64,000 bases of DNA, taken from sequence record PZ386965.1; one strand, 5' to 3'. How positions within the stretch are numbered: position 1 is the stretch's first letter; the number at the start of each line of letters is the position of its first letter. The notes beneath the pieces were generated by a model, which was given only the letters and a program-made list of their open reading frames with translations, searched no databases and had not been told where the DNA came from. Position numbers and translations under genes: made by a program. Shown here piece by piece: positions 1-64,000 of this stretch. Origin of the DNA: a phage.

Positions 1-1839
<1,839 letters not shown>

Positions 1840-1866
1840 AAATAAAGCAAATTAAGAGGAATTAAA

Positions 1867-3849
1867 ATGTCACTTCTCTCTCCGGGCGTTGAGCTCAAAG
1901 AAACTACCGTACAGAGTACTGTAGTTAATAACTCCACTGGTACTGCTGCCCTGGCTGGAAAATTCCAATGGGGACCTGCATTCCAGATTAAACAAATCAC
2001 TGATGAAGTTGCATTGGTTGATATGTTTGGTACTCCTAATACGGATACAGCAGATTATTTCATGTCTGCTATGAACTTCCTTCAATATGGTAATGACCTT
2101 CGTGTTGTACGCGCAGTTGATCGTGATACTGCTAAGAACTCATCTCCTGTAGCAGGCAATATTGAATTCACAATCTCTGCAGCCGGTAGTAACTATGCGG
2201 TTGGTGATAAAATTATCGTTAAGTATTTGACCGAAACTGTTGAAGCAGATGGTTATGTCACTTCAGTTGATGTCGATGGTAAAATTCTTAACATTTATAT
2301 CCCAACCGGTAAAATTATTGCTCGTGCAAAAGAAATTAATGAATATCCGGCATTGGGTTCTAACTGGACCGCCGAAGTTGCCAGTTCTTCTTCTGGACTC
2401 TCTGGCGTTATTACAATTGGTTCTATCGTAACCGATTCGGGTATTCTGTTGACTGAAGTTGAAACTTCTGAAGAAGCTATTACTTCTCTAACTTTCCAAG
2501 AATCTATTAAAAAATATGGTGTACCAGGCGTAGTTGCTCTTTATCCTGGTGAACTTGGCGACCAGCTCGAAATTGAAATCGTATCTAAAGCAGACTATGA
2601 CAAAGGTGCTTCAGCTCAGTTAAAAATTTATCCTGATGGCGGTACTCGTGCATCTACTGCTAAAGCAATCTTTGGATATGGCCCACAAACTGATGACCAA
2701 TATGCAATTATCGTTCGTCGTAACGATGCTGTAGTCCAGAGCGTAGTTCTTTCTACTAAACGCGGTGAACGAGATATTTATGGTAGCAATATCTTCATTG
2801 ATGATTTCTTTGCTAAAGGCGCAAGCAATTATATTTTCGCTACGGCACAAGGTTGGCCAAAAGGTTTCTCTGGCGTAATCAAACTGAGTGGTGGCTTATC
2901 ATCTAATGAAACGGTTGACGCTGGTGATTTAATGGAAGCTTGGGATTTGTTTGCTGACCGCGAATCTGTTAATGCGCAGTTGTTTATTGCCGGTTCTTGT
3001 GCAGGTGAATCTTTAGAAGTTGCTTCTACAGTTCAGAAACATGTTGTAGCAATTGGTGATTCTCGTCAAGATTGCTTGGTTCTTTGCTCACCGCCACGTT
3101 CAACTATAGTCGGTATTCCTGTTAATCGTGCAGTTGATAATCTGGTTGATTGGCGTACTGCGTCAGGAACTTACACCGATAATAACTTTAATGTAAGTTC
3201 TACTTATGCTGCTATTGATGGTAACTATAAATATCAATACGACAAATATAATGACGTGAATCGTTGGGTTCCATTAGCTGCTGATATCGCCGGTCTTTGT
3301 GCTCGCACAGATAATATTTCTCAGCCTTGGATGTCTCCGGCCGGTTATAACCGTGGACAAATTCTTAACGTTATTAAGCTTGCAATTGAAACTCGTCAAC
3401 CACAACGTGATCGTTTGTATCAGGAAGCTATTAACCCTGTTACTGGTACTGGTGGTGATGGATATGTTCTGTATGGTGATAAAACTGCCACTTCCGTTCC
3501 TTCACCATTTGACCGTATTAACGTTCGTCGTTTGTTCAATATGGTTAAAACGAACATTGGTTCAGCATCTAAATATCGCCTGTTTGAATTGAACAACGCA
3601 TTTACCCGTTCTTCTTTCCGTACAGAGACTTCTCAATATCTACAGGGTATTAAAGCTCTCGGTGGTGTATATAACTTTAAAGTTGTTTGTGATACTACCA
3701 ATAACACCCCAGCAGTTATCGACCGTAATGAATTTGTAGCTACTTTCTACTTACAACCTGCCCGCTCGATAAATTATATTACGTTGAACTTTGTAGCAAC
3801 AGCAACTGGTGCCGATTTCGACGAACTGATTGGTGCTGTAGGTGGTTAA
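1867..3849 (+). CDS. 18: tail sheath protein (gp18)
   Basis: 660 aa, T4 gp18-like length and sequence; TATAAATA late promoter upstream. Confidence 0.95.
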   Translation: MSLLSPGVELKETTVQSTVVNNSTGTAALAGKFQWGPAFQIKQITDEVALVDMFGTPNTDTADYFMSAMNFLQYGNDLRVVRAVDRDTAKNSSPVAGNIEFTISAAGSNYAVGDKIIVKYLTETVEADGYVTSVDVDGKILNIYIPTGKIIARAKEINEYPALGSNWTAEVASSSSGLSGVITIGSIVTDSGILLTEVETSEEAITSLTFQESIKKYGVPGVVALYPGELGDQLEIEIVSKADYDKGASAQLKIYPDGGTRASTAKAIFGYGPQTDDQYAIIVRRNDAVVQSVVLSTKRGERDIYGSNIFIDDFFAKGASNYIFATAQGWPKGFSGVIKLSGGLSSNETVDAGDLMEAWDLFADRESVNAQLFIAGSCAGESLEVASTVQKHVVAIGDSRQDCLVLCSPPRSTIVGIPVNRAVDNLVDWRTASGTYTDNNFNVSSTYAAIDGNYKYQYDKYNDVNRWVPLAADIAGLCARTDNISQPWMSPAGYNRGQILNVIKLAIETRQPQRDRLYQEAINPVTGTGGDGYVLYGDKTATSVPSPFDRINVRRLFNMVKTNIGSASKYRLFELNNAFTRSSFRTETSQYLQGIKALGGVYNFKVVCDTTNNTPAVIDRNEFVATFYLQPARSINYITLNFVATATGADFDELIGAVGG

Positions 3850-3881
3850 TAAGACGCCTGATGGGCTATTTCGGTAGCCCA

Positions 3882-3889
3882 TATAAATA
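3882..3889 (+). promoter_or_regulatory. T4 late promoter for gene 19
   Basis: TATAAATA immediately after a GC hairpin. Confidence 0.65.
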
Positions 3890-3961
3890 TACTATATCGT
3901 TTAAAAATTAATTCTATGGGCCTCCGGTTAATCCTAAGCCCATATTACTACAGAGGCTAAT

Positions 3962-4453
3962 ATGTTTGTAGATGACGTAACTCGCGCCTTCGAATCTGGT
4001 GATTTCGCTCGCCCTAACCTGTTCGAAGTAGAAATCTCTTATCTTGGGCAAAACTTTAGCTTCCAGTGTCGTGCTACGGCTCTTCCTGCTGCGATCGTTG
4101 AAAAGGTTCCTGTTTCTTATATGAACCGTAAAATTAACGTGGCCGGTGATCGTACATTCGATGATTGGACTATTACAGTAATGAACGATGATGCTCATAG
4201 CATTCGTCAGAAATTTGTTGATTGGCAAGGTATTGCAGCAGGACAAGGTAATGAAATTACCGGTGGTAAACCTGCTGAATATAAAAAGACTGCTATCGTT
4301 CGTCAATTTGCTCGTGATGCTAAAACGGTCACTAAAGAAGTTGAAATTGTTGGCTTGTGGCCTACTAACGTCGGTGAAGTATCTCTTGATTGGGATTCGA
4401 ATAACGAGATTGAAACGTTCGAAGTAACTCTTGCTCTTGATTGGTGGGAATAA
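3962..4453 (+). CDS. 19: tail tube protein (gp19)
   Basis: 163 aa, matches T4 gp19 length; late promoter upstream. Confidence 0.93.
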   Translation: MFVDDVTRAFESGDFARPNLFEVEISYLGQNFSFQCRATALPAAIVEKVPVSYMNRKINVAGDRTFDDWTITVMNDDAHSIRQKFVDWQGIAAGQGNEITGGKPAEYKKTAIVRQFARDAKTVTKEVEIVGLWPTNVGEVSLDWDSNNEIETFEVTLALDWWE

Positions 4454-4501
4454 TTTGGTTGGGGAGAAATCCCCAGCTTCCCGTGATGACGGAGAAGTCC
4501 A

Positions 4502-4509
4502 TATAAATA
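4502..4509 (+). promoter_or_regulatory. T4 late promoter for gene 20
   Basis: TATAAATA about 30 nt upstream of the ATG. Confidence 0.7.
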
Positions 4510-4537
4510 TAACTATAATTCCCATTCGGAGAATACA

Positions 4538-6109
4538 ATGAAATTTAATATCTTAAGTTTGTTTGCTCCATGGGCAAAAATGGACGAACGTGATTACAAA
4601 GACCAAGAAAAAGAAAATTTAGAATCTATCACCACACCAAAATTAGACGACGGCGCTAAAGAATACGAAGTATCTGAAAATGAAGCACAGCAAACATATA
4701 ATGCTATGTTTCAGAGAATGTTCGGTAGTCAAGAACCAGGGCTCAAATCAACCCGTGAATTAATCGATACGTATCGAAATTTGATGACGAACTATGAAGT
4801 GGATAATGCAGTCTCTGAAATAGTTTCTGATGCTATCGTATATGAAGATGACACAGAAGTCGTTTCTATAAATTTAGACAACACAAAATTTAGTCCAAAT
4901 ATAAAATCAATGATGTTGGATGAATTTAACGAAGTGTTGAATCATTTATCTTTCCAACGTAAAGGTTCAGACCATTTTAGGCGTTGGTATGTAGATTCTC
5001 GAATTTTCTTCCATAAAATTATTGACCCTAAACGCCCTAAAGAAGGTATTAAAGAGCTTCGTCGTTTAGACCCACGTCAAGTTCAATATGTCCGTGAAGT
5101 TATTACAACCACTGAAGCCGGTGTTAAAATAGTCAAGGGTTATAAAGAATATTTCATTTATGACACATCACACGAATCTTATGCTTGTGATGGCCGCATA
5201 TATGAAGCTGGCACAAAAATAAAAATCCCTAAAGCCGCGATTGTTTATGCCCATTCTGGTTTAGTTGATTGTTGTGGTAAAAATATCATCGGTTATTTGC
5301 ATCGGGCTATTAAGCCGGCGAACCAATTAAAACTTCTTGAAGATGCCGTCGTAATTTATCGTATTACTCGTGCTCCTGATCGTCGTGTATGGTACGTTGA
5401 TACAGGTAATATGCCTTCAAGAAAAGCAGCAGAACATATGCAGCATGTTATGAATACGATGAAAAACCGTATTGCATATGATGCTACTACAGGCAAGATT
5501 AAAAACCAGCAGCATATTATGTCGATGACCGAAGATTATTGGTTACAACGACGTGATGGTAAAGCAGTAACAGAAGTTGACACATTACCAGGTGCAGATA
5601 ATACTGGAAATATGGAAGATGTACGTTGGTTCCGTAATGCGCTTTATATGGCTTTACGTATTCCTATTACCCGTATTCCAAGTGACCAAGGTGGTATACA
5701 GTTTGATGCTGGTACTTCTATTACACGAGATGAATTGTCATTTGGTAAATTTATTCGTGAGCTGCAACATAAATTTGAAGAGATATTCCTAGACCCGCTT
5801 AAAACTAATTTAATTCTTAAAGGAATTATTACAGAAGATGAGTGGAATGATGAAATAAATAATATTAAGATAAAATTTCATCGGGATAGTTATTTCTCGG
5901 AATTAAAGGATGCTGAGATTCTGGAGCGTCGCATTAATATGCTTCAGATGGCCGAACCATTTATTGGTAAATATATTTCTCACAGAACAGCTATGAAAGA
6001 TATTCTTCAGATGTCTGACGAGGAAATTGAACAAGAGGCTAAGCAAATTGAAGAAGAGTCGAAAGAGGCTCGTTTCCAAGACCCCGACCAAGAACAAGAG
6101 GATTTTTAA
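4538..6109 (+). CDS. 20: portal vertex protein (gp20)
   Basis: 523 aa, T4 gp20-like; position between gp19 and prohead core genes. Confidence 0.93.
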
Positions 6110-6348
6110 TGGACGATTTAATTCAAGCTATTAAATCAAACGACCTCGTTGCTACTCGAAAGTTTTTTGAAAGTGCAATGGCAGAAAAAGCGGTTCGTTT
6201 GATTGAAGCACGCAAAGCAGAAATCGCTTCTCAATTTTTGATTGAAGGCGAAGAACCTGAAGAAGAAGAAAAGAAAGCTAAAGCTTCGGAAGACGACGCT
6301 GATGAAGGCGATGACGACGAAGACGAAGATGATGAGGACGATGAATAA
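6109..6348 (+). CDS. 67: prohead core protein (gp67)
   Basis: 79 aa with highly acidic C-terminal tail, T4 gp67-like; start overlaps gp20 stop. Confidence 0.85.
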
Positions 6349-6773
6349 TGTATCTTATCCCTGAATCTTATGAATTGGTACTCGAAAATGTCGAAGCACT
6401 TATTCCTGAAGCACAGGGCCGAATCGATGCATTGTCTTCTGCTCTCGATATTGACGATATAAATACTATTATCGAGAACATGCTTGAAACTGAAACGGAT
6501 TTAGCTGTTGCAATGGCTTCCATTATTAATGAAGAACAGTTAAATGAGTTTATCGTTAAACATGTTTCTTCTCGTGGTGAAGTCACCCGCACTAAAGACC
6601 GTAAAACTCGTGAACGTAACGCGTTCCAAACCACTGGTCTTTCTAAAGCAAAACGTAGACAAATCGCTCGTAAGGTCGTTAAAGCTAAAAAAGCTAACCC
6701 TTCAGGCCAAGTTAAAGGCTTGCGTAAGCGTAAAAAGGCTCTTAAACGTCGTAAAGCATTAGGATTAAGCTAA
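6348..6773 (+). CDS. 68: prohead core protein (gp68)
   Basis: 141 aa with basic C-terminus, same size and position as T4 gp68. Confidence 0.85.
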
Positions 6774-7414
6774 TGAATAAACCCGAGTTACTTATTGAAA
6801 CTTGGGGTCAACCCGGTGAGATTATTGATGGCGTTCCAATGTTGGAATCTCATGATGGAAAAGATTCTGGCTTAAAACCAGGGCTTTATATAGAAGGTAT
6901 TTTTCTTCAGGCAGAGGTTGTTAACCGAAATAAACGTTTATATCCTAAACGCGTTTTGGAAAAAGCAGTAAGTGACTATATTAAAGAACAAGTCGCAACC
7001 AAACAAGCCCTTGGAGAATTAAACCATCCACCTCGTGCAAATGTTGACCCTATGCAAGCCGCTATCATTATTGAAGATATGTGGTGGAAAGGAAACGATG
7101 TATATGGACGTGCTAGAATTATTGAAGGCGACCATGGTCCCGGTGATAAATTAGCTGCTAATATACGAGCTGGTTGGATTCCAGGTGTTTCCTCTCGTGG
7201 TCTTGGTTCTTTAACCGACACCAATAAAGGGTACCGTATCGTGAACGAAGGATTTAAATTAACCGTCGGCGTAGATGCCGTATGGGGACCTTCTGCTCCA
7301 GATGCTTGGGTTACTCCTAAACAAATATCAGAATCAGAAAATTCGGTGGAAACCACCAAAAACAGTGCTGATGAAGCATTTAAAGCTCTCGCAGAGAGTT
7401 TAAAAGCATTATAA
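6773..7414 (+). CDS. 21: prohead core protease (gp21)
   Basis: 213 aa, T4 gp21 size and position. Confidence 0.92.
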   Translation: MNKPELLIETWGQPGEIIDGVPMLESHDGKDSGLKPGLYIEGIFLQAEVVNRNKRLYPKRVLEKAVSDYIKEQVATKQALGELNHPPRANVDPMQAAIIIEDMWWKGNDVYGRARIIEGDHGPGDKLAANIRAGWIPGVSSRGLGSLTDTNKGYRIVNEGFKLTVGVDAVWGPSAPDAWVTPKQISESENSVETTKNSADEAFKALAESLKAL

Positions 7415-7417
7415 ATA
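7410..7417 (+). promoter_or_regulatory. T4 late promoter for gene 22
   Basis: TATAAATA upstream of the ATG. Confidence 0.65.
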
Positions 7418-7447
7418 ATAATGTAATCTAAACCACAGGACACTAAA

Positions 7448-8260
7448 ATGATCAAAGAACAACTTTTGAAAGAAGCTCAGAACATCGAGACTTCAGTTGC
7501 TCTTAATAGTGTTTTCGAATCAGTAGAACTGTCTCCGGACGTTAAAGCTAATTTCAGCACTGTATTCGAAGCCACCGTTAAGCAGGAAGCAGTCAAACTG
7601 GCTGAATCTCATATCAAAGCCATCGCCGAAAAGGCTGAAGAAGAAGTTGAAAAGGCCAAAGAAGATGCTGAAGAGAAAGCTGATAAAAAATTGGCTGAAC
7701 AAGCTTCTAAATTCCTAGACCATCTTGCAAAAGAATGGCTCGCAGAAAACCAAATCGCAGTTGATAAAGGCATTAAAGCTGATTTGTTCGAATCCATGCT
7801 TGGTGGTCTGAAAGAACTGTTTGTTGAACATAACGTTGTTGTTCCAGAAGAATCTGTAGATGTTGTAGCAGAAATGGAAGAAGAGCTGGCCGAACATAAA
7901 GAAGAAACCGCTCGTTTGTTCGAAGAAGTTACCAAACGTGATGCATATATCAATTACGTTCAGCGTGAAACCGCTATTAATGAAAGCGTAAAAGACCTGA
8001 CTGAATCTCAGAAAGAAAAAGTTATTGGCCTGGTTGAAGGTATGGATTATTCTGACGCATTTGGTACTAAGTTAACTGCTATTGTAGAAATGGTTAAAGG
8101 TTCTACTAAAGAAGAAGCCGCTATTACCGAAAGTATAAATACAGTTGACAATGACGCTGCCGGTCTTAATTTTGTTGCCGAAGCAGTTGACACTACCACA
8201 ACTCAGGTAGAACAGAATTCTAATGTAAGTTTATATGCGAAAGTCGCATCTCGTTTCTAA
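7448..8260 (+). CDS. 22: prohead core scaffold protein (gp22)
   Basis: 270 aa, Glu/Ala/Lys-rich coiled-coil scaffold, T4 gp22 size. Confidence 0.92.
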   Translation: MIKEQLLKEAQNIETSVALNSVFESVELSPDVKANFSTVFEATVKQEAVKLAESHIKAIAEKAEEEVEKAKEDAEEKADKKLAEQASKFLDHLAKEWLAENQIAVDKGIKADLFESMLGGLKELFVEHNVVVPEESVDVVAEMEEELAEHKEETARLFEEVTKRDAYINYVQRETAINESVKDLTESQKEKVIGLVEGMDYSDAFGTKLTAIVEMVKGSTKEEAAITESINTVDNDAAGLNFVAEAVDTTTTQVEQNSNVSLYAKVASRF

Positions 8261-8277
8261 TTTAAAGGTTAACACAA

Positions 8278-9846
8278 ATGACTACTATCAAAACTAAAGC
8301 TCAGCTCGTAGACAAATGGAAAGAACTGCTGGAAGGTGAAGGCCTGCCGGAAATCGCTAATAGCAAGCAGGCTATTATCGCTAAAATCTTCGAAAACCAG
8401 GAAAAAGATTTCGAAGTATCCCCTGAATATAAAGACGAGAAAATCGCTCAGGCATTTGGTTCTTTCTTGACCGAAGCTGAAATTGGTGGTGACCACGGTT
8501 ATAATGCTCAGAACATCGCAGCAGGTCAAACCTCTGGTGCAGTAACCCAAATTGGGCCGGCAGTTATGGGTATGGTTCGTCGTGCTATTCCTAATCTGAT
8601 CGCTTTTGATATTTGTGGTGTTCAGCCTATGAACAGCCCGACCGGTCAGGTATTTGCTCTCCGTGCAGTATATGGTAAAGACCCTATCGCTGCTGGCGCT
8701 AAAGAAGCTTTCCATCCGATGTATGCCCCAGACGCGATGTTCTCTGGTCAGGGTGCTGCTAAGAAATTCCCAGCTCTGGCTGCTGACACTACTACTGTTG
8801 TAGGTGATATCTATACTCACTTCTTCCAAGAAACTGGTACTGTATATCTGCAAGCTTCTGCTGTCGTAACACTTGATTCTAGTGCAACTGATGCAGCTAA
8901 ATTAGATGCAGAAGTTAAGAAACAAATGGAAGCTGGTGCACTGGTAGAAATCGCTGAAGGTATGGCTACTTCTATCGCTGAACTCCAGGAAGGTTTCAAC
9001 GGTTCTACCGATAACCCATGGAATGAAATGGGCTTCCGTATCGATAAACAAGTTATCGAAGCTAAATCTCGCCAGCTGAAAGCTGCTTACTCTATCGAAT
9101 TAGCACAAGACCTCCGTGCAGTACACGGTATGGATGCTGATGCTGAACTGAGCGGTATTCTGGCTACAGAAATTATGCTAGAAATCAACCGTGAAGTTGT
9201 TGATTGGATTAACTACTCAGCACAGGTTGGTAAATCCGGTATGACCCTGACTCCGGGTTCTAAAGCTGGTGTATTTGACTTCCAGGACCCGATTGATATC
9301 CGTGGTGCTCGTTGGGCCGGTGAAAGCTTTAAATCTCTGTTGTTCCAGATTGATAAAGAAGCAGTTGAAATTGCTCGTCAAACCGGTCGTGGTGAAGGTA
9401 ACTTCATTATCGCTTCCCGTAACGTAGTTAACGTACTGGCATCAGTTGATACTGGTATTTCTTACGCTGCACAGGGTCTGGCTTCTGGTTTTAATACCGA
9501 CACTACTAAGTCTGTATTCGCCGGTGTACTTGGTGGTAAATACCGCGTATACATCGACCAGTATGCTAAACAGGATTACTTCACCGTTGGTTACAAAGGC
9601 GCTAACGAAATGGATGCAGGTATCTACTATGCTCCTTACGTTGCACTTACCCCACTGCGTGGTTCCGATCCTAAGAACTTCCAGCCGGTAATGGGCTTTA
9701 AAACTCGTTACGGTATCGGTGTTAACCCGTTTGCTGAAAGTTCCCTGCAGGCTCCAGGTGCTCGCATCCAGTCCGGTATGCCGTCTATCCTGAACAGCCT
9801 TGGTAAGAACGCTTACTTTAGACGCGTCTACGTTAAAGGAATTTAA
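8278..9846 (+). CDS. 23: major capsid protein (gp23)
   Basis: 522 aa, T4 gp23-like length and sequence; followed by intrinsic terminator. Confidence 0.96.
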   Translation: MTTIKTKAQLVDKWKELLEGEGLPEIANSKQAIIAKIFENQEKDFEVSPEYKDEKIAQAFGSFLTEAEIGGDHGYNAQNIAAGQTSGAVTQIGPAVMGMVRRAIPNLIAFDICGVQPMNSPTGQVFALRAVYGKDPIAAGAKEAFHPMYAPDAMFSGQGAAKKFPALAADTTTVVGDIYTHFFQETGTVYLQASAVVTLDSSATDAAKLDAEVKKQMEAGALVEIAEGMATSIAELQEGFNGSTDNPWNEMGFRIDKQVIEAKSRQLKAAYSIELAQDLRAVHGMDADAELSGILATEIMLEINREVVDWINYSAQVGKSGMTLTPGSKAGVFDFQDPIDIRGARWAGESFKSLLFQIDKEAVEIARQTGRGEGNFIIASRNVVNVLASVDTGISYAAQGLASGFNTDTTKSVFAGVLGGKYRVYIDQYAKQDYFTVGYKGANEMDAGIYYAPYVALTPLRGSDPKNFQPVMGFKTRYGIGVNPFAESSLQAPGARIQSGMPSILNSLGKNAYFRRVYVKGI

Positions 9847-9875
9847 TGCTTTAACGTTAAAATACATAACCTTAT

Positions 9876-9900
9876 GGGAGACTCCGGTCTCCCATTCTTG
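9876..9900 (+). terminator. intrinsic terminator after gene 23
   Basis: GGGAGAC-tccg-GTCTCCC hairpin followed by a T-rich run. Confidence 0.75.
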
Positions 9901-9903
9901 TTT

Positions 9904-10435
9904 CTATAGCTTAAAACAATCATCGCGTTCATTAATCCAATTTCTTATAGTTTTTGCGGATACGTTAAAGAATTCGGCAGCGTAATCGTAGTGGTTAAAT
10001 TCATGACCTTTAATAGAAATATCCACAAATACAAATTTCTTACCTTTATTAGAATTCTTTCTAATTTTTGCTTTATGCTCTTCTGATAGTTTTCTACCTT
10101 TAAGATGAGAATCTCTATTTTTATAAAACTTTTTATTTGCTATAGATTTGTTTTCTCGATGTTCTTTAGATTCTTTAGAACCTAATTTCTTTTTAGATAT
10201 TTTGGCCCGAACTTCTTCAGTCATACCAGCTTTTGTCTTTGGTATGGGTAGAATATTCACCGTTCCACCAGAAGTCAGTTTCATAAGCCAGGGCTTCGTA
10301 TTTCTTAACCAATGCATTAACTGCATTACCGTTAGGATTGGTACCAAATTTTTCTACCAGAGCTTTGATGTCTTTGTCAAGGTTAGAAAGTGTGGTACGG
10401 ATAAAGTTTAATTTGTTCATTTTTAATCTCCTCAT
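9904..10435 (-). pseudogene. degenerate GIY-YIG homing endonuclease (seg-like) remnant, split over two frames
   Basis: Two overlapping minus-strand ORFs in different frames; the downstream one carries NUMOD3-like repeats (TEEVRAKISKK, SEEHKAKIRK) and a C-terminal HTH resembling the I-TevI/Seg DNA-binding domain; no GIY or YIG catalytic motifs found; sits where T4 carries segD. Confidence 0.5.
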
Positions 10436-10449
10436 GTTTTGATAGGTCT

Positions 10450-10479
10450 ATAGTAACACGACGCTTTTTGTGTGTAAAC
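10450..10479 (-). promoter_or_regulatory. T4-type early promoter driving the seg-like remnant
   Basis: Minus strand GTTTAC, 18-nt spacer, TACTAT. Confidence 0.55.
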
Positions 10480-10485
10480 CACTTT

Positions 10486-10493
10486 TATAAATA
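10486..10493 (+). promoter_or_regulatory. T4 late promoter for gene 24
   Basis: TATAAATA about 30 nt upstream of the ATG. Confidence 0.7.
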
Positions 10494-10523
10494 AAATTAT
10501 ATTCTCAATAAGGAAAAAATGCA

Positions 10524-11807
10524 ATGAGTAAAATCCAAAAATTATTGCGCGAATCTACAACGTCTACTAGCAACTCAATTGGTCGCCCAAATCTCGTTGC
10601 TTTGACTCGCGCTACGACTAAATTAATATATTCTGACATTGTGGCAACACAAAGAACTAATCAACCTGTTGCTGCTTTTTATGGTATTAAATATCTTAAC
10701 CCAGACAACGAATTAACATTTAAAACTGGTGCTACTTATGCGGGTGAAGCTGGATATGTAGACCGAGAAAAAATTACTGAGCTCACAGAAGAATCAAAAG
10801 TCACACTAAATAAAGGCGATTTTTTCAAATATAATAATATCGTCTATAAAGTGTTAGAAGATACACCATTTGCAGATATTCAAGAAAGTGATCTAGAATT
10901 AGCTCTTCAGATTGCAGTCGTTCATTTAAAGGTACGGTTATTTTCAGATGCAGCGGTAACAAGCAAATTTGAAAGCTCCGATAGCGAAATTTCTGATGCA
11001 AGATTCCAGATTAATAAATGGCAAACTTCAGTCAAATCTCGTAAACTTAAAACTGGCCTCACGGTTGAATTAGCACAAGATTTGGAAGCGAATGGATTTG
11101 ATGCCCCTAACTTCTTAGAAGATTTGCTTGCTACTGAAATGGCAGATGAAATTAATAAAGATATTCTTCAGTCTTTAATTACTGTATCGAAACGTTATAA
11201 AGTTACTGGAATTACTGACACTGGATTTATTGACTTGAGCTATGCGTCAGCTCCAGAAGCAGGTCGTTCATTATATCGAATGGTGTGTGAAATGGTATCA
11301 CACATTCAAAAAGAGACAACTTATACTGCAACGTTTTGTGTAGCCTCAGCTCGTGCAGCTGCTATTCTTGCTGCTTCTGGTTGGTTAAAACATAAGCCAG
11401 AAGACGACAAGTATCTTTCACAAAATGCTTATGGATTCTTGGCAAATGGATTACCTCTTTACTGCGATACCAACAGCCCGTTAGATTATGTTATTGTGGG
11501 TGTTGTAGAAAATCTCGGCGAAAAAGAAATTGTAGGGTCCATCTTTTATGCTCCATACACTGAAGGAGTAGATTTAGATGACCCAGAACATGTCGGTGCT
11601 TTTAAAGTTGTAGTTGATCCAGAAAGCTTGCAACCGTCTATCGGATTATTGGTTAGATATGCTTTATCAGCAAATCCTTACACAGTAGCAAAAGACGAAA
11701 AAGAAGCGAGAATAATTGATGGTGGGGACATGGATAAAATGGCAGGACGTTCAGACTTGTCTGTTTTACTCGGTGTTAAATTGCCTAAAATTATTATAGA
11801 TGAATAA
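10524..11807 (+). CDS. 24: head vertex protein (gp24)
   Basis: 427 aa, same length as T4 gp24; late promoter upstream. Confidence 0.93.
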   Translation: MSKIQKLLRESTTSTSNSIGRPNLVALTRATTKLIYSDIVATQRTNQPVAAFYGIKYLNPDNELTFKTGATYAGEAGYVDREKITELTEESKVTLNKGDFFKYNNIVYKVLEDTPFADIQESDLELALQIAVVHLKVRLFSDAAVTSKFESSDSEISDARFQINKWQTSVKSRKLKTGLTVELAQDLEANGFDAPNFLEDLLATEMADEINKDILQSLITVSKRYKVTGITDTGFIDLSYASAPEAGRSLYRMVCEMVSHIQKETTYTATFCVASARAAAILAASGWLKHKPEDDKYLSQNAYGFLANGLPLYCDTNSPLDYVIVGVVENLGEKEIVGSIFYAPYTEGVDLDDPEHVGAFKVVVDPESLQPSIGLLVRYALSANPYTVAKDEKEARIIDGGDMDKMAGRSDLSVLLGVKLPKIIIDE

Positions 11808-11808
11808 A

Positions 11809-11838
11809 CAAAAAAAAGGGACCTTACGGTCCCTTTTT
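11809..11838. terminator. bidirectional terminator between gene 24 and rnlB
   Basis: A-tract, GGGACC-ttac-GGTCCC, T-tract. Confidence 0.8.
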
Positions 11839-11840
11839 CG

Positions 11841-12839
11841 TTATGATACTAATTCAATCCATGCAGGACGCAGAACATCTTGCACCATTCGGACTAATTC
11901 TTTCTTAACAAGATTCGGATTATCAGATGATGTTAATACAATACCTTCACGAGAAGTTTCTTCCAGAATATCTTGAACAGTCAATCCCATCACTTTGCCA
12001 AAATCTTTTGGCGTTACAGTCCCAATCTTAGAAATCACATTATTAATACGATTTAATGTAACATAACAAGCTAGAACATCAAGCAAGTTTTTGTCAATTT
12101 CGGTTAATGGAACCTGAGTTTTAATAGGCTTATCAGACTTTTTCTTTTCGCTGAATTTAGAGTTCTTGCACTTAATAGCTACACGAGTACCGTTTGGCAG
12201 CCATTTAGGGAAACAAGGCTTCAGAACATAACCTTCCGCAGTATTATCACCAATAACATTAGCATCAAATACGCAATTATTTGCTTCGACAAGGTCTTCT
12301 GACGCTGTAGCATTATAAGCGGCTAAGACAGAATCAAGGTCGTTTGGAATCATGATAAGAGCATCAAATGTTCCACGACCAAGCATTGGTGCCATTTTAA
12401 AACCGAATTCATTACAGAAATCTTGCATTTCGTAATCGGTCAAATACGTATTATCACCACTTTCTGTATTGATAAGGATATCGAACACATAAAAATCTTT
12501 TTCACCGTAGTCAACACCTTTCTGGATTCCACCACCAGCAAATTCACCGAATACTTGATATGATACGGCTCGAGCTGCGTGCATTAATTCCTGAACGGCT
12601 TTAATAGCTTTATCATACTTCTTGAGTACGATTTCATAACCATAAAAATCTTCTGCTGGAAGAATAGGGCCTGTGCGCTTGGCGCATGTGACGTTGTCAC
12701 GTTCAATTATTAACGAGAAGTTAGTCCCATGGATTTTCTCACGTGCTACCCAAACACCAGTAGTCAAACCATTAGTGTAGAGTTTTTCAATAAACTTAGA
12801 GTTGTAGTGGTTTTCAAGACTGCTGTATTTCTTAAACAT
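11841..12839 (-). CDS. rnlB: RNA ligase 2 (Rnl2)
   Basis: 332 aa, near-identical to T4 Rnl2 over the N-terminus; KIHGTN lysine-adenylate motif. Confidence 0.95.
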
Positions 12840-12958
12840 AAATCACCATTATAAATAATAATATCAAAATAATTAGCAGAGACTCTATCTCTGGCCCAAT
12901 GTTTAATTTGAATGGATAGAACCTAGATTCATTATACCATCAAAAAATGTAAAGCATA

Positions 12959-13210
12959 TTAGAACTTGATTTCTATCCAATGACCATCACGCTGGTCGTG
13001 ATTAATTTTATACTGAAAGCCATTATCACGTAACCACTGTCCGACTTGCTCGGTGATAGTTAAATCGTTCTTTGATGGATAGTACGTGAATTGTGTCTGG
13101 CCTTTGTCAGCGGCTTTCTCTGCCATCGCAGAGAAGTTAGTAATAAAATCTTTCAACAAATTGGCTTTAGTGGCCAGGGCCCTTTCTCTTAATTCCTGTG
13201 CAAAACTCAT
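12959..13210 (-). CDS. hypothetical protein (position of T4 24.2)
   Basis: 83-aa ORF with ATG start, coupled to the upstream ORF. Confidence 0.6.
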   Translation of the reverse strand: MSFAQELRERALATKANLLKDFITNFSAMAEKAADKGQTQFTYYPSKNDLTITEQVGQWLRDNGFQYKINHDQRDGHWIEIKF

Positions 13211-13401
13211 TTCTTCACCTTTTTGTTAATCAAACGTTTACGGTATACAACTTTTTCTTTTGCTTTAAACTTTGACCGAGCTGTCTCGGCTTTAGTCCAT
13301 AGTAATCCAACTTCTTTAGGTTGTAAACCGATTTTTTGAGCAATTTCTACGAATGAAAATCCCGCCTCATGTAATGTATAAACTTCAACTTCAGCTCTCA
13401 T
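13207..13401 (-). CDS. hypothetical small HTH-like protein (position of T4 24.3)
   Basis: Track ORF begins at TTG; the internal ATG gives a 64-aa product with a basic C-terminus. Confidence 0.55.
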   Translation of the reverse strand: MRAEVEVYTLHEAGFSFVEIAQKIGLQPKEVGLLWTKAETARSKFKAKEKVVYRKRLINKKVKK

Positions 13402-13477
13402 AATCAATCCCGTATTATTTGGTTTGTGCCATTATATACATCAATCTCAAGTTGTGTTTTGTATGCTTTAAAAACGA

Positions 13478-13497
13478 AGAAAGGGGCCGAAGCCCCT
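13478..13497 (-). terminator. terminator downstream of hoc
   Basis: AGGGGC-UUCG-GCCCCU on the minus transcript, then a U-run. Confidence 0.7.
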
Positions 13498-13502
13498 TTC
13501 GA

Positions 13503-14921
13503 TTATGGATATGTATAGATGATACCAGTTTCCAAAGCAGTTTTATGGATGATGTATCCATTACGTGATTCTTGAACATCAACTTCTGGATAGTCTTTCA
13601 TCATTTTCTGAAGAGTGTAACGATGCAGGTAGTATTTACTATCTGGATCTTCAGTTTTCCAATCTTTACCTTCTTCAGTCATTTTTTGGATTTCATCCAT
13701 AACCCACCATCCGCACCAGATGTAAGCTGAAGTACGATGTGGAAGAGGATGAACATAAGGTAGTTCACCTTCTGGTTCTGGAGCAACTTTATCGGTTACC
13801 TGAACTTGACCTTCTGCTGTAATAGTTTTGCTATCGTAATCAGTTGCAGTAATAGTTGCAGTAACTTCAATAGTTTGACTTCCAATAGATGAGGTATCAA
13901 CAGTATATACATTAGTTGACCCTTCTACAGGAGAAGAATCTTTCTTCCATGAATACGCAATTTGCGCTTCTTCTGGAGCATCCGTAACATTAGCAGTAAA
14001 TGTAGCCGAAGCATCTTGCTGAACGTTAATAGAAGGAGGAGTCAATGTAACCCGTGGATTCATTGTCTTCTTATTAACCGTTAATGATACTTCATTCGAA
14101 GTAACTTCCTTTGCATCATAATCTGTCGCGGTTACTTGGGCTACACATTTAATTCTTTTTACTCCACTTGTAGTCGGAGTATAGCTAAATGTAGAGTTAG
14201 TTTCTCCACCAACCTGTGAATCATCTACATACCACTGATACGTAGCAGACGCTCCAACCGGTTGAGAAGCTAAGGCAGCAGTAAATTGAATAGCTGTTCC
14301 AATTACTCCGGCTGAAGGACTATTGGGAGTTACTGCCAACGTAGTTGTCTGTGTCTTTTTATTAACAGTCAGTGACACTTCATTAGAAGTAACGCTTAGT
14401 GCGTCATAATCTGTTGCGGTTACTTGAGCCACACACTTAATTCTTTTTACCCCGCTTTCGGCAGGAGTGTAATTGAACGTAGCGTTAGTTGCTTCGCCAA
14501 CAGGAGAATCATCTACATACCATTGATAAGTAGCGTTTGCGCCTGATGGCTGCGAAGCTAAAGCGGCAGTAAATTGAATAGCTGTTCCTATTACTCCAGC
14601 GTCAGGGCTATTAGGAGTTACAGCTAAGGTAGTCGTTTGTGTCTTGTTTTGAACTGTGATAGTTGTAGTAGCTTCTGCTGTTTCAGCTTCAGCTTCTGGA
14701 ACTGTATTTGTTGCAACTACTTTAATAGTCTTTTGACCGGCAGGTCCTTTTAGTACATAACTAAAAGTTGCTTCAGCTCCATCTTGTGGAACATCATCCA
14801 CAGACCAAGCATATGTAATAGGTCCATCTCCAGTTTGACCACTGGGTGTAGCAGTAAACTGCTTAGTCTCATCTATAACTCCAGTAGGTGTTTTAGGAGT
14901 TATATCAACTGTAAAAGCCAT
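13503..14921 (-). CDS. hoc: Hoc outer capsid decoration protein with an extra Ig-like domain
   Basis: 472 aa against 376 aa in T4; Ig-like repeats with a near-identical 96-aa tandem duplication; C-terminal capsid-binding region. Confidence 0.9.
   Translation of the reverse strand: MAFTVDITPKTPTGVIDETKQFTATPSGQTGDGPITYAWSVDDVPQDGAEATFSYVLKGPAGQKTIKVVATNTVPEAEAETAEATTTITVQNKTQTTTLAVTPNSPDAGVIGTAIQFTAALASQPSGANATYQWYVDDSPVGEATNATFNYTPAESGVKRIKCVAQVTATDYDALSVTSNEVSLTVNKKTQTTTLAVTPNSPSAGVIGTAIQFTAALASQPVGASATYQWYVDDSQVGGETNSTFSYTPTTSGVKRIKCVAQVTATDYDAKEVTSNEVSLTVNKKTMNPRVTLTPPSINVQQDASATFTANVTDAPEEAQIAYSWKKDSSPVEGSTNVYTVDTSSIGSQTIEVTATITATDYDSKTITAEGQVQVTDKVAPEPEGELPYVHPLPHRTSAYIWCGWWVMDEIQKMTEEGKDWKTEDPDSKYYLHRYTLQKMMKDYPEVDVQESRNGYIIHKTALETGIIYTYP
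14067..14642 (-). repeat. tandem duplication (2 x 288 nt) encoding Ig-like domains inside hoc
   Basis: Protein residues 94-189 and 190-285 are about 85-90 percent identical; the nucleotide repeat is visible directly. Confidence 0.85.
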
Positions 14922-14930
14922 AACTTATCC

Positions 14931-15599
14931 TTATTTTAATGTTACGAAAGAAGAATTACGAGTTTCACGAATTAGAACTGATCCATCGCGATTAATATAA
15001 TAAATTAAGCTAAATAATGTTTGGTGAGCAGAAGCATGCACAAAACTAGTTGGGCGAGATTTCCAATCTGGGGTTTCGGCTATCCATTGATAAATCCACC
15101 AAGGAACAGTAACATACCCTGGGCCTTTGCCTAATTTAATGAGTGTAGGACTAAAATTTTCAGGCAGAACAAAATTTACTTCTTTATTTACCTCTGTCTC
15201 AGGCTCTTTTTCAGATTCAACAACACGAGTAATTGCTTCTTCGAATTTATCGTGGTCGAATTCTTTTTCTTGTTCAACAACTTCTAATACTTCAACTTGT
15301 TCTGTCGGAGAATCAAACAACAGAATAGCTTCTTCTTTAACTTCTTCGTTGGTGAAATTAACACCATCCACATCATCTGCGGCAGTAATTAAATCGGTGA
15401 TAGATAATCCATCAGTTTCAGGTAATGGTTCATCAGCCAGTGCGTTAAGAGCTTCTTCGATATCAATAACAATATTATCGAATGATTTTGTTTTCTTAAC
15501 ACTAATACCAAATTGTTCCGCATATTCAAACAGTTTAGCTTTGGCTTCCTTTTTATCAGAAAGAGCACGTAACTCTTCAATATAGTCTTTATCGATCAT
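14931..15599 (-). CDS. inh: Inh, inhibitor of prohead protease
   Basis: 222 aa, acidic, T4 Inh size and position next to hoc. Confidence 0.85.
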   Translation of the reverse strand: MIDKDYIEELRALSDKKEAKAKLFEYAEQFGISVKKTKSFDNIVIDIEEALNALADEPLPETDGLSITDLITAADDVDGVNFTNEEVKEEAILLFDSPTEQVEVLEVVEQEKEFDHDKFEEAITRVVESEKEPETEVNKEVNFVLPENFSPTLIKLGKGPGYVTVPWWIYQWIAETPDWKSRPTSFVHASAHQTLFSLIYYINRDGSVLIRETRNSSFVTLK

Positions 15600-15612
15600 G
15601 ATATTTCCTCAT

Positions 15613-15620
15613 TATAAATA
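15613..15620 (+). promoter_or_regulatory. T4 late promoter upstream of uvsW
   Basis: TATAAATA about 30 nt upstream of the ATG. Confidence 0.6.
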
Positions 15621-15649
15621 TAACTATATTTATTACATGGTAATTTGAC

Positions 15650-17164
15650 ATGACTGACATTAAAGTACATTTTTATGATTTTAGTCACGTGCGCATTGAA
15701 TGCGACGAAAGTACGTTTTACGAACTTCGTGACTTTTTTAGCTTTGAAGCTGACGGGTATAAATTTAACCCAAAATATCGCTATGGGCATTGGGATGGTA
15801 GAATTCGACTTTTAGATTACAACCGTTTGTTACCATATGGACTTGTAGGTCAAATAAAAAAGTTCTGTAACAATATGAGTTATTCTGTATGGATTGACCC
15901 TAAAATCTTTGAGACTGAAGACCTTACCAGGGAAGATTTTGACGCGTGGCTTTCTAAACAAGAAATTTATTCAGGCAACGCCAAAATCGAACCACATTGG
16001 TATCAAAAAGATGCAGTATATGAAGGTCTGGTTAATCGTCGTCGAATTTTAAACCTTCCGACATCAGCAGGTAAATCACTAATACAAGCACTTTTAGCTC
16101 GGTATTATCTAGAGAACTATGAAGGTAAAATTCTCATTATCGTCCCTACAACAGCATTGACAACCCAGATGGCTAATGATTTTGTTGATTATCGCTTGTT
16201 TAGTCATTCGATGATTAAGAAAATTGGCGGTGGTGCTGATAAAGCGGACAAATCTAAAAACGACGCTCCAATTATTGTTGGCACATGGCAAACGGTAGTT
16301 AAGCAGCCTAAAGAATGGTTCTCTCAGTTCGGTATGATGATGAACGATGAATGCCACTTAGCAACAGGCAAAAGTATTTCTTCAATCATCTCAGGATTAA
16401 ATAATTGCATGTTTAAATTCGGTTTATCTGGCTCATTAAGAGACGGAAAAGCCAATGTAATGCAGTACGTAGGTATGTTCGGCGAAATCTTCCGTCCTGT
16501 TAGCACGTCTAAATTAATGGAAGACGGACAGGTAACTGAGCTTAAGATTAATAGTATTTTCCTTCGTTATCCGGACGAATTCACTGTTAAATTAAAAGGT
16601 AAAACATACCAAGAAGAAGTTAAAATTATTACCGGACTAAAACGACGTACAAAGTGGATTGCTCAACTTTCGGTCAAATTGGCTAAGAAAGACGAGAACG
16701 CCTTTGTAATGTTTAAACACGTTACACACGGTAAAGAAATATTTGAAGCTATTAAAGAGCTTGGATACGAAAAAGTTTATTACGTATCAGGTGAAGTTGA
16801 TACTGAAACACGTAACGCGCTTAAAGTCATGGCAGAAAATGGTAAAGGCATTATTATTGTTGCATCATATGGAGTATTCTCTACTGGTATTTCAGTTAAG
16901 AATCTTCATCATGTTATTTTTGCCCATGGTGTTAAATCAAAAATTATCGTACTTCAAACCGTAGGTCGTGTGCTTCGTAAGCATGGTTCTAAAGCTGTTG
17001 CTACAGTTTGGGATCTCATCGATGACGCAGGTGTAAAACCTAAATCATTAAATACTAAAAAGAAGTATACTCATCTTAATTACTTGTTAAAACACGGTAT
17101 TGATCGTATCCAACGTTACGCTGATGAGAAATTTAACTATGTAATGAAAACAATTAATTTATAA
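15650..17164 (+). CDS. uvsW: UvsW RNA-DNA and DNA-DNA helicase
   Basis: 504 aa, T4 UvsW-like; SF2 helicase motifs (TSAGKS Walker A, DECH box). Confidence 0.93.
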   Translation: MTDIKVHFYDFSHVRIECDESTFYELRDFFSFEADGYKFNPKYRYGHWDGRIRLLDYNRLLPYGLVGQIKKFCNNMSYSVWIDPKIFETEDLTREDFDAWLSKQEIYSGNAKIEPHWYQKDAVYEGLVNRRRILNLPTSAGKSLIQALLARYYLENYEGKILIIVPTTALTTQMANDFVDYRLFSHSMIKKIGGGADKADKSKNDAPIIVGTWQTVVKQPKEWFSQFGMMMNDECHLATGKSISSIISGLNNCMFKFGLSGSLRDGKANVMQYVGMFGEIFRPVSTSKLMEDGQVTELKINSIFLRYPDEFTVKLKGKTYQEEVKIITGLKRRTKWIAQLSVKLAKKDENAFVMFKHVTHGKEIFEAIKELGYEKVYYVSGEVDTETRNALKVMAENGKGIIIVASYGVFSTGISVKNLHHVIFAHGVKSKIIVLQTVGRVLRKHGSKAVATVWDLIDDAGVKPKSLNTKKKYTHLNYLLKHGIDRIQRYADEKFNYVMKTINL

Positions 17165-17189
17165 GGGCTTCGGCCCTTAGGAGATAAAA

Positions 17190-17423
17190 ATGGTACTTGA
17201 ATTTAAACAATTTTTATACGAAGCATCTATTGACGAATTCATGGGTAAAATTGCTAATTGTCATACCCTAGAAGGGCTTGAAGAATTGGAAGCTTATTAT
17301 AAGAAACGTATAAAAGAAACGGAATTAAAAGATACAGATGATATTTCTGTCAGGGATGCCTTAGCAGGTAAGCGTGCCGAACTTGAAGGCGACGATGATG
17401 AGGATGAGGAAGAAGACTTCTAA
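17190..17423 (+). CDS. uvsW.1: UvsW.1 small acidic protein
   Basis: 77 aa, acidic C-terminal tail, immediately after uvsW. Confidence 0.8.
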   Translation: MVLEFKQFLYEASIDEFMGKIANCHTLEGLEELEAYYKKRIKETELKDTDDISVRDALAGKRAELEGDDDEDEEEDF

Positions 17424-17481
17424 TTAAAAAAAGGCCCGACCTTTTTGGAAGGGCCAAAAACCATAGGCAAAAAAGGTAACA

Positions 17482-17649
17482 CTATAGTAAAAGTTGGGTT
17501 TCGTTCAATTGCTCTTCTGAACTTTCTGAAACCGGCAATTGTTGTACATAATTATAACAAGGACCAGGATGTGCTGGACCTTTGTCTGTTTCAACAACCA
17601 ATGCAGAATCGATTGGAGTTTTACAGACAACACAAATCTTATCTGACAT
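17482..17649 (-). CDS. small Cys-containing protein (55 aa), not in the ORF track
   Basis: ATG preceded by GGAGG; translation MSDKICVVCKTPIDSALVVETDKGPAHPGPCYNYVQQLPVSESSEEQLNETQLLL; CxxC plus downstream Cys suggests a zinc ribbon; fills the gap before the next minus-strand ORF. Confidence 0.5.
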   Translation of the reverse strand: MSDKICVVCKTPIDSALVVETDKGPAHPGPCYNYVQQLPVSESSEEQLNETQLLL

Positions 17650-17681
17650 GATTGCCTCCTAAGTTGAAATTACATATCTAT

Positions 17682-17906
17682 TTATACTACTCGCATGCAC
17701 ATATCAATACCCATATCTTTTGTATAAAAATACTCGTCGATGTACCCAGCAAACTTCCCTTTAATATAAAGGACGTCTTCACCACAAGGGTGGTCTGCCA
17801 GGATACGAATATCCTGACGTCGTAGACGATACTTTTCCATTAAGAATTTAATTTCGGTTTCAAATTCTTCATCATTATTAAAGGCATCTTCAATTGAATA
17901 ACGCAT
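17682..17906 (-). CDS. hypothetical protein (uvsY.-1/-2 type)
   Basis: 74-aa ORF, ATG start, directly downstream of uvsY on the same strand. Confidence 0.7.
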   Translation of the reverse strand: MRYSIEDAFNNDEEFETEIKFLMEKYRLRRQDIRILADHPCGEDVLYIKGKFAGYIDEYFYTKDMGIDMCMRVV

Positions 17907-18319
17907 TATTGCCCCGCTTCAAATTCTCGCATATCTTGAATATGTTTAAGTGCAAAACTACGAGACTTAACTGCGTCAAGTGCCCCACTACAGAACTCAA
18001 GTAAAATTCCCCAGTATTGTAAAGTAGTCTCTATTTTAAGCACATCTTTATCTGCAGCCAGGACAGTTTTCATTTCAGATTTCTCATATCGGTCCATACT
18101 GAATTCATCACCATCACCTCGTCCCGAGTAGTAGTCTAATCTTGCTTTTAGAGCAGTTTTCTTCTGAGTCTCTATACGCAACATTTCTTTACGAATAAAT
18201 GAGTGCTTACGTAGCCATTTGCTGTATAACTTAACATTATTCGCCGTTTCATATTGCAACTTTGTCGTATCAATAGCTAAGTCTGCGTCTAACTCTTCCT
18301 GTAAATCTTCCAGCTTCAT
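17906..18319 (-). CDS. uvsY: UvsY recombination mediator
   Basis: Internal ATG gives a 137-aa product starting MKLEDLQEEL, matching T4 UvsY; MotA-type middle promoter upstream. Confidence 0.92.
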   Translation of the reverse strand: MKLEDLQEELDADLAIDTTKLQYETANNVKLYSKWLRKHSFIRKEMLRIETQKKTALKARLDYYSGRGDGDEFSMDRYEKSEMKTVLAADKDVLKIETTLQYWGILLEFCSGALDAVKSRSFALKHIQDMREFEAGQ

Positions 18320-18373
18320 AATGTTCTCTCTTTTAACTAATAATCTCCCGGCTGTATCGGAAGGACCTAAAAC

Positions 18374-18401
18374 CATTATACATAGGTTGCCTTGAAGCAT
18401 T
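18374..18401 (-). promoter_or_regulatory. MotA-dependent middle promoter for uvsY
   Basis: Minus strand AATGCTTCA MotA box, 12-nt spacer, TATAAT. Confidence 0.55.
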
Positions 18402-18798
18402 ACACTCTATTGCTTGACGCTAACTGAAGTTTGATTTGTTCGATATCATCAGGGTTATCTACGACCGAAAATCTAATCTCTACTATAACTGTATAGTCAT
18501 CATATACTGGCGTTACACTTACAGAAAGTTTGTCGATGCGCGGCTCATAGTTACGGACGGCTGCCTGGATATTACGCTCAATCGTATCGGCTGTAAGTGG
18601 TGTCATGTTCTCGAAAAGTTCATCAACCAAATCGCATCCAAATTCAGGGTCGAAGGGGCGTGAGCCTTTTCTAGTTGTCACTATGCCAAGAAGACTATTT
18701 TTAATAGAACGAAGTCCTACAGAACGAGCAACGTCCTTGTTCCAATCCATACGCATTTCTGGGTCGATATCTGAATAAAGTTTATTGATATTAGACAT
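18400..18798 (-). CDS. 25: baseplate wedge protein gp25
   Basis: 132 aa, near-identical to T4 gp25. Confidence 0.95.
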   Translation of the reverse strand: MSNINKLYSDIDPEMRMDWNKDVARSVGLRSIKNSLLGIVTTRKGSRPFDPEFGCDLVDELFENMTPLTADTIERNIQAAVRNYEPRIDKLSVSVTPVYDDYTVIVEIRFSVVDNPDDIEQIKLQLASSNRV

Positions 18799-19424
18799 TA
18801 TAGTAACTCAAAGAATTCTTTGAGGCCTCGTATTGTGTGAACGTGTGACGCCCCACATTTGGGACATTTAATAGGGGTTGCCAGATAAATTGATGGCGAC
18901 ACCAAAAGATTTTTAATATTGATCATATCATCTTCTGTTATAAGGCCGTAAAGGTCGTTTATTTCTGCTTCAGTTAAATCTTCAACAGGGATGGACTCTC
19001 CATTGACAAAAACGGCCTCAATACATGAAGCAATCATTAATGCGATATTTTTATCATCAAATAATTTAGGTTGACGGAACTTAATTTTAATACCACTGAA
19101 CGAATACCAGGGATCGGCCTGTTCATCTAATTGAGTGTGCAATAAATTCATATAGACTTGAAATGAATGCCCACAGGAACAATTCCAGGTGTGTTCTTGA
19201 TTCACTTCGCCTAATGAATGTGCCCACAGATTTACCAACAATAACTCGGCTTCTTGTTTAGTCAAGTTTTTAGCATTAGAGCAATTAGTGATAATATTGT
19301 TCACTGCTGATTCAATAGTACCGGTAGCCCGCGCACCTATGAGTCCTAAATATTCTTTTAAAGTAAAGGCTCTACAATTCACTTCTTTATCGCCTAAACG
19401 TACGGTAAACGTATATTTGTACAT
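18798..19424 (-). CDS. 26: baseplate hub protein gp26
   Basis: 208 aa, T4 gp26 size; late promoter divergent from gene 51. Confidence 0.9.
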   Translation of the reverse strand: MYKYTFTVRLGDKEVNCRAFTLKEYLGLIGARATGTIESAVNNIITNCSNAKNLTKQEAELLLVNLWAHSLGEVNQEHTWNCSCGHSFQVYMNLLHTQLDEQADPWYSFSGIKIKFRQPKLFDDKNIALMIASCIEAVFVNGESIPVEDLTEAEINDLYGLITEDDMINIKNLLVSPSIYLATPIKCPKCGASHVHTIRGLKEFFELL

Positions 19425-19442
19425 GTTAACTCCTTTATTGTG

Positions 19443-19454
19443 TATTTATAAATA
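19443..19454. promoter_or_regulatory. overlapping divergent late promoters for genes 26 and 51
   Basis: TATTTATAAATA contains TATAAATA on both strands. Confidence 0.65.
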
Positions 19455-19471
19455 ATAGAAAAGGAGTAATT

Positions 19472-20224
19472 ATGGCTAATATAATTCGTTGTAAATTACC
19501 GGATGGTGTTCATCGTTTCAAGCCGTTCACCGTAGCGGATTATAGAGACTTTTTACTAGTTAGAAATGATATCGAACATCGTTCGCCACAAGAACAAAAA
19601 GAAATAATTGCCGATCTGATTGATGATTATTTTAACGAATACCCTAAAACATGGCAACCATTTATATTCCTGCAAGTTTTCGCAGGCTCTATAGGCAAAA
19701 CAAAAGTTCCCGTTATTTTCACTTGCCCTAAATGCTCTAAAGAAAAAACTGCACCATTTGAGATATATCAAAAAGAACTAGTCGAACCTGAACTTGATGT
19801 TGCTGGTATAAAAATACGTTTTTCTTTCCCTGAAAAGTTTTATGACAACAAAGCATTAATGATAAGTGAAAACATAAAAGAAATATATTATAACGATGAA
19901 TGGTACCCATGGAATGATTTGACTGAAGAGAACCAAATCCAAGTAATAGAAGCAATAGACATTGACTCGCTCGAGAAGGTTATTGCTTCTATGAACCCTA
20001 TTAATTTGACCCTTAGATTAGGTTGTTGTGAACATCATGTTAAAACATATACTGATATCTTAGAGGTTTTTAAATTGTTAGTTAACCCTGATGAGATTTT
20101 TACATTCTATCAGATAAACCATTCACTAGTAAAGAGTCAATACACATTGGATTCTATTATGCAAATGATTCCTGTTGAACGTGGTATTGCTTTAACATTA
20201 GTAGAAAAGGACCATAAAAAATGA
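19472..20224 (+). CDS. 51: baseplate hub assembly catalyst gp51
   Basis: 250 aa, T4 gp51 size and position. Confidence 0.9.
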
Positions 20225-21393
20225 CAGTATTCCAACGTCCAGGATATCCTAACTTAAGCGTTAAATTATACCAAGATTATTCGGCTTGGCAAGAAAATAG
20301 ATACGTTGAACTCGCAGCAACAATAACAACTTTAACCATGCGAGATTCGCTATATGGAAGAAATGAAGGGATTCTTCAATTTTATGACACTAAAAACATC
20401 CACACTAAAATGGATGGTAGACAGATAGTCCAAATCTCTGTTTCAAATTCAAACACACCTCTCCAAGTTAGAACTCGAATTTACGGATGTAGACATTATT
20501 CTGTGTCTGTGGACTCAAAAGGTGACAATATTATTGCAATTGAGCTTGGAACAATACATTCTATAGAGAACCTTAAATTTGGGCGACCGTTCTTTCCAGA
20601 CGCAGGAGAATCTATACGTGAAATGTTAGGTGTCATATACAAAGACCGTACGTTAATTACTCCGCCAATAAACACTATTAATGCTTATGTTCCTGATATT
20701 CCTTGGACAAGCACATTTGATGATTATTTGGCATATGTCAGAGAATTAGGACTTGCTACAGCGAGTGATAAGTTCGTATTCGTATGGCAAGATATTTTAG
20801 GCGTAAACATGATTGACTACGATACTCTTATTGGTCAGGAAGGCATTAAGATGATTGTAGGCGAGCCAAATACCGTAGGTCAGTATATTCAAGAGCTTGA
20901 GTATCCATTAGTATGGGATTTCACCTGGATGACTAAAGCTAACCAATTTACAAGAGACCCTATTAAAAACGCCACGATATTCGCTCATTCATTTTTAGAT
21001 ACGTCTATTCCGGTTATTGTTACAGGCGATGGTGATAATGCTATTGTTGTGTCAAGATCCGGTGGATATTCCGAAATGACCTATCGTAATGGATTTGAAG
21101 AAGCAAGTCGTCTTCAGACAATGGCTCAATATGACGGATATGCTAAATGCACTACTACAGGTAATTTTAACATAACGCCTGCTACTAAAATTATATTTGT
21201 TGACCAAAAGAACCAATTCAAATCCGAATTTTACGTAGATGAAGTTATTCATGAGTTATCAAATAACAACTCACAAACTCATCTGTACATGTTTACCAAC
21301 TCAATGGTGTTAGAACCTGTTAACCCAGTTAAGGTTAAAAATGAACTTAAATATGATTCTACCTCTAAAGAAAATAATTCTACCACAGTCTAA
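20221..21393 (+). CDS. 27: baseplate hub protein gp27
   Basis: 390 aa, T4 gp27 size and position. Confidence 0.92.
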
Positions 21394-21874
21394 TAAAAAT
21401 GTAATGATTCCCAAATTAGGGCTAAAACATTATAATCTTTTAAAGGACGTTAAAGGTCCTGATGAAAACATGAAAATCTTAGCTGATTCTATTTGTAAAA
21501 ATATGAGTCCTGCAGATTTTGATTTTGCATGTCTACACATATTGGAATTTAATAACAAACTTAAGTCTGAAGTTGAAAAAGACGGATTCACGTATAAACT
21601 AGATGACGTCTATGTATGCCAACGAACAGAATTCCAATTCCAAGGCAATACTTTTTATTTTAGACCTCCAGGCAAATTTGAACAATTCGCTACAATCAGT
21701 GAAATGCTATCAAATTGCTTAATAAAAGTTAATGACGAAGAGAAAGAAATTTCTTTCCTTGAGATGCCTGCTTTTGTAATCAAATGGGCAGAAGACCTTT
21801 CGACAACTATTGCTATTCCAGGCCCTAATGGCCCTATTAAGGGTATAGCAGAAATTATTGGATTGCTTGAATGA
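21341..21874 (+). CDS. 28: baseplate hub distal protein gp28
   Basis: 177 aa, T4 gp28 size; overlaps the 3-prime end of gene 27. Confidence 0.85.
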
Positions 21875-23643
21875 AACCTGAAGAAATGAAATCCATGCGT
21901 AGAAATAAGGTCATTGCCGATAATAAACCACAAAAAGTAGCTGCAACAGCAGCTACCGATTCATTAGAAGCATTGAATGACATTTCAACAAAACTAGACG
22001 ATGTCCAAGCCGCGTCTGAACTCACATCACAAAGTGTAGAAGATAAAGGCAATGGAATTATTGAATCAATTGGAGACTTAAAGAATTCGACAGATAATAC
22101 TGCTGAAGGCACAGAGCTTATCGCAGAAGTTATTGAAAAACAAACTGAAGTCACTAAAAGTATAAACGAAGTTTCTAGTGCAATAAGCTCTAAGTTAGAC
22201 CGATTAGCTACATTATTAGAGCAAAAATTACAAACATCTACCGCTATTCAAAATACAGGAGGCACCTCTCTTGAAGTAATTGAGAACGCAATACCTGTTA
22301 AAGTGGTTGAGAATGAAACTTCTGATGAGTTGTTTAAAGCATTACCTACACCTGAAAAGATTGATAATAAGCCAGACGAAGATTTCTTCCCAGCCCCGGT
22401 TCAAGAAAGTGCTAATTCTACTTCCGATTCTAAAGGCGGAATTAGCTTTAAATTGAGCGATAAAATTGCAATGCTCACCAAAACAGTTCAAACCGGGTTT
22501 AATAAATCAATATCAATTTCAGACAGAATTGCTGGAATGCTTTTCAAATACACTATAACGGCTGCTATTGAAGCAGCAAAAATGGCCGCACTTATTCTTG
22601 GTATTGTTATCGGTATTGATTTATTGATAGTCCATTTCAAATATTGGACAGACAAGTTCACTTCTGCCTGGGATTTATTTGATGAAAACTTTACTAAATT
22701 CTCCGATGAAGCTAAAGAGTGGGGTAAATTCTTAAGTGATATATTCACTTCTATTGACTCGATAAAACAAATGTGGGAAGCTGGAGACTGGGGTGGTTTA
22801 ACCGTTGCTATTGTCAAAGGTGTAGGAACAGCATTAATGAACTTAGGTGAACTAATTCAATTAGGAATGGCTAAACTCTCCGCGTCTATATTGCGTGCTA
22901 TAGGTTTTGGTGATACCGCGGACGAAATAGAAGGACGTGCTTTGGAAGGATTCCAAGAAACTACTGGGAACAAATTAAAGAAAGAAGACCAAGAGAAAGT
23001 CGCTAAATATCAAATGAAGCGTGACGATGGGGAATTAGGAACCGTTTCTAAAGGTCTTGATATGTTACAACGCGGCAAAACATTCGTTACTAACTGGGTT
23101 CGTGGTAATGACAATAAAGAAGAGTTTAGTACAAGCGATGAGCGTGCTGCGGAATCAGCAAAATTAAAAGAGTTACCTGAAGAGGAGCGTAAAGAGGCGT
23201 ATATAAAAGCTAATGAAACTCGTGCGGCACTGGTTAGATTTGAGGATTATATCGATAAAATCGATATGACTAATCCAGAAAATGCTAAAAACGTCGAGAA
23301 GTCTTATGCTGATTTAAGTAAACTTATTAAAGACCCTGAACTTAATAAAACTCCTGTTGTTAAAAAGGAAATAGATGCTAGATTTGAAAAGCTAAATAAT
23401 AAAATGGCTGAAGCCAAAAAGGCTCAGACAACAGTTAAGCCTGAATCTTCGACTAAATCTCCGGAAGCAAAACAAGTTCAGTCAATAGAGAAAGGACGTG
23501 CTTCTGAATCTAAACAACAGCAACCGGTAGCGGCGATTAGTAACACAAATAATGTCGTCAAAAAGAATACCGTAGTCCAGAATATGACCCCTGTAACAAG
23601 TACAACGGCTCCTGGAATTTTCCATGCCACCGGTGTTAATTAA
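21871..23643 (+). CDS. 29: baseplate hub / tail length determinator gp29
   Basis: 590 aa, same length as T4 gp29. Confidence 0.92.
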   Translation: MKPEEMKSMRRNKVIADNKPQKVAATAATDSLEALNDISTKLDDVQAASELTSQSVEDKGNGIIESIGDLKNSTDNTAEGTELIAEVIEKQTEVTKSINEVSSAISSKLDRLATLLEQKLQTSTAIQNTGGTSLEVIENAIPVKVVENETSDELFKALPTPEKIDNKPDEDFFPAPVQESANSTSDSKGGISFKLSDKIAMLTKTVQTGFNKSISISDRIAGMLFKYTITAAIEAAKMAALILGIVIGIDLLIVHFKYWTDKFTSAWDLFDENFTKFSDEAKEWGKFLSDIFTSIDSIKQMWEAGDWGGLTVAIVKGVGTALMNLGELIQLGMAKLSASILRAIGFGDTADEIEGRALEGFQETTGNKLKKEDQEKVAKYQMKRDDGELGTVSKGLDMLQRGKTFVTNWVRGNDNKEEFSTSDERAAESAKLKELPEEERKEAYIKANETRAALVRFEDYIDKIDMTNPENAKNVEKSYADLSKLIKDPELNKTPVVKKEIDARFEKLNNKMAEAKKAQTTVKPESSTKSPEAKQVQSIEKGRASESKQQQPVAAISNTNNVVKKNTVVQNMTPVTSTTAPGIFHATGVN

Positions 23644-23651
23644 GGATTATT

Positions 23652-24761
23652 ATGATTAGTGTAAAAGAAATAGTAGTAGATGCAAAGGATTTAAATAAAG
23701 CAATCCCAGTCTCAGAAAGTGCTGGGCAAAGCACTAAAACCGAAACAACTACTAAAACTTATGTTGCTCAATTTCCTACAGGAAGAGCAGCCGGAAATGA
23801 CTCCACAGGAGACTTCCAGGTAACAGACCTTTATAAGAACGGATTATTATTTACCGCGTACAATATGTCTGCACGCGATTCAGGATCCCTCAGGAATTTA
23901 CGTCCGGCGTATGCCGGAACTTCATCTAATGGTATCATATCAGATTTAACTGATAATGTGAAAGATGCAGTGACTAAATTCTCTAATGGGTTGCTTCCTG
24001 CCGGAGCTAATAAATCTACTATAAATAAAACTCCTGTTGCTAATATACTTTTGCCACGTTCCAAATCTGACGTTGATACAACTTCACATCGTTTTAATGA
24101 TATCGGTGATAGCCTTATTACTAAAGGTGGAGGTACTGCTACAGGTGTTTTAAGTAACATTGCTTCTACTGCAGTCTTTGGTGCATTAGATTCTATTACT
24201 CAAGGGCTTATGGCTGATAACAACGAACAGATTTATACGACTTCTCGTAGTATGTATGGCGGTGCTGAGAACCGTACTAAAGTCTTTACATGGGATTTAA
24301 CTCCACGTTCGACTGAAGACCTTATGACTATTATAAACATTTACCAGTATTTTAACTATTTCTCATATGGCGAGACCGGTAAATCACAGTACGCCCAAGA
24401 GATTAAAAGTTATTTAGACGAATGGTACCGTTCAACGTTTATTGAGCCTATGACGCCAGATGATGCAGTAAAAAATAAGACATTGTTTGAAAAGATTACT
24501 GCGTCATTAACAAACGTATTAGTTGTAAGCAACCCTACAATTTGGATGGTTAAAAACTTTGGTTATACATCTAAATTTGATGGATTAACTGACGTATTTG
24601 GCCCATGTCAAATTCAAAGCGTACGTTTTGATAAAACTCCAAATGGACAATTTAATGGTCTCGCTGTTGCTCCTAACTTACCATCAACATTTACGTTAGA
24701 GATAACAATGCGAGAAATTATTACATTAAACCGTTCTTCACTTTATGCGGGGACTTTCTAA
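23652..24761 (+). CDS. 48: baseplate tail tube cap gp48
   Basis: 369 aa, T4 gp48 size and position. Confidence 0.9.
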   Translation: MISVKEIVVDAKDLNKAIPVSESAGQSTKTETTTKTYVAQFPTGRAAGNDSTGDFQVTDLYKNGLLFTAYNMSARDSGSLRNLRPAYAGTSSNGIISDLTDNVKDAVTKFSNGLLPAGANKSTINKTPVANILLPRSKSDVDTTSHRFNDIGDSLITKGGGTATGVLSNIASTAVFGALDSITQGLMADNNEQIYTTSRSMYGGAENRTKVFTWDLTPRSTEDLMTIINIYQYFNYFSYGETGKSQYAQEIKSYLDEWYRSTFIEPMTPDDAVKNKTLFEKITASLTNVLVVSNPTIWMVKNFGYTSKFDGLTDVFGPCQIQSVRFDKTPNGQFNGLAVAPNLPSTFTLEITMREIITLNRSSLYAGTF

Positions 24762-25723
24762 TGTACTCTTTAGAAGAATTTAATAACCACGCTATAAATG
24801 CGGATTTCCAACGAAACAATATGTTTAGTTGTGTATTTGCTACTACCCCATCGACTAAATCATCTTCACTAATTTCGTCAATTGGTAGTTTTGCTTATAA
24901 TAACTTAGGGTTGGATTCAGATTGGCTAGGATTGTCTCAAGGTGATATCAATCAGGGCGTAACAACCCTGATTACAGCAGGAACACAGAAATTAATTCGA
25001 AAATCGGGTGCAAGTAAATATCTGATTGGAGCAATGAGTCAACGTACGGTACAAAGCTTGTTAGGTGAGTTCACAGTAGGAACTTATCTGATAGACTTCT
25101 TCAATATGGCATATAATAATACAGGTTTAATGATTTATTCTGTAAAAATGCCTGAGAACCGATTATCTTATGAAACGGATTTCAACTATAACTCCCCGAA
25201 CATCCGAATTACCGGTCGTGAAATGGACCCGTTAGTAATAAGCTTTAGAATGGATTCCGAAGCATCTAACTTTAGAGCAATGCAAGACTGGGTAAACTCA
25301 GTCCAAGACCCTGTAACAGGTCTTCGTGCTTTACCACAAGACGTCGAAGCAGATATTCAGGTTAATTTACACGCACGAAATGGTTTACCACATACCGCTG
25401 TCATGTTCACAGGATGTATTCCTGTTAGTGTCTCTTCTCCTGAGTTAACGTATGATGGTGATAATCAGATAACAGTTTTTGATGTAACATTTGCTTATCG
25501 CGTTATGCAATCAGGTGCTGTAAATAGACAGGCTGCTTTAGAATGGCTGGAATCAGGACTTATTAGTAGTGTTTCAGGAATGTTTGGAAATAATCAGAAT
25601 GATTCTGGACTAGGAAGTGCAGTATCAAGACTTTCTAGATTAGGTGGGACCGCTGGAGGTGTGTCTAATATAAACACAATGACAGGTATGGTGAATTCTA
25701 CATCAAGAGTTTTAGGTCTATAA
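24761..25723 (+). CDS. 54: baseplate tail tube initiator gp54
   Basis: 320 aa, same length as T4 gp54; followed by a bidirectional terminator. Confidence 0.9.
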   Translation: MYSLEEFNNHAINADFQRNNMFSCVFATTPSTKSSSLISSIGSFAYNNLGLDSDWLGLSQGDINQGVTTLITAGTQKLIRKSGASKYLIGAMSQRTVQSLLGEFTVGTYLIDFFNMAYNNTGLMIYSVKMPENRLSYETDFNYNSPNIRITGREMDPLVISFRMDSEASNFRAMQDWVNSVQDPVTGLRALPQDVEADIQVNLHARNGLPHTAVMFTGCIPVSVSSPELTYDGDNQITVFDVTFAYRVMQSGAVNRQAALEWLESGLISSVSGMFGNNQNDSGLGSAVSRLSRLGGTAGGVSNINTMTGMVNSTSRVLGL

Positions 25724-25755
25724 GAAAAAAGGGAGACAACGTCTCCCTTTAGGGG
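25724..25755. terminator. bidirectional terminator between gene 54 and the alt.-3-position ORF
   Basis: A-tract, GGGAGAC-aac-GTCTCCC, T-tract. Confidence 0.8.
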
Positions 25756-25756
25756 T

Positions 25757-26050
25757 TTATTTACGGAATGAAAGGAATGCTGGTGCTCGGAATGGAGTAT
25801 CATCTTTAGAGTATTTAACTAATACGACCATTGGTACCTCTGTTTCTAAATGACCTGTCACTACACCGATAAAAATTTGATCAGTGTGTTCAGGGTCACG
25901 AAAGTTTTTAAGAGGTTCCATAGCAATATGGAATGCACCTGGGAATACTCGATTCAATTCGTCAATCACAGCTTCGTTAAAAACATCATCCGCTGGGATA
26001 GCATCTTCAACTACTAGTTCTTGACCATTAAAGCGAAGCATAGATTTCAT
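25757..26050 (-). CDS. hypothetical protein (alt.-3 position)
   Basis: Track ORF begins at TTG; internal ATG with AGGA RBS gives 97 aa; early promoter directly upstream. Confidence 0.65.
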   Translation of the reverse strand: MKSMLRFNGQELVVEDAIPADDVFNEAVIDELNRVFPGAFHIAMEPLKNFRDPEHTDQIFIGVVTGHLETEVPMVVLVKYSKDDTPFRAPAFLSFRK

Positions 26051-26079
26051 AACGTTTTCCTCATGTTGTTGATGGGATG

Positions 26080-26109
26080 ATAGTATCACACATCCATGTG
26101 TTTGTAAAC
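26080..26109 (-). promoter_or_regulatory. T4-type early promoter upstream of the alt.-3-position ORF
   Basis: Minus strand GTTTAC, 18-nt spacer, TACTAT; AGGA RBS downstream. Confidence 0.6.
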
Positions 26110-28196
26110 TATCCTTGGACAAATTTAAACGGAACTGATTCTAAATCCATTAAAGATGCTAACAATTTCAATCCTTTAGGTGCACTAGTTTTTTCTACAA
26201 ATGAAGAGAACGATACCGGCTCATCCGATTCGATTTCACCCGTCATAGCAACCACCTCGCCTGTTTCCATGAGAACATCACCATCATAAATGACAGCTTC
26301 GTCCAACTGGTCCGAGGACATGACTTCAGCTTGAATAAATTTAAGGTTGGATTCTAAACCTGCACCAGTGTCAGATGACGCATCTGTAATTTTATTTATT
26401 TGCAAGAGAATGCCTCTAGGCAAAATAATTTCTTGCTCATTAGGGTGATTACTCAACTGTCCTGGATAAATCACGTTAACTTTATGAGCGCCATCAATAG
26501 CCCATCCAACGTTAACACGGATTTGTTCTGGCGCATGCATAGCTGTTCTTACTTGACTAGGAGAAATAGTAACACCTTCATCATTATTGTCAATGTTAAG
26601 CTCTTTGCGAACTTCTTCAGGAGCAAGTCCAAGGGCAACGTTCTCTTTAAACCCACCGAAAATAATAGGAGCTAGTGAAGTGGAAACATAGTTTCTGAAG
26701 TAGAATACCTTATTTTTAACCATTGCTTCGTAAATAGGCATTCTGATAGACTGAGCTCTATATAACGTTAGTCCTTCAGGTAAACGGTCTCCATTTAAAA
26801 ACGCTGAATCAAGACCATCGATAGCGCGTTTAACTTCATCTTCATCTGCAACATCGTAAAAATCTGGTTTATAACGACCTAACAACATATTATTGATATC
26901 GGTATACGCAGAAGAGGCATATTCGCGAATAGCTCGTTTTTCAGCAACAGAGTATTGTTTAGGGTCCCGATTCATTGTTATATTAAAGGTGCCTCTAGCC
27001 GATTCTCGTGCATAAGTATACATCACATTAGACAAGAACGCTGATTTACGTTGTTTCCAAGTTTTTTCAGATACTTCAGCTAAAACGTCGTCAGCCAGTT
27101 GGAAATTATCTCGTCTAAAATCTTCAAACCATTCGTCTTTAATAGAGTCTGCAATTTCATTTGCAGCTTCAACAAAAGCAGCTAATGCTTTAACAGATGT
27201 TGTTTTTTCAGTTTTAATTTTCTTAGCAAACTTTTCTAAAGTTGGCTTAATAACACTACCATAAGAAACTTCATCGGCAAATCTAAAGGATTCATCAATA
27301 CGATTATAAATCTTATTTTCGATATCAGCAACTAAAGTGCCTTTTGCTGTGGACGATGCTTGGGCTAGTACGATTTCATATGCTTCAGGAAGTAATTCGG
27401 CTGTAGCTGGGCCACTAACTTCTTTAGCAGAATTTTCGTATTTCTGGAATAACTCGCCTTCTTGGCGGTCAGCTTCTAAAGATTGACTTGCTGCAATAGC
27501 ACGACGAGAAATTTTGGTGCGAGCAATAACCGGCTTATCTTTACGTTTTTCTTCTACCGCGGCAATAGAACCAGCGATAGCCGTTTCTTTGGTGACCTTT
27601 TCACCGGTCTTTTTACTCACATAAACTTCGCCAACATCAGAATCTACTTTCGTGTACAACTCTGTGTTAATGTTAGGGATGCCTTTAATATCCTCAATGT
27701 TGGCATTTTTACGAACCATCATCACATAGGTGTGTTTACCTGTGAATTGATACATTGCAGACAATACTTTAAAACGACCACCGGTTTTAGTAGAAACTAA
27801 ACGAGCAAGAAGAGTTTGAAGTTGTTGTCCACGTCCTTTCAATTTCTTGGTAGGGAATCGAAACAGAACTGCATCCATACGAAGAGCTTTAACCTGTTCA
27901 TATACTGTATTGAAAATGGTGTTGATTGCATCAATAGGAGCAGGACCAAGGCCGTTTTTCAATTCAGCGAGATTACCCTTTTCAGACAGACTCATAATAA
28001 CAACATGAGCGTATTTGTCGCCAAGTTTAACTTGTTTTACAGCATCGCCTTCGGAAAGATAAGAGAATAAACGAACTACAATATTTGTATCAACATCACC
28101 AATTTTCCAGACTTGTGGAACTTTAGCTTTAGGGTTCAAATTGACGACAGGAAGACTGCCTTCAGATTCAAACACTTCATTTAATTGTTCAGACAT
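26109..28196 (-). CDS. alt: Alt ADP-ribosyltransferase (packaged)
   Basis: 695 aa, T4 Alt size and position between gene 30 and gene 54. Confidence 0.85.
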   Translation of the reverse strand: MSEQLNEVFESEGSLPVVNLNPKAKVPQVWKIGDVDTNIVVRLFSYLSEGDAVKQVKLGDKYAHVVIMSLSEKGNLAELKNGLGPAPIDAINTIFNTVYEQVKALRMDAVLFRFPTKKLKGRGQQLQTLLARLVSTKTGGRFKVLSAMYQFTGKHTYVMMVRKNANIEDIKGIPNINTELYTKVDSDVGEVYVSKKTGEKVTKETAIAGSIAAVEEKRKDKPVIARTKISRRAIAASQSLEADRQEGELFQKYENSAKEVSGPATAELLPEAYEIVLAQASSTAKGTLVADIENKIYNRIDESFRFADEVSYGSVIKPTLEKFAKKIKTEKTTSVKALAAFVEAANEIADSIKDEWFEDFRRDNFQLADDVLAEVSEKTWKQRKSAFLSNVMYTYARESARGTFNITMNRDPKQYSVAEKRAIREYASSAYTDINNMLLGRYKPDFYDVADEDEVKRAIDGLDSAFLNGDRLPEGLTLYRAQSIRMPIYEAMVKNKVFYFRNYVSTSLAPIIFGGFKENVALGLAPEEVRKELNIDNNDEGVTISPSQVRTAMHAPEQIRVNVGWAIDGAHKVNVIYPGQLSNHPNEQEIILPRGILLQINKITDASSDTGAGLESNLKFIQAEVMSSDQLDEAVIYDGDVLMETGEVVAMTGEIESDEPVSFSSFVEKTSAPKGLKLLASLMDLESVPFKFVQG

Positions 28197-28229
28197 AGTG
28201 TTTTCCTTTTAGTAATAATTTATATTTAT

Positions 28230-28252
28230 GCCAAAAAGAGCCCGAAGGCTCT
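28230..28252 (-). terminator. terminator upstream of alt
   Basis: AGAGCC-UUCG-GGCUCU then a U-run on the minus transcript. Confidence 0.65.
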
Positions 28253-28440
28253 TAATCCACAATCGGGAGCAAAGTACGATAAACTTCAAAATTAGGGCCT
28301 TTTTCGTACGTATCAAAATTGTCCATAAAAATATGATAGGAATCGTTATTAGGAAAATCTAATACAATTTGGGAACAAGAGGTGGAAACATCTCCACCAT
28401 CCTTCTTAGCTACAATAACTGTTTCTAAATAAGCTTTCAT
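28252..28440 (-). CDS. hypothetical protein (62 aa)
   Basis: ATG overlaps the ligase stop (TAATG coupling); UUCG-loop terminator follows. Confidence 0.55.
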   Translation of the reverse strand: MKAYLETVIVAKKDGGDVSTSCSQIVLDFPNNDSYHIFMDNFDTYEKGPNFEVYRTLLPIVD

Positions 28441-29933
28441 TATAAACCTGTCTGGGACCACGGTCCAAATACGTCTTCAAACGAATCCGCTTCTGTTTTA
28501 TCAAAACGGAACCCTTTAATAATTGGGAGGAAAATACCTACAGTACCTTCACGGCCTTTAGAATGAACCCAACCATTACATTCACAATCAGCGATACGTC
28601 CAATTAATTTACCTTCACGAGCTTCGGTCATTAATCGTTCACGGTCTAAATCATGACGCTCGTCTAAAGGAATAAGAACCTTTACACCGTCAACTGTTTT
28701 ATGAGTTGTATCTTTAAAACCTGAACCACAATCGGTTGTAATACGACGACAACGTGATACGAGTTCGACACCACCTAATTTGTTAGGGTCTTTAGAGTGT
28801 TCGTAGTATCCTACAACTTCTAAAGCGATATCAATAACTTCTTTAAATTTAATTAGGTTCTTAGAGCGTTTGTTTTCCCAATATGAATCACGGTTTTTAA
28901 GGATAATACCTTCAAGACCTTGGTCAACATATTTTTTATAAACCACTTTAGCTTCGTCAAGATTACGAACTAACTGATTTTCGATTGGCTCAATTCGCTT
29001 AAAGCCTTCAGTCATATTTTCAAGAGCAGCAAAACGAACATCGTATTTCTGACCTTTAATTTTGCCATCAGAATAGACTTCATCTAAAGGAACATAGTCC
29101 CAGGCTTGAAGAACCATACCTTCCGCTTCTTTAGGAGAAATAGTCCCTTGTAGAGATTTATTTGCTAAACCATTTGAAGTGCTACGGTCTGCAACCTGTA
29201 CTTCTTCGGATTCTTCATTATCGCCAAATAAGAACGACAGGTCATTTCCTGAGCTCACAGCCTTTTTAATATCAAATGAATGATAAACTAATTCACCGTC
29301 GATTAAAACCCCATTAGGGTGTCTTTCACGAGCTTCTTTAGTCATTTCCATTAGTTCATCTGCTAATAGGGTAAGACCATGGTATTCATTACCGGCACGA
29401 GAAAAGAATTGAACACCATCATCGCGAACTTCAGCGAAACAACGAGCACCATCGGCTTTTAATTGAGCAAATGCAGGCCATTTAATATTTTTAGTGATCA
29501 ATTTCTCATCATATGCAGATGCTAACATCTGTGGTTGCAATTGAATAAGTCCAGGCCACACCTTATTCGCGATAGACACTGAAGCACCTACTTCAAGGTC
29601 GCGCATCATTACACGACGAAGGACTTCTACATCATCAGGTTTACCATCAGCGATATAACCCATGAGCTCTTTAATTGCAGCATTACCAGTGAGTTTACGA
29701 GTGGCTAATGTAAACTCAATAAAATCCAACATGTCATCTAATTCAAGAAGACCATATGCTTGAGACCTTTCACCTGGTCCTGGCCATTTCTTAATATAAT
29801 ACTGGATACCACGTGCATATGTTAAACGATACACACGTTCAAGTAATTTGTTGTCCTTATTTTTCTTAAGGATTTCTTGTTTTGTTTTAGTAGAACCGAT
29901 CGCAGCTATTTGGTTTAAAATATCTAAAATCAT
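28440..29933 (-). CDS. 30: ATP-dependent DNA ligase gp30
   Basis: 497 aa, strong match to T4 DNA ligase including the KADGAR adenylation motif. Confidence 0.96.
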   Translation of the reverse strand: MILDILNQIAAIGSTKTKQEILKKNKDNKLLERVYRLTYARGIQYYIKKWPGPGERSQAYGLLELDDMLDFIEFTLATRKLTGNAAIKELMGYIADGKPDDVEVLRRVMMRDLEVGASVSIANKVWPGLIQLQPQMLASAYDEKLITKNIKWPAFAQLKADGARCFAEVRDDGVQFFSRAGNEYHGLTLLADELMEMTKEARERHPNGVLIDGELVYHSFDIKKAVSSGNDLSFLFGDNEESEEVQVADRSTSNGLANKSLQGTISPKEAEGMVLQAWDYVPLDEVYSDGKIKGQKYDVRFAALENMTEGFKRIEPIENQLVRNLDEAKVVYKKYVDQGLEGIILKNRDSYWENKRSKNLIKFKEVIDIALEVVGYYEHSKDPNKLGGVELVSRCRRITTDCGSGFKDTTHKTVDGVKVLIPLDERHDLDRERLMTEAREGKLIGRIADCECNGWVHSKGREGTVGIFLPIIKGFRFDKTEADSFEDVFGPWSQTGL

Positions 29934-30199
29934 TTGATGTCCTCGATTTTGGTTACGGTTCTATTATAAGCCACTTCATCTAGAAGCGATTTCAGCGTTT
30001 TCTGATAAGTTGTAATCCATTTACCGAGACCTTCAACATAATATTCTGAAATGTAGATGAACCCTTGTTCAACACACTCTTTAAATATTTCTGCGTCTTT
30101 TACTGAACGAAACAATGGCCAGTCTCGAAAGAACATGTTAACGTGACCGTAGTCACGTGTCGTGTTTTTGCCATCTGTAATATCATGAACTACAAACAT
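29930..30199 (-). CDS. hypothetical protein (position of T4 30.1)
   Basis: 89-aa ORF with ATG start, coupled to gene 30. Confidence 0.6.
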   Translation of the reverse strand: MFVVHDITDGKNTTRDYGHVNMFFRDWPLFRSVKDAEIFKECVEQGFIYISEYYVEGLGKWITTYQKTLKSLLDEVAYNRTVTKIEDIK

Positions 30200-30208
30200 A
30201 ATTAACCC

Positions 30209-31024
30209 TTAACAATTTATAGACCAAGTCCATTTGGACGAATCTAAAGGAAAGTTTTGAATTGTCCACCATGGCTGCATATCGGTTGGCCCTTGGTTTC
30301 GCCAGGTATACGGATTCGACGGAGTGCCAATTTGATTAGGCCATGCACCTGGACTTGTTGTACCAGATTCTTTAAGCAAATCCGCCAATCGTTTTAAAAG
30401 GTCTTCACGATCTGAATCTGAATTATGCTCGGGTGGAACCAAACGAGATTCAATATCATCCCACGTGTGTACACGTTGTGCAGTACGAGGAATGGCATCA
30501 CGTTCACCACGAGCCAACCAATAAATCGGTACATTAAGAATTTCTGCTGCATGGTCACAGTGATGAGCTAAATCGTCAACGTAACAAATCACGTTATATT
30601 TTGTTTTAGCTAGTTCGAATAATTGTTCCTTTGAAGAATCATGACCACACATCATTACTTCAGAGAAAGCGCCTGGGAACAAAGCATTCAAATTAAATTG
30701 TCTATTCAATCGAGCATCAATTGAATCACCTAGCGCCGTCACGGCTACAAAATTATAGTCTTCTTTTAGTTTATTGATAACTCGAAGAGCATCCGAATAA
30801 GGCGCTAAGTAACGAATAAAATCAGAGCTATTATATTTTTCTATTAATTGTTTACCAAGGTTATCGTCTGTATTGAATAGTTTACCAGGAGAAATAAATT
30901 TTTCGTCCTGAATCATTTTTAAAATATGTTCTAATGGAAGATTATATTTTTGGGCAAAATAAGGAAGTCCAGATTGCCAGCTTAAACATACACCATCAAT
31001 ATCAGTCAAAATAGTAGGTTTCAT
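30209..31024 (-). CDS. HAD-superfamily phosphatase-like protein (position of T4 30.2)
   Basis: 271 aa; N-terminal DIDGV motif (HAD motif I) and downstream DD motif; Trp-rich C-terminal tail. Confidence 0.6.
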   Translation of the reverse strand: MKPTILTDIDGVCLSWQSGLPYFAQKYNLPLEHILKMIQDEKFISPGKLFNTDDNLGKQLIEKYNSSDFIRYLAPYSDALRVINKLKEDYNFVAVTALGDSIDARLNRQFNLNALFPGAFSEVMMCGHDSSKEQLFELAKTKYNVICYVDDLAHHCDHAAEILNVPIYWLARGERDAIPRTAQRVHTWDDIESRLVPPEHNSDSDREDLLKRLADLLKESGTTSPGAWPNQIGTPSNPYTWRNQGPTDMQPWWTIQNFPLDSSKWTWSINC

Positions 31025-31479
31025 AAAGAGTCTCTTAATAGGTTTAACACATCAATAAATTCAGCTTCGGTTAGTATTGTATCATCTTTTGTTAGACCAC
31101 TAGCCATGCTGTGCTTCAAAATTTTTCCTTTAGAGGCTTGTAATGCATCACGAAACCCTTTGTTTTGGATCGCGGCTTCAAAATATGCATTTGTGTATAA
31201 TTCTTTCCATGCTTCAGAGTATCTTGAAAATGGAACTCCTAACCAGAAGAGAGTCCCACGGTCTTGAGCTCTTGCATAAGACCTTCCAGCTTGCTGTGCA
31301 GCCAGTCCTGACAGCCCAAATATACGTCTTTGTTGTTCAACATTTTTCACCTTACATCCTTGGAGAAACCCTTCAAGACCTCCGAATTGAATACCATCCA
31401 TAACAAAAGGCCATTGAGCAAAGTTACTTAATGCACATGACGGCCACTTGAAATTACTTCTTATTTCTAATTCAGACAT
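31021..31479 (-). CDS. NADAR/YbiA-like protein (position of T4 30.3)
   Basis: Track ORF begins at GTG; internal ATG gives 152 aa; the LSNFAQWPFVMDG segment resembles the E. coli YbiA FSNFAAWPIKVDG core. Confidence 0.55.
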   Translation of the reverse strand: MSELEIRSNFKWPSCALSNFAQWPFVMDGIQFGGLEGFLQGCKVKNVEQQRRIFGLSGLAAQQAGRSYARAQDRGTLFWLGVPFSRYSEAWKELYTNAYFEAAIQNKGFRDALQASKGKILKHSMASGLTKDDTILTEAEFIDVLNLLRDSL

Positions 31480-31690
31480 CTTTAACACTTATAATTTCAA
31501 CATCAGCCCAATGGCCGTATCCAGGTATACGGTCTTCGATAGATAAATTTCCGTCATTTTTAGGCATTTTAATTGACGTAACGTATGGTTCTAAACGGTT
31601 TTCTGCATAATACGGAAAAACGTCTGTTACACGATAAGTAACTTCAATCATTTCCGTACCAAACAATTTCTGGATTAGTTTATTCAACAT
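31472..31690 (-). CDS. hypothetical protein (72 aa)
   Basis: ORF with ATG start in the early 30.x cluster. Confidence 0.5.
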   Translation of the reverse strand: MLNKLIQKLFGTEMIEVTYRVTDVFPYYAENRLEPYVTSIKMPKNDGNLSIEDRIPGYGHWADVEIISVKDV

Positions 31691-31877
31691 GTTTCAACCC
31701 TTTAATAGGAGATAACTCTTTACCCATACGTATGTCAGAAGTCCCATCAACCCATTGAACAGCATACGCTTCATTGATAATTCCAGCGGCGGTTTTAAAT
31801 TCATGGAGAACTTTAAAAATCATCCCAGGGATTCCAACACCTTTTAATTGGACTGTTTGTGCTATTAAAAATTTCAT
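31680..31877 (-). CDS. hypothetical protein (65 aa)
   Basis: ORF with ATG start in the early 30.x cluster. Confidence 0.5.
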   Translation of the reverse strand: MKFLIAQTVQLKGVGIPGMIFKVLHEFKTAAGIINEAYAVQWVDGTSDIRMGKELSPIKGLKHVE

Positions 31878-31931
31878 ATTTTTCCACTTACTAAAGAAAT
31901 TATTATACTCTAATCCGTCCTTGGATGTAAA

Positions 31932-32546
31932 CTACTTAACGAAATTAATTTCTACCGGATGAACAACAGGTTGAGCAGTGATATATTGAGTAATTGCTTT
32001 CATGACTAGAGCTTCAGAACCAGGATTTTTCTCAACGAATTCACGTGCTTGGTTATGGGCTTCAAGTTCACTTAGTAAACCACTTCGTTGGCATCCACGG
32101 TCTTGAGTACCCTGTTCAGATAAAAAGACGACGATGTATTTTTCATCGTCATACGGTTTAGACGGTTGAGCAAATGTTCCTTTACTTCCAAAAGGAGAGT
32201 TATGACGCCACATCACGCCGTGAGGAGTTTCAACCTTCGTATATTCGTGCGGGCCATTTTTCTTAATTTCTTGATGTGGAACTTCGTAGACCTTAGGGTT
32301 AGGACATTCAATAAAATGCTCATCTAAATCAGTCGAGAATATTAAAGTGAAACAATTACTGAATTTACCGACACCTGCCTGATAAATTTTACCTTCAGAA
32401 GTTCTAATTTCACAAACCGAGCCGGCATCAGTAACTTCTAAAACTTCAAAAGGCTCGATAAGGTCATATGAGAACATGTTTTTAAGGCGTGGAGTAATAT
32501 CCCCATTTTTAAAATTCATTTTATAAAAAGTATTAACTTTAAACAT
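31932..32546 (-). CDS. hypothetical protein (204 aa)
   Basis: ATG with GAGG RBS; no motif recognised. Confidence 0.6.
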   Translation of the reverse strand: MFKVNTFYKMNFKNGDITPRLKNMFSYDLIEPFEVLEVTDAGSVCEIRTSEGKIYQAGVGKFSNCFTLIFSTDLDEHFIECPNPKVYEVPHQEIKKNGPHEYTKVETPHGVMWRHNSPFGSKGTFAQPSKPYDDEKYIVVFLSEQGTQDRGCQRSGLLSELEAHNQAREFVEKNPGSEALVMKAITQYITAQPVVHPVEINFVK

Positions 32547-32581
32547 AATTTCCTCAGTGGGAGCTTCGGCTCCCAGTTAAA

Positions 32582-32947
32582 TTAGATATCGAATTCGTTA
32601 AGAACTACATCAAAGATTGCTTCGAGATGTTCAGGTTTAGCTCGGTTACTCAAGATATGACGAATCCAAGTTTTAACCAGAAGTTTACGATTAACACCAT
32701 TCCAGCAAGGATGAGTACCTAAATCGCGCTGACGGAAATCATCATCTAATGCAATTTTAAAATTTGAACCTTCCATCGTGATTGAAACCGTGATGCCATT
32801 TTCAAATCGCATATAAACGTAATTAGGAGTCATGCACTGTTCGATTTCACAAACTGTACCGTTTTCGTGTTTCCATAAGCAAATAACTTCAGAAGAACCA
32901 GCAATACCGTTAGAAACATATTTACGTTCGAAGTTGATGTAGTTCAT
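32582..32947 (-). CDS. hypothetical protein (121 aa)
   Basis: ATG start; own early promoter upstream. Confidence 0.6.
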   Translation of the reverse strand: MNYINFERKYVSNGIAGSSEVICLWKHENGTVCEIEQCMTPNYVYMRFENGITVSITMEGSNFKIALDDDFRQRDLGTHPCWNGVNRKLLVKTWIRHILSNRAKPEHLEAIFDVVLNEFDI

Positions 32948-32988
32948 TTTATTCTCCAGATGTTTAAGTTGTTTGTTGGTACAGGTCT

Positions 32989-33017
32989 ATAATAACATAA
33001 CCTGTACCAAAGTAAAC
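32989..33017 (-). promoter_or_regulatory. T4-type early promoter
   Basis: GTTTAC, 17-nt spacer, TATTAT; inverted repeat TTGGTACAGGT/ACCTGTACCAA spans the element. Confidence 0.55.
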
Positions 33018-33021
33018 ATTT

Positions 33022-33393
33022 TTATTTGATTTTTGTCCACTTAGCTGAATCAATAACACCTTTTGCTTTAATCTTCTCAATTAATGACTCTGCGCGATTT
33101 CTGGCATTTTCGTACCATACAACATCTTCAGAGTAACCAGTTTCTTCATCTTCGTAAGTTTTAGAACGAATACAGCCATAAACTGTAGAATTCAGGCGGT
33201 AAATTTCACCAGTGAAAAAGTTTTCGATTTCGATATGATAACAAAAATCGTCTGAAGGGCCATCAGGAGTTGTACAATAAACCACATCACCTTGAACTGA
33301 ACGAACCATCCACTGTAACTCGTTAACAACTTGAGATTTATATCCATCATGGTCACGGCATTTAATTGTAGCATTTAAATTGATAGTGTTCAT
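33022..33393 (-). CDS. hypothetical protein (123 aa)
   Basis: Own early promoter upstream, preceded by a terminator. Confidence 0.6.
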   Translation of the reverse strand: MNTINLNATIKCRDHDGYKSQVVNELQWMVRSVQGDVVYCTTPDGPSDDFCYHIEIENFFTGEIYRLNSTVYGCIRSKTYEDEETGYSEDVVWYENARNRAESLIEKIKAKGVIDSAKWTKIK

Positions 33394-33435
33394 TTTATTC
33401 TCCGGTTGTTTTATTGATTAGGTGGTACAAGTCTA

Positions 33436-33464
33436 TAGTAACACATCCTACAGGAGAGTAAACA
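33436..33464 (-). promoter_or_regulatory. T4-type early promoter
   Basis: GTTTAC, 17-nt spacer, TACTAT. Confidence 0.55.
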
Positions 33465-33492
33465 TCTTTTTAAACTTTTTCTGCCCTAAACG

Positions 33493-33517
33493 CACAAAAG
33501 GGAGACCGAAGTCTCCC
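33493..33517 (-). terminator. terminator downstream of the small basic ORF
   Basis: GGGAGAC-UUCG-GUCUCCC then a U-run on the minus transcript. Confidence 0.7.
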
Positions 33518-33522
33518 TAAAA

Positions 33523-33702
33523 TTATGCAACAACCTTTCCAAAACGAGAAGCATCATCTCGAAGAACTGCACGTGCTCTGCGCATGATCTTCTCAACTGT
33601 TTGATTAATACGAGAGTTCGACCCACGCTTGTATCCAGCGCGTTTAGAGGTACCATCAACTTTCTTTTCAACTGCTTTCTTTGCTTTAGCTTGTTTTGCC
33701 AT
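33523..33702 (-). CDS. small highly basic protein (59 aa)
   Basis: Internal ATG gives MAKQAKAKKAVEKK..., Lys/Arg-rich; UUCG terminator directly downstream. Confidence 0.5.
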   Translation of the reverse strand: MAKQAKAKKAVEKKVDGTSKRAGYKRGSNSRINQTVEKIMRRARAVLRDDASRFGKVVA

Positions 33703-33999
33703 TATAAATTCTCTTTTAAATGAAAATGCAGGACTTATTGGCATTGCCTGCGCAAGCCCTCAAGGGGAACATAGGTTTTGGATATTTAACGACAGGATAA
33801 CCATAAACCTCGTCATCATACCAACCACGACTTAGACAGATAACCTTTTTCTGACGCGTGATAGTACAAAATACATTCAAGAGGTACACCGTAAAACTGC
33901 CGGGGTCTTAAAACTATAATGATTCGCAAATCATTAATCATACAGTTCGACGGCTCCTCGATTTTCTAGCCGCACTTAAGGTAGCGAATCACCTAAAAC

Positions 34000-34248
34000 T
34001 TATTTAAGGGTAATAACAAAATGACGTACTGCTTTACGAGCTGCAGAAGCCAAAGGCTTAGCATATTTCAGTTCATCTTTTGCTTCCAGTTCAGAGGCCA
34101 AAGCTGCCTGTACCGGGTTCAGATGTTTGAAATAACGCAGGATTTCCAGTGCTTCGGCTTCAACATCAATCGACGCGCCGTAGTTTTCGTGACCGTTATT
34201 CCATGCGTTTCGTTGCAGTTCAAGAGCGTGTTGTAATTGTTTAATCAT
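34000..34248 (-). CDS. rIII: rIII lysis inhibition accessory protein
   Basis: 82 aa, near-identical to T4 rIII. Confidence 0.95.
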   Translation of the reverse strand: MIKQLQHALELQRNAWNNGHENYGASIDVEAEALEILRYFKHLNPVQAALASELEAKDELKYAKPLASAARKAVRHFVITLK

Positions 34249-34364
34249 TTTAAATTCTCAATTCGAGATAATATTTAGTAGCCACGTTCGTCTGAATTTC
34301 ACCTTCTTTCGACAAGTCTCTCAGTTGTAGGCTACCGCTTAGAAGAGTGTTCTCTTCATATAGT

Positions 34365-34372
34365 TATTTATA
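34365..34372 (-). promoter_or_regulatory. late promoter upstream of rIII
   Basis: TATAAATA on the minus strand between gene 31 and rIII. Confidence 0.5.
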
Positions 34373-34705
34373 TCACTTATAAAGACACGGAATAGCTTTA
34401 TAGTGGCATGTTACGAATTTCTGTTTAATTTCTTTAGGTTGTTTAAGTCCCAAAGCCACAAATGGATGTGGAACATTTCGAATTTGTCCAACTGGTAGTG
34501 AAGTCAAATCACCGACTTCAACAAAACCTTCAGGAACATCAGGACCTACAGAATGAACTACACATAGTTCAGGAACTTCACCTTGAACACGTTTACCAAT
34601 CACAAGTCCTGATTCGGTAACTTCTTCATCACCTGCTTGAGCGGGTTCAGAAACCAGAATGACATATTCACCAACAGCACGAATTGGGAGTTGTACTTCA
34701 GACAT
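34373..34705 (-). CDS. 31: gp31 co-chaperonin (GroES-like)
   Basis: 110 aa, T4 gp31 size and position. Confidence 0.9.
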
Positions 34706-34735
34706 CTTATTTCCTTGTTGTTTGACGATAGATTA

Positions 34736-34762
34736 ATAATACCATACTATTCGTAAAGCATA
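34736..34762 (-). promoter_or_regulatory. MotA-dependent middle promoter for gene 31
   Basis: Minus strand TATGCTTTA MotA box, 12-nt spacer, TATTAT. Confidence 0.5.
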
Positions 34763-35059
34763 TTACATAAGAAGCAAACGTTCTACCGGAGTACCATCAA
34801 CAGAAATTACTTTATCAAGGCGGAAAGAACGCCACTGACCTAACTCGGTATCGAATGCTCGAACTGATTCACGAGGTTCATAACGAACTTCTGTTGCCGG
34901 ATTGTTATTTTCATATTTGACTTCAAGTTCATCGCGCGAAGCAAACATAGTGCGTACCTCGCCGTTAGCCTTTTCAAATACAACACAATGAACGCCTACA
35001 GACAGAATAGTTTTAATACGTTCACGAAGAACCATAGTTTCTTGTTCAGTTAAAATCAT
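34763..35059 (-). CDS. hypothetical protein (31.1/31.2 position)
   Basis: Track ORF begins at GTG; internal ATG gives 98 aa. Confidence 0.6.
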   Translation of the reverse strand: MILTEQETMVLRERIKTILSVGVHCVVFEKANGEVRTMFASRDELEVKYENNNPATEVRYEPRESVRAFDTELGQWRSFRLDKVISVDGTPVERLLLM

Positions 35060-35060
35060 A

Positions 35061-35642
35061 TTATTCACCACAAAAGTTTCGGATTTGTTCCCAATTCAGA
35101 GAACGAAGATTATTACGAGAGTACTGAATTACTTCAATACCGGCTTGTTTTAGAATGTCTGCCCAATTTTCAGGAGATCTGTCATATAATTCTGCATATA
35201 CAACCTTTTTAATACCTGACTGTGTAATAGCTTTAGTGCAATCAGGACATGGAGAAAGCGTCGTATACAACGTAGCACCTTCAATAGAATTACCTTTACG
35301 AGCTGCAAACAAAATTGCATTCAATTCCGCATGGATTTCATTATTAGCAGACCATGCACTATGAGCGGCCCGATGTTCTTTAGCCAAAACAAAATTATCC
35401 ACCCGTCCAAATGCTGTAGTGCCTTCTTTATGCCCAGCAACGATGACCGGGCTTGGTTTATTCTTCAACCAACCGTTTTCGGATGCATGTTCGCAACAGT
35501 TTGTACCACCTGAAGGAGAGCCATTATAACCTGTAGAAATAATGCGTCCATCTTTTTCAATGACGGCACCAACTTTCCATGAACAACATTTTGATTCTTG
35601 AGAAATCAGATAAGCAATCTGAAGATATGTGCTAGCTTTCAT
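35061..35642 (-). CDS. cd: dCMP deaminase
   Basis: 193 aa, same as T4 Cd; HAE and PCxxC zinc-binding deaminase motifs. Confidence 0.93.
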   Translation of the reverse strand: MKASTYLQIAYLISQESKCCSWKVGAVIEKDGRIISTGYNGSPSGGTNCCEHASENGWLKNKPSPVIVAGHKEGTTAFGRVDNFVLAKEHRAAHSAWSANNEIHAELNAILFAARKGNSIEGATLYTTLSPCPDCTKAITQSGIKKVVYAELYDRSPENWADILKQAGIEVIQYSRNNLRSLNWEQIRNFCGE

Positions 35643-36634
35643 TATTGAACCTTATTAATATGAGTTAACAGCTCTTTAGTTTGTTCCCAACTGATGCACG
35701 CATCGGTAACGGAAACGCCATAGGACATATTATCAGAAATTTTTTGATTTCCTTCATGTAGGAATGATTCTATCATAATTCCTTTGACCAAATCATTAGC
35801 TGCTAAATTTTTACCAATACCAATTTGATTGCTATAATGCCCAGCAGCGTTTGCATGGCTACAGTCAACCATTACATAATGATTCAGACCTACGGCCCTT
35901 GCTTTGTTAGAAGCTTCTTGAATATCAGAAGAATGATAGTTCGGGCCATTGGTCCCGCCACGCAATACGATATGCGTATTCTGATTACCTTCAGCTTCAA
36001 CAATGCCTACAGTACCATCGACGTCCATACCCATATACCGATGAGGCCAGGCGGCACTATACATCGCGTCTGTAGCTACTTTAATAGAACCATTGGTTGC
36101 GTTCTTGAAGCCTACGCACATCGGTAGACCTGAAGCAATTTCACGATGTGTCTGACTTTCAGTCGTACGGGCGCCAATAGCAACCCATGAGAAAATACCA
36201 GAAAGATACTTAATCGTGAATGGGTCTAATACTTCAGTTGCTAATGGAAGTCCCATACGTAGAAGTTTACGACACAATGTTCGTGCAACTATAAGACCGT
36301 GGTTCATATCAAAACTTCCGTCAAGATATGGATCATTTACAAGACCTTTCCAACCTACGGTAGTTCGAGGCTTTTCAAAATAAACGCGCATCACTAACAG
36401 AACATTAGGAAGACGAGTTTGAAGTTCAGCCAGACGTTTGCCGTATTCAACAGCAGCAATAGGGTCATGAATTGAACAAGGACCTACAACAATAAGTTTG
36501 CGTGGGTCTTCACCATTCATAATCGAATTAACTTGTTCGCGATGAGAAGCCACTTGTGATGCGTAAGCTTCCGACAAAGGAATAATCTCAGCCAGTTCTT
36601 TTGGAGAAATAAGTTTTCCGACGACAGGTAACAT
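35642..36634 (-). CDS. 3-deoxy-D-arabino-heptulosonate-7-phosphate (DAHP) synthase, AroG/AroF-type
   Basis: 330 aa; LIVVGPCSIHD, RVYFEKPRTTVGWKGL and WVAIGARTTESQ blocks align with E. coli AroG; N-terminus about 8 residues shorter than AroG; not present in T4. Confidence 0.85.
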   Translation of the reverse strand: MLPVVGKLISPKELAEIIPLSEAYASQVASHREQVNSIMNGEDPRKLIVVGPCSIHDPIAAVEYGKRLAELQTRLPNVLLVMRVYFEKPRTTVGWKGLVNDPYLDGSFDMNHGLIVARTLCRKLLRMGLPLATEVLDPFTIKYLSGIFSWVAIGARTTESQTHREIASGLPMCVGFKNATNGSIKVATDAMYSAAWPHRYMGMDVDGTVGIVEAEGNQNTHIVLRGGTNGPNYHSSDIQEASNKARAVGLNHYVMVDCSHANAAGHYSNQIGIGKNLAANDLVKGIMIESFLHEGNQKISDNMSYGVSVTDACISWEQTKELLTHINKVQ

Positions 36635-36754
36635 AACAATCCTTAGGAGATATAAACAGATTCTGATTCAACAATACCTTTAACCGGATTAGACAGGCTA
36701 AGTTGGTAGTGCTCAGATTTATGACCATTCTCGATAGTAATGAGATAGCTCTCG

Positions 36755-36991
36755 TTATAGTGTTCCATATACTCGAGTTGCTTCAACAAGACCATCACTG
36801 CCTAATTTAAGATTAGTAATTTGGTCACCATCTTTAGGATTTACAATTATGAGAAAAGAACGTGGAGATTCTTGAATAACTCGTAATGTTGCATCCTGGA
36901 AACGTTCAGATACTTTATTAATCAAAGTCTGAGCGAACTCTTTTACTTTAACATGAAATTCTTGAAGCGTGATAGGTTTTTCACTTAACAT
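36755..36991 (-). CDS. hypothetical protein (78 aa)
   Basis: ATG start; early promoter upstream. Confidence 0.5.
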   Translation of the reverse strand: MLSEKPITLQEFHVKVKEFAQTLINKVSERFQDATLRVIQESPRSFLIIVNPKDGDQITNLKLGSDGLVEATRVYGTL

Positions 36992-37020
36992 TCTGTTTTC
37001 CTCATTGTGTTGGTAGAGTC

Positions 37021-37050
37021 ATAGTATCACAACTCCACCATGTTGTAAAC
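37021..37050 (-). promoter_or_regulatory. T4-type early promoter for the 78-aa ORF / DAHP synthase / cd unit
   Basis: GTTTAC, 18-nt spacer, TACTAT. Confidence 0.55.
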
Positions 37051-37052
37051 CA

Positions 37053-37328
37053 TTAAATTGCTTTGCATTCAATTTTTTGTGTACCGAAATTGATATCACA
37101 TTGGATAACTAAATCGCCGTCAAGATCAAATACCACTATGACGTGTGCAGACCCAGGGAGAAGAGTAATAGCAATAGAATCTACTTGGTCCGGGAGCAAA
37201 GCATTGAGTACATGAGTTAGTTGAGCATGAACTCTGAGTTCGGCTGCATTATCAAGCACTTCAAACATATTATTAGCAATAATCTGACTGAAGACTACCT
37301 TTACAATTTCAGAATAAGTTGGGAACAT
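37053..37328 (-). CDS. hypothetical protein (91 aa)
   Basis: ATG start. Confidence 0.5.
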   Translation of the reverse strand: MFPTYSEIVKVVFSQIIANNMFEVLDNAAELRVHAQLTHVLNALLPDQVDSIAITLLPGSAHVIVVFDLDGDLVIQCDINFGTQKIECKAI

Positions 37329-37335
37329 AATTACC

Positions 37336-37560
37336 TCAGTGTACAGTATTTACTTTAACTCGAACAACAAATCGCTCGGTCGGTTCACCTACAGGAACAA
37401 ACTCTACATGATATTCGCCTTTGTAACGAGTATTCAGATCATTACGAATTCCTGCGAGTTTGTTGATTAATGTAGGACTCATATTAAGTCCCACTAGTTT
37501 ACGAAGCATTTTGTATGCTTCATCTTCGATTTCATGATGTTTATCGTACATAGTTTTCAT
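37336..37560 (-). CDS. hypothetical protein (74 aa)
   Basis: ATG start. Confidence 0.5.
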   Translation of the reverse strand: MKTMYDKHHEIEDEAYKMLRKLVGLNMSPTLINKLAGIRNDLNTRYKGEYHVEFVPVGEPTERFVVRVKVNTVH

Positions 37561-37731
37561 TTAACCATTCAATTGCCTGGTCGACGTTATCAAATATACC
37601 GCCGTCCAACCATTCTTCATGTTCATAGTCCAGCACATCAATACCGAACCGTCCATTTACTAAAGGCCATACTACAAACAAATATTCTTTATGCCGTTCA
37701 ATGGCCTCGATCACTTCGTATAATCGTTTCA

Positions 37732-37732
<1 letters not shown>
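37541..37732 (-). CDS. hypothetical protein (63 aa)
   Basis: ATG start, directly downstream of pseT. Confidence 0.5.
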
Positions 37733-38818
<1,086 letters not shown>

Positions 38819-38819
<1 letters not shown>

Positions 38820-39118
38820 TATTTTATTCCTAAGAAAATTTCAAGAATACGAATGTTATGCTCGCGCCGGTCTTTATTAATTTCAGCAACGTTTTTATTA
38901 ATTGACGTACTTCTAACGTTTGAAGAAATAAATTTAATCATATGACTTTTGAGTTGTTGCAAATCCAACCCTTTTTCTTTAGCAGCTTTACGAAGAGCTT
39001 TACCTGCTTCATCTAGTGCCTTTGCTGCATCTTTGTCATAATTGCCAAGTGACATTCCACGACAGATATCAATATACTCATCAGACCGTTTGATGTAATT
39101 CTCTAGTAATGTTTTCAT
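38819..39118 (-). CDS. hypothetical protein (99 aa)
   Basis: ATG start; early promoter upstream. Confidence 0.55.
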
Positions 39119-39146
39119 TTAGATTTCCTCAATTATCCATAGGAGC

Positions 39147-39176
39147 ATTATACTCTGCTCCCGAGAGTTTGTAAAC
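39147..39176 (-). promoter_or_regulatory. T4-type early promoter
   Basis: GTTTAC, 18-nt spacer, TATAAT. Confidence 0.5.
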
Positions 39177-39400
39177 TATTTTACTAAAGATTCGATATAC
39201 TCATGAAGAGCTTTAGTCGCTACTGCCCACTTGTTCTGATATTCATTTTTCAGATTAGCACGAGACTGAACTAACAAGCGGTCATTAGTCGGAGGCAAAG
39301 ATTCTAATCGTTGAATCTGGCGCCCATAAATCATAGCCGCCATTTCAGATTCATAGATAAGCCCTTTAATGTATTCGTGCTGTTCTTTAGTCATTGGCAT
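39176..39400 (-). CDS. hypothetical protein (74 aa)
   Basis: ATG start. Confidence 0.5.
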   Translation of the reverse strand: MPMTKEQHEYIKGLIYESEMAAMIYGRQIQRLESLPPTNDRLLVQSRANLKNEYQNKWAVATKALHEYIESLVK

Positions 39401-39681
39401 TTTTCCTCTTTTAAACCACTACGATAATAACATAACATAGTCTTCTGGTCATGTACATATCTTTTTAAGTCGTTTAACCAGATACGAAATTCTTGAGAGT
39501 CTTCAAATGGCATTCCAACCCATGGATTACCATCAATAACCTTTACTTGCCATTTCTGGTTATATTCAATAATAGATTCAGGCCATGGTGGATGTAAAGT
39601 TTCTTTAGGGCTTAAGGGCACATCCTGGGCACATCCAGCCAAAATGCCAATAGATAATACAACTGCGGTTAATTTAATCAT
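39391..39681 (-). CDS. predicted lipoprotein (96 aa)
   Basis: N-terminal signal peptide with LAGC lipobox. Confidence 0.6.
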   Translation of the reverse strand: MIKLTAVVLSIGILAGCAQDVPLSPKETLHPPWPESIIEYNQKWQVKVIDGNPWVGMPFEDSQEFRIWLNDLKRYVHDQKTMLCYYRSGLKEEKCQ

Positions 39682-40034
39682 TCTGAGAGCTTCCTGAGGT
39701 CTTCTGCAAAGGAATCGAAGGACCTGTTGATTTGTTTTTCGACCAATCCTGGCTTACTTGCCACCACGTTCTTCTTCTTCGAATCCTTACGGAGCTTTTC
39801 ATTTTCGGCCTTAAGTTGGTCAACTAAAACACGGTTCTTATAAGTCATTTCTTCGATTGACTGATATTGAATCTTGAAGTCGTCTAATACTTTAGCATTG
39901 TTTTTAGCAGTCTCTTTAACAGAAGCCAATTCAGTATTCAGCGAATCGACTTTATGGTTCAGAAATGCTATTGTTACAGTAGCAACAACCGCAAAAGCTG
40001 CCACTACAATATATGATGCATTTACTTTAAGCAT
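39678..40034 (-). CDS. predicted membrane-anchored coiled-coil protein (118 aa)
   Basis: N-terminal hydrophobic helix followed by a charged coiled-coil region. Confidence 0.55.
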   Translation of the reverse strand: MLKVNASYIVVAAFAVVATVTIAFLNHKVDSLNTELASVKETAKNNAKVLDDFKIQYQSIEEMTYKNRVLVDQLKAENEKLRKDSKKKNVVASKPGLVEKQINRSFDSFAEDLRKLSE

Positions 40035-40522
40035 GTTTGAATAATCTCAATGATTTCGTCTCGGGATAATCCATTGATAAGAACTGTTTTAGGCCCATCA
40101 GTTTGGATTTTGTAGGTCTCAAACATTACACACAACTCTTCTGCTGTATGATATGGACTTGAGATTCCGAGACGGTTGAATTTGTCGGTAAGAGGGTCGC
40201 AAATGATGTAGAATTTTATACCTGCGATATGTACGTTGGGTTGACTAATATTAACGAACACATTAGCGTCATATTTAGTCAAATTGTTTTGAAGAAATTC
40301 TACCATAGCATTAACTGCTTCCGGCATTGCTTCGCGTTTCTCTTCAGCGTATCGGGTGGAATATTCCTTTTGCTTTAACTTCTTTTTAGCATTTTTCGCT
40401 AGAGTAGTACGAAGGTCCGTAAGATAACCAACTGGACGGCCTTTCTTAAAGACTCGGATTCCATCTGTAGAATCACCAAATGCTGCCACAACCATATCGT
40501 TAGTAATCAATTGCATATTCAT
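40022..40522 (-). CDS. alc: Alc (transcription terminator on dC-DNA) candidate
   Basis: 166 aa; size and position match T4 alc next to rnlA; early promoter upstream. Confidence 0.7.
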   Translation of the reverse strand: MNMQLITNDMVVAAFGDSTDGIRVFKKGRPVGYLTDLRTTLAKNAKKKLKQKEYSTRYAEEKREAMPEAVNAMVEFLQNNLTKYDANVFVNISQPNVHIAGIKFYIICDPLTDKFNRLGISSPYHTAEELCVMFETYKIQTDGPKTVLINGLSRDEIIEIIQTCLK

Positions 40523-40543
40523 AATTTTCTCCTCGTGTTGTTG

Positions 40544-40572
40544 ATAAAAACCATAGTAACACCATCCTTGGT
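40544..40572 (-). promoter_or_regulatory. T4-type early promoter upstream of alc
   Basis: GTTTAC, 17-nt spacer, TACTAT. Confidence 0.6.
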
Positions 40573-40584
40573 GTTTGTAAACCG

Positions 40585-41718
<1,134 letters not shown>

Positions 41719-41735
41719 TCAGTTAGTTTTTTTAA

Positions 41736-41765
41736 ATTGTACCACAATCCTTGTGGTATGTAAAC
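41736..41765 (-). promoter_or_regulatory. T4-type early promoter upstream of rnlA
   Basis: GTTTAC, 18-nt spacer, TACAAT. Confidence 0.5.
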
Positions 41766-42175
41766 TACTTTTTCTTATGTTGGATATTCCAAGGCGGGTT
41801 GAACTTTTTGATAAAAAGTGGTTCTTCAAGGTCCATTGTTGCGATGGTCATTGAACCAAGTTCGTTGGTGACTGAAAGGTCAAAACATTGGCGGGCCCAG
41901 AATTCAACCTTTTTGCCTTGCATTAAGGCATCCAAAATCATAAGTGATTTTCTTGAATCTGAAGTCTGGTCTTTTCGATTTATGGCTGTTCGATAATAGT
42001 TAATGCGTTTCTTTAAATTCTTGGTTTTACCAATATATACAAGTTCGTCATCTATAGCAATAGCGTATATGACATTTTTCTTATTAGGGACATCAACTGT
42101 TTTAATTGTTGCATCTTCTAATAGCTCCAATTCTGTATATTTAATAAAGGAATATTCGGCGGCAATATCTTTCAT
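41765..42175 (-). CDS. denA: endonuclease II
   Basis: 136 aa, same size as T4 EndoII; GIY-YIG-like core. Confidence 0.88.
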   Translation of the reverse strand: MKDIAAEYSFIKYTELELLEDATIKTVDVPNKKNVIYAIAIDDELVYIGKTKNLKKRINYYRTAINRKDQTSDSRKSLMILDALMQGKKVEFWARQCFDLSVTNELGSMTIATMDLEEPLFIKKFNPPWNIQHKKK

Positions 42176-42199
42176 AATAAAGTGGGACCGAAGTCCCGT
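42176..42199 (-). terminator. terminator between nrdB and denA
   Basis: GGGAC-UUCG-GUCCC hairpin on the minus transcript. Confidence 0.6.
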
Positions 42200-42201
42200 C
42201 C

Positions 42202-43380
42202 TTAGAAATATTTTTTGTATGAATTGATTACATTTTGGTCTACATCATTATCAATTTGTGCGACAAGATAAGAACTGATTTCAACTTCCTGAGGAGCTGC
42301 TTGAACTAAATCGGAGTTCAGATATTCACGAATCCAAGGATACGGATGCTTGGTCGGAGCATTAGTGATTGGGCATGGCAAACCACACTGCTTCATACGA
42401 GACACAGTCAAGTAATCAACAAAAGCACACATACTCTGCGTATTGATACCTGGACATGTACCGTCTTTAAAGAGGTGTGCAGCCCATTCCTTCTCTTGTC
42501 TATTTACTTCCATAAAAATATCAACTGCTTCTTGTTCACATTCTTTAGCAATTTGAACCCACTCATCACCATCAGTACCAGATTGAAGTTGACGGATAAT
42601 GTACTGAGTACCCTTGAGGTGGAGTTGCTCGTCACGAGCAATGAACTTCATAATCTTTGCATTACCTTCCATAATTTCCATATTTTTATGGAAGTTGAAA
42701 GTACATGCAAATGATACGTAAAAACGAATAGCTTCCAAGGCGTTGATAACATGCAAACAGAGATAAAGAGACTTCATTAGGTCATGTTTACATTCTTCCA
42801 TGTGCATAAGACTATTTGAATATGCATCTAAATCATATTCATTTTCAGAAAAACATTTAAAAATTTCTTTAGCATTTTCCCATTCACGGGTTTTAATCAG
42901 AACGTCATCATAATAACGTCCAATGGATTCAGCGCGTTTCATAATAGCTTCATCTAATACAATTTCATCAAATACCTTCGATGGATCGGTATAAAGATTT
43001 CGCATAATATGAGTATACGAACGAGAGTGAATAGTTTCACTGAATGTCCATGTTGCGACCCATGTATCTAATGAAGGGTCAGAAATCAGTGCCATAAGTA
43101 CCGCAGATGGGGCCCTGCCTTGGATAGAATCTAATAATGATTGATACTTAAGATTGTTTGTAAAGATGTCCTGTTGGAACTGAGGAAGCTTATTGAACTG
43201 CGCAGAGTCCAACATCAAGTTTACCTCTTCTGGGCGCCAGAAAAACGACAATTGCTTTTCAATAAGTTCTTCAAAAACTTTATGACGCTGAATATCATAC
43301 CGTGCGAGGCCAAGACCAGAACCAAAGAACATCGGTTCATTCAAAACATCGACTTGTTGCGTGTTAAAAACTGTACTCAT
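42202..43380 (-). CDS. nrdB: ribonucleotide reductase small subunit
   Basis: 392 aa, continuous ORF with no intron. Confidence 0.93.
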   Translation of the reverse strand: MSTVFNTQQVDVLNEPMFFGSGLGLARYDIQRHKVFEELIEKQLSFFWRPEEVNLMLDSAQFNKLPQFQQDIFTNNLKYQSLLDSIQGRAPSAVLMALISDPSLDTWVATWTFSETIHSRSYTHIMRNLYTDPSKVFDEIVLDEAIMKRAESIGRYYDDVLIKTREWENAKEIFKCFSENEYDLDAYSNSLMHMEECKHDLMKSLYLCLHVINALEAIRFYVSFACTFNFHKNMEIMEGNAKIMKFIARDEQLHLKGTQYIIRQLQSGTDGDEWVQIAKECEQEAVDIFMEVNRQEKEWAAHLFKDGTCPGINTQSMCAFVDYLTVSRMKQCGLPCPITNAPTKHPYPWIREYLNSDLVQAAPQEVEISSYLVAQIDNDVDQNVINSYKKYF

Positions 43381-43434
43381 TATATTTTCTCACTTAGTTA
43401 TAACTCATCCATGAGTAAATTATAATCAAAAGTC

Positions 43435-45690
43435 TTAAAGCTTACAAGCAGAACAATCTTCAGCTTTAGGTGTTTCTAATTCATAGTCATCTGTACCTGA
43501 CCCATCACGAGTGTTATGATAGTAGAGATTTTTTCCGCCAAAGTACCAGAAGTAAAGCAGATCGTCAAGCATTACCGACATTGGCACTTTACCTTTCTCA
43601 AATACTGCAGGGTCATAGTAAGTATTAGCAGAAGCAGACTGGCACACCCATTTCAACATGATAGCAACTTGGGTCAAATAAGGTTTATTACCTTTCTTAG
43701 CAAGTTTCCACGCATAGTCGTAAAGACTCATGTTATGTTCGATATTAGGAACAACCTGTCGGAAGTTGCCTTCTTTAGATTCTTTAATACTTACTGGGCC
43801 GCGTGGTGGCTCAATCCCGTTTGTAGAGTTAGATACTTGACTGCTTGACTCACAAGGCATGAGTGCAGACAACGTTGAGTTACGAATTCCGTGTTCTTTG
43901 AGTTCAGCTCGAAGTTCTTCCCAGTCACAGACGTAGTTCGGGGCTGCGATTTGGTCAATCTTTTTATTGTACCAGTCGATAGGTAATTCGCCTCTAGACC
44001 ATTTAGTGTCTGAATAATACTCACAAGGTCCTTTTTCTTTGGCGAGTTTGATTGAAGCTTTGATAAGGCCATATTGCAATCTCTCAAACAATTCATGAGT
44101 CAAATCGTTAGCGTCTTCATATGAAGCAAAGTTAGAAGCTAACCATGCAGCATAGTTCGTAACACCAACACCGAGATTTCGACGTTTTTTAGCTTTTAAA
44201 GCTTCTGGAACCGGATAATCTTGATAGTCTAACAGGTTATCAAGTGCACGTACTTGTACTTCAGCAAGTTCATTAATTTTATCTTGGTCTTGCCAATCAA
44301 ATTTATCAAGAACAAAAGCGGATAACGTGCATAAACCAATTTCAGCATCATGGCCATTCACATCATTAGTTGGAATAGCGATTTCACAACATAAGTTACT
44401 CTGACGAATTGGAGCTTTTTCACGAATAAACGGAGTGTAGTTATTCGTGTTATCAACAAACTGTGGATAAATTCGAGCAGTACCAGAACGTTCAGTCATG
44501 AACAATTCAAAGAGTTCTAATGCTTTGATTCTTTTCTTTCTGATTGTTGGGTCTTTTTCAGCTTTCTCATAAAGCTCACGGAATTTATCTTGATCTTCAA
44601 AGAACGAGTAATATAGTTCGCCTGACATTTCGTGAGGGCTAAATAAAGTAATATAATCATTTTTACCAAGGCGTTCCATCATGAGGTCATTAATCTGAAT
44701 TCCGTAGTCCATATGTCGAATACGGTTTTCATCCACGCCTTTGTTATTTTTCAGAACTAATAGGTTCTCTACTTCTAAGTGCCACATCGGATAATACGCT
44801 GTAGCAGCACCACCACGAATACCACCTTGAGAACAAGATTTTACTGCAGTTTGGAAATGTTTCCAGAATGGAATAACACCTGTATGTCGAACTTCACCCA
44901 TACCGATCTTAGAACCTTCTGCACGAAGCATACCAACGTTGATACCGATACCAGCTCGTTTAGAAATATATTCAATAATTGATGCTGAAGTTTTGTTAAT
45001 AGATTTTAACGAATCACCGGCTTCAATAACTACACAACTAGAGAACTGGCGAGTTGGAGTACGAGCACCTGCCATAATTGGAGTAGGCAACGAAACTTGA
45101 TGAGTAGAAACGGCATCATAAAAACGAATAATATGTTTCAAACGGTCATGAGTTTCGTCTTGATGTAAGGCCATACCAATAGCCATGATAGCAAACTGGG
45201 GAGTTTCATAAATCTTACCAGTTGTTTTATCTTTAACCAAGTATTTTTCTTTAAGCTGCATAGCACCAGCATAAGTCAGGTCAAAATCTCGCTCGTGTTT
45301 AATCTGAGAATCAAGATAAATGATTTCTTCTGCAGAATATCTAGACAACAACTCGGGATCGTATTTGCCTTCATTAACACAATACGAGATATGGTCGATA
45401 AAAGCAGGAGGTTCAAACTGTCCATATACATCTTTACGAAGTGCAAACATTAATCCTTTAGCGGCGACATATTGATAATCAGGTTCTTCGACAGAAATCG
45501 AGTTAGCTGCAACTTTAATACAAATCTTCTGGATATCTTTGGTGCTCATCCCATCGACAAGATGGGTCTTAATTTCTTCATACAATTCATATGGGTCGAT
45601 TTGTGTTCCTTCACATTGCCAAGTTAAGACTTGAATAATTTTCTGTGCATCAAAATTTTGGGATACACCACTGCTCTTAGTTACTTGCAT
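43435..45690 (-). CDS. nrdA: ribonucleotide reductase large subunit
   Basis: Track ORF begins at TTG; internal ATG (MQVTKSSGVSQNF) matches the T4 NrdA N-terminus; about 751 aa. Confidence 0.93.
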   Translation of the reverse strand: MQVTKSSGVSQNFDAQKIIQVLTWQCEGTQIDPYELYEEIKTHLVDGMSTKDIQKICIKVAANSISVEEPDYQYVAAKGLMFALRKDVYGQFEPPAFIDHISYCVNEGKYDPELLSRYSAEEIIYLDSQIKHERDFDLTYAGAMQLKEKYLVKDKTTGKIYETPQFAIMAIGMALHQDETHDRLKHIIRFYDAVSTHQVSLPTPIMAGARTPTRQFSSCVVIEAGDSLKSINKTSASIIEYISKRAGIGINVGMLRAEGSKIGMGEVRHTGVIPFWKHFQTAVKSCSQGGIRGGAATAYYPMWHLEVENLLVLKNNKGVDENRIRHMDYGIQINDLMMERLGKNDYITLFSPHEMSGELYYSFFEDQDKFRELYEKAEKDPTIRKKRIKALELFELFMTERSGTARIYPQFVDNTNNYTPFIREKAPIRQSNLCCEIAIPTNDVNGHDAEIGLCTLSAFVLDKFDWQDQDKINELAEVQVRALDNLLDYQDYPVPEALKAKKRRNLGVGVTNYAAWLASNFASYEDANDLTHELFERLQYGLIKASIKLAKEKGPCEYYSDTKWSRGELPIDWYNKKIDQIAAPNYVCDWEELRAELKEHGIRNSTLSALMPCESSSQVSNSTNGIEPPRGPVSIKESKEGNFRQVVPNIEHNMSLYDYAWKLAKKGNKPYLTQVAIMLKWVCQSASANTYYDPAVFEKGKVPMSVMLDDLLYFWYFGGKNLYYHNTRDGSGTDDYELETPKAEDCSACKL

Positions 45691-45777
45691 ATATTCCTCA
45701 GTATAGGTTGATAGACAATACTCCAAACGGGATAGTATTTATCCCGTTAATTTATTATACACTTTTAAACTGAAGCG

Positions 45778-46032
45778 TTAATTATCCTCAGCAATAATTT
45801 CTTCATATTCTTTAGGAGTCAAGACTGTAATATCGAAATAAACCAGAGGCTCTTTTTCCATACCGAATCCACCACAGAATTCACGATATTCATAAATTCG
45901 TTCATGTGAATGGCAAATGAATCGTTCACCTTTAACTGTGATTTCACTATTCGGTGAAGGGATATCCAGTTCACTTGGATTTTTCATTTCAAAAATTGTG
46001 GTGCCATATGAATTAATAAAACGTAAAATCAT
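45778..46032 (-). CDS. hypothetical protein (84 aa)
   Basis: Track ORF begins at GTG; internal ATG one nt downstream of the td stop. Confidence 0.5.
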   Translation of the reverse strand: MILRFINSYGTTIFEMKNPSELDIPSPNSEITVKGERFICHSHERIYEYREFCGGFGMEKEPLVYFDITVLTPKEYEEIIAEDN

Positions 46033-46033
46033 T

Positions 46034-47729
<1,696 letters not shown>

Positions 47730-47764
47730 TTTATTCTCCTCTTCACTTTTATTTTATAGGGCTA

Positions 47765-47793
47765 CTATAACATAGCCCTATCTTGTTATAAAC
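47765..47793 (-). promoter_or_regulatory. early-promoter-like element upstream of the frd.1-position ORF
   Basis: GTTTAT -35-like and TTATAG -10-like with an 8-bp inverted repeat. Confidence 0.4.
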
Positions 47794-48185
47794 TACTTTT
47801 TAAAAGTTTTTTGCAAAAGTTTGATGATTTCGTCGACGTTAGTTTCATCTACGATACAATGGATTTTTGTTACACCTAAAGTTATACCTTCGTTAGTAGG
47901 TTGAGGCTTTACTAAATCTACCTCAGTAAAGTATTTGAACTCGTCAGGATAAATCTCAAAATAAGTTTCAATTTCACCACCAGCAGAACATACAGTACCA
48001 TCTTCCATAGTTACACTTACTACGTTTGACGTATCGCTATCATAATCAGGTTCCATTCCGTTTACAACAAAACTGGGCCCATGGAGTTCAATCAGTTTTA
48101 ACATCTTAGCGTTATTATGTGGTGCTTCTTGAACAAAGTCGTCTTTAAATAAAGGGTTAATGATATAAGATTTTCCGATTTCCAT
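47793..48185 (-). CDS. hypothetical protein (130 aa, frd.2/3 position)
   Basis: ATG start; early promoter upstream. Confidence 0.55.
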   Translation of the reverse strand: MEIGKSYIINPLFKDDFVQEAPHNNAKMLKLIELHGPSFVVNGMEPDYDSDTSNVVSVTMEDGTVCSAGGEIETYFEIYPDEFKYFTEVDLVKPQPTNEGITLGVTKIHCIVDETNVDEIIKLLQKTFKK

Positions 48186-48214
48186 TTTGATTTCCTCGTG
48201 TTGTTGATAGATCT

Positions 48215-48243
48215 ATATTAACACATCCAGGGAAGAAGTAAAC
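48215..48243 (-). promoter_or_regulatory. T4-type early promoter
   Basis: GTTTAC, 17-nt spacer, TAATAT. Confidence 0.5.
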
Positions 48244-48270
48244 AACTTTTTCGGTAATTTATAGATACTC

Positions 48271-48292
48271 AAAAGGGAGACCGAAGTCTCCC
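48271..48292 (-). terminator. terminator downstream of gene 32
   Basis: GGGAGAC-UUCG-GUCUCCC then a U-run, same hairpin as at 33500. Confidence 0.7.
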
Positions 48293-48298
48293 GATTTA

Positions 48299-49201
48299 TT
48301 ATAGACCAGCTAACAGGTCATCGAGGTCGCCGTCATCAGAAGATGAGGTAGAGCTCATGAAGTCATCTTCAGTTTTTGCAGAACTAAAGGCTTCCATGTC
48401 TTTATCAAAATCGTCAAGGTCAGAAGCAACTTTATCTGCAACAGAAGCTGCTGCGGCTGCTGCACCACCAAGAGCGGCAGTACCAAGAACCTTAGCGAAA
48501 GATTCATTTAATTTTTCAAAGGATTTGAACTGGTCTTTAGCCGTCAAAGTAGTAAGGTCTACCATCTGGTCATATAGTTCTTTCTGGAATGCTTCGTCAT
48601 TAATACGAGGAATTTCAGATTGACCCAAGAATTTAGATTCGTCGTAGTTGCTAAAACCAGAAACCTGCTTAGCTTTCAGAACGAAGTTGGCACCTTCAAA
48701 CGGGCAAGTAACATCAACCGGAGTTTCACCCATTTCGGTATCAACTGCAATCATTGCATTGATTTTGTCCCAAATCTTTTTACCGAAACGATATTTAAAT
48801 ACTTTACCTTCGTTATCTGGAGCTTGAGGATCTTTAACAACCAGAATATTAGCCCAATAAGAAGTTTTACGTTTCAGTTGAGAATATTCAGCTTTGTTGG
48901 TATTGTACAGGTCATTTTTACTAATGTACTGACATACAGGACAAGAGTCATAATCACCATGTGTAGAAGAGCAATTTTCAATATACCATTTACCATTTTT
49001 CTTGAAACCATGGTTAACAAGAATTGCAAATGGTAGTGCATCATCAGTTTTTGCTGGCAGGAAACGAATTACCGCTTGACCATTACCGGATGCATCTAGC
49101 TTCAGCTTCCATTCGCCTTTATCTTCTGAAGAGAAACCTTTGTTACCATTCAGTTTAGCCATTTGAGCAGCGAGGTCAGCAGTAGATTTACGTTTAAACA
49201 T
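48299..49201 (-). CDS. 32: single-stranded DNA binding protein gp32
   Basis: 300 aa, T4 gp32-like with acidic Ser/Asp-rich C-terminus. Confidence 0.95.
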
Positions 49202-49282
49202 GGATTATTACCTTTTATTTAGATTATTTAATTTATTTACAGTTGGTTGCTACGACACTTATACCTCGTAGCTGGTATGATT
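49202..49282 (-). promoter_or_regulatory. gene 32 5-prime leader / translational operator
   Basis: AU-rich leader with GCTACGA/TCGTAGC hairpin upstream of the gp32 ATG. Confidence 0.45.
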
Positions 49283-49290
49283 TATTTATA
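49283..49290 (-). promoter_or_regulatory. late promoter upstream of gene 32
   Basis: TATAAATA on the minus strand in the gene 59-32 intergenic region. Confidence 0.55.
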
Positions 49291-49319
49291 AAGTAATTTT
49301 AACACACAAGAAATAAAGC

Positions 49320-49973
49320 TTAATACTTACATGATTTGATTGTTTCTATGAACAATTTCTTAGCAGCATTTCTGTCGATTTGAAGTATTTTTCGATATGC
49401 CTTTAATTTGGTAGAATAATTTTGCCAGACTAAGTTATCGGTGAGTTCGTCGTGCTTATCTATAATATTCAAAAATGAGTCCAACAATAAGAAAGTCTCA
49501 AATGAAATTATATTGCTTTGTAGCAATTTGAATATGTAGCTCGACTGAACTTTATTATTATAATCAAATATCTCTTGAAGCGCACTAACTTCCACTTTCT
49601 TACTGAAATAGTAGATGTTACGTACGTCTTCAGCAAACGTCTCCTTGGCTTGTTTGAGACGTCCAATATATTCCCTATAGAAAACTAATGCATCAGCGTC
49701 TGATATCTCACCAATCCATGCGTCTTGGTTAGCAACTAAGTTGCTTATGAATATCAAGGTGAGTTCCTTCAATTTATATTTCTCTGCTAGTTTTTCAAAG
49801 AAATATTTATCTCGGCGTTTTTGATACGCATTATCCGAAACACGCATGCACCAGTTATATTTGATTACGTCATACCGACCATTAAAATGTTGTTTGCACA
49901 TCAAGTATAGTTTGTATACCGATTTTCCGTTAATATAACGTTCTCCATCAGGAGGCATGCGTATTTTAATCAT
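49320..49973 (-). CDS. 59: helicase loader gp59
   Basis: 217 aa, same as T4 gp59. Confidence 0.9.
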   Translation of the reverse strand: MIKIRMPPDGERYINGKSVYKLYLMCKQHFNGRYDVIKYNWCMRVSDNAYQKRRDKYFFEKLAEKYKLKELTLIFISNLVANQDAWIGEISDADALVFYREYIGRLKQAKETFAEDVRNIYYFSKKVEVSALQEIFDYNNKVQSSYIFKLLQSNIISFETFLLLDSFLNIIDKHDELTDNLVWQNYSTKLKAYRKILQIDRNAAKKLFIETIKSCKY

Positions 49974-50308
49974 AATAAGAAATCTAACGTATTAGTTTTT
50001 TCACCACGAGCAACTGATGGGCGAAGCATATTTTCGTCAATTGCTTCGCTTGTAATTTTTTCAACAATTCCTGTAGGAATAAATTTAGCAAATTGTGTTT
50101 CTGGGATAGAATTTTCTTCCAAGAAAGCAGTTGTTGCTTCTAAATAAGACATACCAAATTGTTCAACCATGGATTCGATAATGAATCCGTTTTCTTGTCG
50201 GTCAAGCAATTTAGCGATATCATCTTTATCGTGTTTTACTGCTAATTCTTGTTCAGATAAACCGGCCTCATCAACCGGTTTAATATCACTTAGTGAAAAC
50301 TGTGTCAT
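49970..50308 (-). CDS. 33: late transcription co-activator gp33
   Basis: 112 aa, same as T4 gp33. Confidence 0.88.
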   Translation of the reverse strand: MTQFSLSDIKPVDEAGLSEQELAVKHDKDDIAKLLDRQENGFIIESMVEQFGMSYLEATTAFLEENSIPETQFAKFIPTGIVEKITSEAIDENMLRPSVARGEKTNTLDFLL

Positions 50309-50555
50309 AAAGCTCGACTACCTCTTCGTTTTCAGCTTCAAATTGGTCACGAGCGTCTTTATGATAAAGAGCTAACAAACGATTAAACATTTTTCCATCG
50401 ACGCCAAGTTCTTCTTTAGCACGAGTACGAATGTCTTTAATCAGTTCATTATAACCAGAAATTTTAAGTTTGTTATCGGAAGCTTCCTTGACTAGTTTAG
50501 CCAGTTCTTCACCATGCACATCTTGATTAAATTCAACTGCTTCTTTCTTAGCCAT
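50286..50555 (-). CDS. dsbA: DsbA double-stranded DNA binding protein
   Basis: Internal ATG gives 89 aa (MAKKEAV...), T4 DsbA size. Confidence 0.8.
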   Translation of the reverse strand: MAKKEAVEFNQDVHGEELAKLVKEASDNKLKISGYNELIKDIRTRAKEELGVDGKMFNRLLALYHKDARDQFEAENEEVVELYDTVFTK

Positions 50556-50562
50556 GTTTACC

Positions 50563-51480
50563 TCAGAATTCATTAATTACACTTGTTAATTTAGAAAGAC
50601 CAGATTTTACAAAGTATGAATAAATCTTGCCTTTAGGTTGTTGTTTATACGAGTTATAATACTCTATAATGGTTGAAGCAATATTATCAGGGATATAATC
50701 AAAATCAATGAGAACCAAATTTTCTTGATACCGTTTATATTCTTCTGCACTTAATAATACTTCAGCTTGAGAACGGTCGTTAGCAATTGCTTCAATAATC
50801 GTTGTTTTCATGCTTGGAGTTCGTTCACCATCAACTCTGGTAAACCAGAAGTCACCACGAACTCGAACAGATGCAACACCATCCTTACGGTCGCCTTTAA
50901 GAATTTTAGTCATGCAATCAATTTCAGCAGAACCGTTCTTAATTTTAACCCATTTTTTCTGTGGTGGCGACCACTGTTTAACGTTAGGGTATTTGTGTAA
51001 TTGTGTAAAGTCACCATCTGATGCAACAATACATACTTTATGTCCAGCTAATGACAAATATTTAGTTAATACACCGATATGGTCATCCGCTTCATACTTG
51101 TCAATATCCATTACAACGTATGGCATGTATTTCTTAATCTCATCAACAACTTGATGGAGTGCAGTAAAATATCCTTCCCAATCCCACTTTGAAGCTTCAC
51201 GATCGGTTTTACGATTTTTCTTGTAATAGTAAGCAAAATCACGTCGCCAATAACCTGAAGTAGCATTATCCATACACAATACAAATTTTGTATAGCCTTG
51301 CTTACGGAACATCACTACGTTTTTACGAATTGAATTCAAGATTACATGTCGAACCATTGGAACAGTAATTTTATCGCCGTCTTCAAAGTTGTTTAATGCG
51401 GCTGCTAATGCAATGTTACTAAAGTCGGCAAGTGCAATACCTTCTTTGTAATCTTCATCCAACATCATTTCTAAATCCAT
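50563..51480 (-). CDS. rnh: RNase H (5-prime to 3-prime exonuclease / flap endonuclease)
   Basis: 305 aa, same as T4 RNase H. Confidence 0.92.
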   Translation of the reverse strand: MDLEMMLDEDYKEGIALADFSNIALAAALNNFEDGDKITVPMVRHVILNSIRKNVVMFRKQGYTKFVLCMDNATSGYWRRDFAYYYKKNRKTDREASKWDWEGYFTALHQVVDEIKKYMPYVVMDIDKYEADDHIGVLTKYLSLAGHKVCIVASDGDFTQLHKYPNVKQWSPPQKKWVKIKNGSAEIDCMTKILKGDRKDGVASVRVRGDFWFTRVDGERTPSMKTTIIEAIANDRSQAEVLLSAEEYKRYQENLVLIDFDYIPDNIASTIIEYYNSYKQQPKGKIYSYFVKSGLSKLTSVINEF

Positions 51481-51545
51481 ATGAACCTCTTGTTCAGTTA
51501 GTCAACTTGACTATAGTAACACACTCATTTGAAAGCGTAAACTGG

Positions 51546-51553
51546 TATAAATA
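51546..51553 (+). promoter_or_regulatory. T4 late promoter for gene 34
   Basis: TATAAATA about 30 nt upstream of the ATG. Confidence 0.7.
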
Positions 51554-51583
51554 AGTATTATTGAAACAATAAAGGAAAAACGA

Positions 51584-54500
51584 ATGGCCGACATCAAACG
51601 TAAGTTCAGAGCCGAAGACGGTCTGGACGCCGGTGGCGACAAGATTGTTAACGTAGCATTAGCCGACCGTACAGTAGGTACTGATGGCGTAAACGTTGAC
51701 TTCCTGGTACAAGAAAACACCGTTCAAGTATATGATTCTACGCGTGGATACAACAAAGGATTTGTTGTTCTTTATGACAACCGTTTATACCAAGCAATAA
51801 ATGATATCGTGTCTCCTTCCGGGGCATTTAACCTTTTACAATGGCGTGCAGTTCGTACAGATGCACAATGGATAACTGTCGCTTCTGGGACTTATCAACT
51901 TTCTTCAGGTGAATCGATTTCGGTTAACACTGGTGCCGGCAATGATATGGTTTTTACATTGCCAAATACTCCAGTTGATGGTGATACTGTTGTTTTGGCT
52001 GATATTGGTGGAAGAACCGGGACAGTTAAAGTACAGATTAACGCGTCTGTGCAAAGTATTTTAAACTTTAGAGGCGAACAAGTTCGTACAGTTTTAATGA
52101 CGCGCCCACGTTCACAACTATTGTTTGTGTTTAGTAATCGTTTGTGGCAGATGTATATTACCGATTATGGTAAAGAATCAATCACTGTTACACCTGCGTC
52201 ACCATATCAAGCACAAGCAAATGATTTTATCGTTCGTCGTTTTACTAGTGCAGCACCAATCAACATTACACTTCCACGTAATGCTAACAATGGTGATATA
52301 ATCAGCCTAGTCGATTTAGATAGATTAAACCCACTGTATCATACAATTGTTAAAACATTTGATGATACAACGTCTATTGGTGAAGTCGGGACTCATATTG
52401 CCGAAGGCAGAAATGACTCTGACGCGTTTTTTGTTTTTGATGCTGCAAATAGTTTATGGCGTATATGGGAAGGCGACCAGAAATCGCGTCTTCGTATTAT
52501 CCGTGCGGATTCAAATATTCGTCCAAATGAAGAAGTTCTTATTTTTGGCACAAATAACATTACTACAGGAACTATTAATCTTACGCTGCCTTCGGGAATT
52601 TTGAGTGGTGACACTGTTAAAATTTCAATGAACTACATGCGTAAAGGCCAAACAGTAAAAATTAAAGCTGCCGAAGGTGATACAATTGCTTCTTCTGTTG
52701 CATTGCTTCAGTTCCCTAAACGTTCTGAATATCCACCTGATGCTCAATGGGTCTCTGTTACTGAACTAGAATTCAATGGCACTACGTCATATGTTCCTGT
52801 ATTAGAATTAGCGTATATCGAAGACACCATTGCTGGTACACGTTATTGGGTTGTGCAACAGAATGTCCCTACGGTAGAACGTGTTGATGCTGGAACTGAT
52901 GCTACACGAGCTCGTTTAGGTGTTATTGCTCTTGCTACTCAAGAGCAAGCAAATGTTGATTTAGAGAATACTCCAGCTAAAGAAGTGGCTATTACTCCTG
53001 AAACGTTGGCAAATCGTACAGCAACTGAAGCTCGACGTGGTATCGCTAAAATTGCTACAACAGCACAAGTTAACCAGAATTCCACAGCAGCATTTGTGGA
53101 CGATACTATTGTTACGCCTAAAAAATTAAATGAGCGTACAGCAACTGAAACTCGTCGTGGTCTTGCTGAAATTGCTACTCAGGTTGAAACCGATGCTGGT
53201 CTTGATGACACAACGATTATTACACCTAAGAAATTACAGGCACGTCAGGGTTCTGAAACACTGTCTGGTATAGTTAAATATGTATCAACTACTTCTGCTA
53301 CTCCTGCTGAAACTCGTGGGGCTGCAGGCACTAACGTTTATAATAAAACCGTAAATAATTTAACTATTTCTCCTAAAGCCCTTGACCAATATAAAGCAAC
53401 TTATGCTCAACAAGGTGCAGTAATTTTAGCTGTTGATAGTGAAGTAATTGCTGGTCAATCACAAGCAGGTTATTCTCATGCTGTAGTAACTCCTGAAACA
53501 CTACATAAGAAAACTTCTACTGATGGACGTATTGGTTTAATTGAAATTGCTACGCAAGCAGAAACTAATGCTGGGACTGATTATACACGTGCAGTAACGC
53601 CTAAGACGTTAAATGATAGGAAAGCTACGGAAGGATTATCCGGCATAGCCGAAATTGCTACGCAAGTTGAATTTGATACTGGAACTGATGATACTCGTAT
53701 CTCGACTCCACTGAAAATTAAAACTCATTTTGATTCTTCTGACCGTACCAGTGTTAATTCTGATTCCGGACTTATTGAAGAAGGAACCTTGTGGAACCAT
53801 TATACTCTTGATATTTCTAAAGCAAATGAAACACAACGTGGTACACTTCGCGTAGCGACCCAGGCAGAATCTAATGCTGGGACTTTAGATGATGTTCTTA
53901 TTACTCCTAAAAAGCTTTTAGGGACTAAGTCCACTGAAACGTCTGAAGGCGTAATTAAGGTTGCTACTCAGGCTGAAACTGTAACAGGAACTTCTGCTAA
54001 TACTGCTGTATCTCCTAAGAATTTAAAATGGATTGTCCAGAACGAACCAACATGGGCTGCTACTACAGCAATTCGTGGATTCGTTAAAACTTCATCCGGT
54101 TCTATTACATTCGTTGGTAATGATACAGTTGGTTCAACACAACCTTTAGAATCATATGAAAAAAATAGCTATGCTATATCTCCATATGAATTAAACCGTG
54201 TACTTGCTAACTATTTGCCATTAAAAGCAAAAGCTGCTGACGCAAATTTATTAGATGGCCTAGATTCATCTCAGTTTATTCGTAGGGATATTGCACAGAC
54301 GGTTAATGGTTCACTAACCTTAACCCAACAAACGAATCTGAGTGCCCCTCTTGTATCATCTAGTACTGCTACGTTTGGTGGTTCGGTATCTGCTAATAGT
54401 ACATTAACTATTTCTAACTCTGGAACAGCTACTCGACTGATTTTTGAGAAAGGACCTCAAACTGGAACTAACCCAGCACAGACGATGACTATCAGAGTTT

Positions 54501-55459
54501 GGGGAAATGAATTTGGTGGTGGTTCAGATACAACACGTTCTACTGTATTTGAAGTTGGTGATGAAACGTCTAATCATTTTTATTCTCAACGTAATAAAGA
54601 TGGGAATATAGCGTTTAGCATTAATGGTACTGTAATGCCAATAAACATTAATGCTTCCGGCTTGATGAATGTGAATGGTGTTGCAACATTTGGTCGTTCA
54701 GTTACAGCCAATGGTGAATTCATTAGCAAGTCTGCAAATGCTTTCAGAGCAATTAGTGGTGATTACGGATTCTTTATTCGTAATGATGCTGCTAATACCT
54801 ATTTTATGCTCACTGCAGCTGGTGATCAGACCGGTGGATTTAATGGATTACGTCCTTTAGCTATTAATAATGCATCTGGTCAAGTAACGATTGGTGAAAG
54901 CTTAATCATTGCTAAAGGTGCTACTATAAATTCAGGTGGTTTAACTGTTAACTCGAGAATTCGTTCTCAGGGTTCTAAAACTGCTGATTTATACACTCGT
55001 GCTCCTACTGCTGATACAGTCGGATTCTGGTCAATCGATATTAACGATTCAGCCACTTATAATCAGTTCCCGGGTTATTTTAAAATGGTTGAAAAAACTA
55101 ATGAAGTGACTGGGCTTCCATACTTAGAACGTGGCGAAGAAGTTAAATCTCCTGGTACATTGACTCAGTTTGGTAATACACTTGATTCACTTTACCAAGA
55201 TTGGATTACTTATCCAACAACTCCAGAAGCACGTACAACCCGTTGGACACGTACATGGCAGAAAACCAAAAATTCTTGGTCAAGTTTTGTTCAAGTATTT
55301 GATGGTGGAAACCCTCCTCAACCTTCTGATATCGGTGCTTTACCTTCTGATAATGCAACAATCGGAAACTTGACAATAAGAGATTTCTTAAGGATTGGTA
55401 ATGTCCGCATTATTCCAGACCCTGTGAATAAATCTGTTAAATTCGAGTGGATTGAATAA
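51584..55459 (+). CDS. 34: long tail fiber proximal subunit gp34
   Basis: 1291 aa, highly similar to T4 gp34 along its length. Confidence 0.96.
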   Translation: MADIKRKFRAEDGLDAGGDKIVNVALADRTVGTDGVNVDFLVQENTVQVYDSTRGYNKGFVVLYDNRLYQAINDIVSPSGAFNLLQWRAVRTDAQWITVASGTYQLSSGESISVNTGAGNDMVFTLPNTPVDGDTVVLADIGGRTGTVKVQINASVQSILNFRGEQVRTVLMTRPRSQLLFVFSNRLWQMYITDYGKESITVTPASPYQAQANDFIVRRFTSAAPINITLPRNANNGDIISLVDLDRLNPLYHTIVKTFDDTTSIGEVGTHIAEGRNDSDAFFVFDAANSLWRIWEGDQKSRLRIIRADSNIRPNEEVLIFGTNNITTGTINLTLPSGILSGDTVKISMNYMRKGQTVKIKAAEGDTIASSVALLQFPKRSEYPPDAQWVSVTELEFNGTTSYVPVLELAYIEDTIAGTRYWVVQQNVPTVERVDAGTDATRARLGVIALATQEQANVDLENTPAKEVAITPETLANRTATEARRGIAKIATTAQVNQNSTAAFVDDTIVTPKKLNERTATETRRGLAEIATQVETDAGLDDTTIITPKKLQARQGSETLSGIVKYVSTTSATPAETRGAAGTNVYNKTVNNLTISPKALDQYKATYAQQGAVILAVDSEVIAGQSQAGYSHAVVTPETLHKKTSTDGRIGLIEIATQAETNAGTDYTRAVTPKTLNDRKATEGLSGIAEIATQVEFDTGTDDTRISTPLKIKTHFDSSDRTSVNSDSGLIEEGTLWNHYTLDISKANETQRGTLRVATQAESNAGTLDDVLITPKKLLGTKSTETSEGVIKVATQAETVTGTSANTAVSPKNLKWIVQNEPTWAATTAIRGFVKTSSGSITFVGNDTVGSTQPLESYEKNSYAISPYELNRVLANYLPLKAKAADANLLDGLDSSQFIRRDIAQTVNGSLTLTQQTNLSAPLVSSSTATFGGSVSANSTLTISNSGTATRLIFEKGPQTGTNPAQTMTIRVWGNEFGGGSDTTRSTVFEVGDETSNHFYSQRNKDGNIAFSINGTVMPININASGLMNVNGVATFGRSVTANGEFISKSANAFRAISGDYGFFIRNDAANTYFMLTAAGDQTGGFNGLRPLAINNASGQVTIGESLIIAKGATINSGGLTVNSRIRSQGSKTADLYTRAPTADTVGFWSIDINDSATYNQFPGYFKMVEKTNEVTGLPYLERGEEVKSPGTLTQFGNTLDSLYQDWITYPTTPEARTTRWTRTWQKTKNSWSSFVQVFDGGNPPQPSDIGALPSDNATIGNLTIRDFLRIGNVRIIPDPVNKSVKFEWIE

Positions 55460-55467
55460 GAGGTATT

Positions 55468-56595
55468 ATGGAAAAATTTATGGCTAAGTTTGGACAAGGA
55501 TACGTCCAAACGCCATTTTTATCGGAAAGCAATTCAGTACGATTTAAATTAAGCATAGCGGGCTCTTGTCCGCTATCAACATCTCCTGCTTATATTAAGT
55601 TCCAAGATAATCCACTTGGGTCCCAGGTTTTTTCCGTTGGATTAAACGTTCGTGTAATAAATCCTACAACAGGTGCAGTAGTTGAATCTAAGACATATAA
55701 TTTCTCTACTGAAAACGACGCCACGTCAAGTGCATTTGTTACTTTCATGGACGCGTATGCTTCAAATTTTATATTTGCTCTTGTTACTAACGCTAAAACA
55801 AACTTTCCACCTGAAGTTCTTGCATGGTTTACTAAAGCTGGGAGTTCTGCTATTCCATTAGCTCAACAAGTTTTAAATATAGTGGACATTTCTTATTCTG
55901 CATTTTATATTTCTGGTAAGAATGCTATAGCACTAGAACATATTAAGTATAGTAATAAGAAAACTTCAACCGACTATAGTACACCACTTGATGTTGTGTA
56001 CGACACGATCGATGATATTGGTGCTACCGGCTTCCCTAGACGTACGTACGAATCGACAGACACATTTTTATCTGCTGTTGGAGGTACTAATAATGAAATT
56101 AAAAGGATGCCTACAACATCCATTATTACGCCTCTCGCTGGGTATAAATTGAAGCCTGGAGATTTCCTTTATATGAAATTCCAACTAATGGCCGATGCTG
56201 ATTTGTTAGCACAAGGGACGACACGACTTTCTATTCGTTTCTTTAAATCTCCTTCTACTTCACCTATTTCATTTAAAGATATAAACTTTGATGGGAGCGC
56301 AGGTGAATGGAAGATATATGAAGACTACATAGAAATTCCTGCTGGTGCTGACGGGTTCACGATTTATTGTTATCGTACAGCTCCAGTCGGCCAAGGTGGA
56401 TTAAGAAACGTTATATTCACTGAAGTATCATGTAATGGAAGCGTTTCAAAACCGGCTGAGTTTGGTATAAATGGTATTCGTGTAAATTATGTTTCAGAAT
56501 CTTTAAGTACCCCAGACATAATGACATTACCTACTCAATCTTCAACTGATACTGGTAAGGTATTTGGTCAAGAATTTAAAGAAGCATCAGAATAA
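55468..56595 (+). CDS. 35: long tail fiber hinge protein gp35
   Basis: 375 aa, T4 gp35 size and position. Confidence 0.9.
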   Translation: MEKFMAKFGQGYVQTPFLSESNSVRFKLSIAGSCPLSTSPAYIKFQDNPLGSQVFSVGLNVRVINPTTGAVVESKTYNFSTENDATSSAFVTFMDAYASNFIFALVTNAKTNFPPEVLAWFTKAGSSAIPLAQQVLNIVDISYSAFYISGKNAIALEHIKYSNKKTSTDYSTPLDVVYDTIDDIGATGFPRRTYESTDTFLSAVGGTNNEIKRMPTTSIITPLAGYKLKPGDFLYMKFQLMADADLLAQGTTRLSIRFFKSPSTSPISFKDINFDGSAGEWKIYEDYIEIPAGADGFTIYCYRTAPVGQGGLRNVIFTEVSCNGSVSKPAEFGINGIRVNYVSESLSTPDIMTLPTQSSTDTGKVFGQEFKEASE

Positions 56596-56600
56596 ATTTA

Positions 56601-56624
56601 GGGAGACTTCGGTCTCCCATTTTT
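56601..56624 (+). terminator. terminator after gene 35
   Basis: GGGAGAC-TTCG-GTCTCCC followed by TTTTT. Confidence 0.75.
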
Positions 56625-56625
56625 G

Positions 56626-56633
56626 TATAAATA
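56626..56633 (+). promoter_or_regulatory. T4 late promoter for gene 36
   Basis: TATAAATA after the gene 35 terminator. Confidence 0.7.
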
Positions 56634-56657
56634 TGGTATACATATAAGGAGACAACT

Positions 56658-57320
56658 ATGGCCGATTTAAAAGCTGGTAGTACAACTGGCGGTGCCGTTA
56701 TATGGCATCAAGGTAATTTCCCTTTAATGCCAGCAGGTGATGACGTCCTGTATAAAACGTTTAAACTCTATTCAGAATATAATAAACCACAAGCGGCTGA
56801 TAATGATTTCGTTTCTAAAGCTAACGGTGGTACTTATGCCGCGACCGTTCGATTTAATGGAGGAGTACATGTTCCTACTATAGGTAGTAGTCAACAGTGC
56901 GGTGTTTATCCAGGTAACGGTGATGCTGCTACTTTTGATACAGCAAATATTGATATTGTTTCATGGTATGGCATTGGTTTTAAATCATCACAAGGATCTG
57001 CAGGTAGAACTGTTGTTGTTAACACTCGTACTGGTGATATCAGCACTAAAGGTGGTATTTATGCAACTGGTCCTGTCCGTTCTAACGCTACTGCTCCGGT
57101 TGCAGCAAATGACCTTACTAGAAAGGACTATGTTGATGGACGAATAAATATTGTTACGGATAACGCAAATTCCCGTGTATTGCGTAAAGGCGATACCATG
57201 ACTGGTACTTTAACAGCACCAAACTTTTTCTCACAGAATCCGGCGTCTGAGGCTAATCATGTTCCTCGTTTCGACCAGATTGTAATTAAAGATTCTGTTC
57301 AAGATTTCGGCTATTATTAA
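56658..57320 (+). CDS. 36: long tail fiber distal small subunit gp36
   Basis: 220 aa, T4 gp36 size. Confidence 0.9.
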
Positions 57321-57328
57321 GAGGACTT

Positions 57329-60300
57329 ATGGCTACATTAAAACAGATACAATTTAAAAGAAGCAAAGTGGCAGGAGTTAATCCTACTGCAGCACAATTA
57401 GCCGAAGGCGAATTAGCGATAAACTTAAAAGATCGAACTCTTTTTACTAAAGATGACCTCGGTAATATTATTAGCCTAGGCTTTGCTAAGGGCGGGGATA
57501 TTAACGGTAATGTAACTCAAACTGGCGATTATTTACAAAACGGCACGTATAATCTCAATGGAAATCAGTTTGTTTATGCAGGAAAATACATTGAATTTTT
57601 ACCTAAAACCACTGGAAATGGCGCTTGGGCTAACCAACATTCGAATAAAGCCCCTATCTTTACAGATTTAAGTTCAACTACTTCTGTTTCAGAATACCAT
57701 CCACTGATTAAACAACGCTATAAAGATGGAACTTTTTCTGCTGGTACATTAGTAAACGAAGGTAGTTTTAAATTCCATTATATTGATGAAACCGGGTCTT
57801 CAAAATACTGGACTTTTAATCGAAACGGTAATTTTCAAGTTGATTCCGGAAGTTTATTAGTATCTAATGGATATTTAGTTACTCAAAGTAATATTGAAAC
57901 TAAAGCTGGTTCTTTAATTGGTCCTAAAGTTATTACCAAAAATATCAATGTGAGCACTAAATCTTGGGACACTAATATTGATACTGCATATGATTTAGTT
58001 TCATTACCGACTTGGCACTATACTCCAACCGAAACGGATTTGGATACTAATGGTGTAAACTACCTTCGTAAATTCCGCGGACATGTTTCTTCTGCTATTT
58101 TCCATGAAGTTGCCGATGCTCGTTCAGGTAAACCACAGAATATTTCGTATTGGACGGGACGTAATGCTGAAGTTTATCAATGGTCTTATACCACAGATGG
58201 GCGTATGTCTGTTGCTAATTCGATAGGTATAGGTCTTGCTGATGTTGGTAACCAAGGACGTTATCCATTGGTTTCGTTTGGTAAAGGTATTGCAATTGGT
58301 GACAATGATACTGGTATTAAATGGGTTCGTGACGGGGTTATCGATTTAGTTGCGAATGGTATTTCTGCCGGCACTATTCTTAATAACGGTATTAACAGTA
58401 CTAAAAAATTGATGGTTGGTTATAGTCGAGATTCTGGTTCTACTTGGGATTACCCAAATAACAACCAAGCAATGTTTACTGCGCGTACCGATGTTGATGG
58501 TAATAATAGCGGTGACGGTCAGACTCATATTGGTTATAGCAGCAATGCCAAGATGTATCACTATTTCCGTGGCACTGGTCGTATGACCGTTAGTATGGGT
58601 GATGGGCTTCTTGTTGAGCCTGGCATTTTAGATATTAAAACTGGTTCAAATTCGTTAAATTTGCGTGCTGATGGTACCATCGCTTCTGTTCAAACGTTAA
58701 AACTTAATAATGGATTATATTTTAATGGTGATGGAACTAATGCTTCTCTAGTTTTTAAAGCGGCTTCAGGTATTGATGGCACCAAACAAATCCTTTGGGA
58801 AGGCGGCACTCGAGCAGGCCAGAATAAGAGTTATGTAACTGTTAAAGCATGGGGTAATGCCTTTAACGCATCTGGCGATAAATCTCGTGAAACCGTATTT
58901 GAAGTCTCTGATGGACAAGGTTGGTATTTCTACACTCAACGCCTGGCTCCAACTGATTCTGGAACCATAGGTCGTGTTACAACTTACTTCAATGGTGAGC
59001 TTCGTTCTAAAGGAAACCTAATAAGCGAAGGAATTCTTGAAGTTGATGGAACAAGCACACTAGCCGGTAATGTTACTATGTCTAACGGTTTGTTTGTTCA
59101 AGGTGGTTCTTCTATTACTGGACAAGTTAAAATCGGCGGAACGTTCGATGCATTAAGAATTTGGAACGCTGAATATGGTGCTATTTTCCGTCGTTCAGAG
59201 GCGGCATTGCATATTATCCCGACTCCTAAAGATGCTGGAGAATCAGGTGGAATAAGCAATCTCCGTCCATTAAGTATTAGTCTTAATAATGGTATGGTAC
59301 AAATGCGCCATTCTGTCACGTTAGGCGATGATGGCGCTGGCGGTAATATGATTACTGTGGACAATGATAACAAACTTGTTGTTGTTACTAGTCATAGTCG
59401 TATTTCTCCTAATTACCGTATGCAGGTAGGACAAGCAGCTTATATTGATGCTGAATGTACTGACACCGTTCGCCCGGCTGGTGCAGGGTCTTTTGCTTCA
59501 CAAAATAATGAAAACGTTCGTGCTCCGTTCTATATGAATATTAATCGCACAGATACAAGTACTTACGTTCCTATTTTAAAACAACGTTATGTTCAAGGAA
59601 ATAGCTGTTATTCTTTAGGTACTTTAATAAATGGCGGTAACTTCAGAGTTCATTATCATGAAGGTGGAGACGGAAGTTCAACAGGCGCAACTATAAAAGA
59701 TTTAGGATGGGAATTTACACGTTCTGGTGATTTTATATCTCCTAAGCGCATTTCTGCTGGGGGTTCAGTTTATTTAGGTACAGACGGTAACATTACTGGT
59801 GGTTCTGGTAATTTTGCCAACTTAAATAGTACAATTGAATCACTTAAAACTGATATTGTCTCAAGTTATCCAATTGGTGCTCCGATTCCTTGGCCTACTG
59901 ATACACCTCCTGAAGGCTATGCCATAATGGAAGGTCAAACATTTGATGCTGACTTGTATCCTAAGTTAGCTGCAGTGTATCCTTCCGGCGCTCTGCCTGA
60001 TATGCGTGGTCAGACGATTAAAGGTAAACCATCTGGGCGTGCTGTATTAAGTACAGAAGCAGACGGTGTTAAGTCACATAGCCATAGTGCAAGTGCATCA
60101 AGCACAGATTTGGGTACTAAGACCACTTCTAGTTTTGATTACGGTAGCAAAACGACTTCAAGCTTTGATTATGGTACTAAGACCAGTAATACCACTGGCA
60201 ACCATAACCATACAGTGAGTGGTAATACTAGTTCCGCTGGTGCGCACCAACACGCGCGTTCAGGTCCTCAGGTACAAGGCGGCATACCCACTAGCGTATT

Positions 60301-60622
60301 CTATGATGGATACAATAGTGCGGGTCCAAACGGTAACGCTAAATTCACTGCAACCGTGAGTGGTGCTACCGCATCGTCGAATATGGCCAAAACTTCTTCA
60401 GACGGTGCCCACACCCATAGTTGGTCAGGAACTACTAGCGCTACGGGTAACCATGCTCATACTGTCGGTATTGGTGCTCACACCCATTCGGTAGGTATTG
60501 GTGCTCATTCTCATACTGTTGCAATTGGTTCCCACGGACATACAATAACTGTAAATGCCACAGGAAATACAGAAAACACAGTTAAAAACGTTGCTTTTAA
60601 CTATATCGTTCGTTTAGCATAA
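57329..60622 (+). CDS. 37: long tail fiber distal subunit gp37 (receptor-binding)
   Basis: 1097 aa; C-terminal His-x-His repeats (GAHTHS, GAHSHT, GSHGHT) as in the T4 gp37 tip. Confidence 0.93.
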
Positions 60623-60627
60623 GGAGA

Positions 60628-60648
60628 AGGGACTTCGGTCCCTTTTTA
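60628..60648 (+). terminator. terminator after gene 37
   Basis: AGGGAC-TTCG-GTCCCT followed by TTTTT. Confidence 0.75.
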
Positions 60649-60652
60649 TAAT

Positions 60653-61204
60653 ATGAAACTCTATCACTATTATTTTGACACTAAAGAATTTTACAAAGAA
60701 GAAAATTATAAACCATTAAAAGGCGTAGGATTTCCGGCTCATTCGACACCAAAAAAACCTTTAGACCCTAAAGAAGGCTATGCTGTTATATTTGACGAAC
60801 GCGAGCAAGAATGGGTATATGTTGAAGACCATCGCGGAAAAACAGTATGGACATATGATAAGCAAAAAATTGTTATTGACACTCCAGGTGCTCTTCAAAA
60901 TGTCACTACAGAAGAACCAGGTGAATTTGACCTTTGGACTGACGACGGGTGGAAGGAAGATGAAGCGTATAAGCGGGTAGTTCAACGTGATAAGAAAATT
61001 CATGAACTCTATAAATTATTCAGTGTTTTAAGTTCTCTTATTGATGCAGAGGTTGCTAATAGAGAAGAAAAACGAAAATTTAAAGAGCTCAAAAAATTCT
61101 TTGCCCTTTTAGAAAAACATGAACATCTTGGCGGCGAATTCCCTAAATTCCCTGACCTTGAAAACAAATCTATTATCAAAGCGATTATAAATATCTTTAA
61201 GTAA
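60653..61204 (+). CDS. 38: tail fiber assembly chaperone gp38 (T4-type)
   Basis: 183 aa; N-terminus near-identical to T4 gp38. Confidence 0.9.
   Translation: MKLYHYYFDTKEFYKEENYKPLKGVGFPAHSTPKKPLDPKEGYAVIFDEREQEWVYVEDHRGKTVWTYDKQKIVIDTPGALQNVTTEEPGEFDLWTDDGWKEDEAYKRVVQRDKKIHELYKLFSVLSSLIDAEVANREEKRKFKELKKFFALLEKHEHLGGEFPKFPDLENKSIIKAIINIFK
61186..61193 (+). promoter_or_regulatory. late promoter for holin t
   Basis: TATAAATA inside the 3-prime end of gene 38. Confidence 0.55.
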
Positions 61205-61213
61205 GGAGGTATT

Positions 61214-61873
61214 ATGGCAACACCAAAAGTATCATTTTCGCTTAGTGATATTCTATTTGGGTTGCTAGATCGTATTTTCAAAGATAACGCTACTGGAAAG
61301 GTTTTAATGTCCCGAGTAGCGGTAATTATTCTTTTGTTCCTAATGGCACTAATATGGTACAAAGGAAGTATTTTGCTGGATTATTATGTAAGAGCTAAGT
61401 ATGATACTTATACTGAAATAATCCAAAAAGAACGAGCTTTACGTTTTGAATCTGCGGCTCTAGAACAACTGCAAATAGTTCATATCTCATCTGGTGCAGA
61501 TTTTAGTGCTGTGTATTCTTTCAGACCTAAAAACTTAAATTATTTTGTCGACCTTATAGCTTATGAAGGCAAACTACCTAGCACAATTTCTGAAAAGTCC
61601 CTTGGCGGATTCCCAGTGGATAAAACGGCCAATGAATATATAATTCATTTAAGTGGCCGTCATTTCTCATCTAAATCAGAATTTGCATTTTTGCCTACAA
61701 AATCTAAGACTGCCGAACTTTCTTATATGTATAGTTGTCCATACTTTAATTTGGATAACATCTACGCTGGAACTGTGACGATGTATTGGTATAAGGGGAG
61801 TAATATACTTGAGGAAGATCGCTTAGCAGCTATATGCAACCAAGCGGTCCGAATACTAGGAAGGGCTAAATAA
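61214..61873 (+). CDS. t: holin t
   Basis: 219 aa, strong match to T4 holin T. Confidence 0.95.
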   Translation: MATPKVSFSLSDILFGLLDRIFKDNATGKVLMSRVAVIILLFLMALIWYKGSILLDYYVRAKYDTYTEIIQKERALRFESAALEQLQIVHISSGADFSAVYSFRPKNLNYFVDLIAYEGKLPSTISEKSLGGFPVDKTANEYIIHLSGRHFSSKSEFAFLPTKSKTAELSYMYSCPYFNLDNIYAGTVTMYWYKGSNILEEDRLAAICNQAVRILGRAK

Positions 61874-62146
61874 TTAGTTGTTAGAATACATCGCTAAATG
61901 ACGATAAATATTTTCAAAACCTTCATTGAATTCACTAATCAGTGTTTTCTTTTCTTCGGCAGTTAAATTTGTAATTAGTTTTCTGAACGAATTCTGATTT
62001 AGCTGCCGACCATCTTTTTTAATTCCAATCTCATTCAAGAATCCGATGAAACTTGCTCGGTCTTCAACAATATCTTCCCTAGAGAATTTAATCAAAATAG
62101 AAGCAATAGTAATAATTTCACGTACGATTTCAATGTCTTTATTCAT
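61874..62146 (-). CDS. asiA: AsiA anti-sigma-70
   Basis: 90 aa, near-identical to T4 AsiA. Confidence 0.95.
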   Translation of the reverse strand: MNKDIEIVREIITIASILIKFSREDIVEDRASFIGFLNEIGIKKDGRQLNQNSFRKLITNLTAEEKKTLISEFNEGFENIYRHLAMYSNN

Positions 62147-62192
62147 AACGTTTTATTCATTCCACTTGGTTGATATGGATATAGTACCATTA

Positions 62193-62408
62193 TCAGTGTT
62201 GATTGTAAACGGCTTTTTCTACGCTTTTAACATAATCAATGTAGTCTTCCTGTTCGTACGAGTGTAAGGCTAAGAACGGAGCTAATAGTTCATTATAGAC
62301 TAAAGCCTCACGCTCACGTTCGGCCTCTACTACGTTCTGAAGATTATGACTCATATTGTTCCTTATAACTATCAATGTAGTCCTGTATGTCGAAGAATGA
62401 CATTTCAT
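62193..62408 (-). CDS. hypothetical protein
   Basis: 71-aa track ORF; an alternative internal ATG at 62354 would give 53 aa. Confidence 0.4.
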   Translation of the reverse strand: MKCHSSTYRTTLIVIRNNMSHNLQNVVEAEREREALVYNELLAPFLALHSYEQEDYIDYVKSVEKAVYNQH

Positions 62409-62643
62409 ATTCTAGGGCATTAAGAGCCCGTTCTTCAGTATAGTCAGAACCAAAGACGATAGTGATTTCACCAGGCTTCATGTGATTGAAATCGACACTA
62501 AAAGGAATACGAGAACATACTTCGTCTTCCATATCTACGATAACACTACGACACACTTCTCGGTTAACCTGATAAAGCTCTGCAAGTTCTTCACAACGAA
62601 TAACAAGTTCAGTGGCAGGATTTTCTTTGATTTTAGTAAGCAT
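62344..62643 (-). CDS. hypothetical acidic protein (possible Arn-like)
   Basis: 99 aa with acidic C-terminus at the position where T4 has arn; assignment by position only. Confidence 0.45.
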   Translation of the reverse strand: MLTKIKENPATELVIRCEELAELYQVNREVCRSVIVDMEDEVCSRIPFSVDFNHMKPGEITIVFGSDYTEERALNALEYEMSFFDIQDYIDSYKEQYES

Positions 62644-62717
62644 AGTCTTTACCCTTATGTTTTTGTTTGCGTTTAGATTGAAGTTCTGATTTCTTCTTGT
62701 CCTTATGGACAGAAGCC

Positions 62718-62945
62718 TTATTGAAATCGTGTTTTGCTACAAGATTGTTCATAATGATTTATAACCTCATTTAAACATTTGTCTGTGAAAGAAAACTTTT
62801 TAGCCACAGAACATTCTATAATGTGCTCTTTCAAATCTTTAGAGTCAGTATATCCCATCTCAGTAATAAAATGGCGAATTAAAGCTTTATTCTTATCATT
62901 AACCGAATTAAAATAATCTGCTTTAGAATCAATTATTCTCATCAT
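62718..62945 (-). CDS. hypothetical protein (75 aa)
   Basis: ATG start. Confidence 0.5.
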   Translation of the reverse strand: MMRIIDSKADYFNSVNDKNKALIRHFITEMGYTDSKDLKEHIIECSVAKKFSFTDKCLNEVINHYEQSCSKTRFQ

Positions 62946-63210
62946 CTAATTTCCTTAATTGATATTGCAACGAGCTAATAATTTCTTCGTTCATTTTAAT
63001 ATACATGTCGCGCAAGAAAGGTTTTAACCCATCACGAATAATTGCTAACGTATCACCTTTACATAAATTAACCAAATAAGGATGGTCTAAAGCATCCCAA
63101 CCAGGCTGATTAGCATACATACCATAATTTTCTTCCATCATAACATTCAGGCGTTTGATATGATTAATGTGGGCTTCAATAGCATCAATCTGGAGTTGTT
63201 TAAGATTCAT
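62929..63210 (-). CDS. hypothetical protein (93 aa)
   Basis: ATG start. Confidence 0.5.
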   Translation of the reverse strand: MNLKQLQIDAIEAHINHIKRLNVMMEENYGMYANQPGWDALDHPYLVNLCKGDTLAIIRDGLKPFLRDMYIKMNEEIISSLQYQLRKLDDENN

Positions 63211-63671
63211 TAGTAAAGGTCCTCAGAGTAAAGTTCTTTTTCATTACCACCACGTTCAATACGTACTTGTCCAGCGTAAGTTGCAATAATCATTGCTTCT
63301 TCACGTGTCCAATAATTACTATATTGGTCAATAAACCCTTGGTCATCATCACAAACTTGTTGAGTAACTAATTGAGGTTTAACTACATCTAAAACTTCTG
63401 CCATATCTTTAGAATAATGACGAGCACCTGGAATAATAAGAGTTCGTCCATCTTTTAATTTAAAACGGTTGGCTGCGCAGACAATTCGTCGTTGATACTT
63501 TTGGTTTTCATCCCAATACAGAGTCTGCCAACAGATTTCAGGAACTTCGTCTAAAACATTTTGTTCTGTATATTCACCACCGTAAGAAGCTAATTTAGCA
63601 GCCAGACTTTCCGGAGTCTCACGCGACAAAGCTTTATCTAACAGAGCTAAACGTTCTTTAAAAGTTTTCAT
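63210..63671 (-). CDS. hypothetical protein (153 aa)
   Basis: ATG start, coupled to the upstream ORF. Confidence 0.55.
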
Positions 63672-63997
63672 TTAAACCATCCTTTAATACGTTGCCAAAT
63701 AGATTTTTGTGCTTGTTTATTTACACCAATCGAACGAATAACCGGTTGTGACTGCTGATATTCTTTATAATCTTCTTTATAGATTTCGTAAGCTGCATCA
63801 ACAAATGAACTGATCGCTGCCATGTAGTTTTTACGAAGGCCAAATGGCGCGTCATTATTTTCACGAATAACCGTATATTGGCCTGCTTTAATCTTTACAA
63901 TTGTCCCTAAATAAGCCCCGTGGTACCAAATATCCCATCCTTCCTGAGTAGGTTCTGCACATTTACGAAGTTCGTTAATAATATTCAGCTTATTCAT
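63668..63997 (-). CDS. hypothetical protein (109 aa)
   Basis: ATG start near the window edge. Confidence 0.5.
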
Positions 63998-64000
63998 TAT

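Follow-up and report, generated by a model that had tools for sequence, protein, structure and literature searches.

The window analysed here, a stretch of 64,000 nucleotides of phage DNA (sequence record PZ386965.1), belongs to a Mosigvirus, an RB69-like T-even phage, and shares 99.1% nucleotide identity with PhAPEC2 over 2.4 kb. The features of the locus under study are collected in Table 1. A gene for 3-deoxy-7-phosphoheptulonate synthase (DAHP synthase) is located between a homologue of cd.2 and the dCMP deaminase gene cd. Synteny supports the position assigned to it in an initial annotation of the window: this is the slot occupied in T4 by cd.1, and T4 has no DAHP synthase there. The overlap between the gene and its downstream neighbour, proposed in the same annotation, is borne out by the coordinates, as the stop codon TAA (35644-35642) and the ATG of cd (35642-35640) share one base in the sequence TAATG.

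Table 1. Features of the DAHP synthase locus and its surroundings (positions in the window).
Feature	Position	Strand	Basis and remarks
cd, dCMP deaminase	35061..35642	-	Downstream neighbour; Pfam PF00383, ORF, PhAPEC2 annotation
Junction direct repeat, right copy	35633..35645	-	ATAATGAAAGCTA; spans DAHP synthase stop and cd start
DAHP synthase CDS	35642..36634	-	330 aa, ATG start, ORF; class I-alpha, phrog_5045 phage clade
Spacer between cd.2 and DAHP synthase gene	36635..36754	-	120 nt; window/RB69/PhAPEC2 alignment
Ribosome-binding site AAGGA (plausible)	36640..36644	-	5 nt 5' of DAHP synthase ATG; read from sequence taAGGAttgttATG
Small ORF, 41 aa	36643..36768	-	Overlaps cd.2 end and fills spacer; phrog_15876, E=1.9e-32, full length
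Junction direct repeat, left copy	36746..36758	-	ATAACGAGAGCTA (ATAATGAGAGCTA in PhAPEC2); resembles cd 5' end
cd.2 homologue (DUF7320)	36755..36991	-	Upstream neighbour; Pfam PF24005, PhAPEC2 annotation
Early promoter, sigma-70-type	37021..37049	-	cd.3/cd.2 gap; G-TTTACA, 17 nt, TG-n-TACTAT; pattern scan

The early promoter expected upstream of the gene was found in the gap between cd.3 and cd.2. Its sequence is identical in RB69 and PhAPEC2, and it is conserved with T4, aligning with the T4 cd.3/cd.2 gap, where the T4 record has the early promoter Pe133295. A general promoter scan of the region returned 15 sites compared with 15.9 expected, that is, no excess over chance. No terminator-like site was seen on the minus strand from the promoter to cd. 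The arrangement of these signals makes it likely that a transcript of cd.2, the DAHP synthase gene and cd starts at this promoter, and the DAHP synthase gene is most likely expressed early. The initial annotation also placed the gene next to the td/frd pathway and suggested folate as the destination of the carbon. In PhAPEC2, td and frd lie ~9.4-10.8 kb upstream, past annotated terminators and many genes, and a folate purpose for the phage DAHP synthase is unsupported speculation. The small ORF that fills the spacer belongs to a phage family of unassigned function, and the annotation of phage ST0 lists it as a CDS. The notion that this ORF, read as 41 or 51 aa, is a relic of T4 cd.1 was rejected, as BLASTP detected no similarity and the ORF matches phrog_15876 instead.

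The 330-aa ORF had been delimited correctly from the beginning, and it contains all three of the class I motifs quoted for it (LIVVGPCSIHD, RVYFEKPRTTVGWKGL and WVAIGARTTESQ). It matches Pfam family PF00793 over residues 36-323 with E=5.6e-75 (252.1 bits compared with a gathering score of 25.5), and passes the cut-offs of both the NCBIfam aroFGH equivalog TIGR00034, which it matches over its full length (428.4 bits versus 173.2), and the subfamily PRK12755 (456 bits versus 343). Among phage families, residues 1-330 align with positions 8-337 of the 341-position phrog_5045 profile (E=9.9e-182, 604 bits). Judged by these profiles, the gene encodes a class I-alpha DAHP synthase, in keeping with the original class I call. 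The label “AroG-type” has to be dropped. The best match in the PDB is E. coli AroF (6agm, E=8e-105, 354 bits), compared with 310 bits for AroG; the score of 364.8 bits against NF006723, the NCBIfam model of the Phe-sensitive isozyme AroG, is below its cut-off of 568; and the AroG specificity position S211 is Gly202 in the phage protein, the same residue as in AroF. The Trp-sensitive isozyme AroH fares no better, with 386.3 bits against NF009396 and a subfamily cut-off of 463. The protein does not qualify as AroF either, for Gly202 is kept but Q152 is replaced by Lys, S181 by Pro, and N8 is missing. In sequence terms the phage protein is nearer to AroF than to AroG, yet it falls within a separate phage clade.

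The residues required for catalysis are intact. The metal ligands C53, H260, E289 and D311, equivalent to Cys61, His268, Glu302 and Asp326 of AroG, are invariant in an alignment of 25 phage-clade sequences (25/25) and 95 cellular ones (95/95); the alignment check of the metal and PEP sites thus revealed no loss of a catalytic Cys, His, Glu or Asp ligand. The residues binding PEP and erythrose-4-phosphate (R83, K88, P89, R90, T91, G154, A155, R156, K177 and R225, the counterparts of R92, KPRT 97-100, G163-A164-R165, K186 and R234 in AroG) are conserved in the same 25 phage and 95 cellular sequences, the nearest to an exception being T91, with Ser in its place in 3 of the 95 cellular homologs. 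An AF2 model of the monomer (pLDDT 93.5) has the (beta/alpha)8 barrel together with the beta6a/beta6b regulatory hairpin, whose strands are at residues 198-203 and 209-214. Foldseek superimposes this model on the type I-alpha DAH7PS structures 4HSO, 1QR7 and 8E0U with TM ~0.95 and an rmsd of 1.4 A. Given these residues, we infer that the phage enzyme is catalytically competent and metal-dependent.

The gene is not new to phage annotation, contrary to what its first description implied: over 100 phage records already carry a DAHP synthase annotation, and phrog_5045 is filed under the auxiliary metabolic gene category. Since existing catalogues list it, finding the gene is no discovery in itself. 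In each of the 213 phage records with the gene, the ORF spans at least 80% of the query, and approximately 140 of about 145 Mosigvirus-level records have the gene. A denominator for T4-like phages derived from a PseT tblastn search is rough only, owing to PNKP homologs in many unrelated phages. DAHP synthases from “UNVERIFIED Bacteriophage sp.” gut scaffolds and from Acinetobacter “phage MD-2021a” contigs were not counted as evidence, since it is uncertain whether these sequences are viral. Carriers among the T4-like phages include PhAPEC2 (YP_009056797.1), HX01, JS09, PEi20, EcS1, X20 and PM2, and they share the gene order pseT...cd.2, DAHP synthase, (cd.1), cd, with no structural differences; in six genera the gene lies at the cd.2-cd locus. 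T4 and RB69 manage without it, and the gene is therefore not essential. The records of the carriers provide a name only, and no study of its role or its regulatory site was found. Literature searches yielded no functional study or enzymology of the phage clade, in agreement with the earlier statement that the gene has no defined role in phage biology. The gene is unmentioned in the Mosigvirus genome papers checked; the phiC120 genome paper names a DAHP synthase domain in passing.

The 25 clusters of the phage clade are monophyletic with a bootstrap of 100/100, and the clade has no specific cellular sister. The GC content of the gene is 41%, compared with 38% in the window and 52% in E. coli aroF. 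A recent capture from the host was rejected on account of the difference in GC content and of the fully supported phage clade that lacks such a sister. Tree and composition point to the DAHP synthase being an old phage-adapted lineage in T4-like phages of Enterobacterales. In the alignment of the window with RB69 and PhAPEC2, the spacer and the gene together form a 1113-nt cassette that is missing from RB69, where the joint of cd.2 and cd falls exactly within the 13-nt junction direct repeat. Among Mosigvirus the spacer is diverged by ~1%, as little as the gene, whereas the flanking cd.2 and cd are diverged by 9.5% and 4%, respectively, which suggests a recent spread of the cassette by recombination. 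Homing endonuclease genes of the Seg and Mob types lie beside the DAHP synthase gene in Klebsiella phage EI and Proteus phage PM2. Values of dN/dS within Mosigvirus range from 0.4 to 1.8 and derive from only 5-13 substitutions per pair, too few to be informative on selection; it was this comparison that brought out how unusually little the cassette has diverged.

The N-terminus of the phage protein is 8 residues shorter than that of AroG, as initially noted, and 9 residues shorter than that of AroF. No in-frame ATG, GTG or TTG exists upstream of the start codon back to the preceding stop, which indicates that the short N-terminus is real, and the same short form is common to all 25 members of the phage clade; an annotation artefact was accordingly rejected as its cause. 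With reference to the 1KFL structure, we take AroG residues ~3-11 (including D6, D7 and I10) to complete the pocket for the inhibitor in the adjacent subunit. Only the equivalent of AroG I10 (L2) is left of this segment in the phage protein, while AroG D6 and D7, or AroF N7 and N8, are gone.

A scan without preselection across all 330 columns, comparing the 25 phage-clade sequences with the 95 cellular homologs, detected only six positions that are fixed in the phages and fixed differently in the cellular sequences. All six belong to the inhibitor site or to the hairpin of that site. They are P150I, Q151K, D155G, S180P, F209Y and T223A in AroG numbering, corresponding to I141, K142, G146, P171, Y200 and A214 of the phage protein. 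The phage residues occur in 24-25 of the 25 sequences despite pairwise identities as low as 53%, and the canonical P150, Q151, D155, S180 and F209, present in 88-94 of the 95 cellular homologs, are absent from the phage protein. In AroG, the inhibitor is contacted by Q151 and S180 (Q152 and S181 in AroF), D155 (AroF D156) stabilises the inhibitor site, and P150L, S180F, F209A/S and Q151 variants are feedback-resistant (PMC9529685). Because the fixed changes that distinguish the phage proteins all lie in the site of feedback inhibition, the phage DAHP synthase is probably unregulated by feedback. The feedback insensitivity initially suggested from the short N-terminus thus has much stronger support from the six clade-fixed substitutions, and we continue to treat it as a prediction. 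Some pocket residues are still present, namely P138, D137 and L170 (AroF P148, D147 and L180), V212 and the AroF-type Gly202, so that the enzyme may still be regulated to some extent or in an altered way.

Comparison with characterized enzymes places these changes in context. E. coli AroF (6AGM/6AGL) is 51% identical to the phage protein and resembles it in the metal and substrate ligands, the barrel with its hairpin and the specificity Gly. The phage protein differs from it in having I, K, G, P and Y in place of P151, Q152, D156, S181 and F210, in the N-terminal truncation that removes N7 and N8, in deletions of 5 and 3 residues near the C-terminal third and a shorter C-terminus, and in the lower GC content of its gene. 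To E. coli AroG (1KFL/1QR7) the likeness would consist in the modelled fold and the chemistry. The phage clade is naturally altered at positions that engineers mutate in AroG (PMC9529685), although its residues I, K, G, P, Y and A differ from those that were engineered and are accompanied by the truncation.

These results lead us to propose that the phages carry an early-expressed, catalytically competent DAHP synthase that is freed from inhibition by aromatic amino acids and benefits the phage, a proposal we hold to be rather more probable than its negation. Under this proposal, transcription would begin early at the promoter in the cd.3/cd.2 gap, and translation would take place together with that of cd. 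The enzyme would join PEP and erythrose-4-phosphate to DAHP, and, with the N-terminal segment missing and six pocket residues replaced, Phe, Tyr and Trp would cease to shut it off. Carbon could then still enter the shikimate pathway during infection, when host expression is off and the host isozymes are feedback-inhibited, and chorismate-derived products, that is, aromatic amino acids and perhaps precursors of folate or quinones, would be sustained for the phage. The identity of the enzyme, its catalytic residues, fold, clade, synteny and substitutions are the observations from which we infer the activity of the enzyme, the timing of its expression, the loss of feedback and the benefit. By analogy, the gene may be compared with the cyanophage auxiliary metabolic genes talC, zwf, gnd and psbA, in that a host-type enzyme of central metabolism at a flux-controlling step would be expressed during infection; it differs from them in representing the entry to the shikimate pathway, in the other host group and in the presumed loss of allosteric control. 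With slightly better than even confidence, we regard the phage proteins as a distinct and ancient DAHP synthase subfamily whose feedback pocket was rebuilt by the truncation and the six substitutions, leaving it deregulated or, in a bolder version, responsive to a new effector of the infection state.

The phage protein could instead be an ordinary feedback-regulated isozyme, most likely Tyr-sensitive as AroF, that merely adds DAHP synthase capacity. This would fit with Tyr-sensitive AroF being the best solved match, with the Gly at the specificity position, with the retained equivalents of AroF P148, D147 and L180 and with the presence of the beta6a/beta6b hairpin. We consider it unlikely, however, as the inhibitor main-chain hydrogen-bonders AroF Q152 and S181 (AroG Q151 and S180) have become Lys and Pro, AroF D156, P151 and F210 are changed too, the first 9 residues of AroF, N7 and N8 among them, are missing in 25/25 clade members, and single changes at several such positions abolish inhibition of AroG (PMC9529685). 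Another scenario is that the pocket was re-tuned to a different effector, for example a metabolite specific to the phage or an anionic intermediate of the pathway, or to a new protein contact. A dead site should drift, and yet the six positions are invariant (24-25/25) in proteins with identity down to 53%; this strict conservation is equally compatible with a site put to a new use and with a disabled site. The change from Q to K moreover adds a positive charge, and the acidic D6 and D7 of AroG are lost. Against this, the sequence suggests no candidate ligand, the conservation may only reflect packing that keeps the pocket shut or the tetramer stable, and the inter-subunit pocket is not visible in the AF2 model, which is a monomer. 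Re-tuning appears to us improbable as an explanation in its own right.

It is also conceivable that the gene is a passenger of a recombination-prone locus rich in homing endonucleases and brings the phage little or no benefit. The direct repeat of 13 nt that bounds the cassette, its precise absence from RB69, the lack of the gene in T4, the ~1% divergence of the cassette compared with 9.5% in cd.2 and 4% in cd, and the Seg and Mob genes that flank it in phages EI and PM2 would all be expected of such a passenger. The ORF, however, is intact in 213/213 records and present in nearly all (~140 of ~145) at the Mosigvirus level, the catalytic residues are all invariant at identities down to 53%, and the gene keeps to one locus in six genera, which makes this explanation very unlikely. 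We give least credence to a shift of substrate, in which the enzyme would act, for instance, like a KDO8P synthase on a pentose phosphate and supply an unusual sugar, such as the arabinose that RB69-like phages have on hmC DNA. The PF00793 fold is common to DAHP and KDO8P synthases, and the DNA of Mosigvirus RB69 has arabinosyl-hmC (PMC6024577). Invariance nevertheless extends to the KPRT motif, to the metal Cys and to every E4P and PEP ligand, and the score is far over the aroFGH equivalog cut-off, so that such a shift is scarcely credible. A link between the gene and the arabinosyl-hmC modification was rejected, as RB69, the phage where arabinosyl-hmC was found, is without the gene.

The routes to aromatic amino acids, folate, quinones and siderophores are entered through DAHP synthase, the step that controls flux. 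Mosigvirus phages are widely put forward for use in phage therapy and biocontrol, and since nearly all of them have the gene, its function deserves to be known. RB69, which is without the gene, and its near-identical carriers would make a ready-made natural knockout pair, and the feedback-site substitutions of the phage clade are a natural collection that may be of interest to engineers of feedback-resistant DAHP synthases. If the reading as a subfamily with a rebuilt pocket is true, in either version, this would be the first auxiliary metabolic gene of the shikimate pathway whose mechanism is defined in a coliphage amenable to genetics. If the unregulated copy is real, it would mean that T-even phages redirect not only the nucleotide metabolism of the infected cell but also its biosynthesis of amino acids and cofactors.

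The 330-residue reading frame contains all three DAHP synthase motifs named in the initial annotation, and because no in-frame start lies between the preceding stop and its ATG, the N-terminus is no longer than read. The presence of a DAHP synthase gene is confirmed by profile scores and intact metal ligands. The product matches the class I profile Pfam PF00793 (DAHP_synth_1) with E = 5.6e-75 (252 bits against a cut-off of 25.5), reaches 428 bits with TIGR00034, the NCBIfam aroFGH equivalog (cut-off 173), and scores 456 with the subfamily model PRK12755 (cut-off 343). An AlphaFold2 model built from a 46-sequence alignment (mean pLDDT 93.5) can be superposed on DAH7PS structures of type I-alpha (TM 0.95, rmsd 1.4 A), and the metal ligands C53, H260, E289 and D311 are invariant (4/4). 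The scores, superposition and ligands together indicate a class I-alpha DAHP synthase. The original "AroG-type" label is imprecise: the protein does not reach the AroG-specific NCBIfam model (365 compared with a cut-off of 568) or its AroH counterpart (386 compared with 463), and its top solved-structure match is the E. coli Tyr-sensitive AroF (6agm, E = 8e-105, 354 bits), ahead of Neisseria DAH7PS at 320 bits and E. coli AroG at 310.

Features of the DAHP synthase locus and of related phage loci
Feature	Position	Strand	Remarks
DAHP synthase ORF, 330 aa	35642..36634	-	ATG start; ORF reading
AAGGA	5 nt 5' of DAHP synthase ATG	-	read from sequence
dCMP deaminase (cd), 193 aa	next gene 3' of DAHP synthase	-	PF00383
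31.1 (WYL_2), gp31, rIII	downstream side of DAHP synthase/cd
41-aa ORF (MEHYNESYLITIENGHKSEHYQLSLSNPVKGIVESESVYIS)	36643-36768	-	overlaps cd.2 end, fills spacer 5' of DAHP synthase
cd.2 homologue, DUF7320	36755-36991	-	first upstream neighbour of DAHP synthase
Sigma-70-type site TTTACA-17 nt-TACTAT, upstream TG	37049..37021	-	in 61-nt cd.3/cd.2 gap
cd.3 homologue, DUF7355	37053-37328	-	upstream of cd.2
Two small ORFs	between cd.3 and pseT	-	upstream order
pseT, polynucleotide kinase/phosphatase	37732-38631	-	upstream of two small ORFs
13-nt direct repeat, two copies	36746-36758 and 35633-35645	-
Homing endonuclease genes, Klebsiella phage EI	L006 981-1575 and 3510-4048
Homing endonuclease gene, Proteus phage PM2	L008 1106-1822
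cd.1 homologue, X20	L009 3498-3839		30% identity to T4 cd.1; directly downstream of DAHP synthase
cd.1 homologue, EcS1	L016 3483-3818		39% identity to T4 cd.1; directly downstream of DAHP synthase
DAHP synthase, Aeromonas phage HJ05	L015 5899-7062
Gene next to HJ05 DAHP synthase	L015 7196-7546		Acb2/Tad1-hairpin protein (anti-CBASS/Thoeris sponge-like)

As noted in the initial annotation, the N-terminus falls 8 residues short of that of AroG; relative to AroF the difference is 9 residues, and this shortening is common to every member of the phage clade. The absent segment includes AroG D6 and D7 (AroF N7 and N8); in structure 1KFL it crosses over and closes the inhibitor pocket of the adjacent subunit. 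In a scan of all 330 columns, a position had to carry one residue in at least 96% of the 25 phage sequences and a different one in at least 90% of the 95 nearest cellular homologs; only six did so. I141, K142, G146, P171 and Y200 correspond to the named inhibitor-site residues P150, Q151, D155, S180 and F209 of AroG, and A214 (AroG T223) sits in strand beta6b of the regulatory hairpin, adjoining V221. Feedback-resistant AroG variants include P150L, S180F, F209A/S and V221A, the inhibitor main chain is contacted by Q151 and S180 (AroF Q152 and S181), and D155 (AroF D156) is a salt-bridge residue that stabilizes the site (PMC9529685). Judged from these alignments, the catalytic machinery is intact and all clade-defining changes lie in the allosteric site, which is the strongest finding of the analysis.

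Loss of canonical Phe/Tyr/Trp feedback is thereby a well-supported reading of the phage enzyme, although one that we still infer; it had been suggested from the N-terminus, and the six substitutions strengthen that argument. Alternatively, the gene could supply an extra isozyme that is still feedback-regulated, or the pocket could be re-tuned to a new effector. P138 (AroF P148), D137, L170, V212 and Gly202 of the pocket are retained, and since the replacement residues are strictly conserved, the pocket could have been re-purposed instead of being dead. A changed substrate is another explanation to be weighed; the ten PEP/E4P-binding residues, including the KPRT motif, are invariant with the sole exception of T91 (Ser in 3 of 95 cellular sequences). 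The gene could also be a passenger. A copy with at least 95% identity occurs in ~140 records, compared with ~145 that have a PseT at Mosigvirus level (90% identity or more), so the gene is near-universal in Mosigvirus, with RB69 an exception.

HJ05, an unrelated 79-kb Aeromonas phage, has an independently derived DAHP synthase of 387 aa (38% identity) with intact catalytic residues and non-canonical residues at AroG positions 150, 151, 155, 180 (also Pro, S180P), 209, 211 and 221.

The homolog search, covering ~5.8 billion proteins, returned a phage group of ~25 cluster representatives (319–343 aa, 55–98% identity) from T4-like phage genomes and contigs, separated by a clear break from cellular enzymes (341–388 aa), whose identity is at most 55%. 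The phage group formed a single branch in 100 of 100 bootstraps of a neighbor-joining tree, with no particular cellular sister in that tree, and GC content is 41% in the gene, 38% in the window and 52% in E. coli aroF. The gene represents an old phage lineage. Recent capture from a host is ruled out by the break in identity, the phage branch and the GC difference from aroF.

Six lineages place DAHP synthase in the interval from the pseT/cd.x genes to cd: Mosigvirus, Klebsiella phage EI, Kanagawavirus (PEi20, Entb_45), Bragavirus PM2, Winklervirus X20 and Kagamiyamavirus EcS1. T4 indeed lacks it, cd.1 occupying the slot in the T4 record. The cd.1 homologues downstream of the synthase in EcS1 and X20 show that the ancestral order was cd.2, DAHP synthase, cd.1, cd, from which cd.1 was lost in Mosigvirus and DAHP synthase in T4. 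The 41-aa spacer ORF gives a full-length match to phrog_15876 (E = 1.9e-32) and appears as an annotated CDS in phage ST0; no similarity to T4 cd.1 was found. Gene 31.2, which separates cd from 31.1 in T4 and PEi20, is absent from the window, where the 31.1 homologue (WYL_2 / SH3 beta-barrel) comes immediately after cd (34763-35642).

In RB69, the type Mosigvirus, cd.2 is joined directly to cd. Relative to RB69, spacer and gene form a cassette of 1113 nt with a 13-nt direct repeat at each end, ATAA(C/T)GA(G/A)AGCTA, that copies the cd start. The RB69 junction falls exactly inside the repeat (L005, the RB69 locus, ~6240-6260), as expected for deletion or insertion via short-homology recombination, and RB69 looks to have undergone deletion between the two repeat copies. 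Comparison of window 34945-37334 with four Mosigvirus loci (L001, L011, L012, L013) gave ~1% divergence in the cassette (dS 0.004–0.02) against 9.5% in cd.2 and ~4% in cd (dS 0.14–0.21), which suggests that recombination spread the cassette recently; its spread or sweep seems to be younger than the flanking sequence. In phages EI and PM2, DAHP synthase has Seg- and Mob-type homing endonuclease genes on its flanks, which could promote co-conversion of this region. In the RB69 record the cd annotation spans 510 nt (L005 5743-6252; ~169 aa, compared with 193 aa in the window and T4), and 76 nt ahead of 31.1 are left unannotated; either a C-terminal truncation or a frameshift in that record could account for this.

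The early promoter proposed near the gene is present as a sigma-70-type site, identical in RB69 and PhAPEC2 and aligned with the T4 gap to which early promoter Pe133295 is assigned in the T4 record. A general promoter scan gave 15 sites, no excess over the 15.9 expected from shuffled sequence, and it is the location and conservation of the site, rather than its scan score, that make the case. No terminator-like site was found on the minus strand between this site and cd, and the DAHP synthase stop and the cd start overlap by one base (TAATG), as described initially. It is likely that cd.2, DAHP synthase and cd are transcribed together early, given the position and conservation of the promoter and the uninterrupted stretch to cd.

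Over 2.4 kb the region shares 99.1% identity with Escherichia phage vB_EcoM_PhAPEC2 and 97–98% with many further phages of Mosigvirus, the RB69-like T-even group. The gene is already catalogued at the annotation level (phrog_5045 in PHROGs v4, category "moron, auxiliary metabolic gene and host takeover"), hence its low novelty, and its role is uncharacterized: we found no functional work on a phage DAHP synthase in the literature, the phiC120 genome paper names the domain only in passing, and the Mosigvirus genome papers checked do not mention it.

We propose that the gene would be expressed early in infection and that its product would condense PEP and E4P unthrottled by aromatic amino acids, so that carbon would still flow into the shikimate pathway once host transcription has been shut down and with the host's own isozymes under feedback inhibition. 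What matters among the products may be the aromatic amino acids, to supply the large burst of phage protein, or else folate and similar cofactors derived from chorismate. The folate idea gains no support from proximity, as td and frd lie ~9.4–10.8 kb upstream in PhAPEC2, past annotated terminators and many genes. Of the initial interpretation, the class I enzyme, the locus and the short N-terminus stand; the AroG type and the folate link by proximity do not. A role in the arabinosyl-hmC modification is excluded, as RB69 makes it without the gene. The remodeled regulatory site and uncharacterized role make this phage enzyme a testable case of moderate interest.

Follow-up and report, generated by a model that had tools for sequence, protein, structure and literature searches.

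The interval between pseT and the DAHP synthase gene of this phage raises the question whether its small genes are a foreign set that took the place of the T4 genes cd.1 to cd.5 when the metabolic gene arrived, as the first-pass annotation had proposed, or whether they are the local version of a gene cluster that is common to T-even phages. The window, that is the whole analysed stretch of 64,000 nucleotides, belongs to a phage of the genus Mosigvirus, the RB69-like T-even phages. Around the interval a 4-kb stretch is 98.6% identical to Escherichia phage vB_EcoM_PhAPEC2, and the same stretch is 97-98% identical in many further Mosigvirus members. We consider it highly probable that between pseT and cd this phage carries the Mosigvirus form of a conserved T-even early-gene cluster. 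All genes of the region lie on the minus strand and are tightly packed, with stops and starts overlapping or closely coupled. In the order of transcription the region comprises pseT, cd.4, the homologue of RB69ORF227c, cd.3, the early promoter, cd.2, the cd.2 remnant, the DAHP synthase gene, and cd, and the individual features are the following:

37732-38631, minus strand: pseT, polynucleotide kinase/phosphatase, the upstream boundary (74% identity to T4 PseT, E 2e-167).
37541-37732, minus strand: 63-aa ORF, orthologue of T4 cd.4 (52% identity over 63 aa, E 8e-27, BLASTP; phrog_2360, E 2.5e-33).
37336-37560, minus strand: 74-aa ORF, homologue of RB69ORF227c (100% identity; phrog_3609, E 3.5e-41).
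37053-37328, minus strand: 91-aa ORF, orthologue of T4 cd.3 (79% identity to T4 Cd.3 over the full length, E 9e-50).
37049-37021, minus strand: putative early-type promoter TTTACA-17 nt-TACTAT, from a promoter scan, in the 61-nt gap between cd.3 and cd.2.
36755-36991, minus strand: 78-aa ORF, orthologue of T4 cd.2 (67% identity over 72 aa to T4 Cd.2, E 5e-32).
36746-36757, minus strand: left 12-nt repeat, here TAACGAGAGCTA, from the junction comparison with phages that have an empty site.
36643-36768, minus strand: 41-aa ORF, the 3' half of a divergent cd.2, within the 120 nt that separate the 78-aa ORF from the synthase gene, overlooked in the first-pass annotation.
35642-36634, minus strand: predicted type I-alpha DAHP synthase of 330 aa (TIGR00034 aroFGH), the cargo of the cassette.
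35633-35644, minus strand: right 12-nt repeat, TAATGAAAGCTA, spanning the synthase stop and the cd start; the identity to RB69 resumes exactly here.
35061-35642, minus strand: cd, dCMP deaminase, the downstream end of the unit (71.5% identity to T4 Cd, E 1e-108, BLASTP).

The four ORFs of 63, 74, 91, and 78 aa are indeed present between pseT and the DAHP synthase gene as had been reported. Each of them has a PHROG match (E 2.5e-33 to 3.5e-41), and in comparison to their orthologues in other genera pN (0.13-0.30) is far below pS (0.61-0.96), which argues for real genes under purifying selection; pseT and cd give the same pattern. Judged from these sequence comparisons, the four small ORFs are genes and not chance reading frames.

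Three of the four are one-to-one orthologues of T4 genes and stand in the same order as in T4. The 63-aa protein is similar to T4 Cd.4 over its full length, and the start of its gene overlaps the pseT stop in the sequence TAATG. The Pfam family PF26883 is recorded in precomputed annotations of all 16 relatives and was absent from our local Pfam scan of the 63-aa ORF itself. The 91-aa protein matches DUF7355 (PF24051) with 119.4 bits (cut-off 27) over positions 1-93 of 93 and is thus a member of the Cd.3 family. Likewise, the 78-aa protein belongs to DUF7320 (PF24005; 122.7 bits, cut-off 27, positions 1-77 of 78), and its gene lies directly downstream of cd.3 and the promoter gap, which is the position expected of cd.2. 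The possibility that cd.2 and cd.3 are paralogues of each other was rejected (hhalign probability 1%).

The 74-aa ORF is the one without a T4 counterpart among the proteins of the T4 cd-pseT region. It has no match to T4 Cd.5, and the match to Cd.1 comprises only 5 residues (E 7.2). Pectobacterium phage PM2, Enterobacter phage CIP9, and Edwardsiella phage PEi20 have relatives of it (65-68% identity) immediately ahead of cd.3, and both the full-length similarity and the site upstream of cd.3 place it in the RB69ORF227c family. As the homologues in other genera start with MYDKH, the true start of this gene is likely the second ATG at 37551, which would yield a protein of 71 aa. We also considered that the 74-aa ORF could be a diverged cd.5 and rejected this, since a cd.5 homologue and an ORF227c homologue coexist in CIP9.

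The claim that the four ORFs replace the T4 set of cd.1 to cd.5 therefore does not hold, as three of them are orthologous in order to T4 genes and the very observation which the first-pass annotation had named as its refutation is largely in place. The related statement that the content of the interval differs from T4 is correct in part: ORF227c has no match in T4, and the whole 64-kb window is devoid of homologues of T4 cd.1 and cd.5, but cd.4, cd.3, and cd.2 are shared. It is this unmatched gene, together with the missing cd.1 and cd.5, that speaks for a non-homologous set which would have displaced the T4 genes upon arrival of the metabolic gene. We regard such a displacement as extremely improbable. 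For cd.4, cd.3, and cd.2 it is already refuted by their orthology, and RB69 (NC_004928) carries the same four ORFs at 95% DNA identity while it has no synthase gene; thus, the small ORFs did not arrive with the synthase. Furthermore, CIP9 has both ORF227c and a homologue of cd.5, and EcS1 and CHI14 have the synthase as well as homologues of cd.1. The assignments of cd.4, cd.3, cd.2, and ORF227c are already given in the GenBank records of PhAPEC2 and RB69, so that the arrangement as such was known. In PhAPEC2 (NC_024794) the complete arrangement, synthase included, is found as gp181-gp185 with 98.6% identity and with the homologies annotated, but the 41-aa ORF is unannotated in this record.

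When the gene maps of T4, RB69, PM2, CIP9, PEi20, EcS1, and CHI14 are set side by side and combined with pairwise comparisons, the genes fall into slots whose order is constant, namely cd.5, cd.4, ORF227c, cd.3, cd.2, DAHP synthase, and cd.1, and each genus has a subset of them:

T4 (NC_000866): cd.5, cd.4, cd.3, cd.2, and cd.1 present; ORF227c and DAHP synthase absent.
RB69: cd.4, ORF227c, cd.3, and cd.2 present; cd.5, DAHP synthase, and cd.1 absent.
This phage: cd.4, ORF227c, cd.3, cd.2, and DAHP synthase (preceded by the cd.2 remnant) present; cd.5 and cd.1 absent.
CIP9: cd.5, ORF227c, cd.3, cd.2, and DAHP synthase present; cd.4 and cd.1 absent.
PEi20: ORF227c, cd.3, cd.2, and DAHP synthase present; cd.5, cd.4, and cd.1 absent.
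EcS1: cd.4, cd.3 (in a longer form), cd.2, DAHP synthase, and cd.1 present; cd.5 and ORF227c absent.
CHI14: cd.3, cd.2, DAHP synthase, and cd.1 present; cd.5, cd.4, and ORF227c absent.
PM2: ORF227c, cd.3, and cd.2 present; cd.5, cd.4, DAHP synthase, and cd.1 absent.

T4 and the phage described here thus agree in gene order, strand, the flanking genes pseT and cd, and the promoter in the gap between cd.3 and cd.2, and they differ in that T4 has its own cd.5 between pseT and cd.4 and its own cd.1 between cd.2 and cd. The cd.5 homologue of CIP9 follows pseT, and in EcS1 and CHI14 the cd.1 homologue lies between the synthase gene and cd; as both genes coexist in the latter two phages, the synthase is no substitute for cd.1. 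The pseT-cd interval is therefore better described as a slot-wise mosaic. This corrects the impression that the gene set differs from that of T4, and the correction by itself matters little.

The sequences give few hints to what the small proteins do. There were no NCBIfam and no PADLOC matches for any of them, the only Pfam annotation among them consists of domains of unknown function, and sequence searches of the PDB with the four proteins, and also with a cd.4 profile, yielded no significant match. A literature search on cd.2-cd.5, DUF7320, DUF7355, RB69ORF227c, and phage DAHP synthase returned nothing relevant. The AF2 model of the RB69ORF227c homologue (pLDDT 86) has two helices and a hairpin and found no significant Foldseek match in the PDB. 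We infer that these are most likely small, probably dispensable early proteins which bind and modulate host or phage proteins.

For cd.4 a more specific suggestion can be discussed. Its AF2 model (pLDDT 93) has an alpha-beta3-alpha topology, and this predicted structure most resembles Gp1.2 of phage T7, the inhibitor of the E. coli dGTPase (PDB 7U65 and 2MDP; PF10922), with which it appears to share the fold; Gp1.2 has 85 aa compared to 63 aa in cd.4. It would then be conceivable that cd.4 is a functional analogue of Gp1.2, which inhibits a host enzyme degrading dNTPs, for example, Dgt, and so protects the dNTP pool of the phage. Apart from the predicted fold, the evidence points away from this reading, and we consider it improbable. 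A Foldseek search of the PDB with the cd.4 model gave no significant match and no Gp1.2 chain among the best 50 matches. The Pfam scan of cd.4 gave no match to the Gp1.2 family PF10922, and a profile-profile comparison (hhalign) with deeper alignments of both families yielded a probability of only 0.2-0.4%, so that sequence homology of cd.4 and Gp1.2 was rejected at the available sensitivity. The dsRBD and HPF folds also match both proteins, and in the Gp1.2 study the authors list these structural neighbours for their own protein as well (PMC9478638); the shared neighbours suggest that alpha-beta3-alpha is a common small fold. In addition, Gp1.2 inserts a free N-terminal tail, G2-R3-L4-Y5-S6-G7, into the active site of Dgt (PMC9478638), whereas such a tail is not seen in the cd.4 model. 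Here cd.4 starts with MKRLY, and the model places these residues in helix 1, helical from residue 2 on; moreover, the N-terminus varies within the family, being different in T4 and other relatives. The somewhat narrower proposal that cd.4, which is conserved beside genes of T-even nucleotide metabolism, would be a Gp1.2-like inhibitor of Dgt or of a defence dGTPase appears to us slightly more doubtful still. If it were true, phages would have two families of dNTPase inhibitors that share a fold but are unrelated in sequence, with cd.4 as the second. The predicted fold is a testable lead, although one of low probability, to a possible dNTPase inhibitor in T4-like phages.

The gene that sets this phage apart from RB69 is the DAHP synthase gene. 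The protein scores 428.4 bits with TIGR00034 aroFGH, far above the equivalog cut-off of 173.2, and 456 against 343 with NF009395, and the closest relative of solved structure is E. coli AroF (6AGM, E 8e-105). By these profile matches the gene product is a predicted type I-alpha DAHP synthase. The composition of the gene (GC 41%, GC3 29%) is like that of the neighbouring phage genes. In the same slot CIP9 and PEi20 have synthases of 76-77% identity, and relatives of 60-77% identity are found in T-even phages of Enterobacter, Edwardsiella, Klebsiella, Serratia, Erwinia, and Providencia. A recent capture from the host was rejected on account of the GC3 of 29%, a sequence far from identical to E. 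coli AroF, and the distribution over several phage genera. The synthase is a long-standing resident of phages. Nor does anything show a recent transfer between phages, as the identity to the Kanagawavirus counterpart is 77% for the synthase and 79% for cd.

The first-pass annotation had described the interval as a variable locus where the metabolic gene was acquired, and here the comparison with RB69 supports it, as cd.2 of RB69 directly abuts cd and the synthase would have been gained between them. The remnant and the synthase gene together form a cassette of 1,113 bp bounded by the 12-nt repeat. RB69 lacks this cassette, and its cd.2 and cd overlap as TAATG. Aligned to the window, RB69 DNA is 95% identical as far down as 36740, and the match resumes at 35645; the two blocks overlap by 19 nt of RB69 sequence. 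The left repeat is made up of the stop codon of cd.2 and, after it, a decayed version of the first cd codons. It reads TAATGAGAGCTA in PhAPEC2, in the phages G2285 and TH58, and in two IMG/VR contigs, so that across phages the left boundary (36757-36746) can be written TAA(C/T)GAGAGCTA. The site is filled in about 140 records and empty in 11 records from about 6 distinct phages including RB69, JK36, JK42, moha, and ECO111 5-P.

In Kanagawavirus (CIP9, PEi20), Kagamiyamavirus (EcS1), and Winklervirus (CHI14) the synthase gene (67-77% protein identity) likewise stands directly after cd.2 and before cd. There, however, the cd.2 ahead of the synthase is full-length, whereas this phage has a T4-type cd.2 and behind it a second, truncated one of the PM2/CIP9 type. 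As the simplest reading of the junctions we suggest that one illegitimate joint at the microhomology TAATGA(A/G)AGCTA would have connected an RB69-like genome, in which cd.2 abutted cd, with a Kanagawavirus-like genome that carried a divergent cd.2, the synthase gene, and cd. This joint would have left the 3' half of the foreign cd.2 behind as a remnant of 41 codons.

The event could also have run in the opposite direction, since 12-nt direct repeats permit a precise deletion and the empty site could thus derive from the filled one. The synthase could be ancestral in the Mosigvirus slot, RB69-like phages having lost it by deletion between the repeats, and the remnant would then be the rest of the original Mosigvirus cd.2 after a T4-type cd.3-cd.2 segment had recombined in. 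This scenario is supported by the presence of the synthase at this slot in at least three further genera, by the excess of filled over empty records (about 140 to 11), by the direct repeat that makes a precise deletion possible, and by the fully phage-like composition. On the contrary, at the left junction the stop of cd.2 is joined to the first 10 nt of cd, which demands a parent in which cd.2 already abutted cd, that is, the empty arrangement. Moreover, an intact donor-type cd.2 is known from no Mosigvirus; a full-length cd.2 of this type, which would end in ...SYLITIENGHKSEHYQLSLSNPVKGIVESESVYIS, was found beside this synthase in no phage. We therefore hold an ancestral synthase to be possible but rather unlikely and prefer the gain by an illegitimate joint. 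The scar of the cassette, a 12-nt repeat and half of a foreign cd.2, records the movement of a metabolic gene between T-even lineages.

The 41-aa ORF needs a separate discussion, as it could be taken for a gene of its own. It matches DUF7320 with 28.8 bits (cut-off 27), covering only the profile positions 44-76, and phrog_15876 with E 4e-32. The identity is 54.5% (33 aa) to the C-terminus of PM2 cd.2, 51% to that of CIP9, and only 30% to T4 cd.2, and outside T4 there was no match to the resident cd.2 family. The ORF is thus a truncated C-terminal half of Cd.2, a fragment and not a complete member of DUF7320. Its first five codons are the end of the resident cd.2 read in another frame, and the junction between remnant and synthase is collinear with the cd.2-synthase junction of CIP9. 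The 41-aa ORF is probably a remnant rather than a gene.

Could the 41-aa ORF nevertheless work, for example, as a micro-protein or as a leader whose translation is coupled to that of the DAHP synthase gene? About 140 records have the ORF intact (138 with ≥95% identity), and some annotators have called it (phrog_15876); yet all copies are in near-identical genomes, so that little can be concluded from their conservation. The stop of the ORF is found 8 nt ahead of the synthase ATG, beside the ribosome-binding site TAAGGA, which speaks for a working gene; against it, the synthase has a ribosome-binding site of its own, and ahead of the ATG of the small ORF there is no convincing one. That ATG arises from a synonymous TAC-to-TAT change in cd.2; in G2285 and TH58, however, it is ACG, and both phages carry the cassette. 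The association of ATG and cassette was tested on GenBank phages because a junction scan of IMG/VR gave only two contigs, which are too few. Thus, a working gene seems unlikely to us, and we continue to regard the ORF as a remnant.

The remaining question is how the cluster is transcribed. It had been proposed that an early promoter lies between the 91-aa and the 78-aa ORF, and a putative site is in fact present there. Promoter scanning by consensus alone is not above chance (15 sites observed compared to 14.7 expected), and the case for this site comes from comparison. As a T4-type early promoter we accepted an intergenic site with a GTTTAC-like -35 and a TAnnnT -10 sequence, 17 nt apart, that is conserved with an early promoter of T4. 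The gap between cd.3 and cd.2 aligns with the gaps of T4 and RB69 with a mean column identity of 81%, both hexamers are kept, and the T4 record (NC_000866) notes the early promoter Pe133295 between cd.2 and cd.3. The TTTACA-17 nt-TACTAT site has the required sequence and is aligned with the gap of Pe133295, so that it can be regarded as a conserved putative early promoter.

Within the 120-nt spacer between cd.2 and the synthase gene a structured RNA or terminator was considered and rejected, as the spacer did not match any Rfam family and its folding was no stronger than that of shuffled sequences (z = 0.31). Terminator-like sites were also not found on the minus strand from 39500 to 34500, and the stop of the synthase gene overlaps the start of cd in the sequence TAATG. 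The conservation of the promoter, the lack of a terminator-like site, and this overlap make a unit of cd.2, synthase, and cd reasonable as a proposal; plausibly, the predicted promoter feeds the 78-aa ORF, the DAHP synthase gene, and cd as one unit. The cluster as a whole would probably be read from early promoters further upstream, and the genes from cd.2 onward probably also from the conserved promoter in the gap between cd.3 and cd.2.

In the alignment with E. coli AroF (6AGM), the phage DAHP synthase (window 35642-36634, minus strand) has, among its differences, K instead of Q at AroF position 152, P instead of S at 181 and M instead of I at 213. In addition, its N-terminus is about 9 residues shorter. 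Alterations of AroF at or close to these positions and in its N-terminus yield tyrosine-insensitive enzymes. Thus, the phage synthase may escape from feedback control.

The cassette formed by the synthase gene and the cd.2 remnant is present in OZ035759, a record named Mosigvirus mar005p1, whereas in the records LR027383-LR027391, which bear the name mar005P1, the cd.2-cd site is empty. Thus, either the presence of the cassette varies inside one named species or the mar005P1 and mar005p1 records are differently labelled isolates.

The variable locus between pseT and cd is adjoined by a second variable slot, the pseT.1-pseT interval. T4 has nothing between these two genes, whereas the window contains two ORFs there, with a promoter-like site ahead of them:

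38628-39118, minus strand: RB69ORF230c and ORF231c, ORFs of 63 and 99 aa, between pseT.1 and pseT
39175-39147, minus strand: promoter-like site TTTACA-17 nt-TATAAT, 11/12 match, ahead of RB69ORF230c/ORF231c

This site is the top early-promoter match of the region.

Within the pseT-cd interval the start of the 74-aa ORF (RB69ORF227c) is probably the second ATG (37551; window 37549-37560), which would give a product of 71 aa. The homologues from other genera begin with the residues MYDKH, and the counterpart of this ORF is annotated with 71 aa in PhAPEC2 as compared to 74 aa in RB69. Concerning cd.2, an upstream ATG in T4 (T4 sequence L001, ~5251-5275) opens a frame beginning M-L-L-S-E-K-P, which matches the cd.2 start M-L-S-E-K-P of the window (36975-36991) and is not in phase with the GTG at which T4 cd.2 is annotated to start. 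A 1-nt indel seems to be present in T4 close to the cd.2 5′ end.

The cd.3 homologue of EcS1 (EcS1 sequence L009, 1799-2260) makes up the C-terminal portion of a protein of 153 aa, which has an additional N-terminal region of ~70 aa. The cd.4 profile also matches several long proteins of 516-2,984 aa (P0090, P0102, P0105, and P0107), in each case in 5-9 repeated stretches over the acidic D-x-L-D-Y-E...D-G-G region; these matches possibly represent an unrelated acidic repeat.

Follow-up and report, generated by a model that had tools for sequence, protein, structure and literature searches.

What would a phage do with two small envelope proteins, one a lipoprotein and the other held in the membrane by its N-terminus, that are encoded by overlapping genes? 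The question is raised by positions 39391-40034 in a stretch of 64,000 nucleotides of phage DNA (sequence record PZ386965.1, the whole stretch being termed the window in what follows), where a first-pass annotation had proposed superinfection exclusion, lysis modulation or an injection-related function. The answer is a classical one. The pair is almost certainly the two-component spanin of a T-even phage of the Mosigvirus type, and its function, by analogy with its counterparts in phage T4, would be outer-membrane disruption at lysis, rather than superinfection exclusion or injection. It was, in that sense, known already: this is an ordinary member of the T4 PseT.3/PseT.2 spanin family, annotated in close relatives.

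It is useful to recall how a Gram-negative host is lysed. The holin first makes the inner membrane permeable, the endolysin then breaks down the peptidoglycan, and the spanin comes third and last by disrupting the outer membrane, which current evidence indicates that it does by fusing this membrane with the inner one; when the spanin is absent, cells end as spheres inside an intact outer membrane (PMC5295617; PMC6139136). The two-component class of spanins, in the sense of Summer 2007 and Kongari 2018, is the one that concerns us here, and the pair displays the attributes that go with it, namely the topology signal of an i-spanin, a lipoprotein signal, the gene arrangement and periplasmic cysteines that could form homotypic intermolecular disulphides. 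The coordinates of the features that we discuss are collected in the table.

The comparison with T4 pseT.1-pseT.3, which the first-pass annotation had suggested, is what gave the pair its identity. The 118-aa protein, which begins with MLKVNASYIVVAAFAVVATVTIAFLNHK, shares 49% of its residues with PseT.3 (E 9e-34), while for the 96-aa protein and PseT.2 the identity is 68% (E 2e-50; BLASTP against T4, NC_000866 in both cases). They are, as judged by sequence similarity, the orthologues of these proteins, the former being the i-spanin and the latter the o-spanin. Both match PHROGs profiles labelled 'Rz-like spanin' end to end and within the lysis category (i-spanin, phrog_739, E 5e-33; o-spanin, phrog_812, E 4.7e-42), and a second, weak match of the i-spanin, to phrog_214 (9e-07), bears the same label. 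Other collections were far less informative. The Pfam scan left the o-spanin without any match and gave the i-spanin only coiled-coil or DUF matches below threshold (the DUF5094 match scoring 23 bits, below the cut-off of 33), the Rz and Rz1 profiles of Pfam being matched by neither protein above the gathering score; an NCBIfam search returned nothing meaningful for either of them, and in a sequence search of the PDB the best E value was no lower than 0.3 for the i-spanin and the o-spanin alike.

The architecture read by the first-pass annotation, that of a phage-encoded envelope pair, stands: it combines a helical protein anchored in the inner membrane with a lipoprotein, and the N-terminal transmembrane helix and long charged helix of the first, the LAGC lipobox of the second and the overlap of the two reading frames were all found again on the minus strand. 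The i-spanin is rich in charged residues (31%) and devoid of cysteine. Beyond its transmembrane segment, nine of the ten heptad a/d positions that fall between residues 28 and 60 are hydrophobic, and the AF2 model, computed from the single sequence (mean pLDDT 83, reaching 91-95 across residues 21-80), shows a helix from residue 6 to residue 88, a short break at NVVASKP and a further helix from 96 to 117. The orientation of the protein would be N-in/C-out. We compared the pair over ten genera, represented by the window, T4, Moonvirus, Jiaodavirus, Winklervirus, Roskildevirus, Pseudotevenvirus, Gaprivervirus, Karamvirus and Krischvirus. In every one of them the i-spanin lacks cysteine and possesses an N-terminal hydrophobic segment. 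Conservation culminates in the C-terminal motif KPxLVEKQINxSF, the columns K94, P95, L97, E99, K100, Q101, N103, S105 and F106 being invariant or nearly so across the alignment, and alpha2 may well be the region of contact with the o-spanin.

The o-spanin starts with MIKLTAVVLSIGILAGC, followed by AQD. We recognise there a basic n-region (K3), an uncharged and hydrophobic h-region, and a lipobox L-A-G-C that ends with Cys17, in keeping with the pattern [LVI][ASTVI][GAS]C that we used for o-spanins, together with a residue other than Asp at position +2, Asp meaning retention in the inner membrane. As this +2 residue is Ala, and not Asp, sorting to the outer membrane is expected; it is A, S or T in all ten genera, never Asp. 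The only invariant cysteines of the family, over the same genera, are that of the lipobox and two C-terminal ones, these two being spaced by 11 residues in nine genera out of ten. The AF2 model of the o-spanin, again built from a single sequence, is to be taken as indicative only (mean pLDDT 65): it has 26 disordered residues at the start, comprising the signal and a linker; these are followed by short helices and two strands, by a helix of 16 residues (63-78) and, with moderate confidence, by a terminal hairpin made of strands 84-87 and 92-95, each of which carries one of the cysteines. Searched with Foldseek, this model retrieved nothing from the PDB at E <= 0.001, and a single match from BFVD (E 7e-4), an unnamed viral protein of 94 aa with 43% identity, presumably a homologue, so that no informative relative in fold emerged. 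Whether by sequence or by fold, our PDB searches found a solved structure for neither spanin family.

It is worth asking how often such signals would arise by accident. Read in all six frames, the window contains 173 ORFs that reach 60 aa; one alone has a lipoprotein-type signal, and it is the o-spanin, against none in 30 shuffled windows; a strongly hydrophobic N-terminus is found in two, the i-spanin and a spurious ORF lying in another frame within a tail-fibre gene. The presence of the signal features of the pair exceeds chance.

The organisation of the genes is likewise that of the family. The i-spanin gene's stop codon and the start codon of the o-spanin gene overlap as ATGA, and the same type of overlap is seen in T4 and in the eight further genera examined; the two genes may be coupled at this place. 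Their architecture is nevertheless of the 'separated' kind, the criteria of PMC6139136 classifying even an overlap of 8 bp in this way. The pair and the genes that surround it are all on the minus strand, so that the first-pass statement that the pair is located upstream of alc holds in plus-strand coordinates only: as transcription runs, the pair lies directly downstream of this gene. The start of the i-spanin gene overlaps by 13 bp the end of alc (40022-40522; Pfam ALC, 1.2e-42), and the T4 order pseT–pseT.1–pseT.2–pseT.3–alc–rnlA–denA–nrdB is kept in the window, as it is in near-identical Mosigvirus genomes.

Features of the spanin pair, of its neighbourhood and of related lysis genes in the window
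Feature	Position	Strand	Basis
i-spanin gene (pseT.3 orthologue by sequence; 118 aa, predicted type II inner-membrane protein)	39678..40034	-	BLASTP, phrog_739, collinear Mizar 'i-spanin'
i-spanin predicted transmembrane domain, residues 7-25 (SYIVVAAFAVVATVTIAFL)	39960..40016	-	top 19-residue Kyte-Doolittle segment, mean 2.36; helical in AF2
i-spanin predicted periplasmic helix alpha1, residues 26-88, coiled-coil propensity	39771..39959	-	AF2 helix, heptads; agrees with T4 PseT.3 alpha1 (PMC6139136)
i-spanin predicted C-terminal helix alpha2, residues 96-117, preceded by linker NVVASKP	39684..39749	-	AF2
Overlap of i-spanin stop and o-spanin start, ATGA, 4 bp	39678..39681	-	sequence
o-spanin gene (pseT.2 orthologue by sequence; 96-aa precursor, predicted outer-membrane lipoprotein)	39391..39681	-	BLASTP, phrog_812, Mizar 'o-spanin'
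o-spanin residues 1-17, lipoprotein signal peptide ending in the lipobox LAGC, Cys17 predicted to be lipidated	39631..39681	-	sequence; Cys17 invariant in 10 genera
o-spanin C-terminal Cys pair, C84 (39430-39432) and C95 (39397-39399)	39397..39432	-	aligned with T4 PseT.2 C87, C98
pseT	37732-38631	-	
pseT.1-like gene	39176-39400	-	
rnlA	40585-41709	-	
denA	41765-42175	-	
nrdB, one uninterrupted 392-aa ORF	42202-43380	-	
Holin gene t, 219 aa	61214-61873	+	Pfam Phage_holin_T 1.1e-90; phrog_860 2.3e-102
rIII-like lysis-inhibition accessory gene, 82 aa	34000-34248	-	phrog_1457 3.8e-43

Several features of this region deserve to be recorded in their own right. Between pseT and the pseT.1-like gene lie two ORFs, both on the minus strand, 38628-38819 (63 aa, phrog_8683) and 38819-39118 (99 aa, phrog_2364); they belong to families of unknown function and are kept in Mosigvirus relatives, whereas in T4 pseT.1 comes directly after pseT. 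The nrdB gene of T4, unlike that of the window, is interrupted by a group I intron containing I-TevIII, and in LF82-41, the genome of which is near-identical, nrdA directly follows nrdB without the T4 genes nrdB.1 and mobE. On the other side of pseT, a gene at 35642-36634 on the minus strand codes for a DAHP synthase of 330 aa (Pfam DAHP_synth_1, 5.6e-75), annotated alike in Mizar and LF82-41. The shikimate pathway begins with this enzyme, and the gene, which resembles an auxiliary metabolic gene, adjoins an ORF (35061-35642) that the annotation of relatives gives as a dCMP deaminase.

The window belongs to a T-even phage of the Mosigvirus type: its DNA is 96.7% identical over 39100-40600 to that of Escherichia phage LF82-41, a Mosigvirus, and 151 phage records span 80% or more of the same segment. 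The names given to the pair in these relatives vary ('i-spanin / o-spanin', 'spanin Rz / outer membrane lipoprotein Rz1' or 'Rz-like spanin (x2)'), and in the collinear phage Mizar, where the labels are i-spanin and o-spanin, the notes of the record cite BLASTp matches to T4 PseT.3 and PseT.2. At the protein level, the o-spanin has matches in 1,320 phage records and the i-spanin in 1,098, with both genes present in more than 1,000. The hosts of the matching phages are Escherichia, Klebsiella, Shigella, Enterobacter, Yersinia, Salmonella, Citrobacter, Serratia, Erwinia and Aeromonas, the named phages among the matches being Straboviridae of enterobacteria and of Aeromonas.

Exploring relatives also brought to light some details of annotation. 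In Erwinia phage Vettismorki (PQ464591.1, locus 895-1194) the annotated start of the o-spanin is an internal ATG (934), which deprives the protein of most of its signal peptide; a GTG at 895, which overlaps the i-spanin stop by 4 bp, restores the full signal (VNLKALAVCLSIFMVGC), and the start codon, as the sequence reads, is probably misannotated. In Krischvirus LF73P4 (OZ035795.1, 709-1161) the frame of the o-spanin is open for about 40 codons ahead of the likely signal peptide (MFKKAHKNFQTAIIHVFAVPIVFALSSC), an extension that reaches an ATG overlapping the i-spanin stop and holds a second hydrophobic segment (WIGASIIILMVFSIFVIHW). In T4 itself (NC_000866, locus 1133-1432) codon 86 of pseT.2, just before the essential Cys87, is ambiguous, being given as X, 'Ile or Thr'; the o-spanin of the window has Leu at the corresponding place.

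Why should such a pair act on the outer membrane? We attribute this role to it because a lambda Rz-am Rz1-am lysogen lyses again when it is given the T4 genes pseT.3 and pseT.2 (Kongari 2018, PMC6139136). In T4, PseT.3 consists of alpha1 and alpha2, with a very short linker between them and coiled-coil propensity in alpha1 only, while in PseT.2 a beta-alpha-beta domain comes after a flexible linker (PMC6139136); the secondary structure predicted by AF2 for both proteins of the window is consistent with this description. The likeness extends over the full length of the proteins (118 against 117 aa for the i-spanins, 96 against 99 aa for the o-spanins) and comprises gene order, the 4-bp overlap, the topology signals and the predicted secondary structure, as well as a Cys-free i-spanin facing an o-spanin that has the lipobox Cys17 and two C-terminal cysteines 11 residues apart. 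What differs is the ordinary divergence between genera, here Mosigvirus and Tequatrovirus: the linker of the o-spanin is 3 residues shorter, by deletion, and the i-spanin is divergent in the sequence of its transmembrane segment and of alpha1. The two additional small ORFs between pseT and pseT.1 are a further difference from T4, lying outside the pair.

The cysteine pattern '0 + 2', with none in the i-spanin and two in the o-spanin, is the commonest one (PMC6139136), and it is that of the window pair, with C84 and C95. In T4, lysis is lost when PseT.2 carries either C87S or C98S, and the disulphide-linked dimer of PseT.2 is seen only when PseT.3 is present, which suggests that, once the complex is formed, an intramolecular disulphide isomerises to give two intermolecular ones (PMC6139136).

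The sequence features needed by the T4 mechanism are all present in the pair, and we may picture what would follow. The i-spanin would be anchored in the inner membrane by its N-terminal transmembrane helix, with its helical domain (the alpha1 coiled coil, a short hinge, then alpha2) extending into the periplasm. A rough estimate of its length, counting 1.5 Å for each of the approximately 63 periplasmic residues of alpha1, gives about 95 Å, to which alpha2 adds about 33 Å; with the linker and domain of the o-spanin contributing further length, the complex would be long enough to bridge the periplasm. As long as the peptidoglycan is intact, the complex would remain inactive. Once holin T had triggered and the endolysin had degraded the wall, the complexes would be free to oligomerise and to change conformation, drawing the inner and outer membranes together and fusing them, so that the last barrier to release would be gone. 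In the course of this process the C-terminal cysteines of the o-spanin would make an intramolecular disulphide first, then two intermolecular ones linking dimers, as in T4, and this would be needed for lysis. Orthology, topology signals, conserved cysteines and synteny come from the present analysis; complex formation, the requirement for disulphides and disruption of the outer membrane of the fusion type belong to the literature on T4 and lambda, and we infer by analogy that the same mechanism operates in the window phage.

The rest of the lysis machinery has to be accounted for as well. The holin gene t is 21 kb away from the pair, set between a gp38-like tail-fibre assembly gene (60653-61204) before it and an asiA-like anti-sigma gene (61874-62146, minus strand) after it. 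No endolysin gene was seen near the pair; holin T being in the window implies that the rest of a T4-type lysis system is there as well. The lysis genes in the window are dispersed, as in T4, and the absence of the three further ones from the vicinity of the pair is due only to the fact that lysis genes of the T4 type are scattered genome-wide.

The timing of expression is a related matter. Between 34372 and 49283 the minus strand is devoid of the T4 late-promoter motif TATAAATA, the nearest one upstream of the pair being some 9 kb off, and it follows that transcription is probably not 'late' in the way it is in lambda. In the region 37500-44000, neither sigma-70-like sites (26, against 21.8 +/- 5.1 in shuffles) nor terminator-like sites (7, against 4.1 +/- 1.8) were in excess. 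The pair is probably carried on early/middle transcripts of the alc-pseT block, and early expression would be compatible with a spanin function, because spanins stay inactive until the wall is degraded. As to the motif itself, an exact copy is present at 34365-34372 on the minus strand, about 120 bp upstream of the start of the rIII-like gene and just after a 110-aa ORF (34373-34705) named 'head morphogenesis protein' in a near-identical phage. Over the whole window there are 19 occurrences, compared with 7.4 +/- 2.7 expected, and 10 of these 19 are on the plus strand from 1.8 to 16 kb, a distribution suggestive of a late-gene block in that part. That the pair should have a second role besides its spanin function, as an early-made tether or stabiliser of the envelope during lysis inhibition or in the exclusion of superinfecting phages, seems to us highly unlikely.

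Could exclusion be the primary function, as was first proposed? The lipoprotein would then block an outer-membrane receptor of the host, like Cor of phi80/N15 or Llp of T5, or else DNA injection would be prevented by the pair, in the way of T4 Imm and Sp; a small phage lipoprotein beside a membrane-anchored protein fits this general architecture, and a protection acting early would suit the lack of a canonical late promoter nearby. Architecture alone fits, however. The PHROG matches are all to spanin families, profiles for exclusion and defence families yielding no PHROG match at E <= 0.01 and 0 families in PADLOC for either protein. T4 has other genes, imm and sp, to which exclusion is assigned. 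The proteins of the window are, in addition, orthologues of PseT.3 and PseT.2, functional substitutes for lambda Rz/Rz1 (PMC6139136). Exclusion as the function of the pair is a very improbable explanation, and the injection-related role that had been entertained falls in the same way with the orthology to a T4 two-component spanin.

One might alternatively see the pair as modulators of the timing of lysis, antiholins or lysis-inhibition factors akin to T4 RI and RIII, instead of effectors of lysis. Envelope proteins would be natural candidates in a phage endowed with lysis inhibition, and the rIII-like gene is about 5 kb away; this homologue of rIII is a separate gene, however, and neither protein resembles the RI or RIII families. 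RI is not known to be a lipoprotein, and its action is exerted via the periplasmic domain of holin T. Furthermore, the T4 orthologues are needed for disruption of the outer membrane in a lambda background that is without any T4 holin, and indeed without any further T4 gene (PMC6139136). We consider a role in timing to be more improbable still, and the lysis modulation of the first-pass annotation should be retained for its first term alone: a spanin performs the last step of lysis and takes no part in its timing or modulation, nor in the exclusion of other phages (PMC6139136; PMC5295617). As for two unrelated small membrane proteins, neighbours by chance and forming no complex, the likelihood is practically nil, since their adjacency and 4-bp overlap are kept in ten of ten Straboviridae genera examined and the two genes go together in such a large number of phage records.

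With the two-component spanin as the preferred reading, it remains to situate the pair among other spanins. It shares with lambda Rz/Rz1 a functional class, that of a type II inner-membrane helical or coiled-coil protein matched with an outer-membrane lipoprotein. The differences are many: the genes are separated, whereas those of lambda are embedded; the o-spanin is larger and predicted to be folded (strand/helix/strand), whereas Rz1 is a short, unstructured, proline-rich peptide; the i-spanin, unlike Rz, is coiled-coil-like in alpha1 only; and disulphides of the T4 type are confined to the o-spanin, both cysteines being required (PMC6139136; PMC5295617). The relation to lambda is one of functional analogy, with at most a remote similarity between the i-spanins. 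The unimolecular spanin of T1, gp11, is alike in its end function, disruption of the outer membrane, and in its N-terminal lipoprotein signal; it combines on one chain a lipobox and, at the C-terminus, a transmembrane domain, whereas the anchors of the window pair are on two proteins.

The main value of this work is thus one of correct annotation: the pair is a characterised spanin of the T4 type, usually annotated, and found in more than 1,000 T-even-like phages. There is, nevertheless, a more general point. Because membrane fusion has been established mainly for lambda Rz/Rz1, the o-spanin of which is unlike the folded domain of the PseT.2 type, the details of fusion may differ here. By which route a folded o-spanin such as PseT.2, as compared with the unstructured Rz1 of lambda, would lead to outer-membrane disruption is a question for the family as a whole, rather than for this particular locus.

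Follow-up and report, generated by a model that had tools for sequence, protein, structure and literature searches.

A common long-needle form of the T4-type distal tail fibre tip, with apparently paired repeat units, in a Mosigvirus-like phage

The tail fibre genes of the phage in sequence record PZ386965.1 lie in a 64,000-nucleotide stretch of DNA (the window, to which all positions refer) and follow the canonical T-even order of gene 34 (1,291 amino acids), 35, 36, 37, 38 (183 amino acids), t holin and asiA. Gene 37, which encodes the distal subunit of the long tail fibre, occupies positions 57329–60622 on the plus strand, which also carries gene 38 and the fibre features described below. 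It is an ATG-initiated open reading frame of 1,097 amino acids plus stop, with a match to PHROG 1699 ('long tail fiber protein distal subunit'; E = 6.6e-267) and 58% identity over its full length to T4 gp37, a protein of 1,026 amino acids (NC_000866, 156542–159622). A first reading of the DNA, made without database searches (the sequence-only reading), had described gp37 as longer than its T4 counterpart, and these lengths confirm it. Among the relatives examined, gp37 ranges from 1,025 to 1,160 amino acids and a length of 1,097 is therefore unremarkable. The best full-length DNA match to the gene, in HX01, reaches only 90.1%, and the shaft of gp37 is mosaic among relatives that carry the same tip allele. 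The Mosigvirus phages mobillu and ATK47 match the window at 98% identity over 24 kb of structural genes. On these sequence comparisons, the source phage is assigned a Mosigvirus-like backbone carrying a gp37 tip of the T4/TuIb type, which is predicted to be receptor-binding.

Gene 38 (60653–61204) encodes a tail-fibre assembly chaperone of the T4 type. Its product has the same length as T4 gp38 and is 66% identical to it over 179 amino acids (E = 3e-91); it matches PHROG 105 ('tail fiber assembly'; E = 5e-49), with phrog_7290 also among the top matches, and lies barely above the cut-off for the Pfam family Caudo_TAP (22.2 bits versus 22.1). The size and T4 similarity of the protein bear out its earlier assignment as a T4-type chaperone and not a T2-type adhesin. 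We also considered a fibre of the T2/T6/S16 type, in which a glycine-rich gp38 adhesin of about 260 amino acids with hypervariable segments forms the cap and a C-terminal chaperone is cleaved from gp37, and rejected it on the length of gp38, 183 amino acids, its assembly-family matches and its similarity to the T4 chaperone. The predicted adhesin is gp37 itself, with neither a gp38 cap nor cleavage at the C terminus.

Between genes 37 and 38 lies a hairpin with a C(UUCG)G loop followed by a U-run (60624–60647; folding energy of −14.3 kcal/mol, z = −3.8), and none of 200 shuffles folded as well. Some related records annotate a terminator at this site. A second C(UUCG)G-tetraloop hairpin with a U-run is found directly after gene 35 (56601–56618; −13.5 kcal/mol, with no shuffle as stable). 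Such hairpins were classically described in T4, and the two observed here are likely to be terminators or mRNA-stabilizing elements. Just upstream of gene 36, an 11-nucleotide unit, GTATAAATATG, is present in 1.9 copies (56625–56645), the first of which contains TATAAATA, a match to the T4 late-promoter consensus.

The tip of gp37 can be laid out by homology to the crystallized T4 tip (PDB 2XGF, T4 gp37 residues 785–1026), which is matched by the last 278 amino acids (phmmer; residues 820–1097 against chain residues 2–242, E = 4e-90). Pfam PF03335 (Phage_fiber) also matches the tip, in six stretches, at 21.8 bits against a cut-off of 20. The collar, or knob, domain (residues 850–897; 59876–60019) is identified by Pfam PF07484 (Collar, E = 1.5e-11) and aligns to the collar of 2XGF. 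It is followed by His-x-His motif 1 (HSH, residues 917–919; 60077–60085), which is conserved with T4 H883/H885 and marks the base of the outgoing strand; by three tandem 30-nucleotide units on the outgoing needle strand (60113–60202), where the T4 alignment shows a gap of 10 amino acids; and by motifs 2 and 3 (HNH, residues 959–961, and HQH, residues 973–975; 60203–60253) on the distal outgoing strand, spaced by 14 amino acids as in T4. The head (tip) domain of 52 amino acids (residues 976–1027; 60254–60409), predicted to contact the receptor, aligns to the 34 amino acids of T4 932–965. A motif scan places motif 4 (HTH, residues 1028–1030; 60410–60418) first on the returning strand, where four 27-nucleotide His-box units with motifs 5–8 follow (60440–60547), opposite a gap of 9 amino acids in the T4 alignment. 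The remaining segment (60548–60619), which returns into the collar, is nearly identical in T4, TuIb, AV110 and AV118 and ends in NYIVRLA, as in T4.

The eight His-x-His motifs start at residues 917, 959, 973, 1028, 1042, 1051, 1060 and 1069, the last always being 28 residues from the C terminus in the tips examined. All seven motifs of T4 (starting at 883, 915, 929, 966, 980, 989 and 998) are conserved here, with one in addition. The homology to 2XGF, the collar preceding the needle, the GxHxH series on both strands and the T4-type gene 38 immediately downstream identify the tip as T4-type. A ninth His-x-His motif (RVHYHEG; residues 775–777, 59651–59659) lies upstream of the crystallized tip and is kept in T4 (RVHYHGG, residues 742–744); it could form a further, putative metal site in domain D9/D10.

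The repeats sit at the 3′ end of the gp37 reading frame. The 30-nucleotide units run in frame at 60113–60142, 60143–60172 and 60173–60202, the third being degenerate, and the 27-nucleotide units start at 60440, 60467, 60494 and 60521, the fourth encoding AIGSHGHTI. Each family was recovered by repeat finding with the corresponding spacing of 30 or 27 nucleotides. Tandem Repeats Finder at a minimum score of 30 reported only the His-box array (period 27, 60452–60519) and not the 30-nucleotide repeat. In 200 shuffles of the window, adjacent 30-mers matching at 23 of 30 positions were never obtained, nor were adjacent 27-mers matching at 21 of 27. The sequence-only reading had placed a 30-nucleotide tandem repeat near the C terminus together with repeated, metal-binding GxHxH units. 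The repeat is present, with its start at 60113 rather than one base earlier at 60112; the GxHxH units form the four-unit 27-nucleotide array, and their metal-binding character agrees with the presence of the same motifs in the solved T4 tip. The first two 30-nucleotide copies share 23 of 30 nucleotides, the seven differences comprising five synonymous codon changes and one Thr-to-Ser codon; with 7 of 30 nucleotides different, recent slippage is rejected as the origin of the repeat. The sole other period-30 self-similarity in the window (6288–6347) falls in the acidic, Asp/Glu-rich C-terminal tail of an open reading frame ending at 6349 and is of low complexity, without a structured repeat.

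T4 gp37 does not align collinearly in this region, and the difference in repeat number from T4 is confirmed. The tip is longer by 10 amino acids in the decapeptides, by 15 and by 3 within the head and by 9 among the His boxes. Upstream of the GNITGG landmark, gp37 exceeds T4 by 34 amino acids through scattered shaft indels in the mosaic region, and the tip exceeds it by 37. The greater length had been presented together with the repeats; it holds, but of the 71 extra residues no more than 19 are explained by one decapeptide (+10) and one VGIGAHxHx box (+9), the head contributing 18 and the shaft indels 34.

Nor is the greater length distinctive. The 881-nucleotide tip is matched over 80% or more of its length in at least 134 phage records, from Mosigvirus and Tequatrovirus, and in the records listed it forms one collinear piece at 90–96% identity. 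For the segment on the outgoing strand, 184 records match at 80% identity or more; the sampled matches all span 186 nucleotides, versus 156 in T4 isolates. His-x-His spacings of 42, 14, 55, 14, 9, 9 and 9 are shared by TuIa, TuIb and AV110, and those of AV117 and AV118 are 42, 14, 35–37, 14, 9, 9 and 9; phiEC1 and VR25 have the long-needle architecture as well. Spread within Straboviridae was judged from BLAST searches of phage records, most proteins in the cluster search being prophage fibres of less than 480 amino acids and not full-length gp37. The long form is the common state and T4 a short outlier among Straboviridae with a T4-type fibre. The tip itself is an already known, common allele, gene 37 of TuIa and TuIb having been deposited in 1990. 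It would be extraordinary if the extra length and the repeats were an artefact of assembly or annotation in the window: collapse or expansion of near-identical 27-nucleotide units is a general risk with short reads (and a possible cause of the exceptional locus L003 described below), but the reading frame is intact and the same architecture, equal in length base for base, recurs in independent genomes, with the 881-nucleotide piece collinear in dozens of records and TuIa and TuIb dating from 1990.

Each chain of the T4 structure extends from the knob as far as the tip before doubling back, the stem beginning in residues 882–931 and the tip comprising 932–959 (as reviewed), and seven irons are coordinated by His-x-His pairs. 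Motif mapping places the decapeptide array between motifs 1 and 2 on the outgoing strand and the nine-spaced His boxes opposite it on the returning strand; the two insertions relative to T4 therefore fall within one part of the stem, on its two opposite strands. We compared the two arrays across 155 distinct tips; the sources were protein clusters, phage records and 120 IMG/VR loci (chosen solely by three nine-spaced GxHxH boxes). Spacings of 32, 42 and 52 amino acids between motifs 1 and 2 correspond to two, three and four trailing His-box steps of 9 amino acids, in 71, 77 and 4 tips, respectively. Altogether 152 of the 155 obey the relation spacing = 12 + 10 × (number of 9-amino-acid His-box steps).

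The three discordant tips are L003, L088 (where the deletion of two amino acids disrupts a His box) and a single case of parsing. Locus L003 (IMG/VR contig IMGVR_UViG_3300030021_000020) is the only clean exception, combining three outgoing units (42 amino acids) with two His-box steps; its head is identical to that of TuIa. Either this is a natural intermediate altered on one side only, or a 27-nucleotide repeat has collapsed in metagenome assembly; unless the contig is a case of such collapse, the coupling is therefore not absolute.

The gap occupied by the head varies from 33 to 56 amino acids independently of the unit counts, and related heads (82–84% identical) are found on short and long needles alike; both observations favour a constraint imposed by folding over simple linkage. 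The 52/4 class resembles the product of a distinct duplication, of 20 amino acids. The notion that the coupling merely reflects two inherited alleles is weakened by this duplication pattern and by the occurrence of related heads on both needle lengths, so that inheritance of a single linkage does not appear to explain it in full. A large subclass of prophage and siphophage fibres (IMG/VR loci L010, L027 and others; proteins P0079–P0118) lacks the distal 14-spaced His-x-His pair on both strands, with spacings of 32 or 42, then 33–49, then runs of 9, and five to six predicted metal sites. These fibres appear to be shortened at the head end, symmetrically.

The two extra units of the present tip appear to act as a pair, a stem module by which the needle gains length and one predicted metal site. 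We propose that each gp37 chain would exit the collar, reach the head domain and fold back, with the decapeptides on the outgoing strand and the GxHxH nonapeptides on the returning strand, and that histidines of the three chains would coordinate metal ions on the fibre axis. An extra decapeptide on the way out and an extra His box on the way back would then together form one additional stem layer, lengthening the needle by some 10 residues (by our estimate roughly 3 nm) and giving it a predicted eight metal sites instead of the seven in T4. We infer the pairing of the units in the fold from topology and co-variation. The choice of receptor would be made by the 52-residue head between the two arrays, and gp38 would act as a folding chaperone that is predicted to be absent from the fibre. 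Taken as a whole, the reading of a T4/TuIb-type tip with a paired stem layer, a receptor choice made by the head, OmpC as the likely receptor and gp38 as chaperone is one that we hold with high confidence. An AlphaFold2 monomer of the 278-residue tip, computed from a 52-sequence alignment, scored low (pLDDT 50.9, pTM 0.19), as would be anticipated for a trimer that is obligately intertwined and binds metal.

A stronger form of the pairing model, to which we give only tentative credence, is that the needle is built of quantized layers, each made up of a decapeptide on the outgoing strand, a His-box nonapeptide on the returning strand and a single metal ion, in two, three or four copies. A change of length would then need two matched duplications approximately 330 nucleotides apart, and L003 might represent one of the few one-sided intermediates to have survived.

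What the coupling reveals is a constraint on folding rather than any adaptive role. The additional layer may be a selectively neutral length polymorphism, tolerated as a matched pair with no effect on adsorption, a proposal that we consider a serious contender while leaning slightly against it. Both forms are abundant (among the distinct tips, 71 are short and 77 long), either length works with OmpC and related heads occur on either, all as neutrality would have it; the strong predominance of the long form in Straboviridae could be due to ancestry or to selection.

As for receptor recognition, the repeat region had been called the host-range determinant, a role that does not fit the position of the repeats: both arrays are stem modules and not the part that contacts the receptor, and the T4 residues that change binding to LPS and OmpC lie in the tip, at 932–959 (as reviewed), between the arrays. 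TuIa and TuIb have a common repeat architecture and different heads, and their receptors are OmpF and OmpC (TuIb also being listed as OmpC/LamB), respectively. OmpC is used with the short needle of T4 and with the long needle of AV117 and AV118, which are OmpC-dependent by experiment; AV110 is predicted to use OmpC. Receptor class accordingly tracks the head and not the repeat count, contrary to the suggestion that changes in repeat number alter receptor specificity. In a screen of 73 phages, all 17 OmpC-specific Straboviridae used T4-type gp37 C termini with highly variable tip subdomains.

That suggestion would make the tandem repeats a contingency-type tract, in which units are frequently gained or lost through slippage or unequal recombination and receptor specificity is altered as a result. 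Tetart is said to have found in 1996 that duplications near this region of gp37 can expand the host range of T4 in the laboratory, and three copy-number states (two, three and four) do occur in nature. The DNA copies, however, are only 77% identical and their differences mostly synonymous, which suggests an old duplication under purifying selection. A single copy number is found in at least 134–184 phage records, TuIa and TuIb, sequenced in 1990, among them; any change would have to be matched about 330 nucleotides away on the other needle strand; and receptor class follows the head. We therefore regard a contingency tract as very improbable.

The receptor prediction for the present phage turns on its head (residues 976–1027), which is 77% identical to that of AV110, 75% to TuIb, 52% to TuIa and 25% to T4; phiEC1 is 100% identical over a 101-residue query comprising the head and its flanks (residues 950–1050). 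Because of the 75–77% identity to TuIb and AV110, OmpC is the probable primary receptor. We word this with some caution because 13 of 52 head positions differ from TuIb and because OmpF is the receptor of TuIa, whose head is 52% identical.

For host-range prediction with T4-type gp37, the informative segment is the 52-residue head (60254–60409) and not the flanking repeats. The practical value of the analysis lies in annotation and in such prediction, the head here pointing to an OmpC-type, TuIb-like specificity. As a discovery its value is small, the tip being a prevalent allele of a textbook adhesin. The paired-unit rule is the only mildly new item, and it probably follows from the published fold; if not stated before, it would offer a simple design rule for engineering the reach and metal content of fibres.

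Among known systems, the same tip allele is carried by the Mosigvirus phages phiEC1, a20, HX01, JS09, AV110, mobillu and phi25-307 and by the Tequatrovirus phages phiD1 and p000v, in which the 881-nucleotide tip and the start of gene 38 are collinear at 93–96% identity. TuIb (X55191; Montag, Hashemolhosseini & Henning 1990) and TuIa (X55190) resemble the present gp37 in their His-x-His spacings (42, 14, 55, 14, 9, 9, 9), double decapeptide, four His-box units, 52-residue head and downstream T4-type gp38; they are Tequatrovirus phages, whereas the backbone here is Mosigvirus-like. The gene 37/38 fragments X55190 and X55191 (L148 and L144 in our set) are entered in GenBank with 'Tequatrovirus T4' as the organism, and matches to them can be misread as matches to T4.

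The T4 tip (2XGF; Bartual et al. 2010) likewise has a collar, an intertwined needle with axial His-x-His metal sites, a head, a C-terminal return and a dependence on the gp38 chaperone, features shared here by homology. It differs in having one decapeptide and one His box fewer, with seven His-x-His motifs versus eight, and an unrelated head of 34 amino acids in place of 52 (25% identity). Lambda Stf and prophage, Felixounavirus and P2-like fibres share the last approximately 215 amino acids, that is, the collar/needle module, and an adjacent Tfa/gp38-like chaperone, and fibres sharing this segment have been named the 'T4- and lambda-based RBP family' (PMC9659904). Their N-terminal parts are unrelated and many lack the distal 14-spaced pair, hence their five to six His-x-His motifs, yet they follow the same paired-unit rule.
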